Shown piece after piece: positions 1 to 64,000 of a DNA stretch of 64,000 nucleotides. Below the pieces are notes generated by a model that saw nothing but the letters and a program-made list of their open reading frames with translations, did no database searches and was not told the DNA's origin. This stretch comes from Candidatus Hadarchaeota archaeon (lineage in GTDB: Archaea > Hadarchaeota > Hadarchaeia > Hadarchaeales > JAGGTB01). The DNA is taken from assembly GCA_964384105.1 (NCBI GenBank), contig CAYLJV010000001.1, forward strand, positions 544,001 to 608,000. The letters run 5' to 3'. The translations under genes were made by a program, and so were the position numbers. Each line of letters starts with the position of its first letter. Within the stretch, counting starts at the first letter, position 1.

Positions 1-249
1 ATTAGGTGGCTGAAAGAAGCAGATGAGCGAGTAAATATTTTCATTCTCATTGCAAGAAAAGGTCCACTGAAAATAAGAGAACTAAAGAAATCATCTAAGT
101 CTGAGGATTGGTGGCCTGTAAAATACAATGTAAATGAGCTAATTGATAGAGAGCTGATAGAGCAGGTTGAGGAAGGTTATAGTATAACGGAATCAGGTAG
201 AAAGGTAGTCGAATCTTTAAAAACTGTCTATGATATTGAATCAGTCTAA
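1..249 (+). CDS. Winged-helix protein, 3' part (truncated by window start)
   Basis: Own translation of frame 1: IRWLKEADERVNIFILIARKGPLKIRELKK...VNELIDRELIEQVEEGYSITESGRKVVESL*; wHTH wing motif YxIT.xG. Confidence 0.7.
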   Translation: MRWLKEADERVNIFILIARKGPLKIRELKKSSKSEDWWPVKYNVNELIDRELIEQVEEGYSITESGRKVVESLKTVYDIESV

Positions 250-473
250 CTGGTTATAGCCCGAATGTTTCCGCCTTTTACTATAATTAATTCGTGATTT
301 TTCACTTGATCGTTTTCTTTGTATTCTTTGGCCTTTTTTAGTACAAGATTCATGTAGTCATCGTACTCATCAAGAATACCTTCAATTTTTTGGCCACCCT
401 TTAGGTTTACAGTAATCTTTTCTCCTACCAGGTTTCCTAAATTGATGGAATTGCTATTTGACATGTGTACCAT
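246..473 (-). CDS. Sm-like archaeal protein (LSm/SmAP)
   Basis: Sm1 motif GILDEYDDYMNLVL and Sm2-like IIVKGGNI. Confidence 0.9.
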   Translation of the reverse strand: MVHMSNSNSINLGNLVGEKITVNLKGGQKIEGILDEYDDYMNLVLKKAKEYKENDQVKNHELIIVKGGNIRAITS

Positions 474-510
474 GCTCCTTTCTCTCTTTTTATATTGGTA
501 ATGTTGTTTT

Positions 511-535
511 TAAATCCTAATTAGTTTAGGATTTA
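511..535. promoter_or_regulatory. Perfect 10-5-10 inverted repeat between the divergent lsm and radA promoters
   Basis: TAAATCCTAA-ttagt-TTAGGATTTA. Confidence 0.55.
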
Positions 536-537
536 TT

Positions 538-562
538 TTTACTTTCACCTACCCCCCACCCC
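538..562 (+). promoter_or_regulatory. Putative DNA-repair regulon motif upstream of the radA TATA box
   Basis: TTTACTTTCACCTACCCC (538-555) is identical to 62924-62941 upstream of nurA; TTTAAAAA follows at 571. Confidence 0.65.
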
Positions 563-610
563 AAAATCGGTTTAAAAATAAGAATAGGAATTGTTCCTGG
601 AGGTGAAACA

Positions 611-1543
611 TTGACCGAGCTTGAAGATTTACCAGGAGTCGGGCCTTCTATTTCAGAGAGGCTATGCGAGGCAGGTTTTGATACAATAGAGAGTATTGCC
701 ACAGAAACCGCGCCAGAATTAAGTTCTGCTGCAGATATCGGAGAAAAAAGTGCTCTAAAGATCATTCGTGCAGCCAGGGAAGCTGCCGACATGGGATTTG
801 AACGAGCTAGGGATGTTATGACCAGAAGAGAAAATGTTGCTAGGATATCTACGGGATGTGAAGATCTCGATAGAATATTAGGAGGAGGAGTTGAGACCCA
901 GTCTATTACTGAATTTTTTGGAGAATTTGGTTGTGGTAAGACGCAAATTGCTCACCAAATTTCTGTTGATGCACAGCTTTCTTCCGAGGAAGGTGGAGTT
1001 GAAGGTGAGGTAGTGTATATAGACACTGAAAATACTTTCAGGCCAGAGAGGATAATAGAAATGGCAGAGGATAAAGGACTGGATCCTGACCAAGCGTTAG
1101 AAAACATTTTCGTTGCTAGAGCTACTACTACGGACCACCAGATGCTTTTGGCTGAAAAAGCAGGAAAAATGGCACAAGAAGATAATATAAGACTTCTTAT
1201 TGTCGATGCGCTAATGTCTTTGTTTAGAACAGAATTCGTTGGTAGAGGTGCTCTTGCGGAAAGACAGCAAAAATTAGGAAAACACCTGGCAGCTCTTAGG
1301 AAAATTTCCGAAGAGCATAACATAGCTGTTTTTGTGACGAATCATGTTCAATCGAATCCTAATTCCTTCTTTGGTGATCCTACTAAGCCAATAGGTGGGC
1401 ATGTTTTGGCACATGCTGCTACTTGCCGGATTTACATTAAGAAGAGTAGGCAAAATACGCGAGAAGCCCGTCTTGTCGACCATCCAGCGCTTCCTCCGGA
1501 ATCAGCTAAATTCCGAATAGAAAAAGTGGGGATTAGATCCTAG
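611..1543 (+). CDS. radA: DNA repair and recombination protein RadA
   Basis: N-terminal HhH (LEDLPGVG), Walker A GEFGCGKT, YIDTENTFRPER, GRGALAERQQKL; SD GGAGGTG before TTG. Confidence 0.97.
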   Translation: MTELEDLPGVGPSISERLCEAGFDTIESIATETAPELSSAADIGEKSALKIIRAAREAADMGFERARDVMTRRENVARISTGCEDLDRILGGGVETQSITEFFGEFGCGKTQIAHQISVDAQLSSEEGGVEGEVVYIDTENTFRPERIIEMAEDKGLDPDQALENIFVARATTTDHQMLLAEKAGKMAQEDNIRLLIVDALMSLFRTEFVGRGALAERQQKLGKHLAALRKISEEHNIAVFVTNHVQSNPNSFFGDPTKPIGGHVLAHAATCRIYIKKSRQNTREARLVDHPALPPESAKFRIEKVGIRS

Positions 1544-1554
1544 GAGGTTTGAAT

Positions 1555-1683
1555 ATGCCAAATGCAAGTGCAAAAGGAGTTATGACCTATCTTCGCCTAA
1601 AGGGCTTAAAGAAAGCTAAGGACATTCAAAAGGTTAGAGTAGAGGAGTGGTTGAACGACAACGTAGAGAGAGTCTCCTTTTAG
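1555..1683 (+). CDS. 42-aa small protein directly downstream of radA (not in ORF track)
   Basis: MPNASAKGVMTYLRLKGLKKAKDIQKVRVEEWLNDNVERVSF*; SD GGAGG abuts the radA stop; T-rich terminator-like tract follows. Confidence 0.6.
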   Translation: MPNASAKGVMTYLRLKGLKKAKDIQKVRVEEWLNDNVERVSF

Positions 1684-1738
1684 GAAAAACGCCTTCTCCC
1701 CTATTTTTTTATTCTTTATTTCTAAAGCTAGGTTTAAT

Positions 1739-1996
1739 TTAAGGGGAGTTTCTTGACATTTTTTCGTATTTCTCTTCTACTTCCTTACTAACTTTTACTT
1801 TCCACCGAAGTTTGCCGTCTCGTTCTATACTTTCTACATTTCCCTCTTCTTGTAGTCTGTATAGGTCCATTCTTAGATTTGGTATAGCTATGTCTGTTCT
1901 TTCAGACAAGTTATCGATGGTTAAGGGTCTCCCAGCATCCCGGAGCTCCTCGATAATTTTACTTTTTTTCATTCTTATCCACCTCTTTCTTAACAA
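1739..1996 (-). CDS. Small winged-helix DNA-binding protein
   Basis: LTIDNLSERTDIAIPNLRMDLYRLQEEGNV HTH pattern; probable start at MKKSK (1972). Confidence 0.75.
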   Translation of the reverse strand: MLRKRWIRMKKSKIIEELRDAGRPLTIDNLSERTDIAIPNLRMDLYRLQEEGNVESIERDGKLRWKVKVSKEVEEKYEKMSRNSP

Positions 1997-2139
1997 TTAT
2001 TCTCGGCTTACCATTTGAGTTTGACCTTATCGTTTCAATTTTTATCTAAGTCAATGTTAGTAGAAGTTAATAACCCTAATTTTTATGAGATGAGTTTATT
2101 TTAATGATTAGTGATTACTAATGGGTATAGGTGATTTAG

Positions 2140-2397
2140 ATGAGTTCACAAGAAGAAAAACTACAACAGGTTGCAGAGATAATGGAACGCGTTTCAGAAG
2201 ATATGTCAGTCCCTCGCAATATTAGACGGGCTGCTAAAGAAGCCAAAGAATCTCTCTTAGAAGGAGATGATCCGATAGTTAGCGCTTCTTCTGCGATTTC
2301 TGTTTTGGATGAAATAAGTAATGATCCGAATATGCCGGTTCATACGAGGACTACAATCTGGAATGCATTGAGTGTTCTGGAAACTGTAAGGGAGTAG
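2140..2397 (+). CDS. UPF0147 family protein
   Basis: [12 protein letters not shown]...[15 protein letters not shown] signature. Confidence 0.93.
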
Positions 2398-2413
2398 TCC
2401 ATTCCACGAGGTT

Positions 2414-2758
2414 TTGATCATGAAAAGAGGTTTAAAATCATTTGCAAGAGCTGTTAGAAATCGAGATAAAAGCGAAGCAGATGAACTGATAGAAAAAATT
2501 GTGCAGGGAAGTCTTGATGACGCGGTTTGGGAAGGATATGAGAGGGCATTGAACGGAATGAGTGAAGCTTTGGATTCAGATGATGGTCTAAGATTGGTTA
2601 ATCAAATTGCTGAGGAAAAGTTTTCCTTAAAGAGACTTGAAAAAATCAGAGAAGAGATGGAAGAAAGAGCTTCTCAAGAGTTTAGACCTAAAGATGAGCG
2701 AGGGTACAACAAAGCATGGTCTGATGTACTTAAAGTGATGATCGAAGACGCAAAATAG
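2414..2758 (+). CDS. Hypothetical helical protein
   Basis: 114-aa ORF co-oriented with UPF0147, genome-like composition. Confidence 0.7.
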   Translation: MIMKRGLKSFARAVRNRDKSEADELIEKIVQGSLDDAVWEGYERALNGMSEALDSDDGLRLVNQIAEEKFSLKRLEKIREEMEERASQEFRPKDERGYNKAWSDVLKVMIEDAK

Positions 2759-2773
2759 AGATTTTGTCTGATT

Positions 2774-3361
2774 TTATTCGACTGTAGCATGTTGTTTACT
2801 AAGATCCTCTTCTTTTTTTCCTAATTCTTTCATTAGACTTGCTATAATACCGTCCATGAAAATAAGAGCGGATACCTCAAACAGAGTACCTAAAGGGGTC
2901 AGGGATTCGTATTCCCCGGTTATCTGCCTTCCAGTATAGCTTTTTTTCTCCGCTGTTTTGATTCTTCCGGGTATTTTCACTGCTAAATCAGCTAGCTGTC
3001 CAAGAGTTGAATCCTCATACGAGGTTATCACGACTATCTTGGCTCCTATTTCTTTTGCATCTTTTGCTGCACTCACAACTCTAGCTGTTTCTCCAGATCC
3101 AGAGACCCCCAAAAACAGATCTCCTTCTTTCAGTCTGGGAGTAACGGTTTCTCCAATAACGTGAACGTGTACGTTAAGATGCATTAGTCGCATTGCAAAG
3201 GCGCGGGCTATTAGTCCTGAGCGTCCTGCACCGGTTACAAAGACTTGCTTAGAATTCAAGAGAGTTCTCACAAATCGGTTTACTTCCTCTTCTTTCAGTG
3301 TTTTTGAAACATTTTTCGTATGTTCGGTGATTATTTTCATTGCTTTATTTACTTCTTCCAT
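2774..3361 (-). CDS. hxlB: 6-phospho-3-hexuloisomerase (SIS domain, RuMP pathway)
   Basis: GAGRSG, AFAMRLMHL, SGSGET, PLGTLFE, terminal HATVE. Confidence 0.92.
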   Translation of the reverse strand: MEEVNKAMKIITEHTKNVSKTLKEEEVNRFVRTLLNSKQVFVTGAGRSGLIARAFAMRLMHLNVHVHVIGETVTPRLKEGDLFLGVSGSGETARVVSAAKDAKEIGAKIVVITSYEDSTLGQLADLAVKIPGRIKTAEKKSYTGRQITGEYESLTPLGTLFEVSALIFMDGIIASLMKELGKKEEDLSKQHATVE

Positions 3362-3525
3362 TTAATCATCTCTTTTTTGGAGACTTCGGTTTAACTGTTT
3401 TTTGTTAAATCCGGCTTTAGGATAGTATATGTTTTTATTTATAGAATTGTATTTAAAATGAAATTGAAAATACTTATGCGTGTGAGCTATTTACTATTGG
3501 AAGAAGCTGAGCGGAGGTAAATCTA

Positions 3526-4971
3526 TTGTTTCACTTACTGGGTTTGACACTACTTATAGTAAGTGGAGTTATGGTCGTTCCCATACCCGTGGCTTTTATT
3601 TTCAATGAACTAAGTGTTATTCCTTCTTTTGCTGTTCCAGCGGCTATAGCAGCTCTTATTGGATTTTTTCTGTGGAAAAAATTTGAGCTTGGTGGTTTAA
3701 ATTATGGAAAGGCTATGGTCATAGCAGCGTCTGCTTGGCTTATAATTTCCTTTTTTGGTTCTATTCCGTTTTTTATGAGCGCCGGTTTAGACCCTATCAG
3801 TGCTTACTTTGAGAGCATGTCAGGATTTACCACAACAGGATTGACTATGTTCGAAATGAGTGGGCCTGGAATGATTTCGGCCCCTAATACAATTCTGTTT
3901 TGGAGGAGTTTGACACAGTGGGTTGGAGGTATTGGTATAATGGTCCTTTTCCTTTCATTAATAGTAGGTGCGGGAGGCGTAGCTAAGAGACTTTTTTCGG
4001 CGGAAGGTGGAGGTGGCCGCTATATTAAGGAAGACAAGGGTCCCGCAATGAGTCTATTGAATATCACGAGGTCTGTATGGAAAATTTATGTTTTTCTTAC
4101 TCTTGCGTCGATAGTATTGTTTTACCTTTTGGATATGCCTCTATTTGAGTCAATAAATCACTCAATGACCGCTTTAGCAACGGGGGGTTTTTCTGTTACT
4201 TCCGATAGCTTTGTTTCCTATTCGGCACCAATTCTCATTGCTACTTTGTTCCCCATGATATTGGGAGCAACGAACTTTATAGTCCATATTAGAGTTTTCA
4301 AGGGTGATTGGAAGGCTTTTTTCAAAAATACGGAATTTAAATTGCTTTTATTCCTTATTGGTGTATCTACATTTATTTTAGCTTGGACTACAGGGGTTGT
4401 GGATGGGATATTCTCTGCAGTAACGGCCTCTACCACGGTTGGGTTCTCTAGTGTAGGCCAGGCGGGTATTGTAAATGGGCCGGGATGGGGCCCCTTGCAG
4501 AAGAGCATTATCGTCGTTCTCATGGTTATCGGTGGTGGTTTTGGTTCAACTGCGGGTGCTATAAAGCTTATTAGGACAGTTGTCTTGATATTGGCACTCT
4601 ACTGGTTAGTGAAGAAAGCTATATTGCCCGATAGGGCTGTGGTTCCTTTTAAGCTAGGAAATCGAGTTTTCTCAAACGAAGAGATTTTACAGACCGCTGT
4701 TTTCGTTTTCGCTTATATCTTATTGCTTGTATTAGGGTCTCTGATAACTATGGCCGCTTTGCCTAATGAAAGTGCCATTAATTGTATCTTTGATTCAGCT
4801 TCTGCTCAAGGTACTGTGGGTTTATCCGCTGGAATAACTGGGATTGGGATGCCAGTGGTAGTAAAAATCACATATATAATTCAAATGTGGATAGGTCGTT
4901 TGGAGGTTATACCGGTGATAACTTTAATTAGTTATTTTATCGGTAAGGTTGATCGTCGCGAGCCTTTTTAG
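3526..4971 (+). CDS. trkH: TrkH potassium uptake membrane protein
   Basis: FESMSGFTTTG, ATGGFS, TTVGFS, GTVGLS pore loops; MWIGRLE. Confidence 0.93.
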   Translation: MFHLLGLTLLIVSGVMVVPIPVAFIFNELSVIPSFAVPAAIAALIGFFLWKKFELGGLNYGKAMVIAASAWLIISFFGSIPFFMSAGLDPISAYFESMSGFTTTGLTMFEMSGPGMISAPNTILFWRSLTQWVGGIGIMVLFLSLIVGAGGVAKRLFSAEGGGGRYIKEDKGPAMSLLNITRSVWKIYVFLTLASIVLFYLLDMPLFESINHSMTALATGGFSVTSDSFVSYSAPILIATLFPMILGATNFIVHIRVFKGDWKAFFKNTEFKLLLFLIGVSTFILAWTTGVVDGIFSAVTASTTVGFSSVGQAGIVNGPGWGPLQKSIIVVLMVIGGGFGSTAGAIKLIRTVVLILALYWLVKKAILPDRAVVPFKLGNRVFSNEEILQTAVFVFAYILLLVLGSLITMAALPNESAINCIFDSASAQGTVGLSAGITGIGMPVVVKITYIIQMWIGRLEVIPVITLISYFIGKVDRREPF

Positions 4972-5527
4972 GTCTTCTTGTAAAAATAGAGTATTTATCT
5001 TCTCCCCTCAACTCTTTTTCTACTCTTTTTGCTAGCATCTCCTTTGGATTTGGCAGTGATTTTACTCTCTTCTTAAGGTCTTCAAAACTATCAAACTTTT
5101 TCTTTTCTCTCTCTTCTATTATTGCCCACATCAACTTCTTGCCGATTCCTGGGATCAGTTCGAATTGATGGTATCTACTGGAAATCGGCGAGGCCTCGTT
5201 GAAAAATTTAAGAAACGTTTCCTCGTCCTTTTCTATTATCTCTTTTATCGCGATGGGAAGCTCGGCTTTTGCAGCGGAAGTTAGTTTATCGTAGACTATT
5301 CTATTTTTCACTCTTTCGATTTCTTCTCTTCCCTTTCTGCCTATGTAAACGTGGTCATGAGGAGAAAGTTTAGTTCCTTCTCTTGGGACGGTTTCTAATA
5401 GAGTGAAGTATTTTTCTCCGATGATTTGAGCTATTGGCTCTCTGTATTGAGCAGGTTTCCTGTCTTCCGGGTGACCTTCCGGCAAAAAATCTAATACAAT
5501 CCCATAATCTTCGTATTTCTTAGTCAA
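4937..5527 (-). CDS. DUF655 family putative RNA-binding protein
   Basis: VLDFLPEGH, AQIIGEKYFTLLE, LIPGIGKK; conserved position after rpoF. Confidence 0.9.
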   Translation of the reverse strand: MTKKYEDYGIVLDFLPEGHPEDRKPAQYREPIAQIIGEKYFTLLETVPREGTKLSPHDHVYIGRKGREEIERVKNRIVYDKLTSAAKAELPIAIKEIIEKDEETFLKFFNEASPISSRYHQFELIPGIGKKLMWAIIEEREKKKFDSFEDLKKRVKSLPNPKEMLAKRVEKELRGEDKYSIFTRRPKKARDDQPYR

Positions 5528-5554
5528 AAATAGCCCCCTCCGTTGCTTAGTTAT

Positions 5555-5893
5555 TTATCCTCGGTACTTTTCAATTATTTCTAATATTTCCTCTATTGTT
5601 TTATCGTCAAGAGAAGTTCTTTCTTTTGCAAAGATTAAGCGAATGTCTTGGGGTGTTTCGGGCATATTATTTACAAGGATGATTGCTTGATGTTTCCTAA
5701 TCTTTTCAATTTCGAGTAGTTCTTCAGCCAATTTTTTCGCATCTTCTGCGGATAATTTCGAAAACTTTTGTACATAGTCATAAGACAGCCGTTGTTCGAA
5801 TTCTAGTTCTTCTTCTTTTTTCCTCTCTTCTAGTATTTCGAGAGTTTCCGAATATGTAATCGGTTCTTCTCCTAGGACTTTTTCCCCAATCAT
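5555..5893 (-). CDS. rpo4: RNA polymerase subunit Rpo4 (F)
   Basis: MIGEKVLGEEPIT...NNMPETPQDIRLIF; rpl21e-rpoF-DUF655 synteny. Confidence 0.92.
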   Translation of the reverse strand: MIGEKVLGEEPITYSETLEILEERKKEEELEFEQRLSYDYVQKFSKLSAEDAKKLAEELLEIEKIRKHQAIILVNNMPETPQDIRLIFAKERTSLDDKTIEEILEIIEKYRG

Positions 5894-6192
5894 TTTTCTA
5901 TCCTCACGAGATGTTCTGGTCTCGAGATGACCTCTTTACTTTTCCCCCCTTCTTTTATATTTATAACGTATGCCTGTCCCTGTTTTCTACTAATTGTACC
6001 CACATTTCCGTGGAATTTTGGGTGTGGTTGTCCGTCTGGAACGCTCGGATTTATTCTAATGGAAACTTTTTTGCCGTCTGAAAAATCCTGAGTTATGTTT
6101 TTTATAGGGGGTTTACCACGTTCTCTAACGTGTTTACGTAATTTTTGTCTTGTTTCGCTTCTTTTTCCTTTAGACTTTACCAATTGAAACAC
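5890..6192 (-). CDS. rpl21e: 50S ribosomal protein L21e
   Basis: SKGKRSETRQKLRK, PHPKFHG, RPEHL. Confidence 0.95.
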   Translation of the reverse strand: MFQLVKSKGKRSETRQKLRKHVRERGKPPIKNITQDFSDGKKVSIRINPSVPDGQPHPKFHGNVGTISRKQGQAYVINIKEGGKSKEVISRPEHLVRIEK

Positions 6193-6244
6193 ATCCTTAG
6201 TTTAGATTAAGTAAGAGCTAATGGTATTTATTCTTTTTAGGCTT

Positions 6245-7603
6245 CTAGCCTATATTTTTTGGCATATTTTTAAAGAATTTCCGTAATGCTCCTTTTTTTG
6301 GTGTGTGGCCCTTTGACAAGGATTTCATCATTTTTTTCATTTTTTTATACTGGCTTAGAAGTTCTTTAACTTCCTCTTTCGAGGTGTTTGATCCTTTCGC
6401 GATTCTTTCTATTCGGGAGTCCTTCAAAATTTTTGGTTTTTCGAGTTCTTCTTCAGTCATAGATTGCATTATAAGTTTAAATTTGTCCAACTTTTCTTTT
6501 CCTACTTTCATCTCCTCTTCTGGTATGGACATTCCGACTCCTGGAATCATCTGCAATATTTTTTCCAAGGATCCCATTTGGCTAACTTGTTCAAGCTGTT
6601 CGTAAAAATCCTTTAACGTTATCTTCCCTTGCATGATTTTTTGTATTTTTTCTGGTTCGAGATCTTCTTTTTTGGTGGTCTCCTGTATCTTTTCCAATAG
6701 AGTCTCTATGTCTCCCATTCCTAGGAGCCTTGAAACAAATCTTTCGGGTTTGAATGGTTCGATATCTGCTATTTTTTCTCCAGTGCCGATGAAATTGATT
6801 GGTGCACCTGTGGCGGCTACAGCCGATAGTGCACCCCCTCCTTTCGCAGTCCCATCGAGCTTAGTAACAAGTATGGATCCTATGTTAGTGGTTTCTTTAA
6901 ACGCCGAAGCTTGGCTTTCTGCTTGTTGACCTAATGTCCCGTCTATAACTAGTATTACTTCGTTCGGATCTACTTCTTTGCTTATTTCCTTCATTTCCTC
7001 CATGAGTGTCTCTTCTTCTCTATGGCGTCCCGCTGTGTCGATTAAGATAAGGTCCTTTGAGTCTTCTTCGAAGTGTTCGACTCCTTCTTTTGCGGCTTTT
7101 ACTGCATCTTTTTTGTCGGGATTACCGTATACTGGTACATCTATTTCTTCACCTAATTGTTTCAATTGTTCGTAGGCTCCTGGTCTGTAAGTATCTGACC
7201 AAACCAAGCCGGGTTTATAACCTCTCTTTTTATAGTAAGCAGCAAGTTTTGCACATGATGTGGTTTTTCCGCTACCTTGAAGTCCTATCATGAGTACTTT
7301 CGTGGGTTCTTCCTTCTCTAAATCAAGTTTTGTGCTCTTACCAAGAAAACTTGAAATTTCCTCATAGACTATCGTTACTATGTGCTCTTTTTTGGAGACA
7401 CCCGGAGGTAATTCTTCCTCTAGTGCTCTTTTTTCAATCCTTTTTGTGAGGTCTAGAACAAGTTGCACGTTGACATCTGATTGAAGCAACGCTTTTTGTA
7501 TTTCCTTAACTAGATTTTTCACTGCTTTTTTGTCCACTTGTCCGGATTTTGTTATATTTTGTAAGGCGGAGTGAAGTGATTTTCCTAGTTTTTCCAAAAC
7601 CAT
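6245..7603 (-). CDS. srp54: Signal recognition particle protein SRP54
   Basis: GLQGSGKTT, DTAGRH, TKLDGTAKGGG, Met-rich M domain. Confidence 0.97.
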   Translation of the reverse strand: MVLEKLGKSLHSALQNITKSGQVDKKAVKNLVKEIQKALLQSDVNVQLVLDLTKRIEKRALEEELPPGVSKKEHIVTIVYEEISSFLGKSTKLDLEKEEPTKVLMIGLQGSGKTTSCAKLAAYYKKRGYKPGLVWSDTYRPGAYEQLKQLGEEIDVPVYGNPDKKDAVKAAKEGVEHFEEDSKDLILIDTAGRHREEETLMEEMKEISKEVDPNEVILVIDGTLGQQAESQASAFKETTNIGSILVTKLDGTAKGGGALSAVAATGAPINFIGTGEKIADIEPFKPERFVSRLLGMGDIETLLEKIQETTKKEDLEPEKIQKIMQGKITLKDFYEQLEQVSQMGSLEKILQMIPGVGMSIPEEEMKVGKEKLDKFKLIMQSMTEEELEKPKILKDSRIERIAKGSNTSKEEVKELLSQYKKMKKMMKSLSKGHTPKKGALRKFFKNMPKNIG

Positions 7604-7688
7604 TGTTCTTCCCTTTACTTTGATATCTTTTATTTCTAAAAGCTAAGGAATTGAATTACGCTTTTTGCTAATATTGAACTGAAACTTC

Positions 7689-8543
7689 TTAAATTTCCTT
7701 TTTTCTAGTGAACGACTCAGGCATATTTTTGAACCACAGGTCTCTTTGTGGGAAGGGGATTGTTATCTCCTCTTCTGCAAATATTCTATCTATCTCGAAG
7801 TTTATTTCGCTCTTTGTTATTTTTCTATACTTTGGTGATTTTACCCAACATTTAAGTTCGAATTTTAGAGCTGAATCTCCAAATTCCGAGAAGAAGACCA
7901 CTGGTTCGGGAGTTTTTAATACATTTTTGTTTTTATCCGCAATATCTAATAGGATATCTTTAACTTTTTTAACATCACTTCCGTATTTAACCCCAATAGG
8001 AATTTCAATTCGGATTTTCGTGTCTTTATATGAGTAGTTTATGAAATCGTTTTCAACGAAGTTTCTATTTGGGATGATTACGTGTAGGTTATCAAAGGTT
8101 CTCATTGTGGATGCTCTGACTCCAGAGTCAATGATTTTTCCATATCTACTATTAATCTCAATCCAATCTCCTACTTGAACTGTTCGTTCTCCCATTAGGA
8201 TTAGCCCGGAAATAAAATTGGCTATGATGGGCTGGAGACCGAATCCTATTATAATACCAGCGATACCCGCTACTGCAATAAGCGCAGTGAGAGTTATTCC
8301 GAGTACGTTAAAAGCGGTCCAGACACCTATAAAAACTACCAAATAATGGATAATCCTCAGGACGGATACTCTGGCTTCTTTTTTGACTCCTTTTCTACCT
8401 AAAACAGAATCTAATGTCCTTACGATTACAAATTTTGAAAAAAGATAGGAAAATATGAGGACTAGTGCAAAGGTAATGAGTTTTAATAAGGTTACTTTGG
8501 TTCCTGCGATTGTAAATAACTCTATTGATAGAATATCTATCAT
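7689..8543 (-). CDS. mscS: Small-conductance mechanosensitive channel (MscS family)
   Basis: GIIIGFGLQPIIANFISG, IPNR, FGDSAL, IPFPQRD. Confidence 0.92.
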   Translation of the reverse strand: MIDILSIELFTIAGTKVTLLKLITFALVLIFSYLFSKFVIVRTLDSVLGRKGVKKEARVSVLRIIHYLVVFIGVWTAFNVLGITLTALIAVAGIAGIIIGFGLQPIIANFISGLILMGERTVQVGDWIEINSRYGKIIDSGVRASTMRTFDNLHVIIPNRNFVENDFINYSYKDTKIRIEIPIGVKYGSDVKKVKDILLDIADKNKNVLKTPEPVVFFSEFGDSALKFELKCWVKSPKYRKITKSEINFEIDRIFAEEEITIPFPQRDLWFKNMPESFTRKKEI

Positions 8544-8684
8544 TATTCTGTAACCTTTACCCTTCAGTGTATTTTATTTTTGTTGGAATATAGATAAATT
8601 TTACAGTTTTCTTCAAAATCTTAAGACTATCGCGTTAGTTAGATATTAACAAGAAGAATTTGGATAGATAAATCGAGGAAAATT

Positions 8685-10373
8685 ATGAAAAATAAGGAGA
8701 TTGCGAAGATTCTCTACGAAATCGCTGATTTTCTTGAGATGAAAGATGTGGATTTTAAGCCAAGAGCTTATCGAAAAGCAGCAAGGAATATAGAAGCCCT
8801 GACTGAGGATATCGAGAGTATACATGAGAGAGGTGAGCTTGAGGATATCAGTGGTGTTGGTGAGTCGATAGCTAAAAAGATCGTGGAGTATTTGGATACT
8901 GGTAAGTTGGGATATTATGAAGAGCTTAAAGCAGATCTCCCTGTTGATATAGAGGCTCTTACTAACGTCGAAGGTTTGGGACCTAAGAGAGTCAAAAAAC
9001 TCCATAAGGAGTTAGGAATCGAATCTCTGGAGGGTCTGGAAAGAACTGCAATGAAAGGTAAAATTGCAGATGTGGAGGGCTTTGGCGAGAAAATCCAAGA
9101 AAATATTCTCAGAAATATAGAGGCTGCAAAAAAGGGGAGAGAAAGACAGTTAATTGGGAGGATTTTCCCAGTAGTTCAGGATTTGGAAAACAAATTATTG
9201 AATAAAGATACTTTTGATGATTTAGTGATTGTTGGTTCTTATCGTAGGAAGAAAGCAACTGTAGGTGATATCGACATCCTAGGGAGTTCTCAAGAGCCGA
9301 AGAGGGCTATGGATGATTTTTGTGAATTGGAGGATGTGAAAGAAATTTTGGTCAAAGGAAAAACCAAATCTTCGATTATTCTTTCTGAAGACCTGCAGGT
9401 GGACCTTCGAATTGTTAATAAGGATTCCCTTGGATCGGCGCTCATGTATTTTACGGGGTCTAAGGATCATAACGTTGCTTTGAGAAATAAAGTGAAACGA
9501 AAAAATTGGAAATTGAATGAGTATGGTCTGTTCGATGAAGATGATAAAAAATTGGCGAGCGAGACCGAGGAGGAGGTTTATAGAAGGATCGGTCTCGAGT
9601 TCATACCTCCTGAACTTAGGGAAAATACTGGGGAAATCGAAGCCGCAGAGGAGGGGAATTTGCCTGATTTGGTAAAAGTCGGGGATATTCGTGGGGACTT
9701 ACAAGTTCATTCTAATTACAGCGATGGGTCTAGTAGTTTAGAAGAAGTTGCTAAAAAAGCGGAAGAAACCGGTTTGAAGTATTTACTGATTTCTGATCAT
9801 GGACCTTCTTTGAAAGTGGCTGGTGGATTGGATAGAGAAGAGTTTGAACAACAGAAAAGAGAGATCGAGGAAATAAACGAGAAGATAGATGTAGAGATTT
9901 TGCATGGAATTGAAGCGAATATAGTTGATGGAGAATTGGATATTTCCTCCGATTGGTGTGAGGCGTGTGATATTCTTACGGTTGCTTTACATAATAGACC
10001 AGCTGATCCTACTCAAGAGATTTTGTCTGTTTTTGAGAACTACCCAGTTGACATTTTAGTTCATCCACTGGGGAGACAGATTTACAAGAGAGAACCCATT
10101 GATTTGGATCTGGATCGAATAGTGGAGAAGGCCCTGAAAGAGCACATTGCGATTGAGATAAATGCTCAGCCTGAGAGATTGGATTTGGACTGGCGGAACG
10201 TAAAGAAATATAGAAATAAGGTGAAGTTTGTTATCTCTACTGATGCCCATTCTACAACGGAGATGGATTTCATTCGTTTGGGAGTTTCCCAGGCGAGGAG
10301 AGGTTGGTGTGAAAGCAGAAATATACTTAATACTCGGCCCATAGAAGACGTGAGGTCGTATCTACATGGTTGA
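8685..10373 (+). CDS. polX: Family X DNA polymerase with C-terminal PHP domain
   Basis: GSYRR...GDIDIL, QVDLR, YFTGSKDHN, LNEYGL, PPELRE; PHP motifs HSNYSDG and STDAH. Confidence 0.95.
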   Translation: MKNKEIAKILYEIADFLEMKDVDFKPRAYRKAARNIEALTEDIESIHERGELEDISGVGESIAKKIVEYLDTGKLGYYEELKADLPVDIEALTNVEGLGPKRVKKLHKELGIESLEGLERTAMKGKIADVEGFGEKIQENILRNIEAAKKGRERQLIGRIFPVVQDLENKLLNKDTFDDLVIVGSYRRKKATVGDIDILGSSQEPKRAMDDFCELEDVKEILVKGKTKSSIILSEDLQVDLRIVNKDSLGSALMYFTGSKDHNVALRNKVKRKNWKLNEYGLFDEDDKKLASETEEEVYRRIGLEFIPPELRENTGEIEAAEEGNLPDLVKVGDIRGDLQVHSNYSDGSSSLEEVAKKAEETGLKYLLISDHGPSLKVAGGLDREEFEQQKREIEEINEKIDVEILHGIEANIVDGELDISSDWCEACDILTVALHNRPADPTQEILSVFENYPVDILVHPLGRQIYKREPIDLDLDRIVEKALKEHIAIEINAQPERLDLDWRNVKKYRNKVKFVISTDAHSTTEMDFIRLGVSQARRGWCESRNILNTRPIEDVRSYLHG

Positions 10374-12405
10374 AGAGCCAAAGGATAATCCATACGTACG
10401 AACTCCGAGCTTGAATTTCAAAGATATCAGTGAGATGGATAGGGCGGAGGCAAAAGGTGAGATTGAGAATTTGAGAGAAGCAATAAATTATCATGATTAT
10501 AGGTACTATGTCAAAAGCGATCCAATCATTTCTGACAGAACTTACGATTTGCTTTTTAATAGACTTGATGAATTAGAAAAAGAATTTGACTTTTTCGATG
10601 AGAACTCCCCAACTCAAAGAGTTGGTGGAGAGCCTTTGGACTCTTTTGAGACGAAGGAACATGTTTCCGAAATGCTTAGTCTAGACTCATCTGAAGACGA
10701 AGAAGAAGTTCGTAGATTCGACGAGAGGGTCAGGAGGGAGATAGGGAATGTTCAATATACTGCTGAGCCTAAGTTTGATGGATTTTCGGTTGAGATAGTT
10801 TATATTGATGGTGAGTTTGATAGGGCCGTTACTCGAGGGAATGGTTTAAGAGGTGACGATGTTTCTAAGAATGTTAAAACTATCAGAGCTGTCCCTTTAA
10901 GGCTGGATGGGGCTCCCGAACTGCTTTCCATTAGAGGTGAAATTTTCATGTCAAAGCCTGGTTTTCAGGAGTTGAACGAGGAGAGAGTCAAGAAAGGCGA
11001 GTCACCCTTCGCAAATCCTAGAAATGCTGCAGCTGGAACCATCAGACAGCTAGACTCGAGTGTTGTTGCCGAGAGACCTCTTGACATTTTTTTCTACGAT
11101 ATACTGGATACCAGTAAGGAGATAAGAACTCAAAGTGAAGCATTCGAATTTATGAAATCCCTCGGTCTAAAGGTGAACGAACTCAATGAACTCCTTGATG
11201 ATATAGATGCTTTTATCGACTATAGACAGAATATGCTGGAGATGAGGGATGAGTTCGAATATGATATTGATGGGGTGATAGCTAAGGTCAATAATATTGA
11301 GAGAAGGGAAAGGATGGGAAAAACAGCTAGACACCCTCGGTGGGCCTTTGCATACAAGTTTCCGGCTAAGACCGAGGAGACCAAAGTGGAGAAGATAGTA
11401 GTACAAGTGGGGAGGACGGGTAAATTAACTCCTGTGGCTTTATTGGATCCGGTAGATGTAAAGGGGGTTACGGTCAGTCGTGCAACTCTTCATAATGAAC
11501 AAATCGCTAGAGACTTGGGGATTACAGAAGGTGCGAGAGTTAAGGTAGAACGGGCGGGAGATGTAATTCCAGAGATCGAGGAGGTAATTGAATCGAAGGG
11601 GGAGCGTTTTAGCATGCCTAGTGCTTGTCCCGTCTGTGAGAGCAAAGTGGTTAAGGAGGGTAAATATCATTTTTGTACGGGCGGACTTTCCTGTGAGGCT
11701 CAGCTTGTCAGGTCTTTGGAGCATTTTTGTTCAAAATCGGCTATGGATATAGAAGGGGTGGGGGGTAAAATTGCGAGAAAACTAGTTCAGGTGGGGCTGA
11801 TTATGTCTGTTGCGGACTTATATTCTCTAAAAAAGGAGGATTTGGTTGATTTAGAAAAGTTCGCGGATAAATCTGCAGAGAATCTTCTTCGGGAGATAGA
11901 AGAGAGCAAAGAAGTTGACCTTGCGAGTTTTATATATGCTCTGGGAATTCGTCATGTTGGCAAAGAGAGGGCTAGGATTTTAGCGAATAATTTCACTTTA
12001 GAGGAGTTAGAAAATGCTAGCAGAGAGGAACTAGAAAATATTGAGGATATTGGTCCTGAAGTCTCCGCCAGTATTTATTCCTTTTTTAAAAGCGAGAAAA
12101 ATTTGGAGACCTTGAATAGATTAAAGAAGGCTATTAAGGAGCCGAAGAAACTAACGGAAGGCGAAGAGTTCGAAGGTTTGAAGTTCGTATTTACTGGGTC
12201 TGTGGAGGGATATACCCGGAGTGAGCTCAAGGACTTGATGGAGAGATCCGGAGCGAGGGTTACCTCTTCGGTCAGTGGAGAAACCGATTATTTAGTGAAG
12301 GGAGAGAATCCTGGGAGGAATAAACTAGAAGAGGCGAAAAAGTTAGGGACGGAGATTTTGGACTCAGAAGAATTTAAAGAAAGATTTCTTGATAAGATAG
12401 TTTGA
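10366..12405 (+). CDS. ligA: NAD+-dependent DNA ligase
   Basis: KFDG adenylation motif, TRGNG, NPRNAAAG, C4 zinc finger, HhH repeats, BRCT; overlaps the polX stop. Confidence 0.96.
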   Translation: MVEEPKDNPYVRTPSLNFKDISEMDRAEAKGEIENLREAINYHDYRYYVKSDPIISDRTYDLLFNRLDELEKEFDFFDENSPTQRVGGEPLDSFETKEHVSEMLSLDSSEDEEEVRRFDERVRREIGNVQYTAEPKFDGFSVEIVYIDGEFDRAVTRGNGLRGDDVSKNVKTIRAVPLRLDGAPELLSIRGEIFMSKPGFQELNEERVKKGESPFANPRNAAAGTIRQLDSSVVAERPLDIFFYDILDTSKEIRTQSEAFEFMKSLGLKVNELNELLDDIDAFIDYRQNMLEMRDEFEYDIDGVIAKVNNIERRERMGKTARHPRWAFAYKFPAKTEETKVEKIVVQVGRTGKLTPVALLDPVDVKGVTVSRATLHNEQIARDLGITEGARVKVERAGDVIPEIEEVIESKGERFSMPSACPVCESKVVKEGKYHFCTGGLSCEAQLVRSLEHFCSKSAMDIEGVGGKIARKLVQVGLIMSVADLYSLKKEDLVDLEKFADKSAENLLREIEESKEVDLASFIYALGIRHVGKERARILANNFTLEELENASREELENIEDIGPEVSASIYSFFKSEKNLETLNRLKKAIKEPKKLTEGEEFEGLKFVFTGSVEGYTRSELKDLMERSGARVTSSVSGETDYLVKGENPGRNKLEEAKKLGTEILDSEEFKERFLDKIV

Positions 12406-12461
12406 ATATTCAAAAAAGGTACTCGTATGATTTCCTGGTTCTATGTTTATCGGTGATATAA

Positions 12462-13244
12462 TTGCAAAATTTGCTTGCCAATTGGGATGAGTATAAGGGT
12501 CTATTTTTAGATCCTATCTTTTTAATATCGGACTATGACGGTACATTGACTCCAATTGTGAGTCGGCCTGGGGATGCTGAGCTTTCTAAAGATATGAAAG
12601 AATTGCTAGGTAAAATGGCCAGAGTGTGTCCAGTTGCTATTGTGAGTGGGCGATCTCTTGATGATCTAAAGGCTAGGGTGGGTCTTGAAAATCTTTATTA
12701 CTCCGGTAACCATGGACTGGAGATTACTGGGCCTGGAATTGAATTTACAAAAGAAGAAGCAAAAGAATCGAGGGCGGTTATTGAGGAAATCTGCGAGAAG
12801 ATTATGGAAAAAGGTGGATCTATAGAGGGGATCTTGGTAGAAAACAAGGGTCTCACAGCGAGTGTCCACTATAGGCTCGTTGGAAAAAAGGATCTTCCAC
12901 GTTTAAAGCGCATAGTTGAGAAGGAAATTTCACCTTATAAAAGAGAGGGGTTGTTGGAAATTAATCATGGTAAAAAGGTAATTGAGATCAGACCTGATAT
13001 AAAATGGAACAAGGGAAATGCAGTTTCGCTATTGTTAAATGTTGTAAGCTTGGATCACGATACTTTTCCAGTTTATTTAGGGGACGATACCACAGATGAA
13101 GATGTTTTTTCTTATCTAGAGGACCAAGGAGTTAGCATCCTAATTTCAGAGGAAGATAAAGAATCTTCTGCTGGTTTTAGATTAAACAGTGTTGACGAGG
13201 TCGGGGAGTTTTTAAGCAGATTGCATGATGTTCTGGATTTGTAA
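12462..13244 (+). CDS. otsB: Trehalose-6-phosphate phosphatase (HAD IIB)
   Basis: DYDGTLTPIV, SGR, GNHGLE, HYR, WNKG, GDDTTDED. Confidence 0.92.
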   Translation: MQNLLANWDEYKGLFLDPIFLISDYDGTLTPIVSRPGDAELSKDMKELLGKMARVCPVAIVSGRSLDDLKARVGLENLYYSGNHGLEITGPGIEFTKEEAKESRAVIEEICEKIMEKGGSIEGILVENKGLTASVHYRLVGKKDLPRLKRIVEKEISPYKREGLLEINHGKKVIEIRPDIKWNKGNAVSLLLNVVSLDHDTFPVYLGDDTTDEDVFSYLEDQGVSILISEEDKESSAGFRLNSVDEVGEFLSRLHDVLDL

Positions 13245-13310
13245 ATATTTCTTGTGAAAAAGGGTGATATTAGGTAAATCTTAAGTATACTTTTAAGATA
13301 GCCTAATTCG

Positions 13311-14612
13311 ATGTATTCGAAATATATACGCGATCCAGTTTTTGGTTATATTGGCTTGACCGAAGTAGAAAAGAACATAGTGGATACTTTCCCAGTCCAG
13401 AGGTTGAGAGGCATAAAGCAGCTTTCAGTTTCTAATATAGCTTATCCTGGAGGGGATCATAGTCGTTTTTCCCATATTTTGGGTACCATGCACTTGGCAG
13501 GCGAAATCGCAGAGAGTTTAGGCAGTAGAGTGGAGATATCTAAGGAAGATTTGCAGCTAGTTAGGCTGGGGGGATTACTTCATGATATTGGACATGGTCC
13601 TTTTTCTCATTCTTACGAAGAGATTTTGTCAAAGCATAGGAACATGACTCACGAGGACTTGGGTGCAAGAATCCTAAAGGAGAGTTCGCTCGCGGATGAA
13701 ATCAAGGCTCAAGGGTTTGAGCCAGATGAAATCGCAGAATTGGATTTTGGCGAGCCTGAAAGGGAGAGATACTTCAAGCAGATTATAACGAGTCAATTCG
13801 ATGCAGACAAGATGGATTTCTTACTCCGGGATTCTTACTTTACTGGAGTAGAGTATGGTAGAATAGACGTTCATAGGCTTATCCAAGCTATGGATGTTAT
13901 TGAGGGCGATATCGCAATAGACAAAAAAGCCATAGCTGCTCTTGAAACTTTTATGATCGCGCGTTACGAAATGTTTCTGACGGTTTATTATCATCATTCT
14001 GTCAGGGCTGCGGAGATAATGCTCAGAAAAGCGATGGATCATGCCCATGAAATTCTGGGTTTGACGACGTTTGATAGTGCCGAAGAGTTTCTTCAGTTAG
14101 ATGACGCCTACGTAGCGAGTGAACTTAAAAAATTGGATCCATCTGAATATAGAGGAGAAGATAGAGAAGAAGCGGAAAAAGCCAAGCAGCTTTTTCAGAA
14201 ACTTAGCAGACGGGATTTGTTGAAATCCGCCTTTGAAAGGACTATTTTTTTGCAGGATGAGTATGTGGCGAGACTCCTGAGCGATGAGTCAATTCGAGAG
14301 AGAAAGGAGTTAGAGATTGCCGAAAAAGCTGGAGTTGATCCTGAGTTAGTGATTGTTGATGTACCGACTCTTACATCCATGCCTTATTATCCCAGAGAGA
14401 TAGACCCTGTGGAGGTACCAATTTTCGAGACTACTCTCGAGGGTGAAAAGAAGTTAGTGCCCCTTTCTGGATATTCTAAGTTTGTTAATGTTCTGAAAGG
14501 ATACGTGGATATAATAAGAGTCTTTACTTCAAAGGAACACAGGAAATCTGTAGGGCAAGCCGCTGAGGAAGTATTTGAAGAACTACCTCTCTCGGCTAAA
14601 ATTAGTATGTGA
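13311..14612 (+). CDS. HD-domain dNTP triphosphohydrolase-like protein (SAMHD1-like)
   Basis: QRLRGIKQL, HSRFSH, LHDIGHGPFSH, DADKMDFLLRD. Confidence 0.9.
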   Translation: MYSKYIRDPVFGYIGLTEVEKNIVDTFPVQRLRGIKQLSVSNIAYPGGDHSRFSHILGTMHLAGEIAESLGSRVEISKEDLQLVRLGGLLHDIGHGPFSHSYEEILSKHRNMTHEDLGARILKESSLADEIKAQGFEPDEIAELDFGEPERERYFKQIITSQFDADKMDFLLRDSYFTGVEYGRIDVHRLIQAMDVIEGDIAIDKKAIAALETFMIARYEMFLTVYYHHSVRAAEIMLRKAMDHAHEILGLTTFDSAEEFLQLDDAYVASELKKLDPSEYRGEDREEAEKAKQLFQKLSRRDLLKSAFERTIFLQDEYVARLLSDESIRERKELEIAEKAGVDPELVIVDVPTLTSMPYYPREIDPVEVPIFETTLEGEKKLVPLSGYSKFVNVLKGYVDIIRVFTSKEHRKSVGQAAEEVFEELPLSAKISM

Positions 14613-15210
14613 TGACTTTTTTTACTTCGTTTATTATTTTTTTGTGTACTTCTTTTTCTTTTAAGGTTCCATCTATCAAAGGCATTTTTTCTTCTTTTGC
14701 TAATTTTTGATAGGTTTTCCTTACCTTTTTTTGAAGGTCTAGATCGCTTTCGAAGACATCCGACTTTCCTTCAAAATTAGTCCTTTGGTAGCCGATCTCG
14801 ACTGGAATATCTATGAATATAGTTAGGTTAGGGTCTACGGCATATTTGTTGATTAGTTCGACCCATTTGCGAGGGAGTCCTCTTGAGGTTTGATATGCTA
14901 GAGAAGAGTGCAAGTATCTCTCGGTTACTACTATCTTTCCTTTTTCCAAGGCGGGCTTGATAACTTCCTGTATATGTTGGGCCCGATCACTGGCGAAGAG
15001 TAAGGCCTCCGCTTCCAACGATATATCGATCTTTCCGTTCAGAGAATCTCTGAGAGTTAGACCTATCTGATTATCAGTGGGTTCCTTAGTCATCTCGATT
15101 TCATATCCTTCCGATTTCAACCATTTGGAAAGTAACTTTGCTTGTGTGCTTTTTCCGCATCCGTCGGGTCCTTCAAGAGCTATTAGTAAACCTTTAGTAT
15201 TTTCTTTCAT
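14602..15210 (-). CDS. tmk: Thymidylate kinase
   Basis: EGPDGCGKST, KEPT, ERYLHSSLAYQ. Confidence 0.94.
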   Translation of the reverse strand: MKENTKGLLIALEGPDGCGKSTQAKLLSKWLKSEGYEIEMTKEPTDNQIGLTLRDSLNGKIDISLEAEALLFASDRAQHIQEVIKPALEKGKIVVTERYLHSSLAYQTSRGLPRKWVELINKYAVDPNLTIFIDIPVEIGYQRTNFEGKSDVFESDLDLQKKVRKTYQKLAKEEKMPLIDGTLKEKEVHKKIINEVKKVITY

Positions 15211-15276
15211 TTTTCAAAACAACCATTCTAACAATATATTAAGATCCGTAATTGTAAAAATACTGAAGTTTTTTAG

Positions 15277-15672
15277 TTACCTATTCACTTCTACGTTCCC
15301 ATTTCTTATAGTAACGAAATCTTCATTTTTTATGACTTCGATCGGATTCTTATTGAGTTTGTGAACTAGAGGAATGTCCGCGATGATCGCACCGGTTGCA
15401 ACTATCGGTTCCGTATTGACATTTATCATCGCAGCTGGTGCTTTATTGTTTAGAACAAGTTGGTAAATTACATAAGACCCTACTGTACTCCCCTTTCCGT
15501 GGGGAAATACGAGAATTTTATTTTTGAGTTTTTTTCCTTCTAATTCATGACCGGATTCTATGACCACCCCTGTTTCTGCATTCACTCCGCCTAGGAACGA
15601 AAGTGGGTCCTTTGTTACAAGCGCTTTTCCTTCAGCGCGTCCTTTTCTTACTGCTTCTCCTTTAAGCTTCAT
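15277..15672 (-). CDS. Aconitase X small (swivel, DUF126) subunit; phosphomevalonate dehydratase small subunit
   Basis: True start probably MKLKGEAV at 15672, overlapping the large-subunit stop; LSFLGGV and GKGSTVGSY motifs. Confidence 0.88.
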   Translation of the reverse strand: MKLKGEAVRKGRAEGKALVTKDPLSFLGGVNAETGVVIESGHELEGKKLKNKILVFPHGKGSTVGSYVIYQLVLNNKAPAAMINVNTEPIVATGAIIADIPLVHKLNKNPIEVIKNEDFVTIRNGNVEVNR

Positions 15673-16841
15673 CTTATCAACTCTTTTAGTGGAGCAAAGT
15701 GTACTTTTACACCGGCTAGCAACGGAGCATAGTATGCCGCTTTGGCGGAATTTACTCCTATTTTTTCGTAGCCCATCTCTGCCAAGGGGGCCACAACCAT
15801 GCAAGTATCGCAGACAAGTCTCACATTCTTTTTTTCGAGTAGTTGAAGTTCTTCTGGATCGAGTTTCTCTTTTAGGTTTCTGGCCAAGCATAGCCAAATT
15901 TCCTTTTCCCCCGCGTTTTCTATTATACTCTTTATTTCATCTTTTGAAGCGTGTGGACATCCTATGCAGATGATATCGGTGTCGCTGACTTGATCGAGTT
16001 CGTTTACAACTTCTTCTAATTCTTCTTTTCCAAATTCTACTTTTTCCTCCCCTTTGCAAATCTCCGGGTTTCTTTTCGCCTCTGCAGTTACTTCGGGAAT
16101 GTGATAAAGTGCTATTGCTCCAGAGGTTGCTAGGCCCGCGCCAAGCGCCTTTTTTTGATCTTCGGTTGGTCTGAGATTTTCTATGATAGGAGTTGCTTCT
16201 GGAAACTTTTTTCCGATCCAGTAACCGAGAACACTGTAAGGAAAAGTTTCATCGCTCTTGAAAAGATTTGAGTCGGGTTTTATCGTTACATCACCCGTTC
16301 TATTCTCGTCTAAATGATATCCATGGAGGGGGGTTAGTCCGGTGATAGCGGAGGCGAGTGCGCTAGGAGCTCCTTCTCTGTTTGTCCTGGCTCCGAGAAC
16401 TGAGTTTGCATAAACTACGGCGGAAGATTCCGCCCAGGCTAGGTGGTCTCCGAAAGAAGGGTTGTTACCGATTAGATAGGGGGTACAGGAACAAATCGGT
16501 GTCGCACCCATCTCTTCGTAAGCTTTGACCATCCTCAGTTGTTTTTTGGACATTTCTTTTGGGGCGCCCAATTCCTTCCAGTTTTTAAGGTCCATGCCTG
16601 CGGGGTTTATAGTAGTGGGGACTGAAACTTTGGCTCCCTTTTCTACTAGATCCTCGAGGAAGTTTAGACCGGCATCTCCGGCGGTTCTTACGGAAACTCC
16701 TGACACGTGTGCGTTTTTTATGGGTATTAGTTTGTCTGCGTTGTATATCTCACCGAGCGCTACTAGAATTTCCATTGCTTTCTTAGAGGCTTTTCCTTCC
16801 TCACCGGCTAAGATATTTTCTTGCTTTTTTGTAAGATGCAA
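15669..16841 (-). CDS. Aconitase X large subunit (DUF521); phosphomevalonate dehydratase
   Basis: HVSGVS, CSCTPY, WAESSAV, GARTNREG, GCPH, DTCMVVAP, NSAKAAYY. Confidence 0.92.
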   Translation of the reverse strand: MHLTKKQENILAGEEGKASKKAMEILVALGEIYNADKLIPIKNAHVSGVSVRTAGDAGLNFLEDLVEKGAKVSVPTTINPAGMDLKNWKELGAPKEMSKKQLRMVKAYEEMGATPICSCTPYLIGNNPSFGDHLAWAESSAVVYANSVLGARTNREGAPSALASAITGLTPLHGYHLDENRTGDVTIKPDSNLFKSDETFPYSVLGYWIGKKFPEATPIIENLRPTEDQKKALGAGLATSGAIALYHIPEVTAEAKRNPEICKGEEKVEFGKEELEEVVNELDQVSDTDIICIGCPHASKDEIKSIIENAGEKEIWLCLARNLKEKLDPEELQLLEKKNVRLVCDTCMVVAPLAEMGYEKIGVNSAKAAYYAPLLAGVKVHFAPLKELIR

Positions 16842-16853
16842 TGTAGTCTACCT

Positions 16854-18161
16854 CTACTCTTCTGGGATTTTCGCTTTTTCGAACCTTTTTGGATCTTCTA
16901 AATCTTTTGTTGCATCGATTCCCATTTTACAACCTAATCGAGATTCGGGATCGGCAGTGGGGTCTAGACTAGAGCCCCGGACATTGGATTTGATTAAAGA
17001 ATCAGTATCCCCACGGAAGCGGGTGGCGATTGCCCATTCTACTTCCCTCATGTTGTAGATATCTATATCTTCATCTACGACCACTACATGTTTCACGCTG
17101 GGATGTCCTTTAAAGGCAGCCTCGATGGCTTTTTTTCCATCTTTCTCATTCTTTTTGTCTATGCTTACTACAGCATGTAGCCATCCACATCCCCCAGGTG
17201 TGAGGGCTACGTTGATCGTTTTAACGACATGGTTCACTTCTTCAAAGATGAGAGGTTCTCTTGGAGTCCCCATTAGAAGTTGATGTTCGATACTGCCAGG
17301 GAGTATTGCGGGATAAATCGTTTCTTCTCTCCTTGTGATGTACTTTACTTTGAACACGGGTTGCTTCCTGACTGCGTCGTAAGTTCCAGTGATGTCTGCA
17401 AATGGTCCTTCTGGGGCTCTTTCTTCGGCAAGTAGTTTTCCTTCTAGAACTATTTCTGAAGTGGTTGGAACTTCTAGATCCATGGTCCTGCATTTTACGA
17501 GTTCTAAATCTTTTGTGAGAGCATTTGCTATGGCATATTCGTCTCTTTCGTATTCCACCGAGGTCGCTGCTGCTAAGGCTACTCCGACATCTACCCCAAG
17601 AATAGCGGCTACATCAAGATCTTCGTTATTTCGTTCTTTTTCTTTGAAGATTTTGTGAAGGTCCCGAGGAACTAACCGGATTGTGAACTTATCCTTTTCA
17701 ATCAGTTGCATTCTGTGAAACGATAGATTGCGGATACCTTCAGAGTCTTTTGCGACTATTATGCTTGAAGTAACGTATGGTCCCCCATCTTTTTCAAAAT
17801 GTTTCAAAATTGGAAGTTTTTGGAGATTGACTTTATCCTTTTCTATTTCTTGAGCTGGTCCACTGGCTTTTATTCTAGGTTTTTTCTTGTTGGAAAGTGC
17901 ATCTTTCATTTTTCTGAGCAGGTCATCTTTTTTTATTCCCAGATTTTCCGCTACCCTTTCTCTAGAACCGTATATATTTCCGGCCAGTCTTATATCGGAT
18001 TTTTTGACTTTTTCAAAAATTATAGGATCGTCAGATTTGTTTAGTTTGGAAGAAATCTCATATTTTGGACTTATTTCGTTCTTTACATGCTCAAGCCTTT
18101 TCTCTCGATCTAATTTGTTTATAAAATCTCTAAAATTCATTATTTTTAAAGACCTCTCCAA
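16854..18161 (-). CDS. ubiD: UbiD-family prFMN decarboxylase, probably anhydromevalonate phosphate decarboxylase
   Basis: DGGPY, EGPFADITG, GGCGWLH, SSLDP, GIDATK; clustered with acnX and ubiX. Confidence 0.9.
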   Translation of the reverse strand: MERSLKIMNFRDFINKLDREKRLEHVKNEISPKYEISSKLNKSDDPIIFEKVKKSDIRLAGNIYGSRERVAENLGIKKDDLLRKMKDALSNKKKPRIKASGPAQEIEKDKVNLQKLPILKHFEKDGGPYVTSSIIVAKDSEGIRNLSFHRMQLIEKDKFTIRLVPRDLHKIFKEKERNNEDLDVAAILGVDVGVALAAATSVEYERDEYAIANALTKDLELVKCRTMDLEVPTTSEIVLEGKLLAEERAPEGPFADITGTYDAVRKQPVFKVKYITRREETIYPAILPGSIEHQLLMGTPREPLIFEEVNHVVKTINVALTPGGCGWLHAVVSIDKKNEKDGKKAIEAAFKGHPSVKHVVVVDEDIDIYNMREVEWAIATRFRGDTDSLIKSNVRGSSLDPTADPESRLGCKMGIDATKDLEDPKRFEKAKIPEE

Positions 18162-18703
18162 GCTTGATAAAGTTGGTGTTCAATACCAATTTGATCCAGT
18201 ATTTTGCCCACTACGAAGTTGACTAAATCTTCTATTGATTTTGGCTTGTGGTAGAAGCCGGGTGATGCAGGAAGGATCGTTGCGCCAGCTTTCTTCAGTT
18301 TTGTCAGATTGTCCAAATGAATCGCGTGCAGTGGTGTTTCTCTGGGAACTAATATCAACTTCCTATTTTCTTTTAAAGCCACATCTGCAGCTCGAGTTAT
18401 GAGGTTGTCTGCTATCCCACTGGCTATGGACCCTATTGTTTTCATACTACAAGGGACGATAATCATACCATCATTTTTCACAGAACCACTAGCTATAGGT
18501 GCCCCGATTTCTTTATATCCATAATAATTAGTTGATTTTCTCTTTATTTCATCTATTTTATCTTCTAGTTCAAATTTCATTATTTTTTCTGCGGCTGGGG
18601 ATATTATGAGGTTTGTTTTGATCTCTTTTTTCGAACATACCTCTATTAGCTTTTTTCCGTAGACGACTCCACTAGATCCGGTTATAGCGATTATTAATTC
18701 CAT
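18146..18703 (-). CDS. ubiX: Flavin prenyltransferase UbiX
   Basis: ITGSSG, IASGS, PCSMKT, RAADVALKE, PRETP, PGFYH. Confidence 0.95.
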   Translation of the reverse strand: MELIIAITGSSGVVYGKKLIEVCSKKEIKTNLIISPAAEKIMKFELEDKIDEIKRKSTNYYGYKEIGAPIASGSVKNDGMIIVPCSMKTIGSIASGIADNLITRAADVALKENRKLILVPRETPLHAIHLDNLTKLKKAGATILPASPGFYHKPKSIEDLVNFVVGKILDQIGIEHQLYQAWRGL

Positions 18704-18778
18704 AACTCTCCAGTTGGCTTTACTTGAGATTCTTAATAAGTCTAGAGCTTTTTATTCAAAATATTGGTTCAGAAGAGC

Positions 18779-19612
18779 TTAACTTTTAAAGCTATTTCGA
18801 ATTTTTTGAAGTTCGGATAAGCTGTATTTTAGGAAGGGATCCTCATTTTCGGGAATCCACCCTTCTACTGTCACAATTCCGTTAAATGGCCTAAGCTTGC
18901 TAAGAACTTTTTTAAAGTCTATATTTCCCTGTCCGAGGGTTAGATGGTCATCTTCGCCAGTATTATCACTTACATGGACATGAGCGATGTATTCTTTCAA
19001 TTCTTTTACGTATTCAAGTGGTCCAGTTTTTGTGGTATTTGCGTGGGCGATGTCGAGATTTAATTTAAGATTTTTCATATTAACTCTGTCTAAAACTTTC
19101 TTTATCTCCGGAATTCCAACACACATTGCCTTCTTTTTTGAGGATAAGTTTTCCATACAAATTTTGACACCAAAATTTTCGGCGAAACTGGTTATTTTCT
19201 TGAAGTTGTCCACCATTTTATTGAATACCATTTTCCTTTCGTATTTTCTAGATGCTATAAATCCAGGGTGAACAACCACGATGTCTGTACCGAGATAATC
19301 TGCAGTTTCTATACATTCTTTAAGTTGTGAGATAACTTCTTTTTCAATACCACGGTTTAGTGTGGCTATATTACAGTCATGGTAGGGTGCATGAAGAGAA
19401 ACACTAGTTTCTACTGTTGATAGCACCTCTTTTACTTCTTTTTTAGTTTTTTCCGCTTTTTCAGTCCCCCAACCTTTGAAAAAAGGACTTTCACAGTGTA
19501 TTTCTACGGCTTCAAAACCTAGGTCATCTACAGAATGAATTATGGCTTCAGGAATATTGAGTTTTTTATAGTCCCACATTATGGCAGTTGAAACGCCAAT
19601 TAGCATCTTCAA
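18779..19612 (-). CDS. Sugar phosphate isomerase/epimerase (AP endonuclease 2 TIM barrel)
   Basis: SLHAPY, VVHPG, MEN, LDIAHA, HVHVSDN, DDHL. Confidence 0.85.
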   Translation of the reverse strand: MKMLIGVSTAIMWDYKKLNIPEAIIHSVDDLGFEAVEIHCESPFFKGWGTEKAEKTKKEVKEVLSTVETSVSLHAPYHDCNIATLNRGIEKEVISQLKECIETADYLGTDIVVVHPGFIASRKYERKMVFNKMVDNFKKITSFAENFGVKICMENLSSKKKAMCVGIPEIKKVLDRVNMKNLKLNLDIAHANTTKTGPLEYVKELKEYIAHVHVSDNTGEDDHLTLGQGNIDFKKVLSKLRPFNGIVTVEGWIPENEDPFLKYSLSELQKIRNSFKS

Positions 19613-19626
19613 ACCTTGTTACCTTC

Positions 19627-20871
19627 CTACATTTTCAATGTCATTATTGGTTTTAATTTTGCCGCTATAGTAGAAAGATCAAATTCCATTGTTTTTCTTA
19701 TGACTTCTTTTCCTCTATAGGAATATGGCAATTCGTGAGGATTTGTGATTGTCATTTTCCCGAATTCAGAGATGCCACTATCTACTTCTATCTCACTCAC
19801 TTTAGAAGCGGGTTTGGGATTGGAAAGTTCGTAAACATTACCAAAATTTGTTGAGATTATATCTACATTTCGGTAGGAAAGTTCGACTTTGTATCCCCCT
19901 CCGTGTGGAAGGATGTTTATGTTTCTGAGCTTTTCTAGTAACCCTAATTTCCTTGCTCTTTCCTTGAATTCTAACCTTTCTATAACTTCTTCAGAGAGGT
20001 TTCTTTTACCTTTAAAGACGTAGACGGGGCAATCCCAACGAAGAGCCACAGGAAATAATCTGTTTTTCCCGGAATTATCCATTGTATTATAGCATCCTAA
20101 TCTCGCTTCGGTTTTCGAGAATAAACCTTGGTGAGTGAAGTTGGAGATAGTATTGAATTCTCCTACAACCTCTTGGGCCAAAGCTTCTCTTCTCTTCTTT
20201 GAAAATGCATCTAATCTTTTCCAATTTTCATAATATTCCTCAATTTCCTCTCCTTTTAGGGTACTTATTTTTCCGAGAGGGGTCTCGATTTTTTCACTTT
20301 TTTCTACGAATGAATAAACGCTGTTTTTTAGTTCGGGACTTGAAGAGTGAAGGATGGCGAAATAAGCATCTGAAGGAAGTATGCTAGAAAAATCTTCTGA
20401 GACTTCGAGGGGCTCGTAGAATTCAAAGAAATGATTACCTTTTCCGAAATCCGGTTTTATTTCAATTCCTTCTAGCTCTATATGTTCCTCGTTAACTTCA
20501 GATGCTCTTTTTACTACTTTTTTAGTGTCGGGTATTTCTTCAAGGCGCATTAGGATCATACCGCATCCATTTGGTCTTATTTCGGGGAAAGACACGTTTT
20601 CATCTTCCCACCCGATTACACCGCCGTAACCGTATCCTGAGAGCCACCTTTTCTTGTTTCTTGTGATGGATGCATCAGGTGCAAAAACACAGTAGACGTT
20701 AGAATTGTTTAAGGCGTACATCATTTTTCCTAGGCCGTAGAGGGTATTTTTATAGGAAAGTGCGGAGCCTAGGTCTCTTTTTCCAAGTGAGAAAACTCTT
20801 TCTTCTGCAAGGGAGAGTAAATCTTTGCCTGAAAGTGATCTTATGTCTTCCATTTTTATCACCAATTCCAA
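19627..20871 (-). CDS. Divergent RtcB-fold protein
   Basis: Collinear RtcB-like motifs APDAS, GYGYGGV, NGCG, GKGNHFFE, LHSSS, THQG, PHGGG, ELPYSYR, KLKPIMTLK. Confidence 0.7.
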   Translation of the reverse strand: MELVIKMEDIRSLSGKDLLSLAEERVFSLGKRDLGSALSYKNTLYGLGKMMYALNNSNVYCVFAPDASITRNKKRWLSGYGYGGVIGWEDENVSFPEIRPNGCGMILMRLEEIPDTKKVVKRASEVNEEHIELEGIEIKPDFGKGNHFFEFYEPLEVSEDFSSILPSDAYFAILHSSSPELKNSVYSFVEKSEKIETPLGKISTLKGEEIEEYYENWKRLDAFSKKRREALAQEVVGEFNTISNFTHQGLFSKTEARLGCYNTMDNSGKNRLFPVALRWDCPVYVFKGKRNLSEEVIERLEFKERARKLGLLEKLRNINILPHGGGYKVELSYRNVDIISTNFGNVYELSNPKPASKVSEIEVDSGISEFGKMTITNPHELPYSYRGKEVIRKTMEFDLSTIAAKLKPIMTLKM

Positions 20872-21113
20872 ATTAGAGCTTATAAGTAGACGGTTTTCCA
20901 GTATATGAATTTAATCTATTGATTGAATCCGACTACCGCTTATAAGTTCTGTCAGAAAAACTTGAAAAAGGTATATGATGAGGAGATTTGGAATAAATTT
21001 TGACTTCAATCGAAAAATACAATTAAAAAAATAGAAATAAAAATCCAACCGGTTTTAGAGGTTTTTTGATTTTGGGTTAGAATTAAATTTTTTGACTTCT
21101 AACAAATATATAC

Positions 21114-23327
21114 ATGTCTTCTCAGGAAGAGGTAGGATCGAAAAGCTTTGGTGCTTTTTCGGGAGTATTCGTACCGACTTTTCTAAGTATAATGGGAGTT
21201 ATCTTCTTCTTGCGATTAGGTTACGTCGTGGGGGTCGGTGGTGTGGCAGGTTCGATTCTTATTATTCTGATATCAGTTTCTGTCACGTTCGCCACTGGCT
21301 TATCTCTCAGTTCTATAACCACTAACATAAAAATAGGTCCAGGTGGAGCATATTCCATCATCTCCAAAACACTCGGTATAGAAATAGGAGGTAGCGTCGG
21401 CGTCCCGCTTTTTCTCGCACAAGCATTTTCTGTGGCTCTCTATATATTTGGGTTCGCGGAAACCTGGGTTTTCATATTTCCCGAACACCCCTTTTTGCTG
21501 GTTGCTTTGGGGATATTTGGGGCCCTTTTTCTCCTCGTGTTTATAAGTACAAAAATTGCGGTGCAGGCCCAGACGGTAGTATTTTTAGCGGTCTGTGTCT
21601 CCTTAATCTCCGTCTTTGCCGGAGGTAATCTACTTGACATAGGAAGCAGATCTCTCACAACACCCATTCTCGGGGCTTTTGCGGAGATGGACTTCTGGTC
21701 ACTCTTTGCTCTTTTCTTTCCGGCAGTAACAGGACTTATGGCCGGGATCGGGATGTCTGGCGAGTTGAGTGATCCAAAAAGGCAGATTCCCCGAGGAGTC
21801 TTACTTGGACTGGGAATAACGACCGTTCTCTATATCCTTCTAGTCGTATGGTTCGGTTACTCCGCTACCACGGCCGAACTTATAGACAATCCCCTTCTTA
21901 TCGTGGAGTTCGCTGCTTTCTCTCCCGCAGTTCTAGTGGGAATTCTCGCAGCGACCTTTTCCAGCGCCCTCACAACAATCATAGCCGCCCCACGAGTTCT
22001 ACAGGCCCTGTCACGGAATAGAGTTTTGCCATTCAGTGATATGCTGACCAAGAAAACAGAAAAAGGAGAGCCTAGAAACGCGACTTTACTTACGGGGTTG
22101 ATCGTCGTGATACTGTTGCTCATAGGGTCTCTCAACTCGATCGCTCAGATCCTAACCATGTTCTTTCTGATAGCTTACATGATGATTAACGTCTCCGTAT
22201 TTATCGAGCAATTCCTGGGTCTACCAAGTTTCAGGCCCACGTTTAGAGTTCCAAAGGTAATCCCTCTCTATGGAGCAATATCATCGTTTGTAATAATGTT
22301 TCTCATCAATATCCCTGCTGGAATTGGTGCTCTGGCTTTCGTTTTCGTAATGTATCTATTTCTAGTGAACAGGAAATTGAAACAGGAATCAGGAGACGTT
22401 CGTTCGGGTCTGTTCAGGGAGATCTCAGAATGGGCCACTAAGAAGATAAGAAAATTACCCGAATCGAGGGAGCATATATGGAAACCAAACTTATTGCTCC
22501 CAGTTCTGACAACTCGAACTCTTTCAGGGAACTTCCCACTAATAAAGTCGATAGCTTATCCTCACGGCACAATGACCGTGTTGGGATTTAAACTTACCAG
22601 AAATATCGATGACAACCCAGAGGTAGGAGAAGAGATCACAAAGGCGCAGATGGATAGAGAGCTAGAACAACTGCCCAAGCTTGTAAAAAGGTTCGGTGAA
22701 GAGGGAATATTCACCAATTTCTCCATGATAGAGTCAAAAGACTACGTTGAAGGCGTTCTTACATCTCTAGGGGCTATTTCTAGTCAAGTATTTTCCCCAA
22801 ACATACTTTTCTTACCTTTCAGACCCGACAAGATTTCAAAGTCGTCTCTGAAGAGAATAGCCAATACTTCAAAAGATGCTGGAAACGGCATCATCATCTT
22901 CGACAGAGACAAGGAGCTGGGACTAGGTTCCGAGAAGGAAATTCATCTTTGGATCTCCTCAGAAGCATTGGATAAAGATTTCGAAGAGGACAGATATTAC
23001 GATCTGGCAGGGCTGGTAGCCAACGAAATAAAAGAGAATTGGGACGGTACCATCAATCTGCACATGTGCATTTGTGAGAAAACAGAAAGGAAAGTGAAAA
23101 ACTATCTAAAAAAATTGATTGATGAGGCGAGGTTCTCCCCAGAAGACACTAAAATAAATATTGAAACGAAAGAGTTTATCGAAGCTTTACAGGAAGCACC
23201 AGATGGAGATCTTCATATAGTGCCATTTGATAGCTCGGACCTAAGTACGGTATTTGAGGCTGTAGAAGTAAAAGATAAATCCTACCTTTTTGTCTTCGAC
23301 TCGGGTAAGGAAAACTTACTGAGCTGA
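21114..23327 (+). CDS. Cation-chloride cotransporter (SLC12/APC family)
   Basis: FGAFSGVFVPTFLSIMGVIFFLR, GGAYSIISKTLG, FFPAVTGLMAG, WKPNLL cytoplasmic C-terminal domain. Confidence 0.9.
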   Translation: MSSQEEVGSKSFGAFSGVFVPTFLSIMGVIFFLRLGYVVGVGGVAGSILIILISVSVTFATGLSLSSITTNIKIGPGGAYSIISKTLGIEIGGSVGVPLFLAQAFSVALYIFGFAETWVFIFPEHPFLLVALGIFGALFLLVFISTKIAVQAQTVVFLAVCVSLISVFAGGNLLDIGSRSLTTPILGAFAEMDFWSLFALFFPAVTGLMAGIGMSGELSDPKRQIPRGVLLGLGITTVLYILLVVWFGYSATTAELIDNPLLIVEFAAFSPAVLVGILAATFSSALTTIIAAPRVLQALSRNRVLPFSDMLTKKTEKGEPRNATLLTGLIVVILLLIGSLNSIAQILTMFFLIAYMMINVSVFIEQFLGLPSFRPTFRVPKVIPLYGAISSFVIMFLINIPAGIGALAFVFVMYLFLVNRKLKQESGDVRSGLFREISEWATKKIRKLPESREHIWKPNLLLPVLTTRTLSGNFPLIKSIAYPHGTMTVLGFKLTRNIDDNPEVGEEITKAQMDRELEQLPKLVKRFGEEGIFTNFSMIESKDYVEGVLTSLGAISSQVFSPNILFLPFRPDKISKSSLKRIANTSKDAGNGIIIFDRDKELGLGSEKEIHLWISSEALDKDFEEDRYYDLAGLVANEIKENWDGTINLHMCICEKTERKVKNYLKKLIDEARFSPEDTKINIETKEFIEALQEAPDGDLHIVPFDSSDLSTVFEAVEVKDKSYLFVFDSGKENLLS

Positions 23328-23574
23328 TAACAAAGTCCGGGGGATTAACTAGAAATTGCTTAGTTTTCTTCGCTTTCTTTTTTTACTCCTTTTTCTTTAC
23401 CTTACTCTCTAGAATTCTTTGAAATATTGACATTTTGAACAAGCTCCAGTACACAATTATTTCTAGTTATTTATCGTCTTCGAAACTAATCTGACGAAAA
23501 TCTTTAAGTTTATATGAACTTTGTATCGTTTACGAAACATAATTTTTAAATTCTCGATTACAATATTTAACCAA

Positions 23575-24117
23575 ATGAAAGTAGAACATTTGAAAGTCGG
23601 CCTTTTGTTAGCGATAGTTATTCTAGTTTGTGCTACTGCAGTTTCCTACTTTACTTTAGATCATTTTTATGGAGCTTCTGAGACCGGTCAAAAATTAGAT
23701 TTAGAGGCTCAGACAACCACCGAATCTGCTAGAGTTCCCAGTTCTGCCCCATTTGATGTTGTTCCTGTTTCCGTGATTATAGGAGTCAGCATGGCGGGAC
23801 TCACATTGGCTGTTTGGAGCGGAAGTCAGGTTAGTTCCACCTCAGCAAAGTTACAGGGAACTGCAACTACGATACTTTTGAACGAGGGGTTGGAAGATAT
23901 GACTGTCAGAGATGTCGAAATAGTTAGTCGAATGATTAGTAAAAGTGAATTTACTGTCCCTCAACTGCTTAGAGGGGCCCAAGTCTCGAGGTCTTCGGTT
24001 TGGAAATTGGTAAAGAAAATGGTTGATAAGGGTCTTGTGGAAGAAACGGGTAAGGAGAGGCTACCTGATAGCGGCAGAGGTAAGCCCAGTAAGGTTTACA
24101 GATATGTTGGACCCTAG
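23575..24117 (+). CDS. Membrane-anchored winged-helix regulator
   Basis: Two hydrophobic segments, then FTVPQLLRGAQVSRSSVWKLVKKMVDKGLV and wing GRGKPSKVY; ATG 23575 preferred over TTG 23521. Confidence 0.75.
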   Translation: MKVEHLKVGLLLAIVILVCATAVSYFTLDHFYGASETGQKLDLEAQTTTESARVPSSAPFDVVPVSVIIGVSMAGLTLAVWSGSQVSSTSAKLQGTATTILLNEGLEDMTVRDVEIVSRMISKSEFTVPQLLRGAQVSRSSVWKLVKKMVDKGLVEETGKERLPDSGRGKPSKVYRYVGP

Positions 24118-24218
24118 GTCCGGGTAATAATCGGGAAAGACCAGATTTATGCACTAATTTTTGGTCATTATAGGGTAAATAAAATAAACTCTTGTGATAA
24201 AACCGAGTAGGTGTGTAG

Positions 24219-26036
24219 ATGAAACTCCTGTTAATTCACGCGGATTTTCTGGAGTTCGAGGCTAAAGAAAAGACGAAATTAGCTGAAGACGTTCCAGAGG
24301 AAGAAAAGTCTGGAAGGGCAGAGGAAACTCTCGTTGCTTTTATGGCGATAGAGAGGGAAGACGAGGATAATCCCGACTTAGTGATAGAAAAGGCTTATGA
24401 TGAAATAGAGGATGTTCGAGGGAAGGTTAATGCAGAATCGGTTGTTGTTTATCCTTACGCTCATTTGAGTCAATCTTTATCTTCTCCAGACACCGCGATC
24501 AAGGTTTTAGACGGAATTAAGGAAAGATTAGAGAAGAATGGAGTAGATGTTCTTAGGGCACCTTTCGGCTGGTATAAGAGTTTTAGTTTGAGTTGTAAAG
24601 GACATCCTCTCTCGGAGCTTTCCAGGGAGATCACTCCTGAGGAACCCGAAGAAGAGGTGAAGGAAGTAAAGAGCGGATGGATAGTAATCGACGAAAAAGG
24701 TGAGGAGCACGACCCGCTTAGTTTTTCTGGATCCAAGGAGTTTAAGAAGATAATAAAGTACGAAGTCGAGGACACTGTTGACAAGGGGGAGGAACCACCT
24801 CACATCCGCTTGATGAAAGAGAAAGAGTTAGTTGGTTATGATAAATTGAGCGATCCCGGGAATCTCAGATGGTATCCAAATGGGAAACTCGTCAGGGATC
24901 TGATTATTGACTATGTTAATGGGATAACTATCGACTACGGAGCGGTGAATGTAGAAACACCGGTCATGTATGATCTGGGAGACAAGGCAATTTCGGAGCA
25001 TTCTAGCAAGTTTGGCGAAAGGCAATATAGATTCGAGAGTGGGAATCGAGAAATGGTTTTGCGATTTGCGGCCTGCTTTGGAATGTTCTCTATGATGAAT
25101 GAGATGTTTCTCACAGGTGAGAATTTGCCGTTGAAGATGTACGAGCTTTCTACTTACTCTTTCAGGCGAGAACAAAAAGGGGAACTCATGGGTTTAAGAA
25201 GGCAGAGAGCCTTCACTATGCCTGATATGCATACTGTTTGTAGCGATTTGGACGAAGCGAGAGATGAGTTCGGAAAGCAGGTTAAGTGGACGCTCGAAAC
25301 TGAGAGAGTTTTGGAGCTGAGTTATCACATAATTTTCAGAGCTACTAAGGATTTCTACGAGGAAAATGAAGATTGGATAAAAGCGTTAATAAAGGATATT
25401 GGAAGACCCGCTCTGGCTGAGATTATAGAGGAGAGAAAGCATTATTGGGTGGCTAAGTGTGACTTGGCGGCCTTGGATGCTCTTGGAAGACCCCTTGAAA
25501 ATCCAACGGTTCAGATAGATGTGGAAAGCGCCGACCGTTTTGATATAACCATTTATGAGGACGAGGAGAAAGTCCGGCCTCCGATATTACATACTAGTCC
25601 AACTGGGAGTATCGAGAGGGTTCTTTGTGCCATATTAGAGCGGATTTCTGAAGACGAAAAACCCCAGTTTCCTCTATGGCTTTCACCAACTCAGGTTAGG
25701 ATTATTCCAGTGGGGGAGGAACACCTGGAGCCTTGTCAAGAAATTGCCGAAAAGATCTCTTCTAACAAAATAAGGGTGGATATCGATGATAGGGATAGAA
25801 CGGTAGGTAAGCGAATTAGGCGGGCAGAGAAAGATTGGGTTCCATATACCATCGTTTTTGGAGATAGAGAAGTTGGCTCAGAAGAGGTTCCGGTGAGAGT
25901 AAGGGAAAAGAATAAGGAAATTCCTATGAGTATCGAAGAGCTGATCGAAGAAATAAATGAGAAGGTTAGTGGAAAGCCATTTAGGCCCCTTTCACTCTCG
26001 AGATTGTTATCTAGTAGACCTTCATTTTCTCGATAA
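24219..26036 (+). CDS. thrS: Threonine-tRNA ligase, archaeal type with N-terminal editing domain
   Basis: MKLLLIHAD, YPYAHLS, RAPFGWYK, CKGHPLSELS, FAAC, PLWLSPTQVR. Confidence 0.97.
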   Translation: MKLLLIHADFLEFEAKEKTKLAEDVPEEEKSGRAEETLVAFMAIEREDEDNPDLVIEKAYDEIEDVRGKVNAESVVVYPYAHLSQSLSSPDTAIKVLDGIKERLEKNGVDVLRAPFGWYKSFSLSCKGHPLSELSREITPEEPEEEVKEVKSGWIVIDEKGEEHDPLSFSGSKEFKKIIKYEVEDTVDKGEEPPHIRLMKEKELVGYDKLSDPGNLRWYPNGKLVRDLIIDYVNGITIDYGAVNVETPVMYDLGDKAISEHSSKFGERQYRFESGNREMVLRFAACFGMFSMMNEMFLTGENLPLKMYELSTYSFRREQKGELMGLRRQRAFTMPDMHTVCSDLDEARDEFGKQVKWTLETERVLELSYHIIFRATKDFYEENEDWIKALIKDIGRPALAEIIEERKHYWVAKCDLAALDALGRPLENPTVQIDVESADRFDITIYEDEEKVRPPILHTSPTGSIERVLCAILERISEDEKPQFPLWLSPTQVRIIPVGEEHLEPCQEIAEKISSNKIRVDIDDRDRTVGKRIRRAEKDWVPYTIVFGDREVGSEEVPVRVREKNKEIPMSIEELIEEINEKVSGKPFRPLSLSRLLSSRPSFSR

Positions 26037-26050
26037 TTGCAGATTTCTAT

Positions 26051-28363
26051 CTATTGCTTTGGATCATGTATAATGGAGTAGGTCTGTCCTATTGATATTC
26101 CTCCATCTCCCGGTGGAATTTTTTCTTTTCTCACGAAGTTCAATCCATGATCCTTGACCATTTTTTGGGTTGTCCTAGTTATCGAATCGTTGTAGAATAC
26201 ACCCCCAGAAACTCCGATATTCTTTATTCCTCTATCTTTTGCTTCACTTATTGCAATTTGAGCGAATCCTCTAGCTATGGCCTTTTGCGCTGCTGCTGCG
26301 ATGTCTCTTCTTTCAGCTCCGTCTTCTAGTTTATTGACGATCTCGAGAATCAGTTTTTTAACATCTATTAATTCTCCCTCTCCTTTTTTTTCGAAAGAGG
26401 GGTTTATCTTAACAGAGTTAGCATCGCCGGATTCCGCGAAGGCCTCTAGTTTTATAGCGGGTTCCCCCTCGTAGGTTCTTTCGCCACAAACTCCCAAGAG
26501 GCAAGAAATAGCGTCCAATACTCTGCCTGTACTGCTTGTTGAGGGGGTGTTTATGTTTTTAGCGAGCTGTTGGAAAATTATTTTTACCTTATCTTCACTA
26601 AGCCATTTCTCACAATATTTATTCAAAATATCTCCTATCAAGTCGGTATCATTTGAATCCTTCCACAATATTCCGGCCAGCGCCCTTGCAGGGAACTTAG
26701 CTGCCAGATCACCCCCCGGTAATTTGTATGGTTCTATCCCTCCGATTCTCTGGAACCCATTATCAGTATACTCCATTATTTCGCCCCCCCAAATCGTCCC
26801 ATCTTCTCCGTAGCCGACTCCATCTGCTGCGATCCCCACCATCTCATTGACGTTCTTCTCCGCCATTAAGGAATAGAGATGGGCTTTGTGATGTTGTACC
26901 CGAATTAGTTCCGCGTTCATCTCTTCTGACATTTCTTCTCCGAGTTCTGTTGTAGAAAAGTCGGGGTGGAGATCGCAGGCTATATAATCCGGTTTTTTTA
27001 TACCGAGCCAATTCATGAATCTGTCTGCCGTTGACTTCAGATATTCTATGTTTTCAATATTTTCTATATCTCCAAGATACTGGCTGGGGAATATCCTATT
27101 GTCTTTAGAGATTGAGATGGTATTATCCAGATCGGCTCCGAGGCTTAGTATCGACTTTTCGTTTTTTATCTCCGTTTTTATTGGGGTAGGTACATACCCC
27201 CGAGATCTTCTCAAAAAGGCACTTTTTCCTCCACTTAGTCTTACGACAGAATCATCACATCTGTTTATAATTTCCCTATTGTGTAGTAGGAAATAATCCA
27301 CTTTTTCAGAGAGCTTGAAGATGGCCTTTTGATTTTCTATTATCATCGGTAGGCCCGGCATGTTGGCGCTAGTCATAACGTATGCCGGTTCCTTGCCGTA
27401 GTGAAATAAGAGGAAATGAATGCCGGAATAGGGTAGCATGACACCTATTGAATCCAGTCCTGGTGAAATCAGTTCTGATAGGGAGAATTCTTTCCTTTTT
27501 TTGAGTAGGAGGATAGGCCGTTCGTAGGAGGTCAGAATTTCCTCCTCTTTCTTAGTCACTCTGGCGAATTCCTTTGTTTTCTCTAAATTGTTAGACATGA
27601 TAGCTAGAGGTTGTTGTGGTCGTCTGAATCTTCTTCTCAATTCTTCTAGAACTGAGTCATCTGTTACTTTAGAAGCTACGTGCATTCCACCTATCCCCTT
27701 AATTGCGACTATTTTCCCCGAATCAAGTAGTTTGGAAGCTTTTTTTATTGGCTTGTCCGTTTTTATTTCCATGCCGTCGCTTCCATGTAAGCGCATTTTG
27801 GGTCCTTGTTTTGGACAACAATTGGGTTCTGCATGATATCGTCTGTCTGAGGGTTCTGTGTACTCTCTTTGACAATCTTCACAGAGCGGGAAGTCTGCCA
27901 TCGATGTCCTTTCTCTATCGTAAGGTAGACTTTTTATTACAGTGAATCGAGGTCCACAGTTGACACAGGTAATGAAGGGGTAGTGATATCTTCTATCGTT
28001 TGGATCCATCATCTCTTGATAACATTCATCACAAAGGCAGATATCTGGCGGAATTACGGAAGGTTTTCCTCTCTTATCTTGATCGCTCTCAAGTATCCGA
28101 AAATCTTCGAGTCCAGAAACGTTCTGAGACCATCTGGCTTTTACTTTTTCCACTTTTGATAGTGGTGGGTTGTCCTTTTTGAGCGCATGTAGAAACTTCC
28201 GGATGTTTTTTTCTTCTCCTTCTAGGACTATATTTACTCCTGCGTCTCCCATGTTTTTTACTGACCCGCTCAAATTGAATTTCTCTGCAGTCCGGTAGCA
28301 GAAAGGTCTGAAACCCACTCCTTGTACTATTCCCTCTACTTTGACTTTGGCTCTTTTTTTCAT
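26051..28363 (-). CDS. hypF: Carbamoyltransferase HypF
   Basis: Acylphosphatase GIVQGVGFRPF, zinc fingers, KGIGG, QHHKAH, DGVGYG, PGDGGISIGQ. Confidence 0.95.
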   Translation of the reverse strand: MKKRAKVKVEGIVQGVGFRPFCYRTAEKFNLSGSVKNMGDAGVNIVLEGEEKNIRKFLHALKKDNPPLSKVEKVKARWSQNVSGLEDFRILESDQDKRGKPSVIPPDICLCDECYQEMMDPNDRRYHYPFITCVNCGPRFTVIKSLPYDRERTSMADFPLCEDCQREYTEPSDRRYHAEPNCCPKQGPKMRLHGSDGMEIKTDKPIKKASKLLDSGKIVAIKGIGGMHVASKVTDDSVLEELRRRFRRPQQPLAIMSNNLEKTKEFARVTKKEEEILTSYERPILLLKKRKEFSLSELISPGLDSIGVMLPYSGIHFLLFHYGKEPAYVMTSANMPGLPMIIENQKAIFKLSEKVDYFLLHNREIINRCDDSVVRLSGGKSAFLRRSRGYVPTPIKTEIKNEKSILSLGADLDNTISISKDNRIFPSQYLGDIENIENIEYLKSTADRFMNWLGIKKPDYIACDLHPDFSTTELGEEMSEEMNAELIRVQHHKAHLYSLMAEKNVNEMVGIAADGVGYGEDGTIWGGEIMEYTDNGFQRIGGIEPYKLPGGDLAAKFPARALAGILWKDSNDTDLIGDILNKYCEKWLSEDKVKIIFQQLAKNINTPSTSSTGRVLDAISCLLGVCGERTYEGEPAIKLEAFAESGDANSVKINPSFEKKGEGELIDVKKLILEIVNKLEDGAERRDIAAAAQKAIARGFAQIAISEAKDRGIKNIGVSGGVFYNDSITRTTQKMVKDHGLNFVRKEKIPPGDGGISIGQTYSIIHDPKQ

Positions 28364-28381
28364 TTTTCGTAACCAAAATAT

Positions 28382-29710
28382 TTAGTCTAATTTTTTCCCT
28401 ATCTTTAGAGCAATTTCAGAAACTTCAGTTGCTTTTTTTCCCAATATTCTTATCATAGCTTCTTTTCCGATGCTTCCTCTGTCGTAGATTATATTCGGAA
28501 CTTTCCCGAGCTTCTCTATAGCTCTTTCAGTTCCCCAACTCATCGTTTTAACATTTTCAGGTTCATTTTCACGATCGAAACTAGATAATTCATATTCTAG
28601 ATTTTTGCAGATTTCTAAAATTTTCTCGGAGAATTTTATATTCATAGCAGATCTAATCTCGGGGTTTTTTCCCATAACTGTCAGTACTATATTAGTCACG
28701 TGCTCGGACCCGCCAAAGTCGGGTACACCGGTCATGTGGGGGGTCCCTCTGACTTTCACTATTCTTCCGGTGAGGCCTACCACCTCTTTAGGAGTTCTTG
28801 CGTCCTTTTTTGCCATCGCAATATTTGACCCTACTTCGGGAATTAGCCTGGCAAACTCAGGAGATCTTTCCAATTTTTTCGCGGCCTTCTGGACCTCTTG
28901 GATTTCTTCTCCGTTTCCTGTAACTTTCCACATTCTGGCCATCGGGTTGATCGTTTCTACCCCTTTTCCTATCTTTAATCTTCCCCGAACTGCATCTACC
29001 ATAAAGTCACTTGCTTTTTCTATGGAGTGTGGGATGCTATTTCCTTTTGTTAATTCGGCGGTTATAGCTGCTGAAAAAGTGCAACCGGTTCCATGAATCT
29101 CCGGAGCGTCTATTCTTGGCCGCTCAAATTGTTTGAATGAGTTTTTATAATGTAATAAATTGACAATTTTTTCTGTGCTTAGATGACCACCTTTTATTAA
29201 GGCTCCATCGACTCCTATTTCGGATATTTTCTCTGCTGCTGTTTTCATTGTTTCGATGTTATCTATCCGAGTGTCTGAGAGTTTTTCCGCTTCAGGAATG
29301 TTAGGTGTGACTAAAGTAGCTTCTCCTATTAGTTCTTTCAATTTTTTAATAGCCCCTTTTCTTATGAGAGAAGAGCCGGTGGCAGCTATCATTATTGGAT
29401 CGACGACAAGATTTATTTTATATTCTTTGGCCTTTTCGAGTATAGCTTCTATGATTTTCGAGTTACTAACCATTCCGGTTTTGGCCCATTCAACTTCGAA
29501 GTCCTGGGCAACTGAGTCGATTTGTTTTTTTACAAAATCTTCGGGTGTATCCAAAATGCCGTCTACTCCAAGTGTATTTTGAGCTGTTAACGAGGTTATT
29601 ACACTGGTCCCGTGAACCTCTAAAGCAGAAAAAGTCTTTAGATCCGCCTGAACACCGGCCCCGCCACCAGAGTCCGATCCTGCGATAGTAAGAGTTATTT
29701 TTGGTTTCAA
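28382..29710 (-). CDS. thiDN: HMP/HMP-P kinase fused to thiamine-phosphate synthase ThiN
   Basis: IAGSDSGGGAGVQADLK, HGTGC; C-terminal LIPEVGSN, GGSEH, GKEAMIR. Confidence 0.93.
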   Translation of the reverse strand: MKPKITLTIAGSDSGGGAGVQADLKTFSALEVHGTSVITSLTAQNTLGVDGILDTPEDFVKKQIDSVAQDFEVEWAKTGMVSNSKIIEAILEKAKEYKINLVVDPIMIAATGSSLIRKGAIKKLKELIGEATLVTPNIPEAEKLSDTRIDNIETMKTAAEKISEIGVDGALIKGGHLSTEKIVNLLHYKNSFKQFERPRIDAPEIHGTGCTFSAAITAELTKGNSIPHSIEKASDFMVDAVRGRLKIGKGVETINPMARMWKVTGNGEEIQEVQKAAKKLERSPEFARLIPEVGSNIAMAKKDARTPKEVVGLTGRIVKVRGTPHMTGVPDFGGSEHVTNIVLTVMGKNPEIRSAMNIKFSEKILEICKNLEYELSSFDRENEPENVKTMSWGTERAIEKLGKVPNIIYDRGSIGKEAMIRILGKKATEVSEIALKIGKKLD

Positions 29711-31002
29711 TTTTTGACCTCCAAAATTTCACCTTTCAGGTATGTGGGTCTCGCCTCTGTAATCTCGACACTAACGAATTTTCCGGGTTCTGCATTTTTG
29801 ACTATCACTGGTTTGTAGTTCTGGATTCTGGCTGTATAGCCTCCTTTCTTCCCTTTTTCTATAACTAGTCCTTTGTCTACTTCTCCGACGTATTTTTGGT
29901 TAATTTCATATCCAATTTCTTTAGTTATTTTGGACATTATTTTTGATCTCCTTTTTTTCTCTTCACTCTCTATTTGTTTCATCCTTTTTGCTTTAGTTCT
30001 CGGCATAGGGGTAAATCTAGTAAGGTTGACCTTGTCGGGTTTTATTTCTCTAATAAGATCGCAACTTTTTTGGAATTCTTCTTTCGTTTCAGTTGGAAAT
30101 CCAACGATTATGTCTGTGGCTAAGTAAAGATTTGGAAATTTTTCTCGAAATTTTTCAACAATATCTTTAAAGTGTTCTACTTTGTACCCTCTTTTCATGT
30201 CGTCGAGTACTTTATCACTGCCGCTCTGAATTGGTAAATGTAAGAATTTATAGATTTTTTTGTCAGAAAAGGCTTCTATTAGTTCATTTGTTATCTTTGT
30301 TGCATGTTTTGGGTTCATCATTCCCACTCGAATCCTGAAGTTCTCCTGAATCAAGGTTATCTTTTTTAGAAGTTGAGCGAGGTTCGATTCGATGTCTAGG
30401 CCATAGGCTGCGGTGTCTTGGGTAGTTACATAGATTTGTTTCCTTCCTTCTCTAAGCTCTTCTTCTATTGAGCTTACTATCTCCTTCGGTTTGAAACTGG
30501 TTAATTCTCCTCTTGCAAATTTCACACAACAATAGCTACAGTTTGATGTACATCCTTCTGCTATAGGTATAGGAACACTTATTCGATCACTTCTGAATCG
30601 AGGTCGAGGATATCTCTCAGAGAATCCCTCGATTTTTTTTATATCATCTTCGCCGTTTGAGATTTTTTCTACTACTTCTTCTATTGAGTCGATAGTTTTA
30701 CAGGATATTATCCCAGAAAATGTCCCGATACTTTCTATTTTGTTCAAGTCTATCAAGGGAAGACAACCTGCGACAATAATTTTTTTGTCAGTTTTTTGGT
30801 GTAATTCCTTCAGGCGATAAATTACCTTGTTTAGTGTAGTTCTTTTTACCGCACATGTGTTGACTATAACAATATCGGATTTATCTATACTTTCTACTAT
30901 CTGATGTCCTGCTTCCCTTAATTTACCTAGGACTATTTCGGTGTCTCCTTTGTTCATGGTGCATCCATATGTTTCGCTGTATATCTGCATTTTTTCTACC
31001 AA
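29707..31002 (-). CDS. mtaB: tRNA t6A37 methylthiotransferase (archaeal MtaB/CDKAL1-like radical SAM)
   Basis: ETYGCTMN, NTCAVK, CTSNCSYC, RVGMMNP, TRAM domain. Confidence 0.9.
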   Translation of the reverse strand: MVEKMQIYSETYGCTMNKGDTEIVLGKLREAGHQIVESIDKSDIVIVNTCAVKRTTLNKVIYRLKELHQKTDKKIIVAGCLPLIDLNKIESIGTFSGIISCKTIDSIEEVVEKISNGEDDIKKIEGFSERYPRPRFRSDRISVPIPIAEGCTSNCSYCCVKFARGELTSFKPKEIVSSIEEELREGRKQIYVTTQDTAAYGLDIESNLAQLLKKITLIQENFRIRVGMMNPKHATKITNELIEAFSDKKIYKFLHLPIQSGSDKVLDDMKRGYKVEHFKDIVEKFREKFPNLYLATDIIVGFPTETKEEFQKSCDLIREIKPDKVNLTRFTPMPRTKAKRMKQIESEEKKRRSKIMSKITKEIGYEINQKYVGEVDKGLVIEKGKKGGYTARIQNYKPVIVKNAEPGKFVSVEITEARPTYLKGEILEVKN

Positions 31003-31077
31003 CTATGTTTGTTTTCAAGCAAAAGATACTATCCGATTTTTGAGATTATGAGGAGTGAGTTGGATATTCGATTTTGG

Positions 31078-32388
31078 TTATTCCCAGTCCAGGAGTCTTT
31101 TTTCTCCTTCGAGCTCTTTTATATCGCGTATGTCTTGAGTGATTTCCATAGTTCCCAAATACTCTTCTTTCTCGTTTCTAACAGGATAATACCTTATATG
31201 TACGAATTTTTCACCTAGTTGAATCCAAAATTCTGCTTTTTCTCTATCTCCCTTCTTAAACTCTTCTAGTATCTCTTTAACCACATCGACACTTTTTGGT
31301 GGGTGACAGAATTTTACTGGTCTCCCTAGAATAGAAGGTGCTCGGGGAAACGTTCTATCCCCTCCAGAAAAGAACCTTACTCTGTTTTCGGCATCGATGA
31401 ATGTGATATCGATAGGAAGTTTATTAATTATGGAATTTATTTCCTCCATATTTAGAAAACCAACATCCAATTCTTGATCGTTTTCTCTAATTACTTGGTA
31501 GGTATCGGGCTTTAGTTTTTGATCTCCGAGTATCTTTTTCAGTTCATCGGGTAGCTCTCGGAACTCCTCTTCGGAAAGCTTTTCTTCTATTTCATAAGGG
31601 TACTTTGGTTTTCCATCGTAACTCCATTTTTCATCTGGTTCAATTTTGTAGTATCCGATCTCCTTTTCCTGTTCCTTAACAGCTAACCATTCTTCTCCGG
31701 ATAACAGTTCTTTTAGAGTTGGATAGAGTATGTTATTTTCTCTGAAAACCATATCAACTAGGGAAGAGGAAAGATCCTTTGTTTTATTTATTATTTCCAC
31801 TGTTAGCTTTTCCCAGTTTTCGGATTTATTGGATAGTAAACCGAGGAGATCTTTCACTTTGTCCATATTTTCGTCGTGTTTTCTCCACAATACTCTTGGT
31901 ACAGCTTGTATCCCCTGTCTTTCAATATAAGGAAAGATTATCATTTCCTCTCGCGTGTAGTGGGTTCTATCGATTTGTAGAAGTTGGGCGACGAAAGATC
32001 TGAAACTTCCTAATTTCTCTTCCCGGTTTTCAGCTTTTTCATTACTTAAAGCGTTTGCTCGAATACCTAGTAGTTCAGCATCTTTTGTTATTTGTTCGTT
32101 TTCTTGATAGAGCGTGTGTAGAGGGTGTCCCTCGGGAATTCCCTTGAGATCGAATTTTTCTTCTACAGATTCTCTGAATAGTTCCAGATGGATATCGCAC
32201 ATTTCGGCGATTTCAGAGGGATTAATTCCTTCATTAACTAATTCTTGTTCAATGGCGGGTATCTCTTGGGGGGATAACTCTCTGAGTAGACCCTTGAACT
32301 CCTTTTTTAGGGATTCTACATCCTCCTCTTGGAGCCGTTTTAAAAGTTTTTTTAGCTTTTCCTTTTTCTTGTCTTTAGGTTCGGACAT
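31078..32388 (-). CDS. DUF438 / hemerythrin-like / PAS domain protein
   Basis: IEQELV...MCDIH, GHPLHTL.EN, HYTREEMIIFPY, ENNILYP, CHPPKS PAS motif. Confidence 0.88.
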   Translation of the reverse strand: MSEPKDKKKEKLKKLLKRLQEEDVESLKKEFKGLLRELSPQEIPAIEQELVNEGINPSEIAEMCDIHLELFRESVEEKFDLKGIPEGHPLHTLYQENEQITKDAELLGIRANALSNEKAENREEKLGSFRSFVAQLLQIDRTHYTREEMIIFPYIERQGIQAVPRVLWRKHDENMDKVKDLLGLLSNKSENWEKLTVEIINKTKDLSSSLVDMVFRENNILYPTLKELLSGEEWLAVKEQEKEIGYYKIEPDEKWSYDGKPKYPYEIEEKLSEEEFRELPDELKKILGDQKLKPDTYQVIRENDQELDVGFLNMEEINSIINKLPIDITFIDAENRVRFFSGGDRTFPRAPSILGRPVKFCHPPKSVDVVKEILEEFKKGDREKAEFWIQLGEKFVHIRYYPVRNEKEEYLGTMEITQDIRDIKELEGEKRLLDWE

Positions 32389-32485
32389 TTTTTGTACCTT
32401 AATAATATCGTCTTTATTTGGATTAAAAGCAACTGGTATATTTGCAGATTCATATTCCAGAGAAATGTTTACTTATTTATTGCTA

Positions 32486-32734
32486 TTACCCACCCATTAC
32501 AATGGGAAATATGCTTATGGTGTCGCCATCTTTTAAGGTATAGTCTTTCTTTTTGTCGGTCCCATTCACCATTATTAATTTGGCTTCTTCTTCAGGAATT
32601 CCACAATTTTCTAGCAAGGTCGTCACTTTCGAGCCATCTTTGACGTTTAAAGTAGTGTCGTGGCAGTCTTTGTATTTTCGTCGTAAGTTCCCAAATAACC
32701 TTATTTTTACTTTGTTACCATCTTCCTTGGTCAT
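32486..32734 (-). CDS. MoaD/ThiS/SAMP ubiquitin-like sulfur carrier
   Basis: Beta-grasp pattern ending LKDGDTISIFPIVMGG*. Confidence 0.9.
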   Translation of the reverse strand: MTKEDGNKVKIRLFGNLRRKYKDCHDTTLNVKDGSKVTTLLENCGIPEEEAKLIMVNGTDKKKDYTLKDGDTISIFPIVMGG

Positions 32735-32930
32735 ATGTATCTACCTCTGACTTGTGTTCTCTCAACGAAAAAGTTTACTTGAGGGGATATAAAAAGATAA
32801 CTCCGTTATCGATTAGTCGCTGGCACTTTTGTGTATGAGGCTGATCTTTCCATCTTTAAGAGAATAAACTTCATAGACCGAAAAAAGATAAAATTGGTTT
32901 ACTGTTTAATATGGGGAAAGAGGTGGAAAG

Positions 32931-33674
32931 TTGGAAAGCGGAGAAAAGCTCACAGATAGAGAAAAGGAACGATATGATAGGCAGATGATAATCGAAGGTT
33001 TTGGAGAAGAAGGCCAAAAGAAACTTAAATCTACAACAGCGTTTGTTGCTGGAGCTGGGGGGTTGGGTTCACCCGTTGCTATATATCTCGCTACTGCAGG
33101 GATTGGTAAAATCCGGATAGTTGATAATGATAATGTTGAGCTTAGTAATCTGAATAGACAAATTTTCTACGGAGAGAAAAATATTGGGAGTAGGAAGGCC
33201 GATGTGGCGGGGAGGAAGTTGGCTGAATACAATAGCGATATCGAAATAGATGCCGTGGATACAAGGATAACTAGTGATAACATCTTCGATCTCACTGATG
33301 GGTGTGACCTCATAGTGGATTGTATGGATAATTACGAGACGAGATATATCCTCAATAGAGTTGCTATAGAAAGGAAGGTTCCTCTTTTCCACGCAGCTAT
33401 ACAAGGTATGTACGGCCAAGCTACAACTATTATACCAGGCGAGACTCCGTGTTTAAAATGTATAGTTTCTAATCCACCTCCCTCGAAGAAATTTCCGGTT
33501 CTTGGCGCAACTCCGGGTTTATTTGCGACTATCCAGGTTCATGAGGTCATAAAGTATGTGGTTGGGGTAGGTGATTTGCTAAAGGGCAGGCTTTTGATCG
33601 TTGATGAAGGCACTGAATTCAACGAGGTTAAGATCGATAGGGATCCTGAGTGCGACGCTTGTGGAGGTATATGA
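32931..33674 (+). CDS. E1-like ThiF/MoeB/UbaA adenylyltransferase
   Basis: RYDRQ, GAGGLG, SNLNRQ, two CxxC zinc motifs. Confidence 0.93.
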   Translation: MESGEKLTDREKERYDRQMIIEGFGEEGQKKLKSTTAFVAGAGGLGSPVAIYLATAGIGKIRIVDNDNVELSNLNRQIFYGEKNIGSRKADVAGRKLAEYNSDIEIDAVDTRITSDNIFDLTDGCDLIVDCMDNYETRYILNRVAIERKVPLFHAAIQGMYGQATTIIPGETPCLKCIVSNPPPSKKFPVLGATPGLFATIQVHEVIKYVVGVGDLLKGRLLIVDEGTEFNEVKIDRDPECDACGGI

Positions 33675-33766
33675 GGTAGTTAAGAAACGTTTTTTGTACA
33701 AAAACTAACGATTTCGAGGTGCGTTATTTATTATGCTAATCCATTTATGGGAAATGGGGTACTACT

Positions 33767-34051
33767 ATGGAAGTCGAAGTTAGATTATTTGCCAATTTTA
33801 GAGAGTCAGTGGGGAAAAAGAGAGTAATGGTTTCTGTTGGTAGTGTGGAAGAGCTTTTTGATTATTTTAATAGCAATTACCCCGATCTGGCGAAAGAGAT
33901 ACTAAAAGATCAGAAGTCGAAGAGGGTGAAAGACTTTGTCAATATACTGGTTAATGGAAGAGATATCAGGGATTTGAAGGGTATAGAAACGAGATTAAAA
34001 GATGGCGATGCAGTTTCTATATTTCCGCCCGTTTCGGGTGGCTTGAACTAA
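33767..34051 (+). CDS. SAMP1/MoaD-like ubiquitin-like protein with a 2-residue extension after GG
   Basis: VRLFANFRE, NILVNGR, LKDGDAVSIFPPVSGG-LN*. Confidence 0.9.
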   Translation: MEVEVRLFANFRESVGKKRVMVSVGSVEELFDYFNSNYPDLAKEILKDQKSKRVKDFVNILVNGRDIRDLKGIETRLKDGDAVSIFPPVSGGLN

Positions 34052-34066
34052 CCTACGTCTCGATTT

Positions 34067-34948
34067 TTGAGAATAAAGAAACTTTTAAACCTTAGAAGAG
34101 AGTTGATAACCGAAAGCATGAAATCAAAAGGTAAAATCCAAATTTCAATTGCACAACTGGATAATTACGGTCCTTGGACTGTCACTCCCGGAACCAAACC
34201 GGAAGCTAGCCTTCAGGTACTGCAAACTAGGTTATTCTCAGATCTGGAGGAGGAATTCTACAAGAGGGATGGTTTGGCTTTCATGACTCGTTTTGATAAT
34301 ACCATAGCCGTTACGAATGGAATCTCTCTCCAGGAGCATGCTAAGATCCAGAAGAAAATTGGCGAAAACTACCCAGTTACAATCAGTTTTGGAATAGGAA
34401 CCGGGGAGAGTCCTTATAAAGCGCAAGAACTGGCCAGTCAGGCTCTTCAAAGAACCGGTAGTAGTCAATCGGCCGAGAGATTTGAAGAGTTGGCTGGTGA
34501 GCCACTCTCTTCTTTAGAGGAAAGCTCTGTTCAAATTGCCCATATAGATATTGATAACGCTACTGAGTTAACGGACAATAGACCGATATATGATACACAT
34601 TATCTGATACAAAAGGTATATATCTCACTTCATGATCAGTTCTCGAAAAAGGGTGCATTGGTGTTCTATACCGGTGGCGATAATTTTATGGCTCCGTGCA
34701 ATCATATGAACAAAGACGAGATTCTCGAGGCTATTCTAGAGGTTGAGGGTGGAAATGGTATAGATCTCAAGGCGGGGGTGGGTGAGGCTCCCAAGGCAGA
34801 AGATGCCGCCTTTTTAGCTAGTGAGGGTCTCCACGATATTAGAGGGGGAAAGGCGTCCGAGAAAGTTGTATTCAAGAGTATTGATGATGATTCAAAAGAA
34901 ATTTTCAAGACTGTCTCCTCTTCGGGGGGTCAGAAGAGCGTAAATTAG
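34067..34948 (+). CDS. gch3: GTP cyclohydrolase III
   Basis: QLDNYGPWT, RFDN, IAHIDID, GGDNFMA, LKAGVG; probable start at MKSKGK (~34118). Confidence 0.92.
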   Translation: MRIKKLLNLRRELITESMKSKGKIQISIAQLDNYGPWTVTPGTKPEASLQVLQTRLFSDLEEEFYKRDGLAFMTRFDNTIAVTNGISLQEHAKIQKKIGENYPVTISFGIGTGESPYKAQELASQALQRTGSSQSAERFEELAGEPLSSLEESSVQIAHIDIDNATELTDNRPIYDTHYLIQKVYISLHDQFSKKGALVFYTGGDNFMAPCNHMNKDEILEAILEVEGGNGIDLKAGVGEAPKAEDAAFLASEGLHDIRGGKASEKVVFKSIDDDSKEIFKTVSSSGGQKSVN

Positions 34949-34997
34949 TTAAGATTACTTGGCAAACTTTTACTAGTCTACGAGTGGATGAATACAT

Positions 34998-36791
34998 ATG
35001 AAAGAAACATACGTTCCGGATATAAGTACCATAGTAAATGGGCGAGTCACCCAGCTGATAGAAGACGGGGATCTAAAGGGGAGCAGAATACTAATACCAG
35101 TTATTATTTCGGTGGAGCTAGAAACCCGAGCAGAATTAGGGCGAGATTCCGGGTTCAGTGGGTTGGATGAACTCAAGAAACTTAGAAAATTTGAGAACGA
35201 GAAAGTCATCGAAGTTTCTTTTGTGGGGGAGAGACCCTCGGAGGTTATTCCGAGCGAGATTAGATCTGAGACTAGGAAAGTAACTAAGGATAATGAAGCT
35301 ACTCTGATAACTAGCGACGAAGTAATGGCCGAAGCGGCAGAAATTGAAGGTTTGAAGGTTAGGTATCTGAAGCCGTTACACGAAGATTTGACTCCGGAAC
35401 TTTTCAAGTTTTTTGAGCCGGAAGCCATGTCTGTTCACCTTAAGACGGGAGTTAGGCCTTTGGCCAAGGTGGGTCGTCCGGGAAATTTTAAGATCAAAGT
35501 ATTAGATGAGAACCCTCTTAGCGAGGCCAGGATGAGGGATATAACCAGAGAGATTACCGAGCTTGCTAGAAGGGACCCTGATGGGTATATAGAGATCGAG
35601 AAGAAGGGAGCTAGCATAATTCAGCTTAGAGAGTATAGGATAGCGGTTTCGAGACCTCCCTTTAGCGATGCGATGGAAGTGACTGCCGTTAGGCCCATTG
35701 TGGATGTCAGCTTGGATGATTACTCTCTCCCCGATAAGCTCAAGGAGCGGTTAAACGAGCAAGCTGAAGGGGTTTTGGTAGCCGGACCGCCGGGAGCGGG
35801 TAAGTCTACTTTTGCCCAAGCTTTGGCAGAATTTTATAGGGGGCAGGATAAAGTTGTCAAAACCATGGAATCTCCTCGGGACTTGCAGGTTAGCGAAGAA
35901 GTTACCCAGTATACTGCCTTGGAGGGAGACATGGGTCTTACTTCAGACTTCCTTTTGATGGTTCGCCCTGACTATACCATTTATGACGAATTGAGAAAGT
36001 CTGACGATTTCGAAATCTTTGTGGACATGCGCTTTGCCGGTGTGGGGATGGTGGGAGTGGTTCACTCTACTAAGGCGATAGATGCCATCCAGAGGTTGAT
36101 TGGCAGGGTAGAATTGGGTATGATTCCTATGGTAGTTGACACGGTCATTTTTGTCAAGGGTGGTAGAGTCGAAGACGTCTTCGCTCTGAAACCCACAGTT
36201 GGAGTTCCACATGGGATGGGGTCTCCCGATTTGGCCAGACCGATGGTCGAGGTTCAAGATTTCGAAACCGGGAAACCGAACTATCAGATTTATTCCTTCG
36301 GTGAACAGGTGGTCGTTATGCCGGTCAAGAAGAGGGAGTTGTCTCCGGAAGAAAAGGAGAAAGCTCAAACCGTTAAGGAAGTTGTGAAAAGTCGAACCGG
36401 GGCGAATGTAGATGTTGAAATGCTGTCCGGAAGAAGCGTAATAGTCAAGGCTGATCCTAAGGATGTACCGAGGATTATAGGCAAGAAGGGTAGAACGGTG
36501 GACGAGCTTCAAGATATTTTGGGAGTTAGAATTGATGTCCAGGAGAAAGAGTGGGAACCTCCTTCGGGATTTTTGGAGCCGGAAGTAGAGGATTTGGGTA
36601 ATCAGGTACTTGTTCGATTTGATGATAAATATTCTGGAGAGGATGTAAAGCTCTATGCGGGTGACAGCTTGCTTTTTAAGGGGTCGATAGGCAGTGGTGG
36701 GGAGATAAAGATAAGGAAAGATACCCAGATCGGCGAACAGGTCGAGAAAATCAGAAAACATGGGATCCCCATAAAAGCAGAGATAGTTTGA
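34998..36791 (+). CDS. PIN domain-P-loop ATPase-KH protein (PINA family)
   Basis: PIN YVPDIST; GPPGAGKST; TMESPRDLQ; RPDYTIYDE; KH IIGKKG. Confidence 0.92.
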   Translation: MKETYVPDISTIVNGRVTQLIEDGDLKGSRILIPVIISVELETRAELGRDSGFSGLDELKKLRKFENEKVIEVSFVGERPSEVIPSEIRSETRKVTKDNEATLITSDEVMAEAAEIEGLKVRYLKPLHEDLTPELFKFFEPEAMSVHLKTGVRPLAKVGRPGNFKIKVLDENPLSEARMRDITREITELARRDPDGYIEIEKKGASIIQLREYRIAVSRPPFSDAMEVTAVRPIVDVSLDDYSLPDKLKERLNEQAEGVLVAGPPGAGKSTFAQALAEFYRGQDKVVKTMESPRDLQVSEEVTQYTALEGDMGLTSDFLLMVRPDYTIYDELRKSDDFEIFVDMRFAGVGMVGVVHSTKAIDAIQRLIGRVELGMIPMVVDTVIFVKGGRVEDVFALKPTVGVPHGMGSPDLARPMVEVQDFETGKPNYQIYSFGEQVVVMPVKKRELSPEEKEKAQTVKEVVKSRTGANVDVEMLSGRSVIVKADPKDVPRIIGKKGRTVDELQDILGVRIDVQEKEWEPPSGFLEPEVEDLGNQVLVRFDDKYSGEDVKLYAGDSLLFKGSIGSGGEIKIRKDTQIGEQVEKIRKHGIPIKAEIV

Positions 36792-36854
36792 ATCAGATTT
36801 CGGGACCCTCCCTTTAATTTTTTAAGAAGGAGAAATAGGAGTAAGAATGGTATT

Positions 36855-37043
36855 ATGGAGATGGACAAGAAAGAGAGAAAAAAGTATTTTGAGGAACTAG
36901 GTATAGAACCCAAAAGAGTCGAGGAGCACGAAAATGAAAAGAAGGATGTTGATATCATAGAGGAGTCGGATGAAGAGAAAGCCAAGAAGGAAGAACGACG
37001 GGAAGAAGAACTCGAACAATATCGAGAAACCTCAGGATTCTAG
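36855..37043 (+). CDS. Small highly charged hypothetical protein
   Basis: 62-aa E/K-rich ORF with purine-rich upstream region. Confidence 0.55.
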   Translation: MEMDKKERKKYFEELGIEPKRVEEHENEKKDVDIIEESDEEKAKKEERREEELEQYRETSGF

Positions 37044-37188
37044 AAGGGTTAAGTATTTGGAAATAATTGTTCCTTGCTTTTTTTAGGTTAGCTGATGGTA
37101 AAAACGCAAGACAGTGTTTACTTTGGAACGGCCGACCTTCTTATCTATGAACAACTCATAAATTTGTTATTGTATATTCTCTACAGGA

Positions 37189-37276
37189 GGGCCCGTAGCT
37201 CAGCTGGATAGAGCGACAGCCTCCTAACTTTCCGGGGGTAAGCTGTAGGTCGCGGGTTCAAATCCCGCCGGGCCCG
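37189..37276 (+). tRNA. tRNA-Arg(CCT) with a 14-nt intron at position 37/38 (37227-37240); CCA not encoded
   Basis: Acceptor GGGCCCG/CGGGCCC, D-arm, anticodon stem ACAGC/GCTGT, anticodon CCT at 37223-37225, T-loop GGTTCAAATCC; intron G-run can pair with the anticodon (BHB-like). Confidence 0.95.
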
Positions 37277-37394
37277 CTTTATTAGACATTTTCTTGTTGT
37301 TGTTGAGACTCTTCGGAATCTTTCTAGTATTGTTGTAAAATGGATGGCTTAGTTGGTTTTCTTGTTTTCTGATGATTAAGAAGATTGTTCAATC

Positions 37395-37643
37395 TCACGG
37401 TTTCATGGTAGCTGCTATTGCCACCATTGCCGCAGCTACTGCCACGAAAAGCAGAGCTACTGCTTCCTGAACCTGGATTTCTTCTTGTTCGTCGGTTCGC
37501 CTTCTTCCACCAGCTACAGTGTTTATTTCGTTATATCCTTTATCATCGTTTACGGAAGTTGCGTATACGTTAACGGCTGATAGGGCGATTGAAGAGACTA
37601 TGAAAATAACAAATAGAACTGCAGCAATTTTATTTATTCTCAT
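37395..37643 (-). CDS. Small protein with signal peptide and C-terminal transmembrane helix
   Basis: Hydrophobic N-terminus ending VYA, Ala-rich C-terminal helix; SD GGGGTGA. Confidence 0.65.
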   Translation of the reverse strand: MRINKIAAVLFVIFIVSSIALSAVNVYATSVNDDKGYNEINTVAGGRRRTDEQEEIQVQEAVALLFVAVAAAMVAIAATMKP

Positions 37644-37748
37644 ACTTCACCCCCATAATTACAGTGGAACTGATAATGATTAAGTATTCTGCTTGAGAGC
37701 TTTTTTTGGTCTGTTGTGAATTATCTTAGGTTCTTTTTCCGTGAGAAT

Positions 37749-37955
37749 CTAAAAGAAATCGAAGTTTTCTTTCAGCCATTCTTCCCACAGTTTTTCGTGA
37801 TAAACGTACATGAGCAGTTTTATTACCATTAGAGTGCCGCCTATGGCTCCTGCTATTTCCCATTTACCGGTGAATAGATATGATACTAAGACGGTTGCAA
37901 TCGAGGCGTGAACTCTCCAGCTGATGCTTTTCAGGATTTTTTTCTTGAGGGTCAT
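37749..37955 (-). CDS. DUF2061 family membrane protein
   Basis: KSISWRVHAS...YLFTG...YVYHEKLW signature. Confidence 0.85.
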   Translation of the reverse strand: MTLKKKILKSISWRVHASIATVLVSYLFTGKWEIAGAIGGTLMVIKLLMYVYHEKLWEEWLKENFDFF

Positions 37956-38297
37956 TAATATCGGATCGATATGTCTGCTTCGATCTCAGAATTTTAATTA
38001 TTTATAATTACTTTTAATTATAATGGTAAAATTATTAGAAAAGAAACAGTTTCAGTTAGAGAATGTACGTCGCTAGATGCCCGTTTTGCGATTACAAGGT
38101 GAAATCTGTTTGAATTTATGTAGCTGGGTAAGTGATCGGACACATCATTCGAATCGAAGGTGAAAGACACGGAACAGAGGGGTGTGTTCCTGATAAAGGT
38201 TACAAATCTTGGTCGATAATACAGAAAAGGGTTGGCTCTCGTCAAAAAATGAACTTTATTTGCCGATTGGAAGAATATTTGCGGAATTAAAAATTCG

Positions 38298-39038
38298 TTA
38301 ACCTTGCATCATTTTCCAGCGGAATTTTGCCATTTTCTCTATCAGTTCTTTCCGTTCATTCGACTGGGCTATTATCCTCGTTTTATCACTCGCTAAGCTT
38401 ATGGTTCTCTCGCACCTCGGGCATTCCTTGGTTTTTTGGCCTCTACTAACTATCATTAACCCCCAACAGGGATATTGGGTTTTGCTTTTTCTTCGGTTGC
38501 ATCGAACCAGTGCATATGCGTGTCTCAGTTGTATGCCTTTATTTTCCTGGCTCGAATGGTTTTTCGATCTTCCTAACTTTTCGCTACCTTCAATTTTTTC
38601 TTTGAATACTCCCTGTGGATGGGAAGTAGTCTCCCTTTCATCCAAAATCGAGGCTAACCAACCGCTTGGTCCTTCCTTGTATCTTATTTTCTCCTCGAAG
38701 CGAGGTGGTTCTGGAGGATCGAGTTTTCGATTTTCTGCTTCTTTAAGCCCCTCGTCTTTTCTTCTCTCTTCCATTATTAGCTCATAGAAGCTGTTTTCGG
38801 CTGATCTAGCGGTTATCTTGTGCATATGGCCAAGAATAACAGAGAGTTCCGTTTTAAAGTCGGAGTTAGGAGAATTTTTCAAGTGTGTGATGTGGTTCTT
38901 TATTTTTTCAAAGCACTCATTTACAGAGAGGCTTTCGTTAAAAATCCAGTATAATAGCTCGTATCTGTCGTTTCTGGGGCCCTCTGATGTCCGGAAGTTT
39001 TCTAGAACCTCTTTAAATCCTTTTTCTTCCATCTTCAC
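38298..39038 (-). CDS. Hypothetical protein with C-terminal zinc ribbon
   Basis: LVRC...YPCWG...KECPRC near the C-terminus. Confidence 0.65.
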   Translation of the reverse strand: MKMEEKGFKEVLENFRTSEGPRNDRYELLYWIFNESLSVNECFEKIKNHITHLKNSPNSDFKTELSVILGHMHKITARSAENSFYELIMEERRKDEGLKEAENRKLDPPEPPRFEEKIRYKEGPSGWLASILDERETTSHPQGVFKEKIEGSEKLGRSKNHSSQENKGIQLRHAYALVRCNRRKSKTQYPCWGLMIVSRGQKTKECPRCERTISLASDKTRIIAQSNERKELIEKMAKFRWKMMQG

Positions 39039-39084
39039 GCTCTTACACCATTGAGCCTCTATCTATAGGCAGAGTAATAACTTT

Positions 39085-39516
39085 TTGAGAAGGTTGTGTG
39101 GATTTTATAGTGTTGATGAGACAATATTAGCCAAGCTGCGGGGGGTGAAAAATATTAAGAAAGAATTGGATTTTAAGACAATTTCCACTATCTATCGTGG
39201 GTTAGACTATTACAAGCGCCAGTTGGAGGCGTTGAGGAAAAAAGCCAAACAAAATTTCCCTGAATTTATTCTCTCAGACATTAACGAAGAAATAGAAGAG
39301 ACGGGGGAGGCTATGGACTTTTTGGAAAAATATAGTGAAGGCAAAATCAATTCCAGATTTCGTGAAATCATGGATTACGCTTTGCGTATGTATTCCCGAG
39401 GATTAGAAGAATTGAAGGAAGAAATCGAGAAAACGTTTAAAGAATCTTCAATTGAATTAACTGCGATAAATAAAGATTTGAAAAACATCGATAATTGCTT
39501 AGAAATATTAGAATGA
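39085..39516 (+). CDS. Hypothetical helical protein with an internal duplication
   Basis: GLDYYKRQLEALRKKAKQNF resembles ALRMYSRGLEELKEEIEKTF; start uncertain. Confidence 0.65.
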   Translation: MRRLCGFYSVDETILAKLRGVKNIKKELDFKTISTIYRGLDYYKRQLEALRKKAKQNFPEFILSDINEEIEETGEAMDFLEKYSEGKINSRFREIMDYALRMYSRGLEELKEEIEKTFKESSIELTAINKDLKNIDNCLEILE

Positions 39517-39827
39517 TTTTTTCAAGTCTACGAAACTGAAAAGACGTTAGGGTAATGTTTTGTGGATTATTTTCCACTTATCGAGAAATACACCTTATTT
39601 TGAAGCAAAGCTCTTAATTCTATGGTGTCTAATCGGTCTTGAGAGCTTGGAGGGTGAATAAACTTATGTCTTTGGAGAAGAGACGTGTCGCGGTTTATTT
39701 TTCTGTTGGCCTGCACAAGCCAGCGAAAAAGCATGAAGTCGATTTATCGGGCTCTGGAACAAGCTTTAATTCATAAAATAGAAAATAATAGTGCTCTAAT
39801 AGGATTCGGGAATAATCCTCGTAGTGA

Positions 39828-39902
39828 GCCCCGATGGTGTAGTCTGGCCAAGCATTCAAGCCTCTCGAGCTTGGGACCCGGGTTCAAATCCCGGTCGGGG
39901 CA
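39828..39902 (+). tRNA. tRNA-Glu(CTC); CCA not encoded
   Basis: Acceptor GCCCCGA/TCGGGGC, anticodon arm CAAGC-CTCTCGA-GCTTG, T-arm CCGGGTTCAAATCCCGG. Confidence 0.96.
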
Positions 39903-40147
39903 TACTTTCTCAACAGTGGAATTAATCAACTGTTAGACTATTGTCCCTACTTTACACAAAAAAGTATTCAGTTGCGGTTATCTTACTTTATTCGCAGAAA
40001 AACTTGATAGAGGATCAAAGGAACTTTTTTCACTGTTTGACCGGATTTAGGAAAAAAATTCTACTTGTATGGATAACGTAAGTCCGTTAAAAGAGTATAG
40101 AAAAACAGAATGATCTGTTATTGTGGAACTAAGTTATTATTTATCTC

Positions 40148-40558
40148 TTATCTGAAATCTTCAGGCACTTTTATCGACCAAACTAATAGCACACCAGTGA
40201 TGATCAAAAGTACACTGAACATTCCCACAAAAGCAAATTCGTCCTGTTCAGCAAAGTATCCCGGGCTCTGAATGAGTGTGTAGATAAGCATCCCCATCGA
40301 TACCTGGAAGAGATTTAGAGCGTATTTCCATTTTCTTATTAGTGTGATACCTCCGAAGATTAGGAGTCCGGCGGTAGTGAGTTCAGCTATAAGATGTGAA
40401 CCGGCCCGAAGAGGTTCAGTTTCCAGCTCCGGGATATTACCAGTGATCCAGAACATAGCCCACATTCCGAAAATAGATAAGCCTATGACTATTGAATATC
40501 CCGATACAACTTTTTTCAGGTTTATATATTTCGTCATGATGTTTTTTAGGCCCTCCAT
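40148..40558 (-). CDS. Four-TM membrane protein, function unknown
   Basis: Four hydrophobic segments; HLIAE and SPGYF motifs. Confidence 0.75.
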   Translation of the reverse strand: MEGLKNIMTKYINLKKVVSGYSIVIGLSIFGMWAMFWITGNIPELETEPLRAGSHLIAELTTAGLLIFGGITLIRKWKYALNLFQVSMGMLIYTLIQSPGYFAEQDEFAFVGMFSVLLIITGVLLVWSIKVPEDFR

Positions 40559-40768
40559 TTCTCAAATTTTTATTTTTCGCTTTATTAATCGCCATTTGTC
40601 TACGAGGTTCATGGGGTAAAAGAAATTTTCATTTTTTTTAGACTATTTCTGTTCCAGTTTTTGTGAAATATACTTTTCTCAAGTTAAGCCTTATTCGAGG
40701 AAAATCGGGTCGAATAAAATTTACTAAAAATTCAGTAAATTTAAAGTTTCTACTCTGAGAGAGTATTA

Positions 40769-41473
40769 ATGACAATGGACTGGGATAAAATCGAGCCTCA
40801 AGACACGGCAGTTATAATGCATATGTATCGTGCAGAGGTTCAAAGGATCAACACCTGGAGAGGACGGATGGATCGGACGACGAACTGGGCGATAGTGATT
40901 ACGATCGGTGTTATAACTTTTGCATTATCCAGTTCTAATGCCCCACATTGGACGATGCTTCCGGGTTTGTTTTTGGCTTATGTACTACTTTTCGCGGAGG
41001 CCAGGAGATACAGGTTTTATGATTCATGGAGAGGGAGAGTAAGAGCTTTGGAAGAACTGTTCTTAGCGAAATTTTTTGATAGGGATTTGGAAATAGACGA
41101 CAAGTGGGAGAAAGCTTTATCGTGTGATCTGAGGGAACCCACGTACAAGATAGAGTGGGAAGAAGCAGTAAAGAGAAGATTGAAGAGAATATATATCTGG
41201 ATAATTCTCGTGTTCACAATTTCTTGGATAGGGAAGATTTTCATGCATCCGGAGAGGATTACATCTATGGATGTTTTCTTCGGTAGAATATCCGGTCCGT
41301 TAGGGAAAACAGCGGGCATTCTCATCTTTGGAGTGATAATAGGGATAATCGTTCTGTCAATATCGTACTTCTTCATAGCCTCACCAAAAAGAGAGGCTAA
41401 GGGGAAACCTAAGGAGAAGGAAATAGACGAGAAATTCGTTTCTGAAGAATACCTAAGGAAATTCGAAGAATAA
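40769..41473 (+). CDS. DUF2270 family membrane protein
   Basis: HMYRAEVQRINTWRGRMDRTTNWA, EARRYRFYDSWR. Confidence 0.9.
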   Translation: MTMDWDKIEPQDTAVIMHMYRAEVQRINTWRGRMDRTTNWAIVITIGVITFALSSSNAPHWTMLPGLFLAYVLLFAEARRYRFYDSWRGRVRALEELFLAKFFDRDLEIDDKWEKALSCDLREPTYKIEWEEAVKRRLKRIYIWIILVFTISWIGKIFMHPERITSMDVFFGRISGPLGKTAGILIFGVIIGIIVLSISYFFIASPKREAKGKPKEKEIDEKFVSEEYLRKFEE

Positions 41474-41655
41474 AAGTTAAAAGATAGCCCGAATTTGATG
41501 ATTGTTTTTATGTTCGTAATAGAAGATAGAATTCAAAAAGGTGAGGTAATCAGTTTAGATACCTGAAGATTTCAAGATTTGAAGACTCTTTAGGATAAGG
41601 CAGTTCTTTACCAAGTTTTTTGAATGCGGTTTATTTTGGGTAGTCTATGGCAGAA

Positions 41656-41916
41656 TTACTCTTTGGTTTCCATGAGATTTAATTCTTTGAGTTCACTGAG
41701 TATTTCATCGAGAGCTTCCTGAATTTCGTTCCTGTTTTGATTGGATGCGGCGTTTATTTCTTTTATCAGGTCGTCCTTTGTAGTTTCTCCATCGCATCTT
41801 TGCCAGATGGAAATTACGGTATCGTCTGCCGGGAACGCTTTTTCATTTTCGTTAACCAATAAGAGCTCTCCTTCACCACTCTCGCTAATTTTGCCCTTTC
41901 TTTGAAGTTTTGGCAT
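41656..41916 (-). CDS. PqqD-family (RiPP recognition element-like) protein
   Basis: Beta strands followed by ISIWQRCDGETT...LSELKELNLM. Confidence 0.75.
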   Translation of the reverse strand: MPKLQRKGKISESGEGELLLVNENEKAFPADDTVISIWQRCDGETTKDDLIKEINAASNQNRNEIQEALDEILSELKELNLMETKE

Positions 41917-42088
41917 TATATTTCTCCTTTATGATGACACTAAAAATTTGATTCCAACTCTTTTTAGTTTTGGGTACTCCAGTGTTTCAGTAGTAGTTTT
42001 ATCTACTAGATAAGAGGAAATTTTCAGAAATTTTTTTTAGAAAACTGATCTGGACCTCGAGGTTTTTAATCTTATACAAGTTTTATAG

Positions 42089-42835
42089 TCATTCTGGGTC
42101 GCTCTTTGACAGGTATCCCAGCCCGAGGTAAATAGCTGCAATGACAATCAATGCGGGAGTTAAATAGTAGTATACCCACCCCCAAGGGTTGGCAACATCC
42201 GTAGCAAGCAGTTTACCTGCGTTTGCTAGGTCGTAGAGGCTGAAATGCACGTCAGAAAAAGGGAAAAGCCACCACACGTCGAAATCATAAGTTATGGAAT
42301 CTGCGAATATGTGAAACAAGTATCCCAGAAACGTAATTGAAAATAGAGGCAAAAATTTTGTTTCAAATTTTTTGAGTTGGAATTGAGTTTTATTTCTCAC
42401 AATTTCGCCGATCGAGTTCAAAATTCGAGGAAGTATGAGGGCCACCAATGCGGACAGAAGTATCGCAAAAAAAGGAGCGTGCCAGAAGTTATGTGGTCTA
42501 AAGGGAGAGGACATGGAAGGGACTTCCGTGAAAAAACCCAAAAATCGGTCTGCACTGTGTGACTGTCCTGCCACGAATACTGTGGACAGAGAAAGTAGAA
42601 ATAGTTTAAAAAATGGTTTTTTCCCAGTCCAAGCCATATAGAGTATATAGAAAATAATAATGTATGCCAAAAAGCCAGTGAAGCTTACGAAATTCATCGA
42701 AAGATCGAATACAAGGTATCCTATCGCCACCGCGGCTCCGTACATCAGGAGAGCCTTCATTGCGAATCGATAGGACGATATTCCGAAGGGTGTGATGAGG
42801 AGGATGGCAAAGAGGAGGTGGTTCAGATTATCCAT
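42089..42835 (-). CDS. Membrane-bound metal-dependent hydrolase-like protein (YdjM-like)
   Basis: MDNLNH, HNFWH and GYLFHIFAD His/Asp motifs within TM segments. Confidence 0.7.
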   Translation of the reverse strand: MDNLNHLLFAILLITPFGISSYRFAMKALLMYGAAVAIGYLVFDLSMNFVSFTGFLAYIIIFYILYMAWTGKKPFFKLFLLSLSTVFVAGQSHSADRFLGFFTEVPSMSSPFRPHNFWHAPFFAILLSALVALILPRILNSIGEIVRNKTQFQLKKFETKFLPLFSITFLGYLFHIFADSITYDFDVWWLFPFSDVHFSLYDLANAGKLLATDVANPWGWVYYYLTPALIVIAAIYLGLGYLSKSDPE

Positions 42836-43000
42836 GGCAACTCGTTTGATCCTTTGAGATTCTAACGTTTTATTTTTGTGAGTTTTGCGCCTCTTTGAGT
42901 GATTAATTTGATTTAATTTATTTCAGAAAGTTATTGGAAAAACTACCAATCGACTTTGATAATCTATTGGCCGTCTTTCGACTTTCTACAGCTTCCTTGA

Positions 43001-43228
43001 TTACATTACTATGTTTGTGGTAGTCTTTTTTACTCCGTCCGTTCCCCTAATTTTTTCGACGACTTCGTCTCTGAGTGTAGATATGTTTTCGGCTTCGGCA
43101 TGAACTATAATATCGTATGGTCCTGTGAGCATGTCTGTATCCTTCACGGACTTCAGTTTTCTAAGACTTTCGACGACTTCTCGCATTTTACCAACCTCGG
43201 TATTTATTAAAATATAGGCTCTAACCAA
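43001..43228 (-). CDS. Stand-alone Lrp/AsnC ligand-binding (RAM) domain
   Basis: AYILINTEVGK, LTGPYDII, GVKKTTT. Confidence 0.9.
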   Translation of the reverse strand: MVRAYILINTEVGKMREVVESLRKLKSVKDTDMLTGPYDIIVHAEAENISTLRDEVVEKIRGTDGVKKTTTNIVM

Positions 43229-43402
43229 TTGATACCCTCCACTTAATATTCGACAATCAACTCCTTATATTTTTGTAGTATTCCAATCTGTTTTCTTAGT
43301 TAGTATTCTTCGAGTTTTGATATTTTTTCTTGAAATTGCCGTGAATTTAGTTTCGGCTATGAATAGAAATAGGATCTAAACTAGAAAATTACATTTACTC
43401 TT

Positions 43403-43750
43403 ATGAGAATAAACGAGTTGAAGTGGTGTAGCTTTGTGATCTGCGAGATGTGTAGTGGAAAGGTCCCAGAAGGTGCAAACTATTGTCCGAGTTGTGGTGC
43501 CCGAGTAGACCTAGTAAGAAAAGAAAAAATTTTGGTCTCTGCAGACGATCTGGTGAGCGAGGTTAAAGAGTTAATACACGAGGGAAACGTTACGAGGATC
43601 GTGATACGAGATGAAGGAGGAAAGGTACTTTTAGACATGCCTGTTACCGTCGGAGTCTTAGGTTTCATGCTAGCTCCTTGGCTCGCAGCGGTAGGGGCGG
43701 TAGCCGCATTGGCTACTAAATGCACTATAGTGGTAGAGAGACTGGAATGA
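43403..43750 (+). CDS. Zinc-ribbon plus DUF4342 protein
   Basis: CEMC/CPSCG, then VKELIHEGNVTRIVI...PVTVG...AVGAVAAL. Confidence 0.88.
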   Translation: MRINELKWCSFVICEMCSGKVPEGANYCPSCGARVDLVRKEKILVSADDLVSEVKELIHEGNVTRIVIRDEGGKVLLDMPVTVGVLGFMLAPWLAAVGAVAALATKCTIVVERLE

Positions 43751-43812
43751 CGTCTGTTGGGGGAGAAATATCACGTTATCTAACTGGGTTGGTCTCTGCT
43801 TTTCTCTGATTC

Positions 43813-43986
43813 TCACGATAAGATGGAGTTTTGTTTCATTATATCGTTAGGATTCTCTTTTTCACAGAGAAGTCTACCGCAGTATGGGCAGTATTCCTGG
43901 GGCTCATCACAGTCTATTTCCCGTACTATTTTACCGCATTGGCATCTGTACTTCTTTCTAATTGGTATTTCCTGTTTATAAGGCAA
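43813..43986 (-). CDS. 57-aa CPxCG zinc-finger microprotein (not in ORF track)
   Basis: TTG start after GGAGG: MPYKQEIPIRKKYRCQCGKIVREIDCDEPQEYCPYCGRLLCEKENPNDIMKQNSILS*. Confidence 0.75.
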   Translation of the reverse strand: MPYKQEIPIRKKYRCQCGKIVREIDCDEPQEYCPYCGRLLCEKENPNDIMKQNSILS

Positions 43987-44257
43987 AGAAACCCGCCTCC
44001 GAGACCTGCTTATTTCTATCTAGCCGGCATCCTGTTAAAAGGCTTTCCGGTTCTTACCATTCGGCTTATTTGAATTCGAGGTAGAGTTTTACTACATAGA
44101 TCTCTTTCTTATGTTTTTTATTTGAATGAATTGAATTAATCAAAAAAGAGTGTGACTGGGGCTTACTAATAATAGGTCTCTCAAGTTTTGAACTGCTTAT
44201 AAGATTGCATTAGAGCTCTCTTCACATGAGAATTTCGTAAAGAGAATTTTAGAGGAG

Positions 44258-45142
44258 GTGAAATTTGTGGAGTATAGTCCTTATCCTAAAGGGAAAGGAA
44301 AAGTAAAATGGGTTTCTACAGATTGGCTCGAAAAGAATCTAGAAGATAAAAATTTAATGGTTATGGACATTCAACCTGATATACACGATTATATAACAGA
44401 ACATATCCCAGAATCAGTATATTTTAACCAGCGTTTGCTTCGTGTGCCTATGAATGGAAGGCCCGGTGTTTACGTTCCTGAAAAGGTGATCGAATCACTC
44501 TTTAATAGAATTGGTCTCGTGGCTGATACACCAGTTGTTGTTTATACAGGTGTGGGTGATTTCAGGGGGTGGGGCGATGGTTTGGAACAGACTATGATGG
44601 CATATTCATTAGCCAGATTTGGACATGACAATATTTACGTTTTGGACGGTGGTCTCGATAAATGGAAAAATGAAGATAAAGAACTTACCAAAAAATTTCC
44701 GCAAATAAAAAAATCCGATTTTGATGTCGATGTACGCGAGAATTACAAGGCAGATATGAAAGAAGTTAAGGAAACAAAAGATGATGACGATGTAATCCTG
44801 CTGGATGCTAGGCCACCTGAGATGTATGAGCAACAGTCGATATGGCCAAAGCCTGGTCACATACCTGGAGCTGTGAATCTTCCTTGGAAGAGTCTTATGT
44901 CAGAAGATAATCCTAAGCTTCTGAAACCGGAGAATGAGCTAAAAGATATCCTCGATGAAAAAGAAGTAACAAAGGATAAGAAAATTATTTGTTCTTGTGG
45001 AACTGGAAGAGAAGCCACCAATGAGTTTATTTTACTCAGGTGGTATTTTGATTTTCAGGAAGTTAAGAACTACGAGGGTTCATTTACTGAGTGGGCTGCT
45101 TATCCCGAGAATCCGGTAGTTACTGGAAAGGAACCGTATTAG
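44258..45142 (+). CDS. Tandem-domain rhodanese/sulfurtransferase
   Basis: WVSTDWL, LDGG, GHIPGA, active-site CGTGRE, YEGSFTEW. Confidence 0.92.
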   Translation: MKFVEYSPYPKGKGKVKWVSTDWLEKNLEDKNLMVMDIQPDIHDYITEHIPESVYFNQRLLRVPMNGRPGVYVPEKVIESLFNRIGLVADTPVVVYTGVGDFRGWGDGLEQTMMAYSLARFGHDNIYVLDGGLDKWKNEDKELTKKFPQIKKSDFDVDVRENYKADMKEVKETKDDDDVILLDARPPEMYEQQSIWPKPGHIPGAVNLPWKSLMSEDNPKLLKPENELKDILDEKEVTKDKKIICSCGTGREATNEFILLRWYFDFQEVKNYEGSFTEWAAYPENPVVTGKEPY

Positions 45143-45224
45143 ATTGGTTAAAACTTTCAGACCTTTTCTTTTTTTATTTTTAATAGATCGTATGAGTTAA
45201 GTAGATTAATGAGAAGGTGAAAAT

Positions 45225-45860
45225 TTGGTAACAAAAATTTTGGTTACTTTCTACTCTTCTTACGGTCATATATACAAGCTTGCTCAGTCGGTGAAAGAGG
45301 GTGTCAATAAAGTAGAGGATACGAGGGTTAAAATGAGACGGATACCCGAGCTTCAAGAAGCTAAAAAGAGGTTGAGTGGTAATGAGGCTTATCAGAAGGC
45401 CCAGAAGGAACAGGCCGAAATACCCGAAGTATCCCTAGACGACCTCAGGGGGGCTGATGGTGTATGTTGGGGAACTCCAACTAGATATGGCAATATGGCA
45501 TCTCAGGTGAAACAATTCCTTGATTCTACTGGTGAGTTATGGCAGGAGGGCGCCCTTGAAGATAAGCCTGCTGGGATATTTACTTCCACGGCTACTATTC
45601 ACGGAGGACAGGAAACTACTATAATATCGTCTCTTATACCACTGATGCATTTAGGGATGGTAATAGTCGGAACACCCTACGGCCAGAATCCTCAGATAAG
45701 GACAATTGAGGCGATAGGTGGTTCTCCTTATGGACCCTCTACGATAGTAGGTCTCGATGGGAGTAGACAGCCTGTCGAAAAAGAATTGGAAACAGCACGC
45801 AACTTAGGCACTCGAGTTGCAAAGGTAGCTAAAAACCTAAAAAAGATGCGAGAAAGTTAA
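45225..45860 (+). CDS. wrbA: NAD(P)H:quinone oxidoreductase WrbA
   Basis: YSSYGH, GTPTRYGNM, TIHGGQE, GGSPYG. Confidence 0.93.
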   Translation: MVTKILVTFYSSYGHIYKLAQSVKEGVNKVEDTRVKMRRIPELQEAKKRLSGNEAYQKAQKEQAEIPEVSLDDLRGADGVCWGTPTRYGNMASQVKQFLDSTGELWQEGALEDKPAGIFTSTATIHGGQETTIISSLIPLMHLGMVIVGTPYGQNPQIRTIEAIGGSPYGPSTIVGLDGSRQPVEKELETARNLGTRVAKVAKNLKKMRES

Positions 45861-45920
45861 TTTATCTGTTTTTATGTTCTTATTTTAGAAATTAAGGACT
45901 TAGGACATAAATTTTAATTT

Positions 45921-46187
45921 TTAGAGTTTTGAACAAACACTTTCCATAAATTTCAAGGCTTTTATCATTTCTTTTCCTTTTTTTGTGACCCGATAGCTTT
46001 CATCCCCCTTGTCGTTCTTACTTTCGTATTTTTCAATGTAACCATCTTCAATGAGAACGGAGAGGTATTTTTCTGCCATGTACCAATCGAGGTTGGCAAA
46101 TCTGATAATTTGGGTTTTTTTGCAGTCTCTTTTTTCGTTAACAGTTTCAAAAATGTCTAACAGGATTTCGCAAGTGCTTCTAGTCAT
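45921..46187 (-). CDS. Small winged-helix transcription regulator (HTH_45-like)
   Basis: RSTCEILLDI, KKTQIIRFANL, YRVTKKG. Confidence 0.88.
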   Translation of the reverse strand: MTRSTCEILLDIFETVNEKRDCKKTQIIRFANLDWYMAEKYLSVLIEDGYIEKYESKNDKGDESYRVTKKGKEMIKALKFMESVCSKL

Positions 46188-46385
46188 TTTTCTTGAATGT
46201 AGGCAAACTACATAGATTTCCTACATTTAGTATTATTAAGAAGTATCAAATATAAGAATTCAAGCGATCGGAGCTTATTTCGTCTAAAAGAAAAATTTCG
46301 GCCTTAATTGAGAAACAGTAACGATTACTAATCGCTAATCTATTGTTATTGGTTCGAATTAAATGAGAATTGAGGAGGTGAAAAA

Positions 46386-46913
46386 ATGGTTATTAATGTA
46401 ATTAAGAGGGATGGTGAGGAAGAACCTTTTGAGAAGAATAAGATAGTTGATTCTATAGTTAATGCAGGTGCGCCAAAGAAAGTTGCAAAAGAGATAGCAT
46501 CGGAAGTTGAGGATTCGGTTGGTGAGCTCGTATCTACTGAAGAAATAAGAAATATGGTGTTGGCTAGGCTTAAGAAGAGACATAAAAAGTCGGTTGAAGA
46601 GTGGATAAATTACGAAACGGAAGAAAAAGCTAGGGCAAACGTATGTCCTTTGGCTGATATTTATCATGACGGGGAAAAGTATACCTTCAGAATAGATCTT
46701 CCTGGTGTTTCAAAGGATGAAATAGATTTCAAGATGACAGAAAATGCTTTTTGTCTTACTGCGCCGAAGAAGGCTACTAAGTATTGCGGTTGCTGGACCT
46801 TGCATCACAAGGTTGATATTGAGAAGGCCAAGGCTAAGTTCGAGGATGGAGAATTAACTGTTACAGTGCCTTTGGTTAAGTCCCTTGAAGGAAAGAAGAT
46901 CGAGATCGAATAA
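46386..46913 (+). CDS. ATP-cone / Hsp20 (alpha-crystallin) fusion protein
   Basis: VIKRDGEEEPFEKNKI...STEEIRNMV (ATP cone), then IDLPGVSKDEI...AKFEDGELTVTVP...KKIEIE (sHSP with IxI tail). Confidence 0.88.
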   Translation: MVINVIKRDGEEEPFEKNKIVDSIVNAGAPKKVAKEIASEVEDSVGELVSTEEIRNMVLARLKKRHKKSVEEWINYETEEKARANVCPLADIYHDGEKYTFRIDLPGVSKDEIDFKMTENAFCLTAPKKATKYCGCWTLHHKVDIEKAKAKFEDGELTVTVPLVKSLEGKKIEIE

Positions 46914-47001
46914 ATACTAATTTCTTGGATTAAGAAATTGGTATATAGTGGGGACCAAACCAGTTATCTTGGTTTTTTCTCTTTCTATTTTTCTAAATAG
47001 T

Positions 47002-47631
47002 CTAGAATATCGGTTTTCCAAGGCCATTTGAAGATGCCTCACATAGATTGTATTCAAGAACCAGTTCACCCGTCTTAGTATCATAAACTTCTATTGTATC
47101 CTGGAAAACTACGTATTTTGGAACACCGCTTTCGTAATTTCCCATCAAGAATGGGTAAACATCACCTGCTGGATAAGCGCCTTCGTTACGATACTCCCCC
47201 CATTTTTCTTGATTATTGCTTACTCTCATGATTTTGGCGGACTCCTTTATTCTATATCTAGTATCTGGATCAGTAGTTTGCTCATTCCATCCCGCTCTCG
47301 TTAGCCAACCGAATCTAGTCGTCACCTCATAATCATCGCTATACCAAGTGAAATGATTGAAGCACCATGCACCTATCGATGAGTCTCCTGTGGGGTTCCA
47401 GTCCTCGGACCATTTCATTACAAGCCAAGAATCCTGAGTTCCCGGAAGCCATCCTCCCTCTATCTCCATATCATAGTATCCTAGCCATCCGTTGAACAGT
47501 CTGGCCTTATAATTGAATCCGTATTCGTCGAAACCATTTCTATAATAAGTTGATTTTTCTGCTGTTGATGTTTCTATTCCTATTCCGGCAATTACTATCA
47601 AAATTAGTCCCAGAACAAGGTATTTTTTCAT
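47002..47631 (-). CDS. Exported Trp/Tyr-rich hypothetical protein
   Basis: N-terminal signal sequence; aromatic-rich body. Confidence 0.75.
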   Translation of the reverse strand: MKKYLVLGLILIVIAGIGIETSTAEKSTYYRNGFDEYGFNYKARLFNGWLGYYDMEIEGGWLPGTQDSWLVMKWSEDWNPTGDSSIGAWCFNHFTWYSDDYEVTTRFGWLTRAGWNEQTTDPDTRYRIKESAKIMRVSNNQEKWGEYRNEGAYPAGDVYPFLMGNYESGVPKYVVFQDTIEVYDTKTGELVLEYNLCEASSNGLGKPIF

Positions 47632-47819
47632 TTTTTACCTCTTTTAATCTCAGAAATCGGAATTGTTAGTGCACCTGTAAATTCTTTAACAGGTCTCTTT
47701 ATAAATTTAGTAGAAATTGTAGTTCTTAACAAAAGTTATCCAAGTAATGTCTAAAAGAGATTAATTCATTCGATTTACTTAACTATATAAGTTCACTAAA
47801 TCTTTCTTTAAAAGGTAAT

Positions 47820-48566
47820 ATGAAAATTTTGCACGTTGACGACGAAGCGGATATTCTAGAACAGTCGAAGATATATCTCGAGGCGGAGGACGATCGACTG
47901 GACGTTAGGACAGCTATCTCTGCTGAAAAGGGTTTGAAGATGTTGGAGCGGGGAGATTTCGATGCGGTAATCTCGGATTATCAAATGCCCGGCTTAAATG
48001 GCCTGGAATTTTTGGATATTATTAGAAATCAGGAAAAGAGTGACATTCCTTTTATAGTGTTTACTGGAAGAGGCAGAGAGGAAGTTGCCATTAGAGCTCT
48101 TAATCTCGGTGCAAATAGGTATATTCAAAAAGGTGGGGACCCGAAGCCTCAGTTCGTTGTTTTGGCGCGGTCAGTTGTTCAGGAAGTAGAGAGCAGACTG
48201 ATGAGAAGGAGATTCAAGGATTTCTTTGAGAATCTTCCCTATATGGCATTTATTATCAATAGTTCGGGAATAGTGGAGGAGTTGAATAATTCTTTTATTC
48301 AAAGTACTGGGTACAAGAAGGAAGAGATAGTAGGAAAACCGATGGTCAGGTTAGTAAATATAATACCGTTTAAAAGTTTACTAAAGTCTGTCCGTAAATT
48401 CTACGAATTTTTACAAAACAATGAGATCTCTCCCTTTGAAATAGAATACAAACATAAAAGTGGGGAGATCCGACGTCTAGAAATTAATGCTGTTAGTATG
48501 GGTAATGACAAGGAGTTAGATCGAGTAATCGGTGTTGCTCGAGATATAACCGATGATAATGAGTAA
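47820..48566 (+). CDS. Response regulator, REC plus PAS domains, no output domain
   Basis: LHVDDE, SDYQMPGLNG, FTGRG, YIQKGG; PAS ends GVARDIT. Confidence 0.92.
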   Translation: MKILHVDDEADILEQSKIYLEAEDDRLDVRTAISAEKGLKMLERGDFDAVISDYQMPGLNGLEFLDIIRNQEKSDIPFIVFTGRGREEVAIRALNLGANRYIQKGGDPKPQFVVLARSVVQEVESRLMRRRFKDFFENLPYMAFIINSSGIVEELNNSFIQSTGYKKEEIVGKPMVRLVNIIPFKSLLKSVRKFYEFLQNNEISPFEIEYKHKSGEIRRLEINAVSMGNDKELDRVIGVARDITDDNE

Positions 48567-48591
48567 GACTATTTTCCTCAGATTTTGGTCT

Positions 48592-49599
48592 TTATTTCAA
48601 CCCTTCACTTATGAGGTGAAATTTTAACCCGTATTCGAGGCCTTCTAAGTATGCGGCGATGTCCACCGATCTGACTTTAGGAGCAATTTCCTTTATTTCT
48701 TGGTATTTCTTTTCCCATTCCTCTAATAGATGGTTTCTGACTCCTGAACTTTCTATTTTATCGATATCTTTTTCTTTGATCTCTTCATGCAGGCTTTCGG
48801 GAGAGATAGTTCCATTAATGACAGCGTGTCCAAATATGCCGGAGCTATAATCTCTTTCTTTAAATTCTCTTTTCCAGGTGGTTAACCAGTTTCCGATCCT
48901 GGCCATGTATTGCGATCTCCAGACTATCTCTCGGAGGAGTGGTAAGTCTTGGACTTCGAAATCCGGAGATGACATTATATCAATATCGGTTTGAGGAAAT
49001 AGAACCATGTTATGTCCTCCGTATATTTTGGATTCGGTAAGATTTAGCAGGAATGGGTTATTATTTACTAATATTGAGTGATAAAAGGAGTTAAAAACCT
49101 GTTTCATATCATAACGGAATATATTTTTGAATTCTCTAAATCTAGGTAATTTTTTTATCTTTCGTTCTATTTTATCCCATAATTTGGTAGTAAACTCTAT
49201 TTCCTTTTTTTCTAGCGCTTTTTTTGTGCCGATTCTTTTTTTCGGGGTTCCTAGCTGGAATCCTATTCCGCTTTCGAACAGTTCTTCTACTTTATAGAGG
49301 TCAGCCAAATCGTCGAAAATCGAGACAAAAAGAACCAACATGGTTTTTAGTTCGCCTAGTTCCTGAGTATATTCATCGGGTACTACCGAAAGTACGATCC
49401 CAGGGTTTCTTTCCGTAGTAAATGTATATACCCATTTCCAGAGGAATCGTTTTCTGTCACCACATTTATCCTCGTATTCGGCTATCAGATTTTCTAATTC
49501 TCCGGGAAGTTTTCTCTCCTTTATTTTATTAACTAGTTCATCTGCCCGTTTGGACTTGGCGAACCCAATTGTTTCTTCTATTGCTCTGCTTTCTATCAT
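48592..49599 (-). CDS. Class I terpene/isoprenoid synthase-fold protein
   Basis: DDxxD (FDDLAD) and NSE-like RIGNWLTTWKRE in a 335-aa helical protein. Confidence 0.7.
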   Translation of the reverse strand: MIESRAIEETIGFAKSKRADELVNKIKERKLPGELENLIAEYEDKCGDRKRFLWKWVYTFTTERNPGIVLSVVPDEYTQELGELKTMLVLFVSIFDDLADLYKVEELFESGIGFQLGTPKKRIGTKKALEKKEIEFTTKLWDKIERKIKKLPRFREFKNIFRYDMKQVFNSFYHSILVNNNPFLLNLTESKIYGGHNMVLFPQTDIDIMSSPDFEVQDLPLLREIVWRSQYMARIGNWLTTWKREFKERDYSSGIFGHAVINGTISPESLHEEIKEKDIDKIESSGVRNHLLEEWEKKYQEIKEIAPKVRSVDIAAYLEGLEYGLKFHLISEGLK

Positions 49600-49707
49600 T
49601 TTTGTCGATCTCTCTACCTACTTAGGGCTTTTTATTTGTAAAAGAGAGGGAAACATAAGTTCGTACATGGGGTAATGTTTTTTTAAGTAGGTGCTGTAAT
49701 TTCTCTT

Positions 49708-50028
49708 GTGATAGATTTGTATTTGCAGTTTCTTCCTCACTTTGGAATCGCGATAGGAGCTCTTATTCTGTTGCCATTTATTTGGCTAATAATCGGCATT
49801 ATACTTAGTATTCTCGTCTATAAAGATGCGGAGTCGAGAGGAGAAAACGGTGCTCTATGGCTTTTAGTGGTTTTAATAACAGGAATAATTGGTTTGATAA
49901 TTTGGTTAATTGTGAGGCCTAGAAAAAAGCCTATAGGAAGGGAGAAAGGGGTAAAATATTGCTCGGAATGCGGTAGTAGAGTGACCGTGGGCGATAAGTA
50001 TTGTAAGGAATGTGGGAACGAGTTATAG
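49708..50028 (+). CDS. Membrane protein (PLDc_N-like) with C-terminal zinc ribbon
   Basis: VYKDAESRG.N..LW, GLIIWLIVRP, CSECG/CKECG. Confidence 0.85.
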   Translation: MIDLYLQFLPHFGIAIGALILLPFIWLIIGIILSILVYKDAESRGENGALWLLVVLITGIIGLIIWLIVRPRKKPIGREKGVKYCSECGSRVTVGDKYCKECGNEL

Positions 50029-50083
50029 CACTATGGTAGGAAAAACTAAAACCTTATATTTATGCATCAGACTGAGACCATAG

Positions 50084-51466
50084 TTGAATTTGATTGGTAT
50101 TATGACCGAAAAATATGATTTTATCGTTTTTGGAGGCGGTACTGGGAATAAAGTTGCTTCTTATGCTTCAAAAAGAGGTAATAAGGTAGCTCTGATCGAG
50201 CCGGGTCCTCTCGGTGGCACTTGTATAAATCGGGGATGTAATCCTTCTAAAATGCTTATTCATCATGCAGATATTCTCGATACAATCTATAATACAAAAA
50301 AATTTCATATTGACGCTACTGTGAATAATGTCGATTTCGGCTCGATAACTGAGGAAATAAGTGAAACATTGGGGGAGGTTGCGAGACGAATAGGGGTCCG
50401 AAAGAAAGAGGATCCAAATCTGGACCTCTACAAAGAGGAAGGTCGTTTTACTTCTGATTTTGACGTTAGAGTTGGTAGAGAGGTTATATCCGGTGATAAG
50501 GTGATTATCGCTGCGGGAAGCAGACCATTCATCCCTCCTTCGATTAATGGATTAGATAAAATCGGTTATATTACTAGTTCTGAGGCGATGTTTCTGAATG
50601 AAAGACCAGAGGAGCTAATCATCCTGGGTGGTGGATACATCGCGGCCGAGCTGGGTTATTTCTTTGGAAGAATGGGGTCTAATGTTACCATTGTTCAGAG
50701 AAGTGATCATCTTTTGTCTAGAGAAGATCGGGAGATAGCGAAGGTTTTTACGAAGATATTCTCTGACCGGTACAGTGTTTTAACGGGGAGTTCCGTTGTA
50801 GGGGCGAGGGAGATGAAAGATGGATTTTCGATTAAAATCGTGAATCGCGCAGGAAATGAAGACATTATTGAGGGTGATGAGGTACTGGTGGCCCTGGGAA
50901 GGCGGCCTAATACTGATTTGTTGGGCCTTGAAAATACAGGAATTGAAACCGATCAGAAAGGATTTATCAAAACGGACAGTCGCTTGGAGACTACTGTGAA
51001 CAATGTTTGGGCCTTGGGTGATATTGCAGGTAATTTCATGTTTAAACATTCGGCTGACTATGAAGCTAAAGTGGTTATTGATAACGCTGTAGAAGGTAGA
51101 AATAGGGTGGCTAATTACAGTGGTGTTCCTCATGCTATCTTTGCTAACCCCCAAATAGGTGCCGTTGGTTCTACCGAACAGGAGCTTAAGGAATCTGAAA
51201 CTGATTATATCAAGGGTTACGCTAAATTTCGGGATATTGCTATGTCCAGAGCACAGAAGTTTGAGCACGGTTTCGTGAAAGTGTTGGTCAGTCCAGAAAA
51301 TGGCGAGATTCTTGGATGTCATATCTTGGGACATAAGGCCTCGGTTTTGATTCACGAGATCAGTCTTGCGATAAGGAATGATCTAACTTTTGAAGAAGTT
51401 GCAGATTCGATCCATGTTCATCCTACTTTGAATAAAGTTATAGAAAAGGCCTTTGAGAACTTCTAA
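50084..51466 (+). CDS. Pyridine nucleotide-disulfide oxidoreductase (DLD/mycothione-reductase-like)
   Basis: GGTCINRGCNPSK, GGGYIAAE, ALGD, HVHPT. Confidence 0.9.
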   Translation: MNLIGIMTEKYDFIVFGGGTGNKVASYASKRGNKVALIEPGPLGGTCINRGCNPSKMLIHHADILDTIYNTKKFHIDATVNNVDFGSITEEISETLGEVARRIGVRKKEDPNLDLYKEEGRFTSDFDVRVGREVISGDKVIIAAGSRPFIPPSINGLDKIGYITSSEAMFLNERPEELIILGGGYIAAELGYFFGRMGSNVTIVQRSDHLLSREDREIAKVFTKIFSDRYSVLTGSSVVGAREMKDGFSIKIVNRAGNEDIIEGDEVLVALGRRPNTDLLGLENTGIETDQKGFIKTDSRLETTVNNVWALGDIAGNFMFKHSADYEAKVVIDNAVEGRNRVANYSGVPHAIFANPQIGAVGSTEQELKESETDYIKGYAKFRDIAMSRAQKFEHGFVKVLVSPENGEILGCHILGHKASVLIHEISLAIRNDLTFEEVADSIHVHPTLNKVIEKAFENF

Positions 51467-52041
51467 TATTTTTCAAGATACCTGATGAATCGGTCTATCG
51501 TCTTTTTTAGACTTTTAAAACCTTCGTTGTCTTTTATTACCCCTTCTTTTGAATCCTTGCTCCAGAATGTTGCACCCAGATTTGCTCCAAATGACCCTCC
51601 ACTGACGGGAATTATTCCATTCATGATGTAGAAGGCATGTATCTGTGTTAGTGCAGTTTCTTGCCCACCTATTCTATCACCACCAACGGCTATTCCCATT
51701 CCAATTTTCCCTTCAAGTATCCTCTGATCTTTTGCTAGAAGAGCCCTCGTTCTATCCATTACGGCTTTGAGCTTGGCAGATATTCCATTGTTGTATACGG
51801 GAGTTGCGAGTACCAAACCCTTCGATTCTTCGAGAGCAGTAAGTATCGCATTCATCCCGTCGTTGAATGTGCATTCCTCATGTTCTAGACAATAGTCACA
51901 ATGTATGCAGAAGTTTATTTTTTCTTCTCTGAGATTTATTGTAGTCACGGGATGGTTTCGTTTTTCAATCATTTCCCGGGTCTTATCGATTACATATTTA
52001 GTAGCTTCTTCTCTTGGGCTACTGTCTATGCATAAGATCAT
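51463..52041 (-). CDS. Iron-sulfur flavoprotein (Isf/flavodoxin family)
   Basis: SSPR, CIHCDYC...C, ATPVY, GGQE. Confidence 0.9.
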   Translation of the reverse strand: MILCIDSSPREEATKYVIDKTREMIEKRNHPVTTINLREEKINFCIHCDYCLEHEECTFNDGMNAILTALEESKGLVLATPVYNNGISAKLKAVMDRTRALLAKDQRILEGKIGMGIAVGGDRIGGQETALTQIHAFYIMNGIIPVSGGSFGANLGATFWSKDSKEGVIKDNEGFKSLKKTIDRFIRYLEKY

Positions 52042-52110
52042 GTGTTTACTGATTTGAATTTCATAACTAAAATACTCGCTGCCTATAACGGGTATTTGAA
52101 AATTCCTAGC

Positions 52111-52347
52111 TTATTCAATAATAACGCTTGTGTTGGTATCGGTGACTCCTTCAACTTTGCCTATTTCCTCTATTACCACGTTCATTAGTGTGGACATATC
52201 ACTGGCTTCCGCCATTACAATTAAGTCAAAAGGTCCCGTAACAATGTGAATGTTTTTTACTCCTTCGATTTCTTCAATGCTTTCTAGTACATTTCTTACT
52301 TTTCCTACACCGGTTGTGACTAATACATATGCTTCAACCATTTTCAT
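52111..52347 (-). CDS. Stand-alone Lrp/AsnC ligand-binding (RAM) domain
   Basis: AYVLVTTGVGK, VTGPFDLI, GVTDTNTS. Confidence 0.9.
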   Translation of the reverse strand: MKMVEAYVLVTTGVGKVRNVLESIEEIEGVKNIHIVTGPFDLIVMAEASDMSTLMNVVIEEIGKVEGVTDTNTSVIIE

Positions 52348-52551
52348 TACCTATAGTTAAGGTTTGTTTTCATTCCTTATTATTTATGATTTTGTTTTTT
52401 AATTAGGTTGCATTTAATAATATCTTTCTATATCTTTAGCTTTTCTCAATTGGTTAATAAATTTCTCAGGGATATTCTTCGTTTTTCCAAAAATTTAAGT
52501 GTCAGATGGAAGTTAAAATTTACCACGTCCTTTTGAGTTAGGGGGGATAAA

Positions 52552-52692
52552 TTGAATGGAAATGGTAGTTGGGAGAATTTTAGCACCGAGGCCCTTTTAA
52601 AGGAAATGAAAAAATATGGGGAGGAAATTAAGAATTTAAAGGCCAGCATTTACGCTATCAAGGCCGAACTGAAAAAGAGAGACGAAATATAA
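52552..52692 (+). CDS. 46-aa coiled-coil microprotein (not in ORF track)
   Basis: GGGGGGA SD then TTG: MNGNGSWENFSTEALLKEMKKYGEEIKNLKASIYAIKAELKKRDEI*. Confidence 0.55.
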   Translation: MNGNGSWENFSTEALLKEMKKYGEEIKNLKASIYAIKAELKKRDEI

Positions 52693-52741
52693 TTTTTCTT
52701 CTACCAATTATTCTAAGAAAATTCTATTTTCGAGATTTAGT

Positions 52742-53359
52742 CTAAATATTTAAATCGATTTCTTCGACCAGTTTCTTGTATCTCTTTCTTATTTTACTGT
52801 TTAAATTGAGGAAGAGCCCTCTTGCCTTCTTTCTCTTTTCTACTTCCAAAAATCTTTTCTTGATTTTATGGCAAGATTCCTCAGTTGGTAGGTTCCAAGT
52901 AAGGTCGTACAGGTCCCTAGCAGTTGGTATTTTTCTATATTGAATCGAGTGGTTAGTTGTGGTGTAAGGTACCCGAGATCCTATTTTCTTTATAGTTTCA
53001 TTCATCAAGATAAGAGACGGGCATTTTATCCCGCTAGCTCCTAAAACAGTTTTTAAAGGATATAGTCGGCAGGCGATTGGTCTCGCAGAATATATCTCAC
53101 AATTGTTTTCTTTTGTTAGAAAGGGGCAGGGTGAAACATGTTTTTTATAACTTATTTCGTCTTTGTCTGCTTTTCCTTCCAGGTATTCTTTTATGAATTC
53201 TATCGGCTCCTTTTTGAGGTATTTAGATGCTTTATCAATATCTCTAAGGGACCATTCGGTTCCTAAATTACTACAACACTCGCCGCATTTGCTACAAACG
53301 AAGGGGATTATTACATCGCCCCAACTTTTGATCCAGAAATGCTGGATTTTGAATATCAT
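52742..53359 (-). CDS. YkgJ-family CxxCxxCC cysteine-cluster protein
   Basis: FVCSKCGECC, CPFL...CEIYSARPIACRLYP. Confidence 0.9.
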   Translation of the reverse strand: MIFKIQHFWIKSWGDVIIPFVCSKCGECCSNLGTEWSLRDIDKASKYLKKEPIEFIKEYLEGKADKDEISYKKHVSPCPFLTKENNCEIYSARPIACRLYPLKTVLGASGIKCPSLILMNETIKKIGSRVPYTTTNHSIQYRKIPTARDLYDLTWNLPTEESCHKIKKRFLEVEKRKKARGLFLNLNSKIRKRYKKLVEEIDLNI

Positions 53360-53509
53360 TTTAGGCTATTATTTTTGGTAATGAGGAGATTTTCTATACT
53401 TGGAGAAGGGTGGTATACTGTTCGTAAATCCTCCTCTCAGATACTATTTATCTTCATTATTATGTAGAGTTTTTGGCCAAATCGTGTCCATTAAACTTTA
53501 TTAAAACAT

Positions 53510-53525
53510 TTGATTAAATATTCAA
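53510..53525. promoter_or_regulatory. Putative ArsR/SmtB operator
   Basis: TTGA-N8-TCAA immediately before the ATG of the ArsR gene. Confidence 0.45.
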
Positions 53526-53529
53526 TTAT

Positions 53530-53814
53530 ATGATTGAGGACAAACTTCTGAAAAAAACTGGAGAAATGTTTAGGATTTTGGGGGACCCAACCCGGCTTAA
53601 GATTTTATTGAATATATCGGATGATGAGAAATGTGTTCATGAAATCGCCAAAGTAACTAAATCGAACATTTCTAACGTTTCGCATCATCTCAGGAAAATG
53701 AAAGACAAAGATCTAGTTGATTATCGGAAGGAGGGGCGTCACAAGTTCTACAAATTGAAGGATGATCATGTTCTCTCTATGATTCGTGAGGGAATAGCAC
53801 ATGCAAGAGAATGA
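53530..53814 (+). CDS. ArsR/SmtB metalloregulator
   Basis: LGDPTRLKIL, CVHEI, SNVSHHL, alpha5 DDH...H. Confidence 0.93.
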   Translation: MIEDKLLKKTGEMFRILGDPTRLKILLNISDDEKCVHEIAKVTKSNISNVSHHLRKMKDKDLVDYRKEGRHKFYKLKDDHVLSMIREGIAHARE

Positions 53815-55903
53815 AACTGAATATGATTCGTGTCAAGTTTGCGATGATTCTGAAAGTTCAGGTATTTCGGGGAAACTTACGGTCGAATCGGCTAGAGACA
53901 TTTGGAAGAGTGAAAGGGCAATTAAAAACTGGGTTGGGGGAGTGATATTAGGAATCGGTTTTATCTTTTTAATTTTCAGTAGTTTTAATGAATCAGTTAT
54001 AATCTTTAGAGGGGAAATATTTTCTATTTCAGATCTGCTTTTCGTTCTTAGCATGGGGGTTGGGGGTGGAACTATTTTGCGAAATGGGTACATATCATTA
54101 AAGAAAAGAAACCTTACAATAAGCCTTCTTATGAGTGTTGCTATTCTAAGTTCTATCGTAGTGAGCGTTTTTGGAGGAAGACATCTTTTTTTGGAAGGGG
54201 CCACTCTCGCTTTCCTATTTAATTTCGCCGAGCTCCTAGAAGATTATTCGATAGAAAAAGCCCGCGGTTCTCTGAAAGAGTTGATGGATCTTTCCCCGGA
54301 TAAAGCGATCGTTAGAAGGAATGGCGAAAAGGTCGAAATTCCCGTTGAACAGGTTGAGAAAGGTGAGATTGTTGTAATAAAACCTGGAGATCGAATTGCA
54401 GTTGATGGAGAAATAATTGAAGGGAATAGTTCGGTAAATCAGGCTCCGGTTACCGGTGAAAGTATTCCTGTGGATAAACGGGTGGGTGACAAAGTTTATG
54501 CTGGTACGATTAATGAGCAGGGATACTTGGAGATAAAATCTGCCAGTACTGCTGCCGAAAGCACGATATCTAAGATAGTAGAGTTGGTTAGGGGAGCTGA
54601 AAGAAAGAGAACTGAACAGGAAAAGTTTATAGAAAAATTCTCTTCATATTACACTCCCTTTGTTGTGCTTATTGCTGTAGCAATTATTTTGATTCCACCA
54701 TTACTCTTGGGAAGTACTTGGTCTACTTGGTTTATTAGGGGTATTACTATGTTAGTTTTGGCATGTCCTTGCGCTTTTGTGATAAGCACTCCAGTTAGTG
54801 TAGTTTCGGGAATAACTAATGCTGCAAAAAATGGGGTTTTGATATCGGGGGGGAATAGTTTAGAGGCTATGGGAAATGTGTCAGTTATAGCTTTTGATAA
54901 GACGGGCACTCTTACAAAAGGGAAACTTAACGTAACGGATGTAATCCCTTTGAACGGTAGAACAGAGGAGGATGTGATTAAATGTGCATGTGGCGTAGAA
55001 GAGAGAAGTGATCATCCTATTGCAAGGGCTATTGTAAATCACGTGAAGAAGAGTCACGATATTAGCCACGAGCATGGTATTTCAGAGTTTGAAGAGCTTA
55101 GCGGCAAGGGAGTCACTGCGAATTTGGAAGGTAAAAAACACTATGCTGGCAAACCTTCCTTGATAGAAGAACTTGAATTTGACTTGTCTCATGTGCACCA
55201 CTCTTCGGATGATGAGCGGATTAGGGATGAAGCAGAGTGGATGTGTGAAAAAGGAAAATGTTTGAATCTCCTTGAGGAGACTATTCCTAGACTCCAGAGA
55301 GAGGGAAAGACGGTTATCCTTGTCACTGCAGAAAACAAACTTGAGGGTATTATAGCTATTGCAGACGAAATTAGAGAGGAAGCGAAAGCTGTAGTTTCAT
55401 GGTTTAATTCTAGAGGAATAAAAACCGTGATGTTAACTGGCGATAATGAACGGGCCGCCAAAGCGATTTCTGAAGAGATTGGAATCAAGGAATACAAAGC
55501 AGAATTGTTACCTGAAGATAAGGTTAATGAGCTGAAATTATTTTCCGAGAAATATGGAGTTGTCGCGATGGTTGGTGATGGGATAAATGATGCGCCGGCC
55601 TTAGCAGCGGCTGATGTGGGTATCGCAATGGGTGTTTCTGGGACAGATACTGCGGTCGAAACGGCGGATATAGCTCTCCTTCAAGACGATCTTTCTAAAC
55701 TACCGTATCTACAAAGATTATCTCGGAAGGCAAATCGAGTTATTAGAAGTAATATCTATGCTAGTTTGGGTATCAAGGCTTTACTTGCGATAGGTGTGCC
55801 TCTGGGATATGTTTCAATTGCACTGGCAGTCCTTGCTGGAGATGCAGGTATGACTGTCGGCGTGACAGGAAATGCTTTAAGGCTTTCTAGATTGAAGCCT
55901 TGA
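53801..55903 (+). CDS. cadA: Heavy-metal P1B ATPase (Zn/Cd type)
   Basis: TGES, CPC, DKTGT, SDHP, GDGINDAPAL; His/Cys-rich inserts. Confidence 0.92.
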   Translation: MQENETEYDSCQVCDDSESSGISGKLTVESARDIWKSERAIKNWVGGVILGIGFIFLIFSSFNESVIIFRGEIFSISDLLFVLSMGVGGGTILRNGYISLKKRNLTISLLMSVAILSSIVVSVFGGRHLFLEGATLAFLFNFAELLEDYSIEKARGSLKELMDLSPDKAIVRRNGEKVEIPVEQVEKGEIVVIKPGDRIAVDGEIIEGNSSVNQAPVTGESIPVDKRVGDKVYAGTINEQGYLEIKSASTAAESTISKIVELVRGAERKRTEQEKFIEKFSSYYTPFVVLIAVAIILIPPLLLGSTWSTWFIRGITMLVLACPCAFVISTPVSVVSGITNAAKNGVLISGGNSLEAMGNVSVIAFDKTGTLTKGKLNVTDVIPLNGRTEEDVIKCACGVEERSDHPIARAIVNHVKKSHDISHEHGISEFEELSGKGVTANLEGKKHYAGKPSLIEELEFDLSHVHHSSDDERIRDEAEWMCEKGKCLNLLEETIPRLQREGKTVILVTAENKLEGIIAIADEIREEAKAVVSWFNSRGIKTVMLTGDNERAAKAISEEIGIKEYKAELLPEDKVNELKLFSEKYGVVAMVGDGINDAPALAAADVGIAMGVSGTDTAVETADIALLQDDLSKLPYLQRLSRKANRVIRSNIYASLGIKALLAIGVPLGYVSIALAVLAGDAGMTVGVTGNALRLSRLKP

Positions 55904-55995
55904 AATCTCATAGATTTTAGAGGTATTGTAATTACTTAGTTTAGCAGTTACTATTTTTAGTTGTCTTATTTGCAAATTTCTGAAAATTATACTGA

Positions 55996-56280
55996 TTAAC
56001 ACGTGTCTACTGAGAGTTTTCTAATTTCTTCTAGGAATTCGGGTATTTCGGGAGTAGATAAACTGTAGATTATATTTCGTCCTTCCCTTCTTCTGCTTAT
56101 TAATTTGCATTTTAGCAAGGCTTTTAGATGATGGGAAACCAGGGACTGTTCTTCTTCTAACTCTGCCATTATATCACTAACACATTTTTCTTCGTTCTCT
56201 AGTAGTTTGAGGATTTTGTATCTGATTTCATTTCCAACGCACTTAAGGAGTCTAATTTCGTCTTCTACATTTCCTTCCAC
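55996..56280 (-). CDS. arsR: ArsR family regulator divergent from acr3
   Basis: IRYKIL, CVSDI, QSLVSHHLKAL, RREG. Confidence 0.9.
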   Translation of the reverse strand: MEGNVEDEIRLLKCVGNEIRYKILKLLENEEKCVSDIMAELEEEQSLVSHHLKALLKCKLISRRREGRNIIYSLSTPEIPEFLEEIRKLSVDTC

Positions 56281-56335
56281 TTTTTTACCCCCACAATATT
56301 ATCATTTCTAGTTCGATATAATTAGTTAATTATAT

Positions 56336-56355
56336 ATATGAATTATCCATCATAT
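56336..56355. promoter_or_regulatory. Putative ArsR operator between arsR and acr3
   Basis: ATATGA-N8-TCATAT inverted repeat. Confidence 0.6.
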
Positions 56356-56390
56356 GAAAATAAAATCATATCTTTACAGGTAGTTGTATA

Positions 56391-57467
56391 ATGACAGAAG
56401 ATTCTCTTGGGGAAAGAGTACGGGAGGAAGGTGAAAGTTTAGAACATGGGCTTAGTTTCTTTGAAAAGTATCTCTCTGTCTGGGTGGCTCTTTGTATCGT
56501 GTTCGGGATAATTCTGGGAAGGGTCCTCCCGGTCGTTCCAGATACATTAAGTAAATTTGAATATGCACAAGTCAATATCCCTGTTGCTATCCTGATATGG
56601 TTTATGATATACCCAATGATGGTGGAAATAGATTTCCAAAGTATTTTGGAAGTGAGAGAAAAACCGAGAGGTCTTCTCGTAACGTGGGTTTCGAATTGGT
56701 TGATTAAACCTTTTAGCATGTACCTGATATTTTGGTTCTTTATGACGAGAGTTTTTGATTCGTTTATATCATCGGGATTGCAGAGTGAATATATCGCAGG
56801 TGCTGTGTTACTTGGTGCTGCGCCTTGTACGGCTATGGTATTTGTGTGGAGTTATCTCTCAGATGGAGATTCCGCTTATACCTTGGTTCAGGTTGCAACA
56901 AATGATATAATACTTCTGTTTGCCTATGTTCCCATAGTTACATTTCTGTTGGGTATCGGTGGTATAGCAGTTCCCTACGATACTTTGATTCTTTCCGTGG
57001 TCTTGTTCATATTAATACCCCTAACAGCGGGTTACCTATCAAGAAAACACTTGATTAATAAGAATGGCAGAGACTGGTTTGAGAATAAATTCCTGAAAAA
57101 AATAGGGGATTTAACAATAATAGGTCTGCTCCTGACTTTGATTCTTCTCTTTTCGTTCCAGGGTGATGTGATAGTGAATAATCCGATCCATATAGCACTG
57201 ATTGCGGTCCCACTAATTATACAAACCTTTTTCATTTTCTCTATAGCCTATGGCTGGTCTTTCCTATGGAAGCTTGATCACGAAATAGCCGCTCCTGCAT
57301 CGATGATTGGAGCTAGCAACTTTTTTGAGCTTGCAGTGGCCGTGGCAATTTCGGTTTTTGGAATAGCCTCTGGCGCGGCTCTCGCTACTGTGGTTGGTGT
57401 ACTCGTGGAGGTTCCCTTAATGCTTTCGTTAGTTGGATTCGTAAACAAAACAAGGAAATATTTCTAG
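56391..57467 (+). CDS. acr3: Arsenite efflux transporter Acr3
   Basis: FFEKYLSVWV, MIYPMM, NWLIKPF, APCTAMVFVW, GASNFFELAVA. Confidence 0.96.
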   Translation: MTEDSLGERVREEGESLEHGLSFFEKYLSVWVALCIVFGIILGRVLPVVPDTLSKFEYAQVNIPVAILIWFMIYPMMVEIDFQSILEVREKPRGLLVTWVSNWLIKPFSMYLIFWFFMTRVFDSFISSGLQSEYIAGAVLLGAAPCTAMVFVWSYLSDGDSAYTLVQVATNDIILLFAYVPIVTFLLGIGGIAVPYDTLILSVVLFILIPLTAGYLSRKHLINKNGRDWFENKFLKKIGDLTIIGLLLTLILLFSFQGDVIVNNPIHIALIAVPLIIQTFFIFSIAYGWSFLWKLDHEIAAPASMIGASNFFELAVAVAISVFGIASGAALATVVGVLVEVPLMLSLVGFVNKTRKYF

Positions 57468-57557
57468 CATTGACGATTTGCTTTCGATTTTGAATAAAAG
57501 GAAAATCTAAATAAGGGGTAATAAAAGGGTTTTTCCGGGTTCAATTGAGGGAGATTA

Positions 57558-57761
57558 TTATTCTTCCCAGCTTATTGCGTTTACGGGACAGCCATCAATA
57601 GCCCTCTGGATGGTATCTTCGTCGGCCCCTTCTGGATCTTTTACAGTGGATATTCCTTCATCATCTAGTTCAAAAACTTCCGAAGCCAAGGCAACACAAA
57701 CTGCATGCCCCTGACATTTATCTCTATCGACTACAGGTTTTTTCAAAATTTCACCTCCCAT
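57558..57761 (-). CDS. Monocluster ferredoxin
   Basis: CQGHAVC...CPVNAI. Confidence 0.9.
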   Translation of the reverse strand: MGGEILKKPVVDRDKCQGHAVCVALASEVFELDDEGISTVKDPEGADEDTIQRAIDGCPVNAISWEE

Positions 57762-57867
57762 GAATTAATCTTTTCTATATCTATTCTATCTTTTGCAAAA
57801 AATAAAAAAGAAAGGTTGTGGGTTGAGGCTAGTTGACAAACGGTTTTCTAAGAGAATCGATTTCTCT

Positions 57868-60168
57868 TCAGTAATAAGCACTGGTGCTCTCTTTAACTTC
57901 TTGACCTATTCGTTTTCCCTGTTTCTTTTCGAATTCTTTGTAAGTGTCGACTATTTCTTCAGTGATCGAACCGTGTATCGATTTCAGGGCTTCTTCAAAG
58001 TTCTCCTTAGTGACCTTGTTGGCCTTTACATCGCTTCTTAGGGCAAGCATTCCGGCTTCTTTGCATACCGCCGCTATGTCCGCACCACTGTACCCATCAG
58101 TTTTCTCTGCCAATTCCTCTAGATCTACGTCCGATGTCAGCGGCATTTTCTCGGTGTGGATTTCGAATATCTTTTTCCTAGCTTCCTTATCGGGTGCCGG
58201 GACCATCATGATTCGATCGAGTCTACCTGGTCTTAGTAAGGCTGAGTCAATCAGATCAGGTCTGTTTGTAGCACCGATTACCATTACGTTTTCTAATTCT
58301 TCCAGTCCGTCCATCTCAGTGAGAATTTGGCTGAGAACTCTTTCCCCTACTTGGGATCCACCTATGGACGTTCCTCGCTTTGGTACCATCGCGTCTATTT
58401 CGTCGAAGAATATTACAGTGGGTGCTGCCTGTCTTGCCTTCTTGAATGTTTCTCTGACCCCCTTCTCGGATTCACCGACCCACTTGGATAGTAACTCGGG
58501 TCCTTTTATTGAGATGAAGTTTGCATTACTCTCCGTGGCCACCGCACGAGCCAACATTGTCTTACCCGTTCCAGGAGGTCCGTAGAGCAATACACCATTA
58601 GGAGCTTTTATTCCAAGATTGTCGAACATTTCTGGATTGTTCAGTGGCCACTCTACCGATTCACGAAGTTTTTGTTTCACTTCTTCTAAACCACCAACAT
58701 CATCCCAGTGGGTGTCTGGAACTTGGACTAGAACCTCCCTCATCGCCGAGGGTTCTACTTGTTGGAGGGATTTTCTGAAGTTCTCTCCAGTGACCTCTAG
58801 TTTCTCCAGTGTTTCTGAGGGGATTCTCTTTTCCTCGAGGTCAATTTCGGGTAGTATATCTCTTAGCGCATCCATTGCTGCCTCTCTGGCCAGAGCGGCT
58901 AGATCGGCTCCGACGTATCCATGTGTGCTGTCAGTGATTTTGTCAAGATTAACGTCATCGCTCATTGGCATCCCCCGTGTGTGGATTTGGAGTATCTCTT
59001 TACGACCTTCTCTGCTGGGGACTCCCACTTCTATTTCACGATCGAATCTGCCGGGTCGCCGTAGTGCGGGGTCGACAGCGTTTACCCTGTTAGTTGCGGC
59101 TATCACCACTATCTTGCCTCTGGCTTCAAGGCCGTCCATCAGGGAGAGTAGCTGTGAAACGACACGTTTTTCCACATCTCCGGTGGTCTCTTCTCGTTTT
59201 GTTGCTATCGCGTCGATTTCGTCTATGAATATTATGGATGGTGCATTCTTTTTGGCTTCCTCAAAGATCTCTCTTATCTTCTTCTCGGATTCGCCGTAGA
59301 ATTTTGACATTATCTCGGGGCCAGCTACGGATTGGAAGTATGCATCCGATTCATTTGCCACAGCTTTTGCTATCAGGGTTTTTCCGGTTCCGGGTGGTCC
59401 ATGGAGTAGAACTCCTTTTGGAGGTTCTATTCCCAGCCTGTCGAAGAGTTCAGGGTGTTTGAGAGGCAGTTCGACCATCTCTCGAACTCGCTGAATTTCT
59501 TTCTCTAGACCACCTATATCCTCATAAGTGACTGTGGGTGCTGCGGCTTCCTCGATTTCGACTGGTTTAGATGAAAGGTTTACCTTTGTTTGTCTTGTGA
59601 CTAGTACGATATCGTCGGGTTTTGCGTTTGTTACTACGAATCGAATTTCGCCAAGTCCGAAGGAGGATGACGAAGGTGAGGCTTCTTTGAACATGTCACC
59701 AAAGAATTGAGATATTATCGAGTCGGCTCCCCATTGAACTTTCTGTTGGAATCCTGTAGGTGTTATTAAGTCGCCTTTTGAGGCCGGTCGGCCTAAGAGA
59801 CTCCTTTTGAGGGCTCTTCCCCCGCCTTGGATTCTAATATTTTTATCGGTGGGAGCTATTGTTATTCTTTCGGCCTCTTTTACATCTGCTTTTTTGACTG
59901 TTACTTTTTCACCGATAGAAGTGCCAGCGTTTTTTCTTTCCAAACCGTCAAGCCTTATGATGTCTAGGCCTTCGTCTTCTCTGTAACTCGATCTGATAAT
60001 TGCTCCGGTTTTATTTGTTCCTTCTATCTCTACTATGTCGCCTTGCTTGATCCCTAATCTTTCCATTCCACTCCGGCTTATCCTTGCCACACTTCTTCCC
60101 ACGTCTTGCTGTCTGCGTGCTTCTGCTACGGTAAGTCGTATTCCGTCTTTTTTATTATCTTCCGACAT
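57868..60168 (-). CDS. cdc48: CDC48/VCP AAA+ ATPase
   Basis: N domain plus two AAA modules (GPPGTGKT x2, [15 protein letters not shown]), C-terminal AYY; ATG 60168 after SD GGTGA. Confidence 0.97.
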
Positions 60169-60184
60169 CTTTTTCACCTTTTAG

Positions 60185-60236
60185 TTGTTATAATTATAAC
60201 AAACCTTATTTAAAGTTTTTGTTGTATATATAACAA
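60185..60236. promoter_or_regulatory. Two 18-bp palindromes flanking the cdc48 TATA box
   Basis: TTGTTATAATTATAACAA (60185-60202, perfect) and TTGTTGTATATATAACAA (60219-60236) around minus-strand TTTAAATA. Confidence 0.75.
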
Positions 60237-60242
60237 ATTTTT

Positions 60243-60515
60243 TTATTTTTCTTCTTTCACCACAAACTTCTTCCATTTTAAGTGTGAGTCGTATTTCCTA
60301 AAGACTTTTATTACTTTTTTTGCGTGTTGTTCGTCCACTAGGAGAGCACTTCTACTAACGAAATCCCATACATCATTAGGAAGTTCGTCTAAGACCCCCT
60401 CGCTGTGTCTTTTTCCCGACTTTGTCTTGTAATTATAGCCTCTGAGTTCTCTGTAAAATAGAGTCGCTGGAGACCCCCTGGATTTGACATCCCAGAGGAG
60501 AAGTATTTTTTTCAT
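60243..60515 (-). CDS. 90-aa protein upstream of cdc48, possibly Cas2/VapD-like ferredoxin fold
   Basis: MKKILLLWDV... and FVSRSALLV resemble Cas2 beta1-D and QxS motifs; ATG 60515 preferred. Confidence 0.65.
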   Translation of the reverse strand: MKKILLLWDVKSRGSPATLFYRELRGYNYKTKSGKRHSEGVLDELPNDVWDFVSRSALLVDEQHAKKVIKVFRKYDSHLKWKKFVVKEEK

Positions 60516-60527
60516 TTTCGATCCCAG

Positions 60528-60545
60528 TTGTTGTATATATAACAA
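60528..60545. promoter_or_regulatory. Third copy of the 18-bp palindrome
   Basis: TTGTTGTATATATAACAA, identical to 60219-60236, between the TATA-like tract and the ATG. Confidence 0.75.
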
Positions 60546-60651
60546 GCAATTATTAAAAATTTGACTTTTATTAACGACATGTTTTCACCTTAAGAAGTCC
60601 CTTACCAATAATATTTTGATGGAGGGGTTGACCTCTATTTAGGACGGTAGA

Positions 60652-61278
60652 GTGTTTACAGATTTTAATATGATAAAAATATGTAAAGTCGCTGTTATAA
60701 CATTCTTGATTCTATCAGTGTCCATGACTCTTTTGTGGATTCACAGTTCTAACTTCGAGAACCCTCCTAATTATGAAGCCACGGCGGAGGTCCTTTGGAT
60801 TTCGGACGGGGATACGGTTGGAGTTAGGATCTTAGAGATGGAAGAGTCATTTGCAACGGTAGATCCGGGGGAAGACATCGTCAGATTTGCTGGAATGGAT
60901 ACAGAGGAAATCCACAGAGAAGATGCGGTTTCTGAACATCCAGATGTTAAAGGACTTACCCAAGAAGAGTACGAAGAGACCGAATATTATGCTCGTGCTC
61001 TGAGATCCAAAAGAATAGTAGAGTCTCTTGTTCCGAAAGGTACGAGAGTGTATCTGGATATCGATGAAGGGTTAAAAGGAGGAAACTGCAGGGGCTATTT
61101 TGGAAGGTTGATCGCAGTTGTCTATACAAAGTATGAGAATAGATGGATAAATGTCAACGCTAGAGTATTGGCTCAGGAATATTCCATCTCAAACGATAAG
61201 GACTATGGATTAATGACAGATTATCCTTCAGAATTCGACCCAAACGACTGGCTTTCAGAGGACTACCCCTATGTTTGA
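60652..61278 (+). CDS. Membrane-anchored/exported thermonuclease (SNase) family protein
   Basis: N-terminal TM, ISDGDT, VRFAGMDTEE, GYFGRLIAVVY, VNARVL. Confidence 0.85.
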   Translation: MFTDFNMIKICKVAVITFLILSVSMTLLWIHSSNFENPPNYEATAEVLWISDGDTVGVRILEMEESFATVDPGEDIVRFAGMDTEEIHREDAVSEHPDVKGLTQEEYEETEYYARALRSKRIVESLVPKGTRVYLDIDEGLKGGNCRGYFGRLIAVVYTKYENRWINVNARVLAQEYSISNDKDYGLMTDYPSEFDPNDWLSEDYPYV

Positions 61279-61371
61279 CATCGGTTAGCTGGAACTTTAG
61301 TATGTATTTAGTTTTTCTGTTGGGGTACTTTTTGACTTGGTTTTATTGGATTTTTTTAACTGCTGGACTTT

Positions 61372-61830
61372 GTGAACTGGGGTGTTAACTTTTGTTTCAT
61401 TTTTTTCTCTTTTTAAAAATAGTTTTCCACCGAGTGAACAGGGGTGTTAACATTAGGAGCAAATTCGATGGTCTCGGTGAGTTTATAAGTCGGCGGGGAC
61501 GAATGAGGATTTTATATATACTCTTAGAGGAGCTGGAAACCCAGTCTGGGGTTGCTAGGAGATTAAAAATTACAAAAAATGCGGTTAACGGGTGGATAAA
61601 AGAGAAAAACAGGCATCCTAGCAATGAAAATATTTCAAAAATGTTAAAAATATTGAATGACAAAAATGAGAAGAAATTTAAGGAAATATTATTCAAAGAA
61701 TTGCAAACTTTCCAAAAATTAATATTCGAATTTTGAGGTTAAATCAAAAGTTAACCGGGGTGTTAACATTAATCCATTTCGTGTATCCTGCTTACTAAAT
61801 ATCAACTCGATAGTTAACTGGGGTGTTCAC
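61372..61830 (+). repeat. Four direct copies of an 18-bp quasi-palindromic repeat GTKAAC-nGGGGT-GTTMAC
   Basis: 61372 GTGAACTGGGGTGTTAAC; 61434 GTGAACAGGGGTGTTAAC; 61750 GTTAACCGGGGTGTTAAC; 61813 GTTAACTGGGGTGTTCAC. Confidence 0.9.
61434..61736 (+). CDS. Cro/XRE-like HTH protein
   Basis: TQSGVARRLKITKNAVNGWIKEKNRHPSNENI; start uncertain (the GTG at 61434 lies inside repeat 2). Confidence 0.8.
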   Translation: MNRGVNIRSKFDGLGEFISRRGRMRILYILLEELETQSGVARRLKITKNAVNGWIKEKNRHPSNENISKMLKILNDKNEKKFKEILFKELQTFQKLIFEF

Positions 61831-61865
61831 ACCTCCATGAACGCCAGCTAATGTAGGAGTAGCAA

Positions 61866-62702
61866 TTAAATGAGGGCTCCTGTGAGAAACGCGATAAGTC
61901 CGAGTCCCATCGCAATCTTGTACAGTAGGGACGCTTTACTCGCAGACTCTTTCCTCTGATTTTTCCCTATTTTGATTATTCCCCATACGAATACTACCAC
62001 CGATGCTATTACTATCAAAAGATAATATTTTTCGAATAATCCCAGTTGATAAGGCAGGGGTGTCATAAGAATTGCTAGAACTGTGAATATTATAGCGAGA
62101 ATGGCAGCCTTTCTCTTTCCAAATTGTAGAGGAAATGATTCGGATCCTGATTTTTTATCCCCCCGAACATCTTCAATGTCTTTGATTAGCTCTCTCCCAG
62201 CTGTTGAAAAGGCAGCCATTGCGGCGAGAATTCCCACGGTTTCTAAACTGCCAGCTGCTAGCCCCCCAAATAGAAAAGTTGATCCAACAAGGTAGCTTAC
62301 AGCAATGTTTCCAAAAAGCCCTTTTCGCTTTAAACTAGTTGCGTAGTAGGCTAGGAGCCCAGAATTGACAACGGCTAATAGTAGGCACGAAACTTTCCTT
62401 ATAAATATCGAGGAGATTATTCCAAAAACAAAGAGCAGTATGCTTACAATGAGTGCTCCTGATGGACTTATCTTACCTGATGGAATTGGCCTATCTGGGT
62501 TGTTTATGGCATCTAGTTTTCTATCGGCGTAATCGTTTATCGCATTGCCCGCACCGGTTATCAGACCCGCTGCGATAAGAGCAAAGGTTATTCTCGGTGG
62601 AGGTATTCCACCGGCCGAGATTATCGCACCGATCAATACAGCAATAGCTGCAAATACACAGTTATGTGGCCTAATTAGGTTGAAAACAGCCTTTAATTTC
62701 AT
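61866..62702 (-). CDS. UbiA-family digeranylgeranylglyceryl phosphate synthase
   Basis: LIRPHN, GNAINDYADRKLDAINNPDRPIPSG, RELIKDIEDVRGD. Confidence 0.92.
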   Translation of the reverse strand: MKLKAVFNLIRPHNCVFAAIAVLIGAIISAGGIPPPRITFALIAAGLITGAGNAINDYADRKLDAINNPDRPIPSGKISPSGALIVSILLFVFGIISSIFIRKVSCLLLAVVNSGLLAYYATSLKRKGLFGNIAVSYLVGSTFLFGGLAAGSLETVGILAAMAAFSTAGRELIKDIEDVRGDKKSGSESFPLQFGKRKAAILAIIFTVLAILMTPLPYQLGLFEKYYLLIVIASVVVFVWGIIKIGKNQRKESASKASLLYKIAMGLGLIAFLTGALI

Positions 62703-62923
62703 TTGATCACGAGTGTTAGCTACCCGTAGAGGGTTATTACATGGCTTTAAATTTTCTTTTCGGTTTTTCTATCTTGCCTTTTAATAAAAATTCAGTTAAA
62801 TCTGCTTTCTTGTGATAAAATTCGGTTCACTTGGTCATTCTGGCGGTCTTTTAGTCCTCACAGTCATATTGGTAATTTAGAAAGAGTGGATGATGGATTG
62901 GGGGATTATTATGCTTCTTCTTC

Positions 62924-62946
62924 TTTACTTTCACCTACCCCTCCCC
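62924..62946 (+). promoter_or_regulatory. Second copy of the radA upstream motif
   Basis: TTTACTTTCACCTACCCC-TCCCC followed by CTTAAAAA at 62953. Confidence 0.65.
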
Positions 62947-62995
62947 GCTTTCCTTAAAAAGTCCTTTAAGTCCTTTAGAATGGAGGATGAAATGA

Positions 62996-64000
62996 ATGAT
63001 TTCCGCTACAAGGGGCCCTACTCTTTTGAGCGAACAGAATCCCTTGGAACATAAACTTGGTGAAATAGCGGAGAAGATAAGAGATCAGGGTAGAAAACGC
63101 CGTTTAATAGCTAAAGTACTCCGAAACGTAAAAAATGATCTTCGTTTACCCCTAGATGAGAGGGGACTGGGGATAGTAGAATCAGACCTAGTTTACAGGG
63201 TTGAAGATTGTGTTTTGGATGATATTGTAGTGGCGGGTATAGACGGCGGGGTTTTAAATAAACCTTTACATGGGCTTGACCTTATATTGGTTAGAGCATT
63301 GGCAGCCATTTTCTCCTACGAGGATGGAAAACTCTCTGATGTAGACTACCACCCGAGTGAGATGCCCACTCCAGATTTAGTAAATGTTCATGAACCCCTA
63401 GATTCGAGGGAAATCGATATTTTAGTTGGTTTAAAGAGGCAGATTTCCGAGATTGATAGAGCTCGGGAAACCGCCCAAAAGAAGGATGTCGATGTTATCA
63501 TGCTAGATGGTTCCGTTGTTCCTCAGTACACTAATAATGTTAGAGGCGAAATGACTCGGGAGCTCTACAAAAAGCTGATCTATTCTTACAGGGATTTATA
63601 TCAACTATGCGAAAAAAAGGAGATTCTACTTCTTGGAGCGGTAAAAGATAGCAGAAGTGCCAGGTTAGCAAAGCTATTTCAAAAAAAGATTTTCCCGAAG
63701 CTTGTAGAGGAAATGGATCTTTCCGTTGATGAATTGGATTCTATAGATAGGAACAGTGATATACTTCTTATCTCGAGGGATACGGATTTCTTGGACTATT
63801 TATTGGATGCCAAAGAGAGAAGCTTCACGTTCAAATATTCAGAATCTTCTGCCCCTCTTCTGAATGATCTTGGTGAATGGAAGGAGAGTATATACGCTTT
63901 CTACGTTAAACCTGTGCCGTACGACTGCCCGGTTAGAGTGGAATTCGTTAGTGATCAAAAAAGCGTTTTAGAAAGTGCAGAAAAATCCGCTGCACTTGTC
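62996..64000 (+). CDS. nurA: NurA-family 5'-3' nuclease, truncated by window end (not in ORF track)
   Basis: Own translation of open frame: VVAGIDGG, VIMLDGSVVP, LGAVKDSRS, FYVKP...PVRVE; exact start uncertain. Confidence 0.85.
   Translation, partial: MISATRGPTLLSEQNPLEHKLGEIAEKIRDQGRKRRLIAKVLRNVKNDLRLPLDERGLGIVESDLVYRVEDCVLDDIVVAGIDGGVLNKPLHGLDLILVRALAAIFSYEDGKLSDVDYHPSEMPTPDLVNVHEPLDSREIDILVGLKRQISEIDRARETAQKKDVDVIMLDGSVVPQYTNNVRGEMTRELYKKLIYSYRDLYQLCEKKEILLLGAVKDSRSARLAKLFQKKIFPKLVEEMDLSVDELDSIDRNSDILLISRDTDFLDYLLDAKERSFTFKYSESSAPLLNDLGEWKESIYAFYVKPVPYDCPVRVEFVSDQKSVLESAEKSAALV

Follow-up and report, generated by a model that had tools for sequence, protein, structure and literature searches.

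A conserved promoter box at radA and nurA-herA in Hadarchaeota, and its likeness to damage-responsive elements of other archaea

Do radA and nurA of a hadarchaeal genome share a regulatory signal, and if so, what kind of protein would read it? The question arises from the stretch of DNA analysed here (the window, 64 kb, C1:544001-608000 of a 1.62-Mb genome in 12 contigs with 40% G+C), which carries two plus-strand copies of the 18-mer TTTACTTTCACCTACCCC, one at 538-555 upstream of radA and the other at 62924-62941 upstream of nurA-herA. An earlier note on this DNA had claimed that the identical 18-mer precedes both genes, each time with a second C-run and a TATA-like box behind it, and this is borne out at both positions. 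There are exactly two copies, as the radA and nurA sites are the sole matches at 0 or 1 mismatch in the whole genome (1,617,343 bases), where 0.7-1.2e-4 copies are expected on both strands (analytic, Markov orders 1, 3, and 5). In the window, allowing up to 3 mismatches gives the same 2 sites and no more, and 0/100 dinucleotide-preserving shuffles of the window reach at least two matches of the 18-mer.

The surroundings of the two copies are laid out alike. The promoter region of radA is bounded by a divergent Lsm/Sm-like gene (246-473, minus strand; Pfam LSM, E 2.6e-18), and the window opens on the 3' part of a gene for an 88-aa winged-helix (wHTH) protein (1-249, plus strand; Pfam HTH_45 / HVO_A0261_N), which begins 18 nt before the window. 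All further features lie on the plus strand. Box copy 1 consists of a core TACTTTCAC (540-548), which contains the ANTTTC-type hexamer ACTTTC (541-546), and of ACC with the first C-run (551-555). It is followed at 556-570 by the pyrimidine/C-run CCACCCC, with the second C-run at 559-562, and the spacer AAAATCGG, a possibly BRE-like segment between the box and the putative TATA-like box TTTAAAAATA (571-580), which was called from its sequence and from an equally spaced A/T box in relatives. A Y-run and then AAAA are kept at the spacer position in 63 order-level sites. The radA gene itself (611-1543; 310 aa, TTG start, GGAGGTGA at 599-606; Pfam Rad51, E 2e-91) has directly 3' of it a 42-aa ORF (1555-1683), called from sequence, whose homologues have their own box in genomes G002 and G003. 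At nurA, the hexamer ACTTTC of box copy 2 (62927-62932) is followed by the second C-run TCCCC and the spacer GCTTTCC (62942-62953, with the C-run itself at 62943-62946), which are kept in same-genus nurA promoters, and by the putative TATA-like box TTAAAAAG (62954-62961). The nurA gene (62996-64000, ATG start; Pfam NurA, E 6.5e-16) continues outside the window as far as C1:608171, with herA and then a 272-aa ORF behind it. The TATA-like box lies 8 nt (radA) or 7 nt (nurA) past the second C-run and 15 or 12 nt past the end of the 18-mer, the 18-mer starts 73 or 72 nt before the start codon, and in both promoters a Shine-Dalgarno-like GGAGG stands between the TATA-like box and the start codon. 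RNA-library contigs (X1-X4, two studies; 95-99% identical) cover radA from 609, 618, or 626 to 1676-1717, and such contigs cannot show starts or prove transcription. One of them spans radA and the 42-aa ORF, positions 281-608 are uncovered, and the contigs are silent on induction.

The two copies belong to a small family in the genome. The form TACTTTCAC-N3-CCCC has six exact and two near copies, and the pattern TACTTTCACNNNCCCC is observed 6 times vs 0.04 expected under analytic Markov models. All eight sites are intergenic, are oriented toward the downstream gene, and have an A/T box 12-16 nt further on; they are spread over five contigs. A composite promoter of ~45 bp is common to about eight units here, with genes named by Pfam: radA with the 42-aa ORF; nurA-herA with the 272-aa ORF; a possible 61-aa ORF, then mcm, a GINS subunit, and an initiator-type orc1/cdc6; top6B-top6A; a 268-aa PrimPol-like protein (weak primase/PrimPol similarity, E 0.015-0.03), then an Ogg-type glycosylase; a TnpB-type gene, present in one copy in the genome; a 46-aa ORF, then the 88-aa winged-helix gene that ends at window position 249; and a 26-aa micro-ORF before PhoU-like and B3/4-domain genes. 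A weight matrix built from 17 sites of relatives, none of them from this genome, ranks these sites first to seventh genome-wide in the order nurA, mcm, radA, micro-ORF site, TnpB gene, PrimPol-like/ogg, and wHTH gene, and places the top6B site at rank 13 among 16 hits over threshold. Since seven box sites take ranks 1-7, the box is not a sequence of many unrelated promoters. Rather, the genome-wide search recovered the enrichment at repair and replication genes that the earlier note had predicted, with the box at herA (via the nurA operon), mcm-gins-orc1, top6BA, and the ogg operon. The second RadA paralogue (C1:697949-698842; 54% identical) has no box within 260 nt upstream; this gene stands directly behind another gene.

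Conservation at orthologous radA and nurA genes, which the earlier note had made a touchstone of its proposal, extends through the order. The pattern TACTTTCACNNNCCCC was found in 6/6 same-genus genomes and in 1/34 others, and the reversed-pattern control gave 0 in all 41 genomes searched. The relatives' 17 sites are at radA (5, one of them in G029, outside the genus), nurA-herA (4), PrimPol-like/ogg (2), mcm (1), homologues of the small radA-linked ORF (2), and other genes (3). Outside the genus, radA promoters align column by column with the variant TACTTTCGGTGACC, a pyrimidine run, AAAA, and TTAAA, and the predominant box form at orthologous radA and nurA across the order is ACTTTCGGTGACC. 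A strict pattern holds at 21/30 radA loci, the other 9 having variants (1-3 further changes) in the same place, and at 26/30 nurA loci, where two more have one mismatch and two are cut by a contig end that leaves 6 and 11 nt of upstream sequence. The form ACTTTCGGNGACC has 160 matches in 37/61 order genomes vs 16 for the reversed control. Judged by coordinates, ~19 genomes have a box 2.5-4.5 kb upstream of the initiator gene orc1 (orc1-1), at the beginning of the mcm-gins-orc1 operon. Rfam models gave nothing at E <= 0.1 on the long radA leaders of relatives.

The genes behind the box in more distant members of the order were named by Pfam for 40 fetched sites (11/11 in G028, 5/5 in G017, 4/8 in G025, 10/11 in G041, 8/9 in G057, and 2/8 in G048; radA sites of G041 and G057, already seen, were left out). 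They are MCM (4), RadA (2), NurA (2), an intein-bearing DEAD helicase (1), a B3/4 protein (1), a radical-SAM protein (1), LAGLIDADG endonuclease-like genes (4), IS200/IS605 TnpA or TnpB (6), DDE transposases (2), other genes (5), and genes with no family match (12). Within these 12 are two PrimPol-like homologues adjoining ogg and one DnaG-like gene, read by eye only. One family of the order, f2, gave no box-pattern match, has nurA in 0/6 genomes, and has as its sole RadA the box-less paralogue. It was considered as a natural box-less lineage and rejected, since a diverged box of the type TAACTT(T)CGGGTCACCTCTCT stands upstream of mcm at 3/3 loci reaching mcm.

Beyond the order, 8/9 Thermoplasmata genomes have (C/T)ACTTTC[AG][CG]..ACC, a C-run, and a TATA box before radA with the same spacing, and in Thermoplasmata CACTTTCACNNACC also stands before nurA-herA, Ssb/RPA-like, radical-SAM, and DUF763 genes. 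The box is carried at orthologous repair/replication genes in at least two phyla. In addition, TTACTTTCAC occurs 155 nt before radA in one MAG of Bathyarchaeota, but the spacing there is different. The earlier note had proposed a lineage-specific regulon, and this part of its proposal does not stand, as the same box precedes radA in the 8/9 Thermoplasmata and is published for haloarchaea and Methanospirillum (PMC2556686).

What does the box do? Boubriak et al. 2008 reported the motif TTTCACTTTCA upstream of the TATA box of the UV-B-induced genes radA1, top6B, vng17, and vng280 of Halobacterium sp. NRC-1 (PMC2556686). We think it fairly likely that the hadarchaeal sequence is a shared, conserved repair/replication regulon box, homologous to the Halobacterium motif, and that it acts via a factor bound upstream of the core promoter. 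The 18-mer would be the upstream part of the promoter, in which a protein-binding box TACTTTC-N4-ACC with a C-rich run is followed after 12-16 nt by the TATA-like box. With a transcription start predicted ~25 nt past the TATA-like box, the box would fall at roughly -63 to -46. One sequence-specific factor would bind there, upstream of BRE/TATA, and help recruit TFB/TBP (activation), so that the box genes would be raised together on DNA damage or disturbed replication. The functions covered would be homologous recombination (radA, nurA-herA), replication (mcm-gins-orc1), topology (top6BA), and base repair (PrimPol-like/ogg), together with TnpB and small ORFs. The damage induction of these genes we infer by analogy, carrying it over from Halobacterium and Sulfolobus. 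The box is probably the mark of an old regulon of archaea that corresponds to the SOS regulon of bacteria.

The alternative that survives best leaves out the damage signal, and takes the box as a replication- or cell-cycle-coupled (S-phase-like) module, or as a constitutive strong-promoter module for DNA metabolism. It would explain why the set includes mcm-gins-orc1, top6BA, and in relatives the DnaG-like gene (by eye only), when the damage response of Sulfolobus represses replication genes. However, the same motif in Halobacterium marks UV-B-induced genes, top6B among them (PMC2556686), and a box on mobile elements and homing-endonuclease-like genes is a better fit to a stress signal. On balance, we find such a module somewhat unlikely.

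Which protein would read the box is a separate question, to which we give a more guarded answer. The genome has two Orc1/Cdc6 genes. One of them belongs to the mcm operon and is of the initiator type, with a score of 353 bits against Orc1-1 (2qby_A). The second paralogue (C5:3155-4342) has an NCBIfam equivalog different from the initiator's and is present in 59/61 order genomes. In comparisons of the second paralogue with the initiator, the scores are 204 and 95 bits against 1fnn, 99 and 52 against A. pernix ORC2 (1w5s), and 188 and 353 against Orc1-1 (2qby_A). The best solved relative of the second paralogue is 1fnn, with Orc1-1 (2qby_A) close behind, and its orthology with Orc1-2 is at most putative. 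The non-initiator paralogue at C5:3155-4342 is our preferred binder, as a tentative candidate whose chances we put a little short of even, and a protein other than it or the winged-helix protein is just as good a guess. A box that is kept across phyla points to a reader that is likewise kept, and this favours the Orc1/Cdc6 paralogue. The Thermoplasmata genomes were selected for encoding a second Orc1/Cdc6 paralogue, and because they were chosen in this way, the co-occurrence of box and paralogue there is no independent test. In the proposed complex, the paralogue would contact ACTTTC through its winged helix and the C/G tract through its ISM. Liu et al. 2022 reported that ISM and winged helix both confer the specificity of Orc1-2 (PMC9738581). 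The paper also states that A. pernix ORC1 touches a G-tract with its ISM, and that the ISM site of Orc1-2 is not known (PMC9738581). The likeness of the C-run to the G-strings of ORB elements is an analogy, which the A. pernix ORC1 contact with a G-tract makes plausible (PMC9738581).

Autoregulation of the Orc1-2-like gene was considered and rejected, the box being absent from 29/30 order loci and from 27/27 further loci (23 Thermoplasmata-type records). In this genome only, TACTTTCAC occurs at the promoter of the Orc1-2-like gene, behind a TATA-like box.

The other named candidate for the binder is the 88-aa winged-helix protein encoded beside radA, a local regulator that would have grown to be the regulator of a regulon, cf. 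Sta1. Its gene is found in 54/61 order genomes, nearly always in the arrangement wHTH(+)-Lsm(-)-box-radA(+), and in G002 and G003, where radA is located elsewhere, a box still follows the wHTH gene at 260 nt. A box of its own precedes the gene by 231 nt in this genome (C1:543752). The precedent is Sta1, a small winged-helix protein that activates a damage-inducible radA paralogue in Sulfolobus (PMC2175319; PMC2556686). However, the gene order ABCE1-wHTH-Lsm-radA may be mere conserved synteny, and the wHTH gene is preceded by a box at 1/30 loci, that of this genome only. In addition, searches of 5 box-bearing Thermoplasmata for a wHTH homologue gave 0/5 by single sequence and one weak hit (E 0.009) with a 15-sequence profile, and in family f2, where mcm retains a variant of the box, wHTH hits are weak or none (2/6, 25% identity). 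We consider this protein an unlikely reader of the box. Autoregulation of the wHTH gene was dropped, its own box being confined to this genome. A short, fast-evolving wHTH protein may escape a homology search in Thermoplasmata.

The preferred reading, a site for an activating factor, also has to be weighed against that of a repressor operator with LexA-like logic. The C-run comes within 7-8 nt of the TATA-like box, and a large protein bound there could occlude the BRE. In archaea, repressors mostly bind at the TATA box or past it. Here, the core is upstream of BRE/TATA, as are the archaeal activator sites treated in PMC5817253. Furthermore, mutation of ANTTTC in Sulfolobus abolishes expression and brings no de-repression (PMC6061795, PMC5817253). 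We judge a repressor site quite unlikely.

Mobile elements give the box a second context. In G041, 6/10 fetched sites lie within near-identical left ends of IS200/IS605 elements, four with intact TnpB (Pfam) and two in truncated or frameshifted copies (by eye), and elsewhere the box is found at other TnpB, DDE transposase, and homing-endonuclease-like genes. These observations are what would be expected if the box were an IS200/IS605 end sequence scattered before genes, with no role as a host regulatory site. However, this genome has one TnpB copy vs eight boxes, and the box stands at orthologous radA, nurA, and mcm promoters (RadA 57-77% identical), and in another phylum as well. The element copies, moreover, follow the host's local box variant, with CAC in this genus and CGG elsewhere, which fits elements borrowing a host signal. 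We infer that mobile elements have borrowed the host box, and regard the scattering of an element end as very improbable. Lastly, that the copies are origin-recognition boxes at which the initiator Orc1-1 starts replication is scarcely credible, even with one copy upstream of mcm-gins-orc1 and with ACTTTCAC presumably recalling the TTTCCAC half of ORB elements, since single, gene-directed copies over five contigs at a fixed distance to a TATA-like box form no A/T-rich intergenic origin cluster.

A broader and more speculative possibility, which we would sooner bet against than for, is that of an ancient ACTTTC + C/G-tract element read by a non-initiator Orc1/Cdc6. It would define a damage regulon in Sulfolobales, haloarchaea, methanogens, Thermoplasmatota, and Hadarchaeota, would drive radA, nurA-herA, and replisome genes in most lineages, and would have been repeatedly borrowed by IS200/IS605-TnpB, DDE transposons, and homing-endonuclease genes for damage-timed expression. 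If true, archaea would have their own equivalent of the SOS box, in which a paralogue of the replication initiator takes the part of LexA. The box bears on how archaea outside Sulfolobales coordinate DNA repair, as it precedes radA and nurA-herA alike throughout an uncultured order and in a second phylum, travels with replication genes, and is closely similar to the element of Orc1-2. It further suggests that the expression of TnpB/IS200-IS605 elements and of homing endonucleases is timed by damage to the host's DNA, and offers a cheap computational marker with which to predict repair regulons in uncultured archaea. Two observations that stood apart are joined into a single hypothesis that can be tested, for which the promoters, the point mutations, and two candidate proteins are specified.

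Among known systems, the motif of Halobacterium is the first to compare. The earlier note had named a Halobacterium UV motif TTTCACTTTCA, and the literature agrees (PMC2556686). Boubriak et al. also report a near-match, TTTTACTTTCA, at npa, a transposase gene induced by UV-B, and comparable motifs at the radA genes of further haloarchaea and of Methanospirillum, but none at Halobacterium radA2 (PMC2556686). Window positions 537-547 are TTTTACTTTCA, identical to the npa near-match and one change from TTTCACTTTCA, and the nurA copy CTTTACTTTCA is two changes from it (PMC2556686). The two are also alike in position, upstream of their TATA boxes and some 50-70 nt before the start codon, and in gene set, as each is found at radA, top6B, small ORFs, and a transposase gene but is missing from the second recombinase paralogue. 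The hadarchaeal box is a member of the Halobacterium motif family on all three counts of sequence, position, and gene set. It differs in extending into ACC and a C-run and in lacking the second TTTCA repeat, and serves a wider gene set here (nurA-herA, mcm-gins-orc1, and the ogg operon). Induction was measured for the Halobacterium motif, and would be predicted for the Hadarchaeota box. In the literature consulted, mostly freely accessible papers, no binder is named for the Halobacterium motif, published in 2008, and among such papers none describes a Hadarchaeota or Thermoplasmata repair box.

The Sulfolobales element is the second. In the UV-inducible promoters of Sulfolobus, Le et al. 2017 placed A(N)TTTC between -44 and -39, with ACTTTC as its form at upsE of S. 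acidocaldarius (PMC5817253), and Sun et al. 2018 found footprints of Orc1-2 on the ANTTTC element, with the 20-bp consensus AATAGTTTCRGWDTACTCWS (PMC6061795). Mutation of the hexamer abolished induction in Sulfolobus (PMC6061795, PMC5817253). The ANTTTC/Orc1-2 motif named in the earlier note agrees with these papers. Both window promoters have the hexamer ACTTTC, the same as that of upsE of S. acidocaldarius (PMC5817253). The majority consensus of the order, AATACTTTCGGTGACCTCTC (63 distinct sites), matches the Sulfolobales 20-bp consensus at 17/20 positions (PMC6061795), which 0.02% of 20,000 shuffles reach (P 2e-4; all offsets, both strands). The radA site of this genome, however, matches the 20-mer at 11/20 positions, which counts against the likeness. 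In both systems, a non-palindromic ACTTTC stands upstream of BRE/TATA and a second Orc1/Cdc6 paralogue is encoded. The spacing is different, as the hexamer here ends 24 nt before the TATA-like box vs ~8 nt in S. acidocaldarius (with predicted start sites here), ~16 nt further away than in the Sulfolobales element. The gene sets also differ: in Sulfolobales, the set is ups, ced, and tfb3, and replication initiators go down, whereas the Hadarchaeota set is recombination and replisome genes. In addition, Sulfolobus orc1-2 has the element in its own promoter, unlike the Orc1-2-like gene of the order relatives, which is without the box. Judged from the sequence comparison, the box is probably a counterpart of the Sulfolobales damage-responsive element.

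A further parallel is Sta1 of S. solfataricus, a small activator with a winged helix whose target sso0777 (a radA paralogue) is a damage-induced gene of the recombinase family (PMC2175319). The Sta1 site at the sso0777 promoter contains TTTTCAC (PMC2556686). Papers on the Lrs14 family treat Sta1, and the wHTH protein here matches HTH_45 / Sso10a-like models weakly.

ORB and mini-ORB elements with their G-string possibly share a reader family (Orc1/Cdc6) with the box, and in both a word is combined with a C/G tract. In ORB elements, the order of word and tract is opposite to that of the box here. Their copies cluster at an A/T-rich origin next to orc1/cdc6, whereas the eight boxes here are single, each in a promoter. 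The bacterial SOS box is the palindromic operator of LexA, a self-cleaving repressor that is not known from archaea, whereas the box here is asymmetric and stands upstream of the core promoter. What the hadarchaeal box and the SOS box have in common is one short word before a recA-type recombinase gene and repair genes, used by mobile elements too.

Nearly every genome of the order carries two full-length RadA paralogues, approximately 54% identical to each other, and the box (a promoter word of TACTTTC-N4-ACC plus a C-rich run, ahead of a TATA-like box) is found at only one of them. The box-less paralogue lies directly 3' of another gene; in the Candidatus Hadarchaeota genome under study (G000), it is located outside the window, at C1:697949-698842 on the minus strand. 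In family f2, the RadA set is reduced to this box-less paralogue, and nurA was not found in that family.

Beyond radA and nurA, the box precedes a conserved operon in three families, in which an unannotated 268-aa protein, with weak similarity to primase-small-subunit and LigD PrimPol proteins, is paired with an Ogg-type glycosylase (C5:22317-23123 and 23156-23788 in G000; L006:918-1724 and 1757-2389). It is also borne by selfish elements of the relatives G041 (loci L171-L173, L176, L179, and L180) and G057 (L184 and L187), where it sits within the conserved left end (AGGGAGGGGATGA...) of IS200/IS605 elements encoding TnpA and TnpB, and at DDE transposases and free-standing LAGLIDADG genes. 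All three kinds of element appear to be wired to the host repair signal.

At nurA promoters, two box variants occur, TACTT-TCGGTGA-CC (G051, G054, and G020) versus TACTT-TCACCGA-CC (G057 and G043), whose central 7 bp are exactly inverted; the variants are interchangeable, and a single genus holds both. Recognition of the box may depend on the shape of its centre, or may bypass the centre altogether. All eight sites in G000 are on the plus strand of their contigs (C1, C3, C4, and C5), which may be chance or may reflect orientation of the contigs by a reference.

Where radA has been relocated from the winged-helix gene (G002, G003, G005, and G006; L029:440-530, L024:1560-1640, L027:1440-1530, and L020:1560-1640), a leader of ~150 nt separates its start codon from the box promoter. 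Inside this leader is a G/C-rich stem whose two arms covary among these genomes, as well as an invariant ACCAGCCTCC that could pair with the radA ribosome-binding site GGAGAGGTGA. An Rfam search of these long leaders gave no matches, and they may be translational control leaders.

At the second Orc1/Cdc6 gene, a candidate binder of the box, TACTTTCAC (C5:4365-4373, minus strand; L141) lies immediately downstream of the TATA-like TTTTTTTAG in G000 only, and G006 has GCTCTCGGTGAAA at the matching position. Such a placement is typical for repressor sites.

In family f5, the box-type radA promoter is compressed, with ACTTTTCCCC or ACATTTTTCTCC immediately abutting TTTTTAAGG (G012, G015, and G018; L285-L287), a spacing closer to the Sulfolobus arrangement than the usual box spacing. 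A KV+VEEWL-like stretch is common to two very small ORFs of the regulon, one of 42 aa 3' of radA (window 1555-1683) and one of 26 aa 3' of the C4 box (C4:2155-2235; L005:1756-1836), and to their homologues of 47-49 aa in G002 and G003; in Halobacterium, small orphan ORFs are likewise among the genes with its motif (PMC2556686).
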